Positions 1 through 64,000 of a stretch of DNA of 64,000 nucleotides are shown here, piece after piece; within the stretch, counting starts at the first letter, position 1; each line of letters starts with the position of its first letter. This stretch comes from Eutreptiella sp. 'Long Island Sound 2002' (lineage: Eukaryota; Protista; Euglenida). Location of the stretch: contig OZ038378.1 of assembly GCA_964036045.1 (NCBI GenBank), forward strand, positions 183,892,001 through 183,956,000, in the 5' to 3' direction. The translations under genes were made by a program, and so were the position numbers. Under the pieces are notes generated by a model that worked only from the letters and a program-made list of their open reading frames with translations, searched no databases and was not told the DNA's origin.

Positions 1-274
1 CGCCACACCACACCACACCACACCACACCACACCACACCACACCACACCACACCACACCACACCACACCACACCACACCACACCACACCATACCACACGA
101 CACGACACCACACGACACCACACGACACGACACGACACGACACGACACGACACGACACGACACGACACGACACGACACGACACGACACGACACCACACCA
201 CACCACACCACACCACACCACACCACACCACACCACACCACACCACACCGCACCACACCACACCACACCACACC
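1..274. repeat. Compound pentamer microsatellite (CCACA)n/(CGACA)n
   Basis: Direct reading. Confidence 0.98.
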
Positions 275-314
275 ATGTCCTGCATCCAAGCTGTGCTGTT
301 GTTGCCCGGGATAC

Positions 315-522
315 CTTCTCACAGGAGTCACAGGGCTTGAAGGTGCGTCCTCCGCTTTGGAATCATCCGAGACACACGATGCAGTTCGGCTTGACAGTGC
401 ATCTTCTGCCTTAAAATCATCAAAGGCACGCAAAACACGTTTGTTTGACGATGTGCCCTCCACTTTGACTTTCTTACGGGCGGGTTCGCCGTCTTCAGGC
501 TTCATGGCGCGCCGCTTGGCTC
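315..522 (-). CDS. HA-repeat gene exon (GAKRRAMKPEDGEPARKKVKVE...SPVTPVRR)
   Basis: Acceptor aacag|GA at 523, donor AG|gtatcc at 314, open frame, basic NLS-like motif; phase matches the upstream exon. Confidence 0.7.
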
Positions 523-3500
523 CTGTTCGCGGGATGGGAGGAAACAATGGACTCTGCCAATGCACTGTGGTGACTTACCAGGAGGGGCTTTAATTTAAGA
601 GGTTTTTTTTTCGGATGACCAAAATTAAAGGGGTAAAAATTTGGTATTGCTCCTTAGAAATGAAGGAAAAATTTGGTATGCGGCCCCTTGCTGCTACTTC
701 CTAGTGGATGTTCATTGTGGATTCCGGCTGGGCTCTGGATGGTTGCTGTTATTTCCTGGTGGGCTCTGGATGGTTACTGATATTTCCTGGTAGGCTCTGG
801 ATGGTTGCTGTTATTTCCTGGTGGGCTCTGGATGGTTGCTGGTAATTCCTGTGTGGATGGCACGAAGACTGCACGACACAGAAATGCTCAATGGTATGGA
901 ATCACCACAGGGTTGCTCAATATGGCACAAAGAATCCTTAAAATTGAAGGAAATATTTGGTACGAGGGAGGCCTTCGAAATTTGTCCAAACAACTTTTCC
1001 CCGCGCCCAAATTTTGCCCCTCCTGGTAGCCCACGAGAACACGGGCAGACGTTTGTGTGATGCATGGTGGGGTGGGGTGGGGTGGGGTGGGGTGGGGTGG
1101 GGTGGCGTGGGGTGTGGTGCGGTGTGGTGTGTGGTGCAGCCCGAGCAGTCTCAAGCGCCTCCTGGTGCAACAACGCCTGGATCACAGTGACACCACATCA
1201 CACGCCCACACCGCCGCATTGCCATGCGGTGTGCCTTGCTCTTGGTTCCGGCTCCATTGCAGTCTGGGCTCACTCTGAAGTGAGTGCACATTGGCAACCC
1301 CCTGCAGCAGCCCATCGCCAAGTGCTGGCGTGGGTGGGCATGTGGTCCGGTACTGGGGACTGAGTCATTCCCGGGACCGATCCCCCCAACCCCCTGCTCC
1401 CTCCGCTCCGAAGCGGCAGCCCCCCGCAAAGAGGCACCACGTGGTACCTCTTCGCAGAGGGCTGGGCGCATCCAGGAGGAGGACTTGCTTGGCACCTCCG
1501 TGTCGAGGCCCTGGCAGGGAAATATTTGAAGGGGGGACAAGGGGGGGGGGGGGGAGGGTCCGGGGCCCAAAAGATAGTGTACCAAAAATGGCCCGACCAG
1601 ATTTTCCCAATGGTACATTTTGTTTTTTCCCACTATGGTCCCTTTGGTCTGGGGTGTGGGTCCAGTGTGGGGGGGTATTCCCCCTTTTCCTGTGGTGTAC
1701 GGCCATTACTAATACTTACTAATCCTTCCCTGGGCCCTGGTGCCTTCTTGTGAATCACTTAGTGCCTCTGTGTGATTTGTGGAAGAATGATGAAGGGGAA
1801 CACACCAGCCTGAGTTTTCGGTGGTACATTCTCGGCAAAAAAGCCCATCTCCTCCAGCTCGGCCTTGTGTTCCCCGTACTGCCCCTTCTTGATGCACTCC
1901 ACGACCCTCCCAAGCTTTAGCCCCCACGCCTCGTACGGCCACTCGGGCTTGTTGTCAGGGACGACATACTTCTGACGCACCGCGAGGTCACCGAAAACTG
2001 ACTTATACGCCAACAAGGCCTGCTTCACAGACTTCCACTTTGTTTCCTCCGTCGTCCGCTTTCTTTCGCTCTTTTCTTGTGCTCCTCCGGGTGGTCTTCC
2101 TCGTTGCCGTCGTCCCTCTGGCTTTGCGGTTTTTGGTCCTGCCTGCATGGCTGAGGTTGCGTGTGTTTCTCCATCTGCCTGCTCCCCTGGACTCGCTGGT
2201 GCTTGGGCTGCTCCCAGGGCAGTCGCCTGGCTCTCGACTTTTGGTGCGACGCGGAGGCCCATTGCCTTCAGCTCCTTCAATTTTGGACCATCGAAATACG
2301 TCGGGTTGAACACCAGGGCACCCACTCTGACACCCCATAAGTCCTTCGGCCACTTGGGCGTAGCGGGAACCACGAAATCCTTGGGCACACGCAGATGCCC
2401 AAACAAGCACTTGTACTTCACCAAGGCACGCTTCACGGCGTCGAAGCTGGCCTGACGCATATGTTTGTTACTTTCGAAAGGAAAACCCATGCCCTGCAGC
2501 TCATCCATGTGCTCGGAGTACGCCCCATTGTGCTTGATATTGCCCGCAATCCTCCCAAGCTTCATCCCCCACACCTCCTCGGGCCAAGCAGGTTCGGCTG
2601 GGATGACAAACTTGAAATGCACCATCAGGTGCCCAAACACCTTCTGATGGGCCAGCAAGGCGCACTTCACACAGTCCCAGCCCCGCCGCACTTTCTCCTT
2701 TCCGTAATCAAATCCCATGCACTCCAGCTCGGCCCTGTGGTCGGAATACGCATCGTTGGTCCGGATGTTGCTGACGATATCCCCCAGCTTCATATCCCAG
2801 GACTCCTTGGGCCAACAGGAATCCTGCGGGACCACGAAGGACCTGCTCACATGAAGGTCTCCAAACATCGACTTGTACGTCAGCAATGCCTGCTTCAAGA
2901 AGTCCCATCTTCCGTATATTCTTCCAATCGTGGGCCTGTAAAGAGACACGCGAAAAGAAAAACAGATTTGCTTTCGTTCACTAGAACAAGACTAGAACAG
3001 TTTGCCTAGAACATTTCTAGAACCAAAGGGGTCACGGATGCAAACTAGTTAAAAGCCCCAGCACTACACCACACTGCACTGATCATACTGCAGGATGTCA
3101 CGATGCGTCATACCACACCATAGAATACCACAGCACACCACATGGACAGCTAGACACAAATGAATATCTCCATGAACACATGCAACACTTGCTAAGTACC
3201 GCTAACCATGGCAAACCGATGTTTTTGTGTGCCCCCATTGTCACCAAATGATGGCCCAAGCTTGGCCAAAAGCTGCCTGGGGGGAGGTCACCCAAAAATC
3301 GCGCGTTTGCAGCCAACCCATACCGGCCTGAAAACAGTCAAGTCCTCACCGTTGGGCCCCAAAAGATGGCTGATCAAAGGTACCTGAAGATAGGACCCAA
3401 GGCCTAAGCCATGGTCGAGGAAGACAGGGGATGTGATTGTTAATAAATGGCTTCCCATGTATTTACATCTGCTTGCAAGCAGGACGTTCCTTAGTGAAAA

Positions 3501-6500
3501 AAAGGAACTTCAACAGTCCTTTACGGAAGTTCAAAAAATAGATGTACATCATCACATTTGCCGCTCTGAACGAAAATAGCACTCGCTTCGGGCCTTTGAG
3601 AAATAGACATGTATGTATTTTGCATTGGCTACATGCAAAAGCAAACACAAACACAACTTTGTAAAGACTATATGTACACATACATTCTTGAACAAACAAA
3701 TATGTACATGGGTGAGTTCCGTACCACCCCCTCATAGCGGCCTACTGACGTGACGCCGGGTGATGGGCTGCAAACCAATACCCGGTGGCCACCCATAAAC
3801 GGCACCTGGCCTAATCCGAAGGGGGGGGGGGGGCGCACCGTGCAACAGAAGTGGAGAATCCAGGTCAGAAAGTGTAAGTAAAAAAGAGGGCGATGGCTAT
3901 GGTTGAAACACCGGTTGGAGCGGCATGCAACGGCAAAATCCACTTCACAAATGCATGGATTAACAGGGGTAGAGGTAAATGATCAGTCAAAACTCCACAG
4001 CAAAGTCGCCAACGATTGCCCATATTGAAGGCTACGAGCCTGGCCTCTACAATATTTGGAAACTTGCTGCAGAGTAGGTGAATGCAAGGGGCTAGAGGTA
4101 GTTAGGTTAGGGTCATGAAAGCAGGATGGATACATGGCGCTTGGTTGACCTTGAAGTCCTTTTCAATTTGGGTTTTTTTTTCCTCCTTATTGTTCGGCTT
4201 CTTTTTTTCTTTTTTGTGACCCCTGCCGTCTGGGGGTTCCCAACGCTTCAAAGCACGGGACAAAATCAGACTTGGCCCACAAGTGGGCAAATTGGCTACA
4301 TAACCCCTGCCGTTTGGCGGCGGCGGGGGGGGGGGGGGGCAACACTTAAGAGTAGGGGACACAATCAAAATTGGCCCACAAGTGGGCGGATTGGCTACAT
4401 AACCCCTGTCGGGGGTGTCGCCAACGCTTCACCGACCCTTGCACGTAAGGCCTAGTGGTTGATGGTTTGAGCGTACTGGTTCCTAAACAGAAAAAAAAAC
4501 TCCGGTTGTCCTTAAAGAACGTGCTGCTTGCAAGGCGACCCAAGGGGGGCCATGAACTAACGTAGTGTCCAGCTCAGAGGGAGGGCTAGATACCCGGCCG
4601 CAAGTGCACAGGGCTCAGGGCTGGTGTTTCAGGTTTCAAGGTGCGCAGCCCACCCTTTTCTCGGGTGCAGAAAATCCTGGCCATTGCCTTTTGGTCACAG
4701 CACACCACACAAGCCCACCAGGATCACAGAGGGCCCCCCTAAGATCGCGATCGTTTGGCGGACCCATGCTCACCACACACAAATGGGTTTTCAGTTCGCA
4801 GTTTTTCAGAGGTCCCCAACACAAAAAAACTCATTAGGGCGATTTTTGTTGGGCAACATACGGATTTTAGCAAATATTGAACCCAAAATTTACCCCTTCA
4901 GCTACGATGTGAACCGGCGTTAAATGCGGTGTTCTATCATACATACATGTGGGCTCACCTAGTTTTGACAACCTCTGCGAGTCAATTGTATTGGGCAAGC
5001 CCACCTCAAAGAGAATTGCTGCCAATCAGGTACCACAAATTCTCATGTCTTTGGCACCTCAACCTCACAAAGAATTGCATTAACATTGTACCACAAAATA
5101 CCAGCGGCTTGCCTCAATCTACACAAATGGGCTGATGCAGCCCCGAAAAGAGCCCCTTAAGAGGCCCATTGACATTAATAGGTGGGTATATGTGCCGCTA
5201 CACAGTGCTACACAAGGCCAACCAAGACTTGCATACCAGAGTGCAAACCGCCCTAGAACAGCCCTTTTTGAAGCCAATGGACACCACTAGGGGGGCCTAA
5301 TTGGTGCTACATGGCCCTATGGGTTTTTTTGTCCAAAAATCGCAAGTTTTCAGCCCACCAACGCCAGCCTAAAAATGCCTTCAGTCCTCAGCACGATGGC
5401 CCGATTTGCGGGGGCTGATGGGGGGCTACCGAGAGATACGATGGGATAGATTGATCACAGGGATCATAAGGAAGAAAAATGTCGAGTGGGACATAGGTCT
5501 GGACCCACGAATTGTGGCTGCAATGGGCCAACCATTTTTCTTCCAACCCCCCACTCTGCATCCCCGCCCCCCATGGGTTTTCACTTGAGTGGGTCTGGGG
5601 CGTCCCAAGAATTGATTGGGATACTTTTGGGGTTTCGGAATGTTGGAATCAGGAATTCACAAGGGGTCAAACCTGAAGGCATGGCACACGACCACCCCTT
5701 AAAATGGGGGCATATGTTGCTCACAAATGGCTTTTGGTAGTGGCCCCTTCTTGAGGGCAGGGAGAAGCCGCTTGGCTTACGAACATTGCCTCATTATACG
5801 TTTGATGCAAGTGAGCTAATTGGAAACGTGTGAGTCGCTGATGCAGCAGATGCGGCTTGCTGTTCCTCTTCTTCTGTGGATAAACTTTGGGCAGGGTAGT
5901 CTAACGGTGGGGGGTGGGGGGTCACAAAACAGTTGAAATCACGAACAGGAGCTGCGCTGAAATGTCGCTGGCTGCACACACTCCCTTCTGATACAGACCT
6001 GAAAGATTCGTACCGTTGGTGCAACACCACTCCCACCTGTCAAAGGGCGCATAATATGCAGTCATTGCCACATATGGTATTGAGCACTGGCACGTGATGG
6101 GCAGCACGATGCCCCCCTCATTGCAGGGGAAGGGGACTGCGAAACTTGGAAAATGCTTCATACAAGCTCCACATACCTCTTTGGAAATGGACAATAGAAA
6201 CTGAAGCCCATCTCTTGAAGCTCAAGTCTTCTTTCGCAGTACACACCATTGTTGCGGATGCGACAGACTATGTTCCCGAGTTTCATGCCCCAGTACTCTC
6301 GTGGCCACTCAGGGTCGCTGGGTACAGCAAATGTCTCAGGCACATGGCAATCCCCAAAAAATGTCTTGTATTTTGACAAGGCACTTCTCACGACATCCCA
6401 TTCACCACGAACTTGGGGCACATCGAAGCTGAAATCCATCAGCTCCAGCTTCAACTTGTGCTCAGAATACTTCCCCTGCTTCCTGATGCTGGACACAATC

Positions 6501-7436
6501 TTGCCAAGCTCCGCATTATGCACCTAAAAAGCCGGGCAAAGCCTAAGATAAGGGTCTGATGAAATGCCAAGCAGAGCCGATAGTGGGGACTGATACGAAG
6601 AGCAGAGGATTTTGTACAGATCAATATCCTGCAGCCTAGAGCCTACAGCATGATTCTGGGGCACACCCATAGCACTGGCTTGCATGGATGATACAGTTGA
6701 GCCATGCAGATTATTGCACAGGCTTCACCTCTGAGCTCCGTAATTTTTGCATTTATGCTTCGTTCTCAGACAAAGATGGAGATCTCTGGTTGTACTGGAT
6801 TGTATTACATTGCACTGTACTGTACTGTACTGTACTGTACTGTACTGTACTGCACTGTACTGTACTGGTACTGTACTGGTACTGTACTGTACTGTACTGG
6901 ACTGTGTACTGGTATTGGTATTGGGATGGGCAGTACTCCAGGGAGTATGGCAGTCTCATTAGGACTACGCACAAGCGCTGTCAGCCCCTGTGCCTCATGC
7001 TGACCTCCTGAATAAGGTCGCGGATTGCATTCATGCCGCTCGTTTCTCGATGCTTGGTCCCTTGAAGGCACCTGAGACAGTCACATGCACCTGATGATTG
7101 TACTGAGGCAGTCATATGCAGTGGTGTAATCATATTGAGACAGTCATACGCACCGTTATGATTGTACTGAGACAGTGTAGTATGGTGTAGTGTAGTATGA
7201 TGGAGTGTAGTGGAGTGTCGTGGAGTGGAATGAATTGGGTTGGATTGTGTGGAGCAGAGCCTAGAGCATGTGCTTCAGTCGAACAGCAGTGGCCGTCGCA
7301 TACCTCCTTTGGCCAATTGGAATCCTTGGGAACAACGAAATTCGACGACACGAGGAGATGGCCATACAGTGCCTTGTATATCAGCAGACACTGTCTGGCT
7401 TCCGGCCATTCCAGTTGCCCGTCCCCAGCATTGCTT
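315..7436 (-). CDS. Multi-exon gene (partial): tandem helicase-associated (HA)-like repeat protein with AT-hook and NLS. Exons 7436-7304, 6523-6177, 2935-1806, 522-315; continues beyond position 1; 5' exon(s) not located
   Basis: Six copies of the motif W..V..AL..YK..FG.L.V...FVVP....WP.E.WG.KLG..V..IR....Y......L..MGF. GT-AG junctions are phase-consistent (WPKE|VHNAELG phase 0; FPKR|PTIG phase 2; TQAG|AKRR phase 1). RRQRGRPPG is AT-hook-like and PARKKVKVE is NLS-like. Confidence 0.85.
731..853. repeat. 31-bp minisatellite x4 (GGCTCTGGATGGTTGCTGTTATTTCCTGGTG)
   Basis: Direct reading. Confidence 0.9.
1066..1135. repeat. (GGGGT)n / (GTGTG)n microsatellite
   Basis: Direct reading. Confidence 0.95.
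1806..2935 (-). CDS. HA-repeat gene large exon (4 HA-like repeats plus AT-hook linker)
   Basis: Within ORF 1759..2949; acceptor tctctttacag|G; donor G|gtgtgt. Confidence 0.92.
4264..4409. repeat. Pair of ~46-bp direct repeats containing the palindrome GCCCAC-AA-GTGGGC (dispersed repeat fragment)
   Basis: TTGGCCCACAAGTGGGC..ATTGGCTACATAACCCCTG occurs twice; the related motif GGGTTATGTAGCCA is at ~40497. Confidence 0.8.
6177..6523 (-). CDS. HA-repeat gene exon (end of repeat 1 plus repeat 2)
   Basis: ORF 6158..6523; acceptor tttttag|GTG; donor AG|gtatgt. Confidence 0.9.
6812..6925. repeat. (GTACT)n microsatellite
   Basis: Direct reading. Confidence 0.95.
7304..7436 (-). CDS. HA-repeat gene exon (start of repeat 1: EWPEARQCLLIYKALYGHLLVSSNFVVPKDSNWPKE)
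   Basis: Donor GAG|gtatgc at 7303; acceptor ctcag|A at 7437 (acceptor position less certain). Confidence 0.8.
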
Positions 7437-8584
7437 CTGAGGCGGTTACACCTTGCTGCCGTCAGTCGAATCCGAACCGACCCCACTCCAAAGAGTGAGA
7501 TCAAACCACAAGATCACGAGAAATAACAACAGCCATAGCACTTTGGTGACAAAGAGGCTGATGTGTGGTACACCCTGAGTCCCCCCCCCCCCCTCCCCCT
7601 GCAAGCGGCTCAGCAGGACTTTGCCTGAGGCGAACAACAACACCTTCATGTCCAATACTGCACCAGCCCCTGAACAGAAAACATTGGACACAAAACTGCA
7701 CACACCGTGGCATCGCTAAAGAGAGGACATACAGTATTCCACGAAGAGCCACAACAATATGGTTCCTGCGTACCCAATGTCACGAACACCTGCGCTGATG
7801 CGAGACGCATACTGGAAAGTACGAACAGCCCCAAGGAAAGGAAGTGTGGCTAAAGTGCGCCTTTTCCGACGCCTTTGTCGGTTTTGTAGGGGCGGATTAT
7901 TACCACCGCAGCACCCACACGGGAAAACATGTTCGCCGAGCACCTCTTCATTTTGCTGTAACCCGAGTACACAATACTCGGGTTTCATCATTTTCACTTT
8001 TTCAATCAGGTTTTACAACAAAATGAAAGTACACGGGTTACACCAAACACACCTACAGGCAGTGCGCATTGCAATGCCGCGCCTTCCCCGCAGTGACCGG
8101 GGCACAGCCGGGCGGTGCTTGACCATGAAAACGTGACAAGGGGCATCACAGCGTGCTCGCAGTACAGGGCCCAGCCCCATTAGAGGACCAGGCCTCCCAT
8201 TTACAAATCCTGCTGCTTCCTGTACAACTGCAACAGGGGCATCCGCAAGCTGATGAAGGAGGCAACATCGAACGATCACTCCTCCAAAGGACACATCGTG
8301 TTGACAGCCGTCCCCAAGGAGCCCCACTGTCTTTTCGGGCGGTTGGGCGTGTCAGCGAAGTGGGCCACCACCGACCAAGGGTAGGCTCTTTTCAAACCCC
8401 TGGATCTGGGACCATGCGCACAGAACCAGGGGGTTTAAGCAACCTTTGCTCAGCCCGGCCCAGCTCAACCAAACCCCATCCCGACCCTGCCAGGCCCCGT
8501 CTGGCCCAGCCCAGCCCAGTCTTGATGGCAAGGGACGAAGGAATCTCATTTGAGGGGGGAACTGGTCTAGGATGATTCTGCTGG

Positions 8585-8896
8585 CCCCTTCCAAGCCCCT
8601 ACCAAGCCCCTACCAAGCCCCTACCAAGCCCCTTCCAAGCCCCTACCAAGCCCCTTCCAAGCCCCTACCAAGCCCCTACCAAGCCCCTACCAAGCCCCTA
8701 CCAAGCCCCTACCAAGCCCCTACCAAGCCCCTACCAAGCCCCTACCAAGCCCCTACCAAGCCCCTACCAAGCCCCTCCCAAGCCCCTACCAAGCCCCTAC
8801 CAAGCCCCTACCAAGCCCCTACCAAGCCCCTACCAAGCTCCTACCAAGCCCCTACCAAGCCCCTACCAAGCCCCTACCAAGCCCATACCAAGCCCC
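8585..8896. repeat. 11-bp minisatellite (CCAAGCCCCTA)n, ~28 copies
   Basis: Direct reading; generates spurious ORF 8572..8904. Confidence 0.97.
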
Positions 8897-10511
8897 GACC
8901 ATGAACACACCCAAGACAGGCACAAAATGCGGGGCTCAACTGAATGCAGGCCGTACTGTCCGGGCCCTTGCTGGAGCCATGAAAAACAGGCGACTCTGTT
9001 GGGGGGCAAGGGGGCTTGGGAGCCCTTTTTCTAGACCATCCCCTTCAGCTGAAGGCATGCTGGACCCTTTTGTACGAGGCTTCTGCATGCCACACTTTTG
9101 TGGGCCGCTAGCAATTGCCATAAGTCGATCTTGGACGAAACCTTGCATTACTGTGTACGGATGCTCTGATGGGTGTCTGGGACTATGATGCTACATGCCT
9201 TATTCCAGGCCATGTTGGCAATGGAAACCCTCCATGACACCGTTGCCTATAGGCCCTCTCCTCCCACCACAGTAGGTTCACGATTGCCACCTAGAATGTC
9301 GAGGTCGTCTGCATCATTGATCAAGATGATTGATGTCGTTGCTATCCAAGAATACTCGCCATTCGAAAGCAGGCTACCACTGCAGCGAGACTCTCCATTT
9401 CCAGCCTGACCCTAGTGGCTATATGTGATCTGCGACACGATGCTGACCATATTTAGTCAGCGTCAGAAGTCCACGTGCTAGGACCCTTCTATCATTGGCA
9501 TCTGCATCACCCTTCAGTACCTTGGTCAGCGTCTTATGACCATCCCAGTCATTTGTAGCAAGTTATCCACCTCCGACAAGAAGATCATTGAGGATGTGAA
9601 GACATCTCTATTAACATCTCTGTCACAACCATGTGGCCACTGCATCCATGATTCACCCCACCAACAAGTGCCCACACCCCAATTGTCGCGGGAAGCAGAA
9701 GTGCTTGTGATTTTGGAGATCCGGTTGATGCAGAGAGATCACCCGGCAATGGCAAGCAGAGTACGCAGCAGGGGCCAGCAGCCATTTTGGGCTGCACCCT
9801 TGCCACCCCATGAGGAATATGGGGCCGCTGGGCGGAGAGGCATGTCATTACCACACCGTTTCGAGAAAAATCCGAGAAAGCGTGCAAAGAGAGGGAAGGC
9901 AGTGCCCAGGGCATAGTGGCTAAAGAGGTGGGACATCACAAAAATTCACATACTCCAAATGTCGAGAGCATACGGCATTGCACAACATTCCTTTCCCTTT
10001 CTACAAAGAGTGGCTAACCCTCATAATGAAGAAAAGTTAGTGCCTCATTGAACTGACTAATGTTGCCACCTCTCATTGTTATCAATGCCATCTACACCGC
10101 CTACACCAAGGTTGTCCTTGACCGCATCTGCACTTACACTGGTTCCTGCCCAGAACATCACAGAGGCCCAAGTGCTCACCACAACACAACTAGCCACTGC
10201 AAACCCCCTCCCCCCAACCCCTGCGCACCCTTCTGTGGATGGGGGATTGCATTTCTAAAATGTGGTGGTTCAACTCCTAAAATACACAGCAGACACCTAC
10301 ACCAGGTTTGTAATACATCCATTTTAGAAGTTCGTCCCATTACCAATTTTGGTGGTCACCACTGCGCCAGGTCCCTCCAAAGGACAACTCGGGAGGTAGA
10401 GGACAGGGGGGGATATGAGGGTCCCTCCGATGCCCAGCAATGCCATCCTAGGAGCAGGAATGGTTAAGGTTCACTGAACACTCCTCACAGAGGGGGGGAG
10501 GGATTGAGGTC

Positions 10512-10900
10512 CGCAATTTTTCGCAATTTCCGCAATTTCGCAATTCTTTTTTTTTGTTTTTTTTAATTTTGCAGTTTTCCACAATTTTTCCGCAATTGCT
10601 TTCGGCCTGTCCACTTTGCGTGCTTCTTGGTGCCCTTTGCCTCTGCGAACAACTGTTGCTGAACAAAATGCTTCAATGTTTTCCTGCCCTCCAAAAGAGT
10701 GAATTGTGCTTCAATTTTATGGTGACATTGAGGGCCACTTGTTGTCGTAATTCTGATACCTGTGGACGATTCGATCTGTTTCAACATTCTGAGGCTCCTG
10801 TGCAGAATTGTTGCTCCTTGAGGCTTCGGGAGGTTCAGTTTGGTTTGGTTACAACACCGCAATTTTCCCGCATTTTCCCGCCATTTTTCGCAATTGGATT
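10512..10900. repeat. Element bounded by CGCAATTT-rich clusters
   Basis: CGCAATTT(T) clusters at 10512-10600 and 10858-10895 flank a unique ~260-bp core. Confidence 0.55.
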
Positions 10901-12852
10901 GGACCCTCCCTGACCGCAACACCCCCCCCCCCCCTGCACTCCTCACCAGCATTTCCCTGAGGCGGGTCGAGTACACTCATTCTTCTGTGGTTGGCGCATA
11001 GTCCCGCGGGGGAGGGGGGGGATAACTTTCATTTGGCAACCGTCCCCTCCGGAGAGTAGGGGCCTGTCGTGTGCAGGCTGGGGAAGGACAAAGGGAATGC
11101 GGGGGTTACCCACTCCAGGTGTTTTTTGAGGCCCCTCTTCCCAATTGGCCACTGAGTAGCCAAACACTGTGATAAACAGCCCCCTATACCGCTGATCGAT
11201 ATGCCATGAGCTTACAGTGGGCGCAAAGCCAAAAACACTGCTGTCAACAAGGCCCTCTGCCAGAGTGCTGTGGGGTCACAAAAGCCCCTTGGCTGGAGGG
11301 CAACGGGTGCCCTTTGTGCGCAGAGGACCTGTGCACCACAAGTTACACTCTCTGGCCACCGGAAACGGGGCGTTATGTTGTGCACACACACCTTCTGAGT
11401 CCCCGGCCGGCGACAAGGGCAAGAAGCTCATAACACGCCAACACAAATACAGAGCTCGGTACAAGACATGGTCACACGAACATGCGCCACACAGTGAAAA
11501 TGCAACGAAGCTGCCTTTTGAGGACAATGTGACTAGGTAGTACTGAACTGCTTGCACGGCGCACGCGTGGCATGTTCCCCAGTACACGCGCGCACACACG
11601 GAGGGTTTGTCAGAGAACCCAAGAATCAAGCAGTGGAACGCAACCGCGCGCTGGGCAATCGCGTCCTATGGGCCAGACATCAACACAGAATGCGAGACCA
11701 CTGTAGCAAATCGCTAAACGCAAGGAAACAACACTTGGAGTAGGTCAGCAGTTACTTGAGATCAGGGGGCAAATGTTGGTCAGAGCTCTGCATTGGCCCC
11801 TACAATCAACGGCCCCCAGGTGCTCTTCCATGTGAATACCCACTTCTGCAACTGGACGCCCCACAACAGATCTTGCAGGTGCTGTGTCCATTTTGGGCTG
11901 TTGGCAGGCGATGGTGCGCACAAAAAATGAAGATGCCACAGATCCACTTACTGTCATGACCCTCAACACAAATTCCGGCACACTTTCACAAGCTGCCGTA
12001 CCTTTCTTCAGAAAGCCGCTTCTGAAACACTGGCTGTGGGAGGGGGGGGGGGGGGGCAGGGGCTCATTTTGAATGTGTGCCTCCCCGAAAAAAAACTGGA
12101 TAACGTTGATGAGAATCTGGGATTTGTTCCAAACGGGTAAACTTTGAGCATGAAAGCGGACGCCATTCGGGGCCATAGATGCTTTTAACCAAACTGTATG
12201 CGAGTGTTGCAGATGTGGGGCACCGCAGACTGCAGGGGATCGTAGGGCCGGCAGTGGCAGGAGGAGCAGCAGGGCCTCCGTGGGGTCAGATCAGGTCAGG
12301 TGAGGTGAGGCTCAAATGGAGCAGGGTCAAAAAGCAGGGCAGACTTGGGGGTGGTAGGGGTAGAGGCGGTGGCGGAGACCTGCTACGAGGCCCAAACCCC
12401 TCCTGAGGGTGTAGCATGGCGAACTTGGTGCGCGGGGCTTCTCTCTATCCGCAGCGTTGTCCCGGTTGATAAAAGGACCACCTTCACCCCCCCCCTCCCC
12501 CCGAACTCCTCCGCAAAGGTTTCAGACATTCGGTGCTTGACAACAGCGCGTGTTTTGGATTGCGAGCCAGAGACCCAAACTCTGCAAATGCAATGTAACA
12601 GCAAATCTGTTGAGGGGGGTGGGCACGGGGGGAGGGGGGGCGGAGTTGCTCGGTTCAGTTCCGGGCCCCAAGCCCCAGGGCGTGGGCAGGGGGGTCCAGA
12701 GGGGGGGGGTCAATTTTTTTTTGGGGGGGGGGCAGTTTTGAATTCCCTGTTTCATTTGCGGCATTTTGAATACACGCAAATCCGGGGGATACGATCCCCT
12801 TTTACCCTTCCCCACAAATGGGGGGGGGGACATGGGGGGTGGTCTGTTTCCC

Positions 12853-12970
12853 GGTCCACAGAGGTCAAAAAAATTTTCCGGGCGCCGCTGGGCCCCAGTC
12901 GGTGGTTCCTCATTGTTCACCGTCGGTGTGGGTTGGGGGGTCCTGAGGGAGGGGGGGGGGTCCGGTCCGA
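12853..12970 (+). repeat. Dispersed repeat family copy (homologous to 30494-30612)
   Basis: Shared G.TCCAC.GAGG..AAAA.AAA.TT.TCCGGG.GCCGCTGGGGCCC.AGT.GGTGGTT...CATTGTTCAC...GGGGGTCCTGA. Confidence 0.8.
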
Positions 12971-13819
12971 CACATAAGCCCCCCCCCCCCCCCCAAAGCC
13001 CCCGCTGTAGAAGAAGTGATATCTTCGGGGCCGGCAGCTTCAATCCAGCGGCCAAGAGCGGGGGGCTAAAACGTTCGAAGGTCAAAGTGCAGCGTACGGT
13101 GTGGCGTGCTGGCAGGTTGGCCTTCGGGTGTGCGGCTCCGAAACCCGACCCTAAGATCCGGCCAGCGAGACAAGATTGCCCACGTCCCTTTCTGTCAGGG
13201 CCATTGTTGGTGGTGAACAGGAGAGGAGGGCGAACCGATGGAATCCGTTACGCCCGTACCTCAAGAAAGCGTGGGTTGACCAGCGTCTGCACTCAGTTAC
13301 CCCGCCAACCGCCGCCAGCGGGACATAGCTTTGACTCGGTTTGCTTTGTTGACCAGCCCCATTATTGAGCCGAACCATAGAAAGGGTCCGGTGCCTCAGG
13401 AAGGACCATTTTTGTAACGTTGTTGACCACCGCTGTCCAACCTTCTGCGGTGTTAGCGGTCTGCAACAGGCTTCCCCGCGTAAGGGGCAGGGCAGTATGC
13501 GCCAGACATGCCACTAATGTCAGTCAGGAGGGTTGGAACTCAGTAGGAGTCTGCCTCACACTCAATAATAACACTCCCCTGTCATATTTGCACATTCATT
13601 CCTACGCGGGAGGAGTAGGATCCGGCGCAACCGGATCACGTCTGAGTTGGTGGAGACCGGTGGTGATCCTCCCTTCATTGAATGCTCGAGTACTGACGCA
13701 ACATCAACGCACCACGACCGGAAGTCAGACGGATTACGTACTGCACTTGGCCACCCACCTCCGTGTCTCCGGAGTTGCCTGTGTCTGCGGATAAAGAGGC
13801 ACGAGGCCCCCACCAGCAC

Positions 13820-14921
13820 TCAGTACCAAATGGTCACAATATGGCCATTGGTCGTGAAAATATGCAGCAGGTTGTCCAGCAGCTGCTCCCGGAGGTCGTG
13901 CCGCTGCATGATGTCGATGATCTCGTTCCTCGTGTGCTTGCCATCGAGGAGATTGTTCTCGCACAGGAACACAAATGCCTTGTGCTGCTCCGTGTTGGTC
14001 TGGATGACGCGCGTGTTGCTCGCCAGCCGCAGCAGCGACTGCCAGTCCTCCTCACATATGTCCAACGTGGCCGGGGGGCTCTTCCTGTCAGCCCCGTCCT
14101 CGTGCAGCGTGGGGCTCCCAAACGGCGGTGTGTAGGCCATGGTCGGGGTGTAGTCCCCCGGGTACTCACTGCCGCGGTGCCCAGGGGTGGACCGCCGGTG
14201 CTGCGGGTTCCACGAAGTAGGCGAGGGGTCTGGCCGGGGGGTCTGCTGGAGGCCCTCCGAGGGCACGTAATACAGGACCGAGGGGTGGTGCGCCTGGGAG
14301 GGGGTGCTGCGGGAAACGGTGCGGGCCGACCGGTCGGGCATCACGGGGCGACTCCCCAGGGGACCATGTGCGAAGACTAACAGATAATGCGGGTGGATCG
14401 GCTTCAGCACTTTGTTCTCTATCAGCCACTGGAGATGGTCCTTCAACTTGCCCCGGGTGCTGGTGTCCCGCTTGCCCCCCTTCTTCGTGCGGTCAAAGTA
14501 GGCCTGCAACGTCTGCGCCGTGGAGAAGAATTGAATGATATCGAAAAAGGAATATTTGGGATGCACCTTCAGGAAGCTCTGGATGGTCTGCTCCGAGAAA
14601 TCGAAGTCCTCGTGAAGCATCAGCATCACCTTCTGGGGCTCCGGGGAGCGCACACTGCACGACGCCGCCAGCAACTGCGACGCTCGGAAGGCACGACGGG
14701 GCGAGTTGTGGCTGCTGGGCTTGGGGAGGGGGATCTCGAGCAGAATGAAGCCGTTGACGCGCACCTGCACGGACTCTTCCCCGGGCTTGTTGATGCCATC
14801 CACAAGGGTCTTGATCTCCTGGGCCAGTTCGCTTTGCAGCAACGCCTGCCGGTTGAACTCGGCCCAGTTGTCGCACTTGTCGCGCATGGCCCGCAGGTTG
14901 TTCAGCTCATCTCGTAGGAAC
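13820..14921 (-). CDS. NPRL3: NPRL3 exon 2 (to stop codon)
   Basis: ORF 13820..14887 extended to acceptor gcctcag|G TTC CTA. Confidence 0.92.
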
Positions 14922-16763
14922 CTGAGGCAACGTGGTGTGTCGCTGGTTCCGAGGCGCTGCAGCTACGGAGGTTTCTCATGGTAGGTCTCAGTCCGGGTGG
15001 TGGTTCTCCGACTGCGGGTCGGGGTTCCTTGGTTGAGGCTGAGGAATCGTTGGTGCGCAGTGCACACACAGCGCATGCACAGCACCCATTAATGGAGTGA
15101 CTTTGCTGAAACCAGCCCCAAACCCACCAACTACTCAAAACACTACCTGTGCATGCCAAAAGGTGGTAATAAAGGCCAGGGAGCATCATGGTTCCCTGGA
15201 GAATTAAGTATACAGGCAGTGTTGAAGAGCATAACCTCTTTCAGAGATGAAGTGTGCGCATGAATGTTACATGTATGGCCATGCACGCAATCATGCATAA
15301 ACATACACCTTGCCATATTGGAGTCTCCAAAGCAGAGAGGAGTGACATACCCACATACCGTGCTGCATTGGGGTCAGCTCTTTTGCAAAATAGGGATGGG
15401 ATTTGGCTACATCTCTGCCATCAGGGCCTACCCGTACAAGATTGGTGGAAGTGAAGAACATGAAGCACAACAGCACCAAAAAACACCCAAATATCATACA
15501 CCCACATTATCAACAATCCCCAGTGAAAAAAGGGGGGATTGATGTGCAGTGTACAAAATTGCACTTACGGCGGCTTGGGCTCACACTCACTCTACTATTT
15601 TTTTCCGGCTGAGACGTCTGAAACGGCTGAGTTTGTGCACAGCACACGGTGCACCCCTGAAGAATTCATCTAAGTCCCTTCCTGAGTTGTGGCACCAAGT
15701 AACAGGACAGTAATCAGCATCCCCAAGATACCACCCCAGACCCAAATTACAGAAAAAACTTGATCTTCAATAAAGCCAGAAAATGGAACCTCCAAATTCA
15801 ATGGTTGCAAAAGCTGCAGAAATGACACCTTGTGGTGTTTTGACAAGGGGGGGACCCCTCGGTTTTGGACGCCAACCCCCCACGTCCCCAATAACTGTTG
15901 ACTGGAGCCCTCAAGCAACAGTCCGGATCAAAGAGTGGCGCATGTAGGGCAAGCGAGGGTCCCCCACGGTGACTGTGTCCCGGACCGAATCGGCGGATAT
16001 CCTGTGTTCAGTTTCAACTTGACCTGTCCTTTGCATATGCACTCAAGGAATGCGACGCCCTGATGGTATCACTGGATTCGGGTGCTGCTCCTCATCACTG
16101 ATGCAGGGACTGTAACACACGCTGTTCTAGGGGGTTCTGGAGGAGGATCCTGACCCACACCTCAGTGCCCCTGCCGTCTCTAGCCCTGACTGGCGCAGCC
16201 CGCTGTCACAGCCAGTACCGCACTCAATGGCATGCAGCCATGGGGTCAAACCATCGCCGGGGGGCACAAGGAGACAACCCGCAGCGCAGGTCCTCTCTCA
16301 TGCACGTGAGCGTGAATTGTTGCAACAGCATTTTGTACTGCGCAATGGAGCGCGACCACAAATCACACTCCTCAAGCTGCTGCAGCCCCAGGACGAAGAT
16401 GAACGGATCCGTCCCGTTTTTGTCCGGACTGACCGCGTGCACGTTCACGAAGTTGATGATGAAGACGTAGTCCTTCGCCGCCAGCGTGAACAGGGAGCTG
16501 CACGCCGACGTATTGGGGAACAGCATTGGGACGATCGGCGACAAGAGGTCCGTGGTCGATTCGCTCTTGTTGCCACCGTCCACCTCCTTGGCATCCTTGG
16601 ACTCGTCCGCGAGGCCCTGGGTCTGACTGGCTTCCGCCTCGGCATCGTGCCCCGCCAGCAAGGCCAGTTCTTTCAGTGGGTATCGCAGGACCGTGCGGGT
16701 GCCCTTTTCAATGGATTTGATGGCGACGACCATAAACGCCTTGTTGTCAAAAGGGTCCTGCAT
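13820..16763 (-). CDS. NPRL3: GATOR1 complex subunit NPRL3 / nitrogen permease regulator 3, 2 exons (16763-16279, 14921-13820), 528 aa
   Basis: Motifs collinear with NPRL3 as I recall it: N-terminal longin start MVVAIKSIEKGTRTVLRYP (cf. VILVSSGSRGNKLLFRYP), MREDLRCG|FLRDEL (cf. QHEERRCQYLTRE), ELAQEIKTLVDGI...VRVNGFILLEIPLP, HPKYSFFDIIQFFS, LQWLIENKVLKPIH, and C-terminal LLDGKHTRNEII. GT-AG intron 14922-16278; CDS 1587 nt is divisible by 3. Confidence 0.9.
16279..16763 (-). CDS. NPRL3: NPRL3 exon 1 (MQDPFDNKAF...MREDLRCG)
   Basis: gccATG start, longin-like sequence, donor GG|gttgtc. Confidence 0.88.
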
Positions 16764-17039
16764 GGCTGCATGACAGCGACCAGCCTGGCACAACGGTCGT
16801 GACTCACGGTGCGGCTCGGTAGCCTTAGCCTTTGCAAACACAAAAAAAGCTCTACAAACATGTCGTGCCCAGTCTTGAGATGCGCACTCATGTCGGGGGT
16901 GATGATACGCAATGAGACACATCGTGAATGCCCCGCGGTGTATGGGCGTCTCCAGAGCAGCTCTGCCCACTGCAGGATATTGGCACCGTGCATGTACTGC
17001 CCTCCCACTGATAACATCACTTTCCATGTGCTGCTCACA

Positions 17040-17700
17040 TGGGATCATAAGCCCGCTCTCCGACCTGATCCACAACCCTCCAACCCTCTCTACAACCCTG
17101 CCTGTAGTCCTCTCTGCGGCATTCTGTACTTCCCTCTCTGCACGACAATCCTCTCCGCAATCCTTTCTACCACCCTCTGTCGCACAGCTTTTTCTACAAC
17201 CCTCTCTCCACCTCTTTGCAGCCTGCTCTACGCACCGCTCTACAAGCATCTCTATGATCGTCTCCACAACCCTCTCGGTAATACTCTCGACAACCCACTC
17301 TACGGCTCCTCTCTACAAGCCTCTCCGCAACCTGCTCTACACATATCACAGCGCTCTCTGTGACCCTGTAAATGAAGCTCTGTACAACCCTGTCTAAAAT
17401 CTTATCTACAAGCGCCTGTGCAACCCTCTCGATAAATGCTCTCCCTGTCCACAACCCGTTGTACCACCCTCTACAATATTGCCTCCACAAGCCCGCTCTA
17501 CAACCCCCGCAAGAGAAGAGGGTGGACAGGCTTCTCAGGATGTTTCTCAAGAGGTTGGTCGACAGGGGTGTAGAGAGTAGGATTGTTGAGAGGCCTGTAG
17601 AAAGGGGGGTAGAGAGTGGTGTTAAGAGACTTGCAAGGATGTTTTAGGGAGGGTTGTAAAGCGGGTTGTAAAGCGGGGTACAACCCTGAGCATGCACTTG
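17040..17700. repeat. Degenerate CTCTACAACCC-type low-complexity repeat with partly inverted second half
   Basis: Recurrent ctctacaaccc/ctctctac motifs, followed by ggttgtaaag/gtagagag motifs; similar text at 18770-18950. Confidence 0.7.
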
Positions 17701-17779
17701 CACTGCGCACTACTTTTGGATCCTACTTTCCAGAACCAACGTGCTGCTCCCCACATGAAATGGCCCATTTAGTCATCAA

Positions 17780-18440
17780 AAAGCAACGTGTAGAGTGCAG
17801 TGCGCAGACTGCGCAGGGGGCACTCTCTCCGGTCTGTACCACAAACATTGTGCAGTGGGTCATGTGTGCAAGATGCAGAATGCACAAAATGGGCATACAG
17901 TGTGTAGTGTGCTGCGTGCACAGAGTATGGCCTGCCAATTGCGCAATGCGTAGTCAGCGGGGTGCATGGTGTGGTGCACACAATATGCAATATGCAATGT
18001 GCAGAGTGTGCAATGGGCGTTCTGCAGCATGCAAAATACACAATGTGCAATGCACAAAATGTGCAATGTGCAGAGTGTGTGTTGTGCAGGGTGCAGGGTG
18101 CGTAGAGCTGCAGTGTGCAAAGTTGCGTGCAATGCAAAACCTGCTTGTGCAACACGCAATGTGCAGAGTGTGCACCTTGGAGATTGCCAGAGTGTGAAAT
18201 ATTAACGTGCAGTTGGGTGTTTAAAATGCAGTTTGCACTTTGGAAAATGTCCAGTGTGCAGAGTGTCGAGTATTTGGGGTGCAATGCGGTGTGCAAAATG
18301 CACAGTACAAAGAGCGCTAGGTGCGCAGTGTGCTAGGTCCATGGGTTACAGTGTGCAGTGTGCGTGGTGGCACAGCGTGCAATGTTCCAAGTGTGTACTG
18401 TACAATCCCAATACTGCGTCTCGATTAGGCTGTGCAATGG
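17780..18440. repeat. Degenerate GTGCAATGTGCA-type low-complexity repeat
   Basis: Recurrent tgca/gtgca motifs; source of many Cys-rich spurious ORFs. Confidence 0.75.
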
Positions 18441-20886
18441 CATGCCTCAGTGCCCCAACTGCAATTTATTCACCTTCACCACCCATCCTTGCATCCTGAC
18501 ACGCAGTCAAAAAAGATTGCAAATGGGGTGTTGTATGTTTCTACTCTCAAAGGGATGGTGCAGGGGTGGTATCGCTGAGGTTGAAGTAGCAAAACGTGAC
18601 TGGAACGCCACGGCAGGGCGCTCAAGGGAGGGTGGCGCCTGAAAAAAGCCAAACAGTGGGCCCTGCTTCTAGCAAATGTGCCCCTTTAATTTGTACACGG
18701 TCCCACAAGTGGCGCAAAATATGGGTGCTTAATCTGCCCAGACAGCCAAATAGGTGCACTGCATGGGCAACTATCTCTGCAGCCCCCTCTACGACCCTCT
18801 CTGCAACCTGTCTGCAACCTCTCTGCAGCCCTGGTTCACAACTTTTCTTTGCCGTCCTTTGCATAACCTGCCTGAAACCCTTGCCAACCCTCATTGCAAT
18901 TCTCTGCAATCCTATTTGTGGCCCTCCTTACAGCCCCCTCCACGGCACAACTGTCGACAACAGAAGCAACACCAGACAGGCAAGACAAAATGGGCACCAA
19001 GAAACAGGTAAGGCAGTACAAACATGCCAAGGGCTGTCCAGCGAGTGGAAGCTTCGGCTTATTCTTCACTGACGACACTTTCAGCCAACTCCTCTTCTCT
19101 CACCGGATTCTGTGTCCCTGCCAAACAGAGTGGCCCCAGAGTGCCTCGTATTCCTTACCGTCAACAATGACAATGCGGTCAGTACAGACACAAACCCATC
19201 CCCAACCACATCTGTGTATGAGCTTGGCTTGCTGATGTCACCCCACCACCTTCTACAAATGACAAAAATGATTTCCATCGCATTAGCACATTTGCCGGAA
19301 CGTTCTCTTTTGCTCACCCAATCACCATCCCGTGCCAAACCGTAGGACGTTACCTGATTTTTTTTTTGGTCCAGACCAAGGTGAGCTGGCGTACCCTGCT
19401 CATCATATGGTACTCGAGACAACGTCTCGGAATCAAGGTTCAGAGCTGTCCGGTGCTACGATGATCCCACAAATGACCCTGGTAGCGGATCTGACACGTA
19501 GTGGGAATTAGCTGAGTCTGAAATCAGGTTGGGAGACTGCCAGGCCCGTAGGCTTCCCAGTGTGCATGAGGCACAATGACTGTAGGCTGAAAAGGACAGC
19601 GGTGTGAAGACTGAAGGCTGGGATGAACCAGCGGGTTGCATTCCATACAATATCAGTACCGGGGAGGGAGGGGGAGACGGCATTCAGGCATAGATGGTCA
19701 ACATTCACTACGGGGTTGGGAACTCTGGACTAAGGGGGAACCGTAGGACATCGCCTGATTGCGTCTCCCACTGCACTCACTACCCTTACAATTGATCACT
19801 TACACCTAACAATAATGCATGGACAATGCCAATGCGCTGCGCACACTGCGTAGGGACTGCATGCACACTGTGTGCATATTCGGTTAAACCATCTAAGTGA
19901 TAGGAAACCCCCTAAATACACCACCTTGGAACAACATGGCAATGCACCAACACAAACAGCGAGAGAATTTTGCTGTCTCCAACATTCTACCTGGATGTAC
20001 GGATGAACAACTGAATTACACACCCAAAGTACCGGTGCTCTTGGCCAACTTGAGTACTAATTCTGTTTACAGTACTTTTCCAAGACTTTGCTCGCTTCTC
20101 CTGTAGCCAATTAAAGCAAGAGATAGGTTCCTTGGTGTCGTGAGGAACCTGCGTCCATACTTCAGATTCCGAGATAAGCCACTATGGCTGCGTCATCCTG
20201 CCGTTTCAAGGTCTCCAAAGCAGAGAGGAGTACAGTGGCCACATAACAACTAGCTTTCAACTGTTTAAGCCAAACCCCTGAACAACCATCAAACACCCTT
20301 TCTATAAACTCCTTCTGCACAATTCTCATCACATGGATACCATCAATAGAATGGAACGCACTTTGAGGGTCCGCTTTTAGGGTTTGGTAGTTGCTGGCCT
20401 TTGAAAGTTCGCATTGTGTGCGCACCGCGTAGACAGCATTCCAAATAATCCCCAGCCTGCAGCCTGCAGGCAGTCTGACTCTCACTCTCACCCACATGCA
20501 AATGTGAGCATTGTGAAGCATGGTCATATGCTGGTGCGCGCGCTTGAACACAGGTGTGTAGTTGCATATGCATGCACATTTGTGTACGTTACGGAGATGA
20601 TGTGAAAATGAGGCACTCAGGCCATGGGGCTGCTGCAGAGTACAGGGCCTAAGCCTCACCCAAGTTGCACACCCCTCCTCTGTAGCCGCTGTGCATGCAT
20701 GGCTTTGCATACTTGGTTCGCATATCCACCTGTGCAAACACGTAGGCATGTGTGGAGCTGTGGCTGTGCACATGGATGCGGTTGTGGGGAGGACGGCGAG
20801 CGTACCTGCACTAATTTTCAATCCCCATTTCATTCGTGGAAGAGGGGGGGGCGTCGAGCATTCCTGGGGGCCTGCAGAAGTGTTTG

Positions 20887-20926
<40 letters not shown>

Positions 20927-20975
20927 CGTGTGTCTGTGTGTGTGTGTGTGCGCGCGCGCGCGTGTGTGTGTGTGT
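20887..20975. repeat. (GT)n/(GC)n microsatellite
   Basis: Direct reading. Confidence 0.95.
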
Positions 20976-23055
20976 CGCTGGCTGACGGATGCAAGTCACA
21001 TCTGCGATTCGGAGCAGTGCAAAAGTGTTTATCGGCTGGCTTCCAGTCGCGTTTTGGCAGAGCATATGGGGCTTCCTTCGCTACCCACTGCCTGGCCAAT
21101 GATATCACACAAATTCGAGCCAGAAAAAGGAGAGAGAGGGCGACAAAGCCAGCGGACCACTAGAAGCGCAGACGAAACGGCCGATGCGCACAAGTGCAGC
21201 ATCAACGGAAATAAATTGCGAAGCATGTGTGTCTGTAGGCCAACAGGTGTACGCAGGTGCATGCAGTTGAATGCATGTGCAAGGGTTTGGGTTTGGCTGG
21301 GGGCTCTTGCGTGCAAACTAGAGTTGCTATGACGGTCAAACAGGGTGGTGCACTGAGGGGGCGAAAAGACCCACAACAGAAAAATTACAGATGGCAAAAT
21401 CCTAGCGGGACTGAAATCTGACTAGTTTCCATCCCCCCCCCCCCTGTTTCGGGGAGGCCAGAAGGCAGCACCAGTGCCCCTCTTACCACACCCTCCTTGA
21501 CCAGAAACTGTTTACCTCCGTACTGGGGTTGTACTGGTGTGAGGTGGGTGTTTCATCGGTATCATAAAGCTGTTCAATGGTGTGGGTATGGGTTCGTATG
21601 GATGAACAAGGTCCCTACTCTCTCCACACGCGCTGGAGAGGGGCAGTATACAGGACAAAGAAGGAGCGCAGACAAACGGTGTGGATGGTGTCAAGTGTGC
21701 TGTATCCATGCTCTGCAGAACCACACAACTGCACTGCTTAGGGTCACCTGCTTCGTTCCCGGCATGAAATCAACACGTCCTTTTGACGACATTGAGAAAA
21801 AAAAGGGGGGGCGGGGGCGGGGGATTCCTACGGTTTGCACTGATGTTGCTGCTCTGCAAATATCCATTTGCTACCCAGCCACTGCCATCCGTGGACTGCC
21901 AACCACCGTTGGGCGACCGTCAAACACCGTCGGATGCCAGTCTCCGTCGAATACTCCTCCCGGCATTCCAAATCATGTTCCCCTCTGGAATACACAGACA
22001 TACCGACCCATGTGCACGTGTAGAGCAAACCACACGAAACAAAGCATTGACCCCAAACGCAACCCGTTTGGCAACACTAATCTCCTTGGCCCCAACTTTT
22101 GTCAGGCAGTTGGGGGCAAATGGTGCCAGGGGCCGCGTTGTGGGGGAACTGTCCCAAAGAGTAAAACAAACCAAAACTCCGGCCCCCTTGGCAACGCCAT
22201 GACCGACAAAACCACCGTCGGTCCGCATTGGCGCACCAACAACCCTCAAATGGCTGGTTCCTTACCGACTGTTGTTCGGTTCGCCCCCGACCGCATTGCG
22301 AGGCCGTCCTTCAAGACGGGTCTCGGCAACAACAAAAGATGAAAGACAATGGACGTGGGTCCTTGAGGATGGCTCTGCACTGCGCAGATTGCGCGCGCTA
22401 CACCACCTCGCATCGCGGTGTGTGTGTGTGTGTGTGTATGTGTGTGCACTGCACCGACAGCTCCCCTTCTAGTGCCCCGGGAGGAGGGAGAGGGAGGGCA
22501 TTCACTGCCGGGATGAAAAATCAGCAGAATTCGGCTGGAGTACCTTATTCCCAAGGAGCAATCGCCATACATATATATTTTGGGCGTGCCACTACCCCTT
22601 TCCCAGCAGCTTGATGCGGAATGTGCTTGATAGCGGGAAACCGCTCGGTGCTGGGGATGGTATTGGAGGTATGCAGCGCCAACGTGGAGAGATTGGTGCA
22701 GATGTGCGTGTGTGTGTCTGCGCGCGCTGGCGCTCGGAGGTGCCACTGGGGTGAGGAGGGGGTTGCTGTCATGCTTCAACGGAGCAACAAGGGGCGGTGG
22801 TGGGTGCAGAAGCCCCGCCGCAAAAATGTCCAGAAAGTCAGAGACATCCAGAACATCAGAGTACCCAGGCTCATCCGGCTCCGTCCTGAGAGGAACCCAC
22901 CGACCCACACACCCACCCCCTCCCACCCCTTCCACAACGACACAGAACCCTCGGGCCTTTTCCAGGGCCTGACAGCCCGGTCACGTCGTGCGTGTGCATG
23001 CGCGTGCACATGCAAGCGCGTGCACGTGCGTGTGCGTGTCTGGATGCTGGGGTCC

Positions 23056-47657
<24,602 letters not shown>

Positions 47658-48204
47658 CTGCAGGACGACGACAGGACGGGTCGGAATCAATGGGGAGCGG
47701 CGAAGTCGGGCTAGGCCTGTTGCAGGGGAAGGGGGTAAGGCGAGCCGCTCTCCTGAGCCGCCGTTGTCAGAAGGTTCTAGTCGCACATGTTGGTCAGCTC
47801 ATTGCGGCCCAGCCCCAGTCGGGGCCAGGGATGTGCTTATCCATGCGGGGGCGTGGGGGGGCGCGGGGGGCGGGGGGGATCTGGCGGACCCATCCACCCA
47901 AACCACCCATGCGCCCGAAACCAAAAAAGCGTTCCTCCAGGGAAAATGAAATTTTTGAATTGGGGGGCCAAAAATGAGAGGCCCCTTTCAGATACACAAC
48001 TTTTTTTTTTACAGTCATTACGCCCTCCCCCGCCCTCCCCCCTCCCGTCACGTAGGCCAAACACTGAGTACAACGCTGTCCGGGACCCAAACTGGCTCCT
48101 CAGAGCCGCGGAGGGCCCACCCTCATCCCACCCTTGCACAGGACCTCCTTCACAGCACGGAGCCTGGAGTGAGTATGCCGATTGGTACTTCCGGGCGTAC
48201 GTAG

Positions 48205-48316
48205 TTGGCGGTTGGTGGCGGTCGGCGGTTGGTGGCAGTTGGCGGCGGTTGGCAGTTGGCGGTTGGCGGTTGGTGGTTGGCGGTTGGTGGCGGTTGGTGG
48301 CGGTTGGCGGTTGGTG
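48205..48316. repeat. (GGCGGTT)n-type repeat
   Basis: Direct reading. Confidence 0.9.
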
Positions 48317-48785
48317 GTCCCTGGGGGTTATCCTCAAGGACTGTCCTTAACGAAAAAATTTGGGCTTCTTAAGGACACCCGTTTAAAAGCGTGGGGAGGA
48401 GGCCGGGGTTGTTTTGGGGGGGCGAGGGGGGGGGATGGAGTGGAGTGGAGTGGCTGCCGCATTCCACAAGTGCTAGACCCGTGGCGCCCGTAGGCTGGAG
48501 GCCATGGGCGGCAGTGGCGACCTGACACACTGTACGACAGGCGAAGAGCGGCCCGCCGTGGCGGTCCGGGGGATGTTCGGGCAAGGCACCCCTCGAAGCC
48601 GCGAAGCGGGGTGACCGGGCGTGCCGAACGGACACACCAGCAGCCACCGAGGGCAGGACCACATCGCGCGCGGGGGTACGGCGCGCGATTGTCCCTGGGC
48701 AAGCGCAGTACATGCACGGGGGGGCCGTCCCCTCGCTTTTAGACGCGACTCCCCCCCCCAGTAGAAGTGGGCCGAAGGCCCCTAG

Positions 48786-48816
<31 letters not shown>

Positions 48817-48962
48817 TTGGAGGGGGGTTCAGGGAGGGGCGATGGGGGGGGGGGAGGGCGGTCGGGAGGGTCAGTTGGGGGGGGGGTCCAGGTGGGGCGA
48901 TTTGGGGTGGTGAAGGGGGGGGAGGCTCCCATCACCTCCCCTTGCCCTCCCTCTGGGGTGAG

Positions 48963-48994
48963 AGCTAGGGCTAGGGCTAGGGCTAGGGTTAGGG
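48963..48994 (+). repeat. Interstitial telomere-like repeats (CTAGGG)4 TTAGGG
   Basis: ctagggctagggctagggctagggttaggg read directly. Confidence 0.85.
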
Positions 48995-51900
48995 TCACCG
49001 AGCTGGTGGAACCAGTCTTGGTTTTATAACCCTTTTTAGGGTCTAGGGTGGACCTACCAGGTTTAGCAGCAGCAGCAGCAAGCAGCAAGCAGCAAGCAGC
49101 AGCAAGCAACAAGCAGCACGCGCGAAATGGGTAAAAATCAGAATTCCGTCGTGGTGCTTCGGATTTGGCTGAAATTTTGGTGGATGATACCTATGGGTGT
49201 GAGGAACAACCCTACAAAGTATGAGCCAGAAACTCAACGGTGGCGGCCGGGAACGGGTGTCGCAAGTGGCGGACCTCAGTTTCAAAAACTACAGTTTAGG
49301 GCCAAAAACAGCCATTTTTGGGCCAAAAAAGCCCTAGAACCCATTCAAAACGGCCAAACAAAGGGAAACGGTGGGTACACTCCATGTGCGCCTTGACTTT
49401 CCCATGTCAACGAGCCCTTTGCGGCCCTCTAACTCCACCATATGTCCCGGAAACTGCCCAAAAAGGCCCCCAGAAGCCCCAAATTTTGTGCAGATTGGCG
49501 GGCAACAGCCACAAACCAAGAATAGGCCATATCTTTGGCTACATGGCTGAAAACGCGATTCCGAGGGCACCTAGTCCACCCGCAACCCCCCACTTTTTGT
49601 GGTTTCCACGCCTCAGAATTGCCCAAACGGACGCCTAGAACCCCGGTACCCAGGCCCACTAGGCTGCGGCAAGCTGCAAGCTCAAGCCCAAATAGGTGGG
49701 TGCCCAAATGGGTCAATATGGTCCAATGGGGCAGAAAAATGACTTTTCTCAAAAATGATCCTAGACCATGTGTGATGCTAAAGCAAGTGTTTTTGGACTA
49801 TTTTGAGCTTGTGGTGGCCCATTTTGGTCCTCCGAAAATCCCAAAATGCCTTGAAGATGCGCTGTTTTGGGACCAAAAATGGGTCAAAAATGGGTCAAAA
49901 ACGCATTTTTCCAAAACTCATCCCACACCATTTGGGGTGCACAAGCGGGTGAAATGAGCCCATTTTGAGCCCATTTTGGGGCATTTTGGCCCCTCACAAG
50001 TCCACAAAAGCCTTGAAAGTGGGCCTTGTGGTGAAGGGGATCACTTGCAAGCTGATTCCACTTTGTCAACGGCCTTCAATGTGTGACTCATTCTTGATGT
50101 CCCTCACCATTCATATCCAATGTTCCTTCCCCCACCAGCTCGGTCCCAACATTCAGTCTTGATTAGGGTCACCGAGCTGGTGGAACCAGTCTTGGTTGTA
50201 TAACCCTTTTTAGTGTCTAGGGTGGACCTACCAGGTTTAGCAGCAGCAGCAGCAAGCAGCAGCAAGCAGCAGCAAGCAGCAAGCAGCAGCACGCGCGAAA
50301 TGGGTAAAAATCAGATTTCCGTCGTGGTGCTTCAGATTCGGGTGAAATTTTGGTGGATGATACCTATGGGTGTGAAGTACAATCACACAAAGTTTGAGCA
50401 AGAAACTCAACGGTGGCGGCCGGGAACGGGATTCGCAAGTGGCGGACCTCAGTTTCAAAATCTGCAGTTTAGGGCCAAAAACAGCCATTTTTGGGCCAAA
50501 AATGCGCTGGAACACATTCAAAACGGCCAAACGAAGGGAAACGGTGGGTACACTGCACGTGCCTCTTGACTTCCCCGTGTCAACGAGCTCTTTGCGGCCC
50601 TCTAACTCCATGATATGTCCCGGAAGCGGCCCAAAAAGGCCCCAAGAAGCTCCAACTGCCAACAGCCACAAACCAAGAATAGGCCATATCTTTGGCTACA
50701 TGGCTCAAAATGTGATTCCGAGGGCACCTACTCCACCCGCAACCCCCCACTTTTTGTGGTTTCCACCCCTCAGAATTGCCCAAACGGACGCCTAGACCCC
50801 AATAACTAGGCCCACTAGGCTGTGGCAAGCTGCAAGCTCAAGCCCAAACAGGTGGGTACCCAAATGGGTCAACAGGGTCCGAAAGGGGTAAAAATGTGAC
50901 TTTCCGCAAAAATGATCCTAGACCATGTGCGACGCTAAAACAAGTGTTTTTAGAGTGTTTTGAGCTTGTGGTGGCCCATTTGGGTCCTCCAAAAATCCCA
51001 AAATGCCTTGAAGATGCGCTGTTTTGGGACCAAAAATGGGTCAAAAATGGGTCAAAAACGCATTTTTCCAAAACTCATTGTAGACCATTTGGGGTGCACA
51101 AAAGGGTGAAATGAGCCCATTTTGAGCCCATTTTGGGGCATTTTGGCCCCTGAGAAGTCCAAAAAGCCTTGAAAGTGGGCGTCGTGGTGATGGGGTTCAG
51201 GTGCATTTCACTTTGTCAAGAGCCATCAATGTGTGAATCATTCTTGATGTCCCTCACCATTCATATCTAATGTTCCCTCCCCCACCAGCTCGGTCCCAAT
51301 ATTCAGTCTTGATTAGGGTCACCGAGCTGGTGGAACCAGTCTTGGTTTTATAACCCTTTTTAGTGTCTAGGGTGGACCTACCAGGTTTAGCAGCAGCAGC
51401 AGCAAGCAGCAAGCAACAGCAGCAAGCAGCAAGCAGCACGCGCGAAATGGGTAAAAATCAGATTTCCGTCGTGGTGCTTCAGATTCGGGTGAAATTTTGG
51501 TGGATGATACCTATGGGTGTGAAGTACAATCACACGAAGTGTGAGCAAGAAACTCAACGGTGGCGGCCGGGAACGGGATTCGCAAGTGGCGGACCTCAGT
51601 TTCAAAATCTGCAGTTTAGGGCCAAAAACAGCCATTTTTGGGCCAAAAATGCGCTGGAACACATTCAAAACGGCCAAACGAAGGGAAACGGTGGGTACAC
51701 TGCACGTGCCTCTTGACTTCCCCGTGTCAACGAGCTCTTTGCGGCCTTTTTAGTGTCTAGGGTGGACCTACCAGGTTTAGCAGCAGCAGCAGCAAGCAGC
51801 AGCAAGCAGCAGCAAGCAGCAAGCAGCAGCACACGCGAAATGGGTAAAAATCAGAACTCCGTCGTGGTGCTTCAGATTCGGGTGAAATTTTGGTGGATGA

Positions 51901-54900
51901 TACCTATGGGTGTGAAGTACAATCACACAAAGTTTGAGCAAGAAACTCAGCGGTGGCGGCCGGGAACGGGATTTGCAAGTGGCGGACCTCGCTTTCAAAA
52001 ACTGCACTTTAGGGCCAAAAACAGCCATTTTTGGGCTTAAAAAGCCCTAGAACACATTCAAAACGGCCAAACGAAGGGAAACGGTGGCTACTCTGCACGT
52101 GCGGCTTGACTTCCCTGTGTCAACGAGCTCTTTGCCGCCCTCTAACTCCATGATATGTCTCGGAAACGGCCCAACAAGGCCCCCAGAAGCTTCAAATGCC
52201 GACAGCCACAAACCAAGAATAGGCCATATCTTTGGCTACATGGCTCAAAATGCGATTCCGAGGGCACCTACTCCACCCGCAACCCCCCACTTTTTGTGGT
52301 TTCCACCCCTTAGAATTGCCCAAACGGACACCTACACCCTCGTACTTAGGCCCACTAGGCTGCGGCAAGCTGCAAGCTCAAGCCCAAACAGGTGGGTGCC
52401 CAAATGGGTCATTAGGGTCCAGTAGGGGCAAAAAGATGACTTTTCTCAAAAATGATCCTAGACCATGTGCGACGCTAAAACAAGTGTTTTTGGACCATTT
52501 TGAGCTTGTGGTGGCACATTTTGGTCCTCCGAAAATCCTAAAATGCCTTGAAAAAAGGCTGTTTTGGGACCAAAAATGGGTCAAGAAAGGGTCAAAATCG
52601 CGTTTTTCCAAAAATCATCCTAGACCATTTGGGGTGCACAAACGGGTGAAATGAGCCCATTTTGAGCCCATTTTGGGGCATTTTGGCCCCTCAGAAGTCC
52701 AACAAAAGCCTTGAAAGTGGGCCTCGTGGTGATGGGGTTGACTTGCAAGCTGATTTCACTTTGTGAAGAGCCATCAATGTGTGAATCATTCTTGATGTCC
52801 TTCACCAGTCATAGCTAATGTTCCCTCCCCCACCAGCTCGGTCCCAATATTCAGTCTTGATTAGGGTTAGGGTCACCGAGCTGGTGGAACCAGTCTTGGT
52901 TTTATAACCCTTTTTAGTGTCTAGGGTGGACCTACCAGGTTTAGCAGCAAGCAACAGCAGCAAGCAGCAAGCAACAGCACGCGCGAAATGGGTAAAAATC
53001 AGAACTCCGTCGTGGTGCTTTGGATTTCAGTGAATTTTTGGTGGATGATACCTATGGGTGTGAAGTACAATCACACAAAGTTTGAGCCAGAAACTCAACG
53101 GTGGCGGCCAGGAACGGGATTCGCAAGTGGCGGGCCTCAGTTTCAAAAACTGCAGTTTAGGGCCAAAAACAGCCATTTTTGGGCCAAAAAAGCCCTGGAA
53201 CACATTCAAAACGGCCAAACGAAGGGAAACGGTGGCTACTCTGCACGTGCGGCTTGACTTCCCCGTGTCAACGAGCTCTTTGCGGCCCTCTAACTCCATG
53301 ATATGTCCCGGAAGCGGCCCAACAAGGCCCCCAGAAGCTTCAAATGCCAACAGCCACAAACCAAGAATAGGCCATATCTTTGGCTACATGGCTCAAAATG
53401 CGATTCCGAGGGCACCTACTCCACCCGCAACCCCCCACTTTTTGTGGTTTCCACCCCTCAGAATTGCCCAAACGGACGCCTAGACCCCAATAACTAGGCC
53501 CACTCGGCTGTGGCAAGCTGCAAGCTCAAGCCCAAACAGGTGGGTGCCCAAATGGGTCAACAAGGTCCAATAGGGGCAAAAAGATGACTTTTCTCAAAAA
53601 TGATCCTAGACCATGTGCGATGCTAAAACAAGTGTTTTTGGACCGTTTTGATGTGGTGGTGGCACATTTTGGTCCTCCGAAAATCCTAAAATGCCTTGAA
53701 AAAAGGCTGTTTTGGGACCAAAAATGGGTCAAAAATGGGTCAAAAACGCATTTTTCCAAAAATCATCCTAGACCATTTGGGGTGCACAAACGGGTGAAAT
53801 GAGCCCATTTTGAGCCCATTTTGGGGCATTTTGGCCCCTCAGAAGTCCAAAAAGCCTTGAAAGTGGGCCTCATGGTGATGGGGTTCACTTGCAAGCTGAT
53901 TTCACTTTGTCAAGAGCCATCAATGTGTGAATCATTCTTGATGTCCTTCACCAATCATAGCTGATGTTCCCTCCCCCACCAGCTCGGTCCCAATATTCAG
54001 TCTTGATTAGGGTTAGGGTCACCGAGCTGGTGGAACCAGTCTTGGTTTTATAACCCTTTTTAGGGTCTAGGGTGGACCTACCAGGTTTAGCAGCAGCAGC
54101 AGCAGCAGCAGCAAGCAGCAAGCAGCACGCGCGAAATGGGTAAAAATCAGAACTCCGTCGTGGTGCTTCGGATTCGGCTGAAATTTTGGTGGATGATACC
54201 TATGGGTGTGAGGGACAACCACACAAAGTATGAGCCAGAAACTCAACGGTGGCGGCCGGGAACGGGTGTCGCAAGTGGCGGACCTCAGTTTCAAAAACTG
54301 CAGTTTAGGGCCAAAAACAGCCATTTTTGGGCCAAAAAAGCCCTAGAACCCATTCAAAACGGCCAAACAAAGGGAAAGTGTGGGTACACTCCATGTGCGG
54401 CTTGACTTTCCCATGTCTACGAGCCCTTTGCGGCCCTCTAACTCCACCATATGTCCCGGAAACCGCCCAAAAAGGCCCCCAAAAGGCCCAAATTTTGTGC
54501 AGATTGGCTGGCGACAGCCACAAACCAAGAATAGGCCATATCTTTGGCTACATGGCTGAAAATGCGATTCCGAGGGCACCTAGCCCACCCGCAACCGCCC
54601 ACGTTATGTGGTTTCCACGCCTCAAAATTGCCCAAACGGACACCTAGACCCCAATACCTAGGCCCACTAGGCTGCGGCAAGCTGCAAGCTCAAGCCCAAA
54701 CAGGTGGGTGCCCAAATGGGTCAATATGGTCCAATGGGGCAGAAAAATGACTTTTCTCAAAAATGATCCTAGACCATGTGTGATGCTAAAGCAAGTGTTT
54801 TTGGACTGTTTTGAGCTTGTGGTGGCCCATTTTGGTCCTCCGAAAATCCCAAAATGCCTTGAAGATGCGCTGTTTTGGGACCAAAAATGGGTCAAAAACG

Positions 54901-55200
54901 CATTTTTCCAAAACTCATCCCACACCATTTGGGGTGCACAAACGGGTGAAATGAGCCCATTTTGAGCCCACTTTGGGGCATTTTGGCCCCTCACAAGTCC
55001 ACAAAAGCCTTGAAAGTGGGCCTTGTGGTGAAGGGGATCACTTGCAAGCTGATTCCACTTTGTCAACGGCCTTCAATGTGTGACTCATTGGTGTCCCTCA
55101 CCATTCATATCTAATGTTCCTTCCCCCACCAGCTCGGTCCCAATATTCAGTCTTGATTAGGGTTAGGTGTAGGGTTAGGAGCAGGATGAGGGTTGGGGTG
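48963..55200 (+). repeat. Tandem array of ~5.4 copies of a ~1.15-kb unit punctuated by TTAGGG
   Basis: The marker AGGGTCACCGAGCTGGTGG occurs at 48991, 50165, 51315, 52869 and 54015. Copy 3 is truncated and fused at ~51747 to copy 4, which lacks its first ~45 bp. A (GCAGCAA)n tract lies near each unit start. Confidence 0.97.
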
Positions 55201-55215
55201 GGCGTTAGAGTCAAG
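55157..55215 (+). repeat. Degenerate interstitial telomere-like repeats
   Basis: ttagggttaggtgtagggttaggagcaggatgagggttggggtg... Confidence 0.75.
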
Positions 55216-55613
55216 GTTGGGTTCAAGTATAGCGTTGGGGTGCTCCACCGCCTGAGCGGGGAGGGATGCTACGTGGGCAAGGGGAATGAAAAAAAATTTT
55301 CGGGCGCCTTCGGCGCCACCCTATGTATGGCTAGTAGCCATTGACCCTTGGTAACTAAGTGGGCCCGGAGGGCCCGGAGGGGGGGGGGGGGGGGGGAGTC
55401 GCGTACCGGGACCGAGGAGACGGCCCCCCCGTGGGTACATGCAGTGCAGTGTGAGGCAGGCGGGACCACCCCGCGAAAACTGGGCCCAACGGCCAGTTGT
55501 GACCTGAATACTGGGGGTTATCCTACCTTGACAATCCTGAATCCAGCGGCATCGGTCCCAGCACCCCAACGTGACCCCTCTGCCCCCGACCCAAGGAATA
55601 CACAGAGAGAATC

Positions 55614-55840
55614 CTATAATCCATCATCTACGTCCCAGTGATTGAATACCACCTTCAATGCGATTGTTGCCTGAAGAAGTAACCCAAGAGAGACCTTGCG
55701 CACATCGCCCACGACGTACAGCTTGTCCGCCTCGACAATGTGCTTTGTCACGGGCTCGTGGAAGGGCAGCGCCAGATCTCGTGCATGGTGCAGCAGCATG
55801 GAAGTGTCCACGGAGAGTTTCAGGTCCGCACGCATGTTCT
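55614..55840 (-). CDS. UBL-domain gene, terminal exon (...FNHWDVDDGL*)
   Basis: 227 nt; phase matches; TAG at 55616-55614. Confidence 0.7.
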
Positions 55841-58284
55841 CTGTGGGATGTGGTGTAGGACCGTGGTCGGGTGGTGTCTGTCGCACCGTGCGCTGCACTG
55901 CGCACGCGTGAGGCACCCTCGGAGGTTCAGATCCCAATGCAGGAGAGTTTGAAGCACACACAAACACTGGCCATCCTGCACAATGGGGAACGTGGAAGGC
56001 ACAGGTGCATGTTGGACGCCGTCGGATGTGCAGAGTACTGGACGGCTCACAGGGCCTATACGCATGCCATGGAACAGGGCTTGGGGAGGCTCCCCGGGGT
56101 GCATTATCCAACGAAACGTGAAATGTAACGTGAAACGTGAAAGCCTGAAACAGAGCAACACAGGGGTCCCCCGTCAGGGGGGGGGGGGGGTCAGAGATGT
56201 CTTTAGGGACGGATAATCCGTCGTAAATCCATCGTCAAAATTTTCAAATCCATCGCAAATCCACTGTAAGTAATCCAGGATACCACTTGCCACCAGATCC
56301 CTACACTGAATTTACTTCAATCCTACGGTCTCCTTGGCATGGTGGACCAACTGAGCCCGGTGTCCAAAAGGCATGTCATATCTTTGGAAAGCTTCCGGCC
56401 GAAGCAAGGTGATGGCACGAACACTGCCAAAGCTATCCGACTTCAGCTTGTCACAGTACTTTTTGACTGAATTAGGAGCAGATGCCCAAACGCAATCCCA
56501 CAGATGGTCCACCGGTGCTGAGGTTGCAACCACTGGTCCTTCAGGTGTATCAAGAGGTGCCTGTGGCACGGGTTGTTGTTTACCTTGCGCCAATGATGTT
56601 GCAACAGTTGTGGCGCGTTACTCACCACCATCAGCAAAAAAAAGTGCTTCATACATGGGTGGCAGCAGCCAAAACAACTGAGCAGGGAGACAGGCCCTGC
56701 AACGAGATCTTTGGGGGCTGGGACTGAAGGGGAACTCAGGGGGAACTGCAAGTTACCTACAGCGTGCAAAAAGTCGTGGGCAGAAGCTTCACAGCATGCA
56801 AAAAAGGCAATAGTGTGGGGCAGGGGTATGTGTCAGAGAGGCTTATCCGTCGCAAATCCATCGTCAAAATGGTCAAATCCATTGCAAATCCACCGTCAAC
56901 CCCCCAAATATCCACCGCTAATGACAACTCTGGGGGCTGGAATATGCAAACCGGTGCCTCCAAGTCTGCAATGTAAATACACAGAGTTATGCAAAATTAT
57001 GCAACATTACGCAGGTGAAAAAAATGCAAAAAAATGGCAGAGCAATGCACAACACCCGGGGGTCAAAAATTCCAGCCATACCCGTGATGCAGGTGGTTTG
57101 GCCCCACAGTTCCACTTTGACTTCTTTTTCTCTTGTCCATCAGTTCATCCTCATCCACAATTGGCCGTGTCATCTGGTTCCTCATCACTGTCACCATAAT
57201 CAAACTCAGGAACGTCGTCATCATCAAAACGACAGGCAGAGCACTGCACGATACCCTGGGCTCAGAAGTACTTTTACTTCCTTTACTCTGGTCCATCAGC
57301 ACAACTGTCACCCTCGTCCACAATAGGCCAATTCATCCGGTCCCTCATCACTGTCACTATCATCAAATTCAGCAAGGTCGTCATCATCAAGCTCATCTGA
57401 TGCTGCCTAAGTGCCAACCAGTGGCAAAAGTATGCAACTTATCCAAAGCCCCAATGTGCAAAATTATGCAAAGTTATGCATTTGCACAATTGCCCCACGC
57501 CCCTGCCTCATACTCCAACCACTGGCCAGAATTGGCAGCACCAAGAACTGCAGGGATACTTTTTCAAGCGCCATACACCCCTGAGGGCTGATATGTGCCT
57601 ATACGTGCCCATGTGTGTACCCCAATTGTGCCTAACTACCTGCTACCTACCTAAAATGTGTCTAACCAACCCTAACCCCGAACCCGGGGGCCCAAAATGT
57701 AGAACAATGATGTGGCTACAGGCAGCCATGAACAAAAATGTCCTTTGTGGACTCCTGAGGCCGGTACCTAAAACTGACTGTGGCCAGAGGCCCCCCTTGC
57801 GCAGAGGGGAGGGGTTGACACTTGGCGTCCTGGGACCGGTAGAGCCGCCCCGCCCGTGCACACCAAATAACAAGGCGTACCTTGAATCCTGTTGACCAGC
57901 GTGTGCACGGTCCATGAGGGATCCACTTCCACCTCTTGGTCAGCGCATTGGACTGGCAAATCCACACAGTTGTGGAACGCCACAGTCACTTTGCAGGACG
58001 CCATGGCTGTAAATAGGGCAAAGGCAGCAGGGTGAATGGGTAATGGCACAGGCACGGGCCCATAAACCTGCCAGGCCAGTTTGGCCAGAGTAGAGGTTTC
58101 TGGACTCAAGGTCTCTTCAGGCTGTGAGGCCGGGGGGGAGGTGTGGGCCACGAACTCAAGCTGCAGCTTCTTCGGCCTATCCCTGTGCCGCATCCAGGAA
58201 CTGGTTTTGGCCTTGGCATCCGTCAGCTTCAGCACCACAGGGGTTTCCACTTCCAAGCGTGGTATGGCCAAATAGCAGCCATCC
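55614..58284 (-). CDS. 3' part of a gene encoding a protein with a C-terminal ubiquitin-like (beta-grasp) domain; exons 58284-57881 and 55840-55614; tentative upstream exons 59270-59209 and ~61290-61120
   Basis: The spliced product KVTVAF...DQEVEVDPSWTVHTLVNRIQ|ENMRADLKLSVDTSMLLHHARDLALPFHEPVTKHIVEADKLYVV follows the ubiquitin-fold pattern. Phase-1 GT-AG intron 55841-57880 (G|gtacgc ... cccacag|AG). Confidence 0.65.
56312..56593 (-). CDS. SAM (sterile alpha motif)-like ORF inside the last intron of the UBL gene; no ATG start
   Basis: SVKKYCDKLKSDSFGSVRAITLLRPEAFQRYDMPFGHRAQLVHHAKE matches the SAM pattern Y...F....I......L..L...dL...GI..GHR..I; flanked by ~55-bp direct repeats. Confidence 0.45.
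   Translation of the reverse strand: MAQGKQQPVPQAPLDTPEGPVVATSAPVDHLWDCVWASAPNSVKKYCDKLKSDSFGSVRAITLLRPEAFQRYDMPFGHRAQLVHHAKETVGLK
57130..57392. repeat. Diverged ~158-bp tandem duplication encoding acidic peptides on the minus strand
   Basis: DDDDVPEFDYGDSDEEPD and DDDDLAEFDDSDSDEGPD, both interrupted by stops or frameshifts. Confidence 0.7.
57881..58284 (-). CDS. UBL-domain gene, penultimate exon
   Basis: 404 nt; tgtag|G acceptor; within ORF 57768..58271. Confidence 0.7.
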
Positions 58285-58506
58285 CTACATCACCCAGACC
58301 TGAGACCTGACATATCACACATTGCACGTTGCACATCACACACCATACAGTACACGACACAGCGCACACCACACAATACAACCCTCGTTCAAAAGTTCTC
58401 TTCCCCTGTGATGTCAGCAGCTGGTTTGCTCCTATCTCAACCTTCCCAACCCTCCAGAAACCACAGGAACCCCGAACTAATGACGAACCAAGAATGGAGC
58501 TCAGTA

Positions 58507-58872
58507 CCCCCCCCCCCTTGTCCTAGCTACACAAAAGTCCCAAATTAATACAGTCCCTACGCCTACTGTAGCTTGGACAAGAGCGTAGCTTGCGCGCGAC
58601 ACATACAACTACCGACACACACGTGAGTGAGCGCAGAGGGGGATATGGTGCACAAATAACCCCAAAATCAGAGCTATGTGGGTTCAAGCGGGCAAACACT
58701 CACAACAAATGTGTCCATGACTCTATGCAATTGGCGAATTTGTCACCAAACCCGTGTCTTATGTGGCTGCACTACATTTGGGACCCAATTAAATTAGGTC
58801 CCAAATTAATACGGTCCCTACGCCTACTGTAGCTCGGACAAGGGTGTAGCTAGGACAAAAGGGGGGGGGGGG
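58507..58872. mobile_element. MITE-like element (~365 bp) with TIRs and internal ~55-bp direct repeats
   Basis: poly-C-TTGTCCTAGCTACAC ... GTGTAGCTAGGACAA-AA-poly-G; GTCCCAAATTAATAC.GTCCCTACGCCTACTGTAGCT occurs at 58537 and 58798. Confidence 0.7.
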
Positions 58873-59208
58873 TTAGCAATGCCGCACAACTAAGTGCAGC
58901 GGTTGTATGCTTTGCTTGGTCCGCTTCTCTGAGGTGCCACCTTTACCACTGCCTATAAGGAACCAACTTGATGCAAGCAGCAGCGAGCATGCATGTTTTC
59001 CCATCCATATCCCAAGTAACTGGGCACAATGTACTCTTATGAAGATGCTTGGACATCCCAAAAGTGTTGCGCCTTTGGCAGTTGGCAGTAACCAACGGGT
59101 TGCGCAAAAAAGGCAATATCTGGAGGTAGGTCCATCGCCAGAGTGGGCACTGGCGGCTCAGGGTTGAACGTTCTAAAGGGAATGTGGCCGACATCAGTGT
59201 GCGCCCAC

Positions 59209-59270
59209 TGCAGCTTTGGCGCAGTGTTGGGCTGCACAGTTATCAGGTCCAGGAGGGGGACCCCTGTGTC
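59209..59270 (-). CDS. Tentative exon of the UBL gene (DTGVPLLDLITVQPNTAPKLQ)
   Basis: ggcag|GAC acceptor, CA|gtgggc donor; phases link 61120 to 58284; not otherwise supported. Confidence 0.3.
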
Positions 59271-60152
59271 CTGCCGTGGGTCTGCTCTGGCAAAAGGGGA
59301 TGGGAGGAGGCGAAGAATCATCCGACGGGCGGTCCCACCGTGTCTCCATCTTTGGCCACACACGTCAACACGCACTACATGCACCGCGCAAGCGCGGTGC
59401 GAGCAGGACACCCCCGCACAAGGCACCGGGGACACGTCGTGGGCTGTCTGGACCGGGAATGTGGTCCGGTGTATCAAGGCGTCAGAAGAGGGAGGGGCAG
59501 ACTCCCGTACACAGGCCGTGAGGACGGGAATCCAGGTCCATTCAGGGGGAATCCTTGCACTGCGCGCTACTTTTAGACTATGTTCCCCTTGAAGAGCCCC
59601 CAGGCACACCCCTTGGAAACGCCCTTAGAATTAGGTGACCCAAACTCACCAATCCAGTAGTCCAACACTAGCGACATAACCTCGGTGATATCCAAAATAC
59701 ATCCAGCAGGCATTATAAATGTGGACATAAAAGAGCAAACCTCCACGCAAGCATGTTGTGGAAAAGCCATGAACAGCGCATTGGTCGCCACCCTCAACAA
59801 CACACAACTGTCTTTCTGTTCCATTGTCAACTAAGTACACATTGAGAATACACAACTTGTGTGCACAACATGACACAGTTGCAGAATCAAAGAAATGTCA
59901 CATTCTCGGGGATCCCCAAACAAAGGGGGACAAAATCAGAAGTCAAAACCTCCGCTAGGGGTCACCATGATGCCCCTAGGGGCCCCTAGTATCTCAAAGT
60001 ATGGGTCTCTAGTACGGCCAGACACCCAAATAGTTGCATTGCGCGCACTGCGCTTAAGGCGCCCCCTCAAGCAGAACCCCACGTTTATGCACCGCAACCA
60101 GCGCACGGCGCATGCAGCCGCGGCTCTCGCAGGCACGGGGGGGCGAATACAA

Positions 60153-61095
60153 CCGGTCCTGATGCGACATACCCCCCAGCTATCTGTCAAAACCCGGGGG
60201 GGGGGGGGGGGCTGCGGGGGGGGCTGTTTGGGGGGGGTCGGCTGGAGGGTGTAGGGGGGGGGGCGGGGGGGGGGGGGGTTCCCAAGGTGGGGGGGCTTGC
60301 GCGCGACCCACTACTACCACATGCATACCCCGAGGGGGGATGTGTGTCTGGGGGTTTGGGGGTACGGAGGAATGTATGCGATAATAGCGCTTTCTCGTCA
60401 TTGCCGAGAAGTAAGTCTTAAGGGTCGCCGTGTTGCCCTCCTCCCCCCTCCCCCCATTCCCCCTTCCCCCTCCCCCGCTATTCCCCCACGCCCCCCGGTT
60501 AGTTTGTGAGAAAAATTCCTGAGGCTTGGTTAGAGTTGGGGGTTAAAAGAAACAATGGATGGACTTAGAGGCTTAGAGGTCCTTGAAAAGCTCCCCCAAC
60601 TCAAGGGGCCACGCAACAAAGCGTGGATTGTGAGTCCCTAACCCCAACTCAAGGGGCCACGCAATAAAGCGTGGGAAAAAATAGAAACAAGAAAGAAAGA
60701 AAGAAAGAAAGAACGCAGTGTGTTCGCCCCAGGAAGAATTTGGCGCTGCACTCGGGCCGGGGTTTGGCTCCCAATGGAGGATCTTCACTTCGCAACAAAT
60801 GACATTTGTATAGCGGCCCGTCTTGCTAATCTCCGCTGGAAGCACCTCGCAACAAACGACTTTTGTATAGCGCCTCGTCTTGCGATATCTGGCGCTCAAA
60901 AGCACTGATGGTTTGATGAAACGGAAGCATACACTAAAAAAGGGGGCCGCCGTTGGCGCCATGCGAAAAAAAGGGGGCGCCGTTGGTGCCATGCAAAAAA
61001 AAAGGGGGCGCCATTGGTGCCATGCCCCCAATCCACTATCTCTCAAAACCCGGGGGGGGGGGGGGGGGCTGGGGGGTGTCGCATACAAGGACCGG
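60153..61095. mobile_element. MITE-like element with imperfect TIRs and internal tandem repeats
   Basis: CCGGTCCTGATGCGACATACCCCCC versus reverse complement CCGGTCCTTGTATGCGACACCCCCC; internal 2x ~33-bp, 2x ~60-bp and 3x ~30-bp repeats; no TSD seen. Confidence 0.45.
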
Positions 61096-61119
61096 GCCCG
61101 GCCGCCCTGCCGTGCTCAC

Positions 61120-61290
61120 AGGCAACCCTCGATTGCAAATCGCGGGGCATGCCCGTCCCTGCAGTTGTTGTTGCCAACATGGCAACTTTTCCTGCAGGTC
61201 CTCGTATGCGTTCTGCGTCTGCCCTTCAACATCGAAAATGTCGGTGCGTGCGTCTTCAACCCTCTGCACTTTTCCATCAAAATTGTTGGC
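61120..61290 (-). CDS. Tentative upstream exon of the UBL gene (...FDGKVQRVEDARTDIFDVEGQ...CNRGLP)
   Basis: Strong donor CCT|gtgagc at 61119; open frame within ORF 61036..61389; acceptor uncertain. Confidence 0.3.
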
Positions 61291-61814
61291 AGTCCTGTGG
61301 CCAATATCCCCAAGTTCAGAGGGCATGGGACGGTCGCCCTTGGCACTGGATGTTGCACACAAAGACGCGGTGCATGCAAAAGTCCCCAAGGCACCTCGAA
61401 CGAAGCACCTGCTTGTATGTGAGCTTCAGTTGCAGCGAACCCACTGATCAAAGAGTAGACAGGGCTGTAGCATGCAGCGGCAGCGCGGGGTTTGGCATGA
61501 CGCCATGGTGTATTGTTGTCGTCTACAGCTGGCGGCGCCTACTAGCCGATCGTCATTCGCTGCCCTTCCCTTGGACCCTTTCCCTCCAAAGGCGGTGGTG
61601 CCCATCGGCCTCTCACCACCCCGTGACCTTCCTCTTCCCCCTTGCCCTATCCTTCCCTCTCTACTTCCCTTTCCTTTCCTTTGGCCTTTCCCTCCATAGG
61701 CCGTGGTGTCCATCGACCTCTTACCACCCCTTCCCTCTCCATTCCATTGGTCGGTTGTGCCAATGGAGACCCCGGACTTGCCCTTTTTCACTTCTCTGTG
61801 CAAGAGAAAGCTGA

Positions 61815-63345
61815 GTTATGATCGCCGCAATTACAACAATTACAGTGTTTGATTACATTCGTAATTACGATAATTACGCCAATTACGGTGCCCATGTTCT
61901 TGGTTTCTCGATGTTTGTGGATAGACATAGGTGAGCTCTAGATCTTTGCTGTTCATTCTTATTGCATTCTTAATGTGTGCCACTTGTTCCCAATGGTGAT
62001 TGGATATGCAAGCCTAGTGCCTTTTTGTTGCTTGTCGGCCCCTACTAGTAGCCCATGAATGTTAATTTTTTCGTTTGATGCTTGTCATAGATCCCGGGTT
62101 CCTCGTAGGTTCACCTTGCAACCTCTGTTGGTATGCTAGGCATTTTTAATTTATAGTTATTTATAATTTAATTTATTGATGATTGCTGCAGGTCCCAAGG
62201 TCCTGACTTTTGCATGCTACAGCCCCTATTATCCGTACCAACAATTCTTAATTTTTAGTCTCACAATTGCCATAGGTCCCATGGTCCCAATTTCTGTACG
62301 CAATACGCCATGCTAGCATGCCAGGAATTTTGATTTTTTGGTCTAATGACTACCATAGGTCCTAGGGTCCAAATTTCTGTACCCAGTAGTCCTTGCTGGC
62401 ATGCCACGAATTTTTTGTTCCTTGTGACAAAAGCCTTGAAAGTTTCAACCCTTGCTTGACCACTAGACGCCGTTTGATGGATTGGGCTTTTTGTGAAAAT
62501 CACCAAATCTTTTCAAAATCCCGACCTCAATAGTAGTCAACACAGGCACATTTGTGACAATGAACCCACAATTTTTGGTGCCCCTTGAACTTCTACGCGT
62601 AAAAATATTTAGTTTTTAGTCTGATGAATGCCACAAGTCCCAGGGTCCTACTTTTTGTACCCAAAAGTCCGTGCAGGCACACCATAAAATTGTAATTTTC
62701 AGTCTGATGATTCCTACAGACCCCAAAAAGACTGCAATACACACCAACTGCCAAATATTGCGCTTCACCATTGGATTGCAAAGTTATTGTACCAAAAAAT
62801 GCAGATATGCATCAACATAAGGTGGGGAAAAATATCTTAGAAGTGTCTCTCTACATCACCGTTGCAACACAATGCCATTTCTATGCGTGCCTTGTGTTCC
62901 GATTTGCAGTTCATGTGTGACACACCAAAGGTTTTGTGGTCATGCCTAATGACCACGTCACACACTGTACACCACATAAACCCGTAGGCTTGTGCCTCAT
63001 ACGGCCCGTCAGGGAATTGCGCTGCCTGTGCTACCACTGTGAGCATTGTACAATAATTTGCTTTCAATGGCCCGGAAGTGGAATGGTGTTTCCCTTTGGT
63101 ACCGGTTGTCTGCGGCAATGACATAGACTTACCAGGCACGGGTGCAATCAAAAAAAGAAAACGCAACGTAAACCTGCCACAAGGAGGGTTCCAAAGGGCA
63201 CATGATGCACAACCATGGTGCTATGCATGCCAGAATTTGTTCTATGAGGTGCAACACTTTTGAAATTGGTCATGTAATTACCTCCACTTACAGCAAATTA
63301 CGCGTAATTACAATAAAATGCGAAATTACGGAATTTTACAATCGT
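61815..63345 (-). mobile_element. Degenerate DNA-transposon-like element with AATTAC-rich subterminal repeats and a CGGBP1-like zinc-finger ORF
   Basis: Clusters of (GT)AATTAC at 61815-61890 and 63270-63345; internal repeats of CCATAGGTCC...TTTCTGTAC; ORF 62837..63166. Confidence 0.5.
62837..63166 (-). pseudogene. CGGBP1-like / BED-related C2H2 zinc-finger fragment (hAT-transposase-derived)
   Basis: AAQFPDGPYEAQAYGFMWCTVCDVVIRHDHKTFGVSHMNCKSEH resembles CGGBP1 VTEFGGELHEDGGKLFCTSCNVVLNHVRKSAISDHLKSKTH (recalled sequence). Confidence 0.6.
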
Positions 63346-64000
63346 AACCGTGGCCTACGCCTGCTCTATATCGAGTCCACACAGAGGAAGGCAACAGCCT
63401 TCGCCGTCGGCCAGGTGCGTCCAAAGGCGCATCTCCAAAGGCGTTTGCTGATCGGTTGCGCAGGTGAGTGCCCCTTGGTTGCGTGCACCGTGGCTGCAAC
63501 TTGTCGGGGGGGCAACCCTGTGAATTCGGGGCTTTTCTCAGGCGCATGTGGTGGGCGCATCCCAGCGGTGGGGGAACCCTCTCCAGCGGCGGCTGTTGGG
63601 CCCTGGGATGTCCACTTGCAGGGTCAAAGGGCCTCAAATGGTCAGGTTGCAGTGTCCGCATTTGGCTCTGGCTGCGCCTGCCCCACAGCTGTCATCGCCA
63701 TCTGTCCAATCTGCCAATGTTCGGCGGAGCCTCAGCTCGAGGTCTGTTCAGCAGTTCATCCCTCGTCCCTGTGTCCGCTCGCTGCATTTGCTTCCTGGGC
63801 TCTACAGGGTTATGCGTGCATCCAGGTCAAAGGTCACTCCCTTCCCGTGGTGCTGCTGTAGCTGGCCCCATTCGGCCACACTAGGTCGGGCTTTGCTGGG
63901 GCCTTAGGTTGAAAAACCCAGTGGGTACAGGATCGGTTAAGGTCAAAGACATTCAACATTCAACACTCAGGGGGTAAGGCATCGTGACCCTTCAGTGCTG

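Follow-up and report, generated by a model that had tools for sequence, protein, structure and literature searches.

Tandem 1.1-kb units within the telomere-type hexamers of a carrier transposon in Eutreptiella: a probable non-autonomous element with Helitron2/Helentron-type ends

The window, a 64,000-nucleotide stretch of the genome of Eutreptiella sp. 'Long Island Sound 2002', covers C1:183,892,001-183,956,000 of a 200,966,160 bp contig, so the array described here lies at an internal site. Five head-to-tail units of ~1134 bp (longer in unit 3) occupy positions 48995-55156 and are joined by one or two copies of TTAGGG, as read from the sequence and from repeat and BLAST maps. The array as a whole lies inside the (YTAGGG)n tract that belongs to a ~615-bp transposon with terminal inverted repeats (TIRs) and an 8-bp target-site duplication (TSD). 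This transposon, which we call the carrier, was absent from the sequence-only reading that preceded our analysis. The features are as follows.

48707..48714, no strand: left copy of the carrier's TSD, 8 bp, AGTACATG (flank comparison)
48715..48962, + strand: left arm of the carrier ('shell') TIR element, G-rich, with its TIR at 48715-48735
48965..48994, + strand: left remainder of the carrier's telomere-like tract, (CTAGGG)4 TTAGGG (sequence)
48995..50162, + strand: unit 1, 1168 bp, older subfamily; 97.1 per cent identical to unit 5, 89.5 per cent to unit 4 and ~91 per cent to the inner units
50163-50168: spacer, TTAGGG
50169..51312, + strand: unit 2, 1144 bp; closest relative off-chromosome (L017, 96.7 per cent, versus 94.1 per cent within the array)
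51313-51318: spacer, TTAGGG
51319..52860, + strand: unit 3, 1542 bp, with an internal tandem duplication of approximately positions 37-415 (BLAST segments 1-415 and 37-1134)
52861-52872: spacer, (TTAGGG)2
52873..54006, + strand: unit 4, 1134 bp, of a younger subfamily than units 1 and 5
54007-54018: spacer, (TTAGGG)2
54019..55156, + strand: unit 5, 1138 bp, of the older subfamily like its sister, unit 1, and ~91 per cent identical to the inner units (BLAST map and identity comparison)
55157..55180, + strand: right remainder of the carrier's telomere-like tract, TTAGGG TTAGGT GTAGGG TTAGGA (sequence)
55181..55433, + strand: right arm of the carrier, 253 bp, with its TIR at 55413-55433
55434..55441, no strand: right copy of the carrier's TSD, 8 bp, GGTACATG (flank comparison)

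Every unit junction in the window reads ...CAGTCTTGA-(TTAGGG)1-2-TCACCGAGC..., and TTAGGG dimers are enriched (five observed against 0.30 expected, with none of 100 shuffles reaching five). The sequence-only reading had described tandem units joined by (TTAGGG)1-2 at an internal site, and its coordinates, flanks and junctions were all confirmed. Its statement that the units have no credible ORF also stands: ORFs of 110-144 amino acids are not conserved between units, and the seven tested had no Pfam match. An Rfam search at E<=1 over 47.5-57 kb returned no match, and we rejected a ribozyme or structured RNA as the identity of the unit. The internal repeat of unit 3 was also found by TRF (51355-52139, period 393, two copies, 93 per cent matches).

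The 21-nt TIR of the carrier at 48715-48735 is 95 per cent complementary to 55413-55433 (inverted repeat I3), and its two flanking 8-mers are identical at seven of eight positions. More than thirty-five genomic copies of the left arm align exactly from 48715 to 48962, and more than thirty copies of the right arm, at 95-98 per cent identity, match exactly those 253 bp. The degenerate hexamers of the right remainder also follow the arrays in other carrier copies. One empty carrier (L043) has sixteen uninterrupted YTAGGG hexamers where the window's array sits and is flanked by a perfect TSD, CTCCCATC (8/8). Across the genome, the spacing between paired carrier arms ranges from ~105 bp to over 16 kb, and a carrier holds anywhere from zero to more than ten resident units. 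Its TIR and 8-bp TSD fit those of a hAT-like MITE, which we take as its putative class.

Using unit 4 as the query for a genome-wide BLAST, we found copies at 97-98 per cent identity on C26, C11, C10, C5, C8 and other contigs, with the best match elsewhere (97.5 per cent) closer than any within the window's own array (94.1 per cent). Matches at 93-98 per cent identity occur on more than twenty contigs. The total copy number is ~7,000-7,600, spread over all large chromosomes and evenly along C1. Copies on different chromosomes can be 99.1-99.7 per cent identical, and of thirty-five arrayed units only seven are closest to another unit of the same array. The unit is mobile and dispersed rather than a local duplication or a subtelomeric satellite.

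Most sampled copies lie inside carriers of two or three types. The units might therefore be imagined as an internal macrosatellite of the carrier, changing by unequal crossing-over and spreading only when the carrier transposes; this would suit the varying number of units per carrier and the arrays that are exactly periodic, with ten repeats of 1161 bp at C1:22.17 Mb and ten of ~1178 bp at C1:14.12 Mb. From these periodic arrays it follows that local amplification does occur. As a general account, however, the macrosatellite is contradicted by units with unique non-carrier flanks (L011, L016, L017, L019, L024, L028), by a unit within a carrier arm outside the tract (L009), by units nested inside other units and by empty carriers with an uninterrupted hexamer tract. 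Neighbouring units, moreover, are usually more diverged from each other than from copies on other chromosomes. We regard this explanation as extremely unlikely.

The true telomere repeat of this organism is TTAGGG, because the starts of contigs C2 and C4 consist of CCCTAA (tracts of 2.3 kb and over 3 kb, respectively); the starts of C1 and C3 are not telomeric. No unit was present in the first 3 kb of C2 or C4, the two true telomere tracts examined. It had been suggested from the sequence alone that the unit could be a subtelomeric satellite moved inward, and enrichment at chromosome ends was raised as a check. Neither idea is supported, given the even spread along C1, the lack of units in the fetched stretches of those two telomere tracts and the usually lower similarity to neighbours than to off-chromosome copies.

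The unit enters in one orientation, between GGG and the next NTAGGG of the G-rich strand. The unit's 3' end followed by TTAGG occurs 6441 times in the genome, versus zero for a control pattern. The base after the 3' end is T in 7085 cases and another base in forty-eight (T in over 99 per cent, the full TTAGG in ~90 per cent), while the 5' end is preceded by RGGG in 7102 cases (~93 per cent) and by a non-G base in 427. The abutment to TTAGGG noticed in the window thus holds for most copies genome-wide. Exceptional 3' flanks read G-, C- or A-TAGGG, and since this base changes with the hexamer variant (CTAGGG, GTAGGG) it belongs to the target. At L009, the unit sits within a carrier arm of native sequence GGTTGGGTTTAAGG, outside the hexamer tract, and reads ...GGTTGGG/TCACC...CTTGA/TTTAAGG..., where slashes mark the unit's ends. 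This one clear case of scarless insertion at a non-telomeric site, together with the flank variants, shows that insertion is exact, bringing no hexamer and making no TSD. Three off-target insertions are at T-runs. Of the two activities proposed for a non-autonomous element, targeting TTAGGG is borne out by thousands of dispersed near-identical copies, which occupy a single point of the telomere-type hexamer and face one way; regenerating TTAGGG is not, given that L009 lacks a hexamer at either end and that the flanking base tracks the CTAGGG or GTAGGG variant. A telomere-capped linear DNA was rejected on the polarity of the flanks, which is the same on both sides, and group II intron retrohoming on its wrong ends and the lack of an Rfam match.

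A SINE-like retroelement, placed by target-primed reverse transcription into telomere repeats through a telomere-specific LINE (TRAS/SART-like) or a G-strand-annealing Penelope-like element, would account for the orientation relative to the G strand, and several partial copies do keep position 1 in the BLAST results. The partial copies inspected, however, do not form a graded series of 5' truncations; they reflect deletions, nested insertions, rearrangements and assembly gaps, or belong to sibling families. Both ends are exact across thousands of copies, which have no tail, TSD or target deletion; no ribozyme or other Rfam match was found in the unit; and units are missing from the fetched parts of the two true telomere tracts. 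We therefore find a SINE-like origin very unlikely.

The unit runs from 5'-TCACCGAGC... to ...CAGTCTTGA-3', with identical ends in thousands of copies; it starts with TC and ends with CTTGA. The 13 nt of positions 2-14, CACCGAGCTGGTG, form an inverted repeat with positions 1104-1116, which lie 18 nt from the 3' end (I1, I10). A single strand spanning the junction between units folds at -27.2 kcal/mol (z -4.8), and none of 200 shuffles folds as well. The 5' end carries the hairpin AACCA-GTCT-TGGTT (z -2.3 for the 5' 60 nt); the candidate 3' hairpin, TCA-GTCT-TGA, is weak (3 bp) and not significant (z -0.8). Comparing the young family with a 1.43-kb sibling family, the ends are 96 and 91 per cent conserved and the interior 40-86 per cent. 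The interior contains an (AGC)n microsatellite and ~160-bp repeats, as in HINEs.

Canonical Helitrons (Helitron1) have 5'-TC and 3'-CTRR ends, a hairpin 10-12 nt upstream of the 3' end and insertion between A and T. We rejected this class because the unit, though it begins with TC, ends in CTTGA rather than CTRR and inserts between G and N/T. The ends do resemble the published hallmarks of non-autonomous Helitron2/Helentron elements (PMC4067079, PMC5148889), and the Helentron/HINE comparison drawn by the sequence-only reading suits them better than its retroelement comparisons (TRAS/SART, MoTeR). Like the HINE and DINE-1 elements of this group, the unit is non-coding, has sharp ends and no TSD, combines a terminal 5' repeat with a subterminal 3' partner (12-15 nt) and a 5' hairpin, contains an internal microsatellite and tandem repeats, reaches very high copy number and now and then uses T-rich targets, which are the preference of Helitron2/Helentron elements (PMC5148889, PMC4067079). 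The agreement is incomplete. The 3' repeat is only 18 nt from the end, compared with about 20-60 nt in published families, and the 3' hairpin is weak. The unit is also strict for GGG^NTAGGG, whereas TT or T-rich DNA is the target of those elements; because a G stands immediately 5' of the insertion point, the unit does not follow the Helentron 'TT' rule to the letter.

The same ends bear on a second retroelement scenario, in which the unit would derive from a TATE/VIPER-like tyrosine-recombinase retrotransposon and a circular DNA copy would integrate by site-specific recombination into the telomeric hexamer. In Leishmania braziliensis, likewise a member of the Euglenozoa, TATE occurs as tandem clusters whose position in the hexamer, GGG^TTA, is that of the unit (PMC6681497). 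Inverted repeats flank the would-be circle junction of the unit, and PF00589 matches are plentiful in the genome. The strong ones, however, sit in large integrase islands unrelated to the unit, and Pfam detected no remnant of RT or YR in the unit itself. Its termini are not split direct repeats but an asymmetric inverted repeat, terminal on one side and subterminal on the other, that begins with TC. L009 is without a duplicated core, the joined ends and the target have at most one base in common, the 3'-flank hexamer variants track the target, and off-target insertions occur at T-runs. On balance this derivation is unlikely. Of the known systems named in the sequence-only reading besides Helentrons, TATE shares the target position.

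A source of rolling-circle transposase is abundant. A search with PF14214 gave 863 RepHel candidates, of which 150 were scored; all were significant, and many lie in intact ORFs of 1,400-2,600 amino acids. An autonomous partner with the unit's termini, which the sequence-only reading proposed to look for, was found neither by pattern searches nor among twelve fetched loci (L036-L042 and L064-L066 among them). The pattern searches, which kept a unit end and forced the interior to differ, gave 26, 6, 15 and 2 matches; they work all-or-none per family and list part of the sites, so that an empty result carries little weight, and every match inspected was a deletion variant, nested insertion or member of a sibling family. 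Within a tandem Helitron cluster, the region upstream of one RepHel ORF (L036) lacks TTAGGG, and neither blastn nor nhmmer detected similarity between it and the unit; its genome-wide matches are gene-like modules, not unit-like ends. Other leads were discarded as well. A 15-kb gap between unit 3' ends at C1:26.06 Mb turned out to lie between two distinct arrays, a sibling unit on C18 that lies 14 kb from a RepHel match is a complete independent unit in a carrier, and the hunt for a YR partner with PF00589 gave only integrase islands and likely contaminant contigs. The unit is accordingly assigned to Helitrons on the basis of its end structure and insertion behaviour.

We consider it probable that the unit is a non-coding, non-autonomous DNA transposon with Helitron2/Helentron-type ends, which inserts scarlessly into telomere-type hexamers and stacks into arrays, with the carrier serving as the landing pad in the window. 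It belongs to a known transposon class, within which its target specificity is unusual, and does not represent a displaced chromosome end. In the mechanism that we think most likely, a RepHel (HUH-Y2) transposase from one of the many genomic Helitrons would nick both ends of the unit, and its top strand would be freed as a single-stranded circle. This circle would then be joined into single-stranded G-strand hexamers, and the C-strand-like TAACCCT in the 5' end of the unit may help to align the target. Each insertion leaves hexamers intact on both sides; therefore new copies would land beside old ones in the same direction, giving head-to-tail arrays with a variable number of hexamers between units. 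Local amplification also occurs in some arrays elsewhere, and the carrier transposes by itself, taking its resident units along.

How mobile DNA reaches safe places to land can be seen in site-specific transposons. Until now, most documented cases of specificity for telomere repeats have been retroelements, joined very recently by large Helitrons that occupy the ends of ciliate chromosomes. In Paramecium aurelia, strand-specific integration of telomere-capping Helitrons into telomeric repeats was inferred by the authors (PMC13085455). As with our unit, the element is bordered on both sides by telomeric repeats of a single polarity that do not belong to it, its orientation with respect to the repeat strand never varies, and ORF-less derivatives exist (PMC13085455). 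The Paramecium elements carry 9-10-kb ORFs and satellites, occupy only chromosome ends and read along the C-rich strand (PMC13085455), whereas the unit is 1.1 kb long and non-coding, reads along the G-rich strand and lies almost always in interstitial tracts, many of which are supplied by another transposon. TATE shares its phylum, tandem clusters and GGG^TTA position with the unit (PMC6681497). It is, however, a retrotransposon of several kb that encodes RT and a tyrosine recombinase and resides at telomeres; the unit retains no coding remnant, its inverted ends are asymmetric as in Helitrons, and it shows no duplicated core of recombination. TRAS/SART of Bombyx and MoTeR of Magnaporthe also make sequence- and orientation-specific telomeric insertions in head-to-tail arrays, but these are LINEs with an endonuclease/RT, a 3' tail and frequent 5' truncation, and the unit has none of these.

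What sets this case apart is a small non-coding element with rolling-circle-type ends that is near-absolute for one phosphodiester bond in TTAGGG, has hit thousands of interstitial sites and has its target supplied and spread by a second transposon. It lends itself to studying, in a natural setting, the choice of targets by HUH/Helitron transposases. It also helps to explain the origin of interstitial telomeric sequences and long-period tandem arrays, as well as the part that nested transposons play in shaping a protist genome of very large size. Genome annotation gains an explanation for thousands of 1.1-kb arrays, punctuated by TTAGGG, that might otherwise pass for misassembled telomeres.

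IS200/IS605 elements such as IS608 likewise leave no scar on insertion, which takes place in a single orientation on the 3' side of a short specific single-stranded sequence, and have subterminal hairpins, though these are bacterial elements whose transposase is of the Y1 HUH type. The IS608-type target is reportedly recognised through base pairs formed with a guide sequence at the end of the element. By analogy, target choice might be encoded in the unit's DNA rather than in the transposase: the conserved TAACCCT (positions 33-39), perhaps assisted by a CCCAAT close to the 3' end, would pair with single-stranded G-strand hexamers as the IS608 guides do and redirect an ordinary RepHel. Together with the landing-pad MITE, this would make a self-reinforcing two-transposon system that seeds interstitial tracts through a 2.3-Gb genome and spares the true telomeres. 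We offer this extended picture as a doubtful conjecture. Natural variants of the putative guide motif gave only two matches, too few to bear on it.

In the window, the subfamily relationships suggest an order of arrival: the outer, older units 1 and 5 were probably present first, and units 2-4 came later between them. In the carriers on C10 and C26, the terminal units of the old subfamily are 99 per cent identical.

The array in the window consists of five head-to-tail copies (units 1-5) of a non-coding element that opens with TCACC and closes with CTTGA. These were placed from the sequence, a repeat map and a BLAST map for which unit 4 served as the query. They lie among telomere-type hexamers (TTAGGG or variants) inside a transposon with terminal inverted repeats (TIRs), here called the carrier.

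Features of the array and its carrier (window positions, forward strand)
48715-48962: left arm of the carrier, TIR element
48965-48994: hexamer tract ahead of the array, (CTAGGG)4TTAGGG
48995-50162: unit 1
50169-51312: unit 2
51319-52860: unit 3
52873-54006: unit 4
54019-55156: unit 5
55157-55180: hexamer tract after the array, TTAGGG-TTAGGT-GTAGGG-TTAGGA
55181-55433: right arm of the carrier, TIR element

The spacers between units are, in order, TTAGGG, TTAGGG, (TTAGGG)2 and (TTAGGG)2, and both flanking tracts read as the sequence-only reading had described them. Unit 3 owes its extra length to a duplication of positions ~37-415 (TRF period 393). Telomere-type dimers are far more frequent in the window than chance would give. 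The window lies at 183.89-183.96 Mb of contig C1 (200.97 Mb, in an assembly of 2.28 Gb). Contigs C2 and C4 open with CCCTAA runs (2.3 kb and >3 kb, respectively). TTAGGG is therefore the genuine telomere repeat in this organism, and the window site is internal.

The element is dispersed, young and high in copy number. Sequences 93-98% identical to unit 4 occur on more than 20 contigs, singly as well as in arrays. In exact-pattern counts, the unit's 3' end followed by TTAGG occurs 6441 times genome-wide (control pattern: 0). The base after the 3' end is T 7085 times and another base 48 times, with TT in 98 of 100 T-flanked matches listed. At the 5' end, 7102 matches follow RGGG and 427 follow a base other than G, with AGGG in 97 of 100 RGGG-preceded matches listed. 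The sequence-only reading proposed checking whether copies elsewhere abut TTAGGG, and these flank counts bear this out; copies unconnected with TTAGGG and a unique local duplication, either of which would have told against it, are both removed by the genome-wide copies and their flanks. The first 100 matches of the 3' end with TTAGG are spread evenly across the first 27 Mb of C1, indicating no enrichment at chromosome ends, and no unit was present in the stretches fetched of the C2 and C4 telomere tracts.

Hexamers bound the unit in 30 of 30 loci, including six with unique, non-repeat flanks. Where a base other than T follows the unit in the sampled exceptions, a variant hexamer (GTAGGG, CTAGGG or ATAGGG) begins with that base. 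The flanking base is thus part of the target, which leaves TCACC...CTTGA as the exact element. The sampled 5' exceptions are mostly mutated G's, three sampled insertions lie at T-runs within other units, and none of the sampled copies has the opposite orientation relative to the hexamers. The decisive case for exact, scarless insertion is locus L009 (C8), where a second unit sits outside the hexamer tract, within a carrier arm that natively reads GGTTGGGTTTAAGG. Its junctions read GGTTGGG/TCACC...CTTGA/TTTAAGG, so the unit brings no hexamer, creates no duplication and removes nothing from the target. A retroelement inserted by target-primed reverse transcription (TPRT) fails on these observations, since the unit's ends are exact and it has no tail, no target-site duplication (TSD) and no graded truncation. 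Telomere-capped linear DNA is ruled out because the polarity is the same on both flanks. At another locus, C1:180991500-180992700, an unrelated insertion of ~780 bp interrupts a unit after position 27, and unit positions 22-27 are repeated beyond it, so another element is nested in this unit, with a ~6-bp duplication.

The carrier has TIRs of 21 nt (95% complementary) and is flanked in the window by the duplication AGTACATG/GGTACATG. Dozens of scored genomic copies match exactly these two arms, at arm-to-arm distances of ~105 bp to >16 kb by their paired coordinates. An empty carrier (L043, C1:4163144-4163758, ~615 bp) is flanked by a perfect 8-bp TSD and carries an unbroken run of 16 YTAGGG hexamers at the place of the window's array. 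Hexamer tracts are likewise available in at least two further host repeats. On C10 and C26, old-subfamily units that border the carrier's right arm share 99% identity, which implies that carriers have moved with resident units aboard. That the units are simply the carrier's internal satellite is contradicted by insertions outside carriers, by empty carriers and by the unit phylogeny.

That phylogeny rests on an alignment of 47 full units, drawn from the window and from 30 loci (unit 3 was omitted owing to its internal duplication). Copies on different chromosomes are 99.1-99.7% identical, and only 7 of 35 units of multi-unit arrays have their nearest relative within their own array. Units 1 and 5 of the window share 97.1% identity and either is ~91% identical to units 2 and 4, whose closest relatives are on other chromosomes (96.7% and 97.5%, respectively, against 94.1% within the array for each). 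The simplest history would start from an older pair, units 1 and 5, whose intervening hexamers later received units 2-4. Arrays thus grow mainly through separate insertions, though local amplification occurs elsewhere too. Three C1 arrays of 8-10 units each have an almost exactly constant period: 1161 bp at C1:22172826-22183296, ~1177-1181 bp at C1:14122407-14133027 and ~1165-1177 bp at C1:27993150-28002527, the last with A in place of G ahead of each unit. Unlike the insertion-built array of the window, these indicate local amplification or multi-unit mobilisation.

Both carrier flanks in the window (47400-48714 and 55444-55880) match a paralogous stretch, C10:13175229-13178401, at 80-86% identity; it appears to lack the carrier and is a possible empty site. 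The reported match for one 181-bp piece (window 48534-48714) runs on the opposite strand. The short motif CTCAAGGGGCCAC..., with a small palindrome after it (GCCACGCAA.AAAGCGTGG; window 60590-60680), is present twice in the window, adjoining a stretch of CCCTAACCCC, and the empty carrier has a diverged form of it alongside (CTCAAGGGGCCACACCGAAGGGTGG; L043:1-40). The motif may belong to another small repeat family.

The unit's ends are asymmetric. The 5' end carries CACCGAGCTGGTG at positions 2-14, and the reverse complement of this repeat occupies positions 1104-1116, 18 nt short of the 3' end. After the 5' repeat comes a 5-bp hairpin, AACCA-GTCT-TGGTT, whose GTCT loop motif recurs on a 3-bp stem at the 3' tip. 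A junction of 3' end, two hexamers and 5' end, folded as single-stranded DNA, reaches -27.2 kcal/mol with a z score of -4.8. Taken alone, the unit's first 60 nt score z -2.3, and its last 60 nt show no significant folding. The 5' end also contains TAACCCT, a C-strand telomere heptamer (positions 33-39), and CTAGGGT (positions 48-54). Inside the unit are an (AGC)n microsatellite and a ~160-bp repeat in two or three diverged copies. An older, 1.43-kb sibling family (C18:30013401-30014831, L042:1602-3032; also L041 and L039) is 79% identical to the unit overall, with 96% over the 5' 50 nt, 91% over the 3' 34 nt and 40-86% between them, the pattern that would be expected of cis-acting ends. Its 5' end is the same and its 3' tip differs (...ATTCAATCCTGG). 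Sibling copies are 85-89% alike, also lie in telomere-type hexamers and gave 6929 candidates at first look.

A TATE-like tyrosine-recombinase element would share its phylum, tandem habit and GGG^TTA position with the unit (PMC6681497), but the unit has no duplicated core, the wrong type of ends and no coding remnants, and this reading fails. The unit inserts exactly, strand-specifically and without a scar; it starts with 5'-TC, has an asymmetric inverted repeat (terminal at the 5' end, subterminal at the 3' end) and has a hairpin at its 5' end. Helitron2/Helentron elements and the non-autonomous HINE/DINE-1 elements derived from them have these features as published hallmarks (PMC4067079, PMC5148889), and the T-run off-targets also agree with their usual target preference. 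The genome holds 863 candidate Helitron Rep domains, many in intact ORFs of 1,400-2,600 aa; all 150 that were scored were significant. Paramecium Helitrons described in 2026 have telomeric repeats of one polarity on both flanks, from which strand-specific insertion into them was inferred (PMC13085455). Together, the end structure, the T-run off-targets, this supply of Rep/helicase (RepHel) transposases and the Paramecium precedent favour RepHel-driven mobilisation. The target rule, the exactness, the end structure and the independent insertions are directly evident from the copies. We infer that a RepHel transposase would mobilise the unit, which would travel as a single-stranded circle and be joined into G-strand hexamers, with TAACCCT perhaps having a role in target alignment.

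No autonomous partner was found: pattern searches for kept ends and an altered interior gave only deletion variants, nested insertions and sibling families, in a weak search that listed at most 100 sites and whose negative patterns pass or fail each family as a whole. One fetched Helitron region had no hexamers and no similarity to the unit. Our literature search found no paper on such a telomere-repeat-targeting element in euglenids. Telomere-repeat-specific transposons are already known, as are, since 2026, telomere-targeting Helitrons; recognition of the bond GGG^NTAGGG is the point of greater interest.

The genome also has over 100 matches to PF00589 (tyrosine recombinase), nearly all in intact ORFs of 250-730 aa and concentrated in a few 100-500-kb islands that recur on several chromosomes with identical scores (C16:21.80-22.29, C25:20.65-20.97, C22:19.45-19.53, C23:11.93-11.99, C8:24.39-24.48, C11:43.27-43.35, C14:33.57-33.70 and C19:15.04-15.12 Mb). 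Large islands that are duplicated or mobile are one possible reading, and integrated virus-like DNA is another. RepHel ORFs of 1,100-2,000 aa cluster at 12-28-kb spacing (C11:29.05-29.24, C6:9.795-9.821, C2:71.50-71.56, C9:69.22-69.27 and C1:30.55-30.93 Mb), and the C6 cluster has two copies 13,124 bp apart that are 99% identical. A ~995-bp module from upstream of the C6 ORF is repeated in tandem near several RepHel clusters with a 1107-bp period, for example at C1:30873893-30877101.
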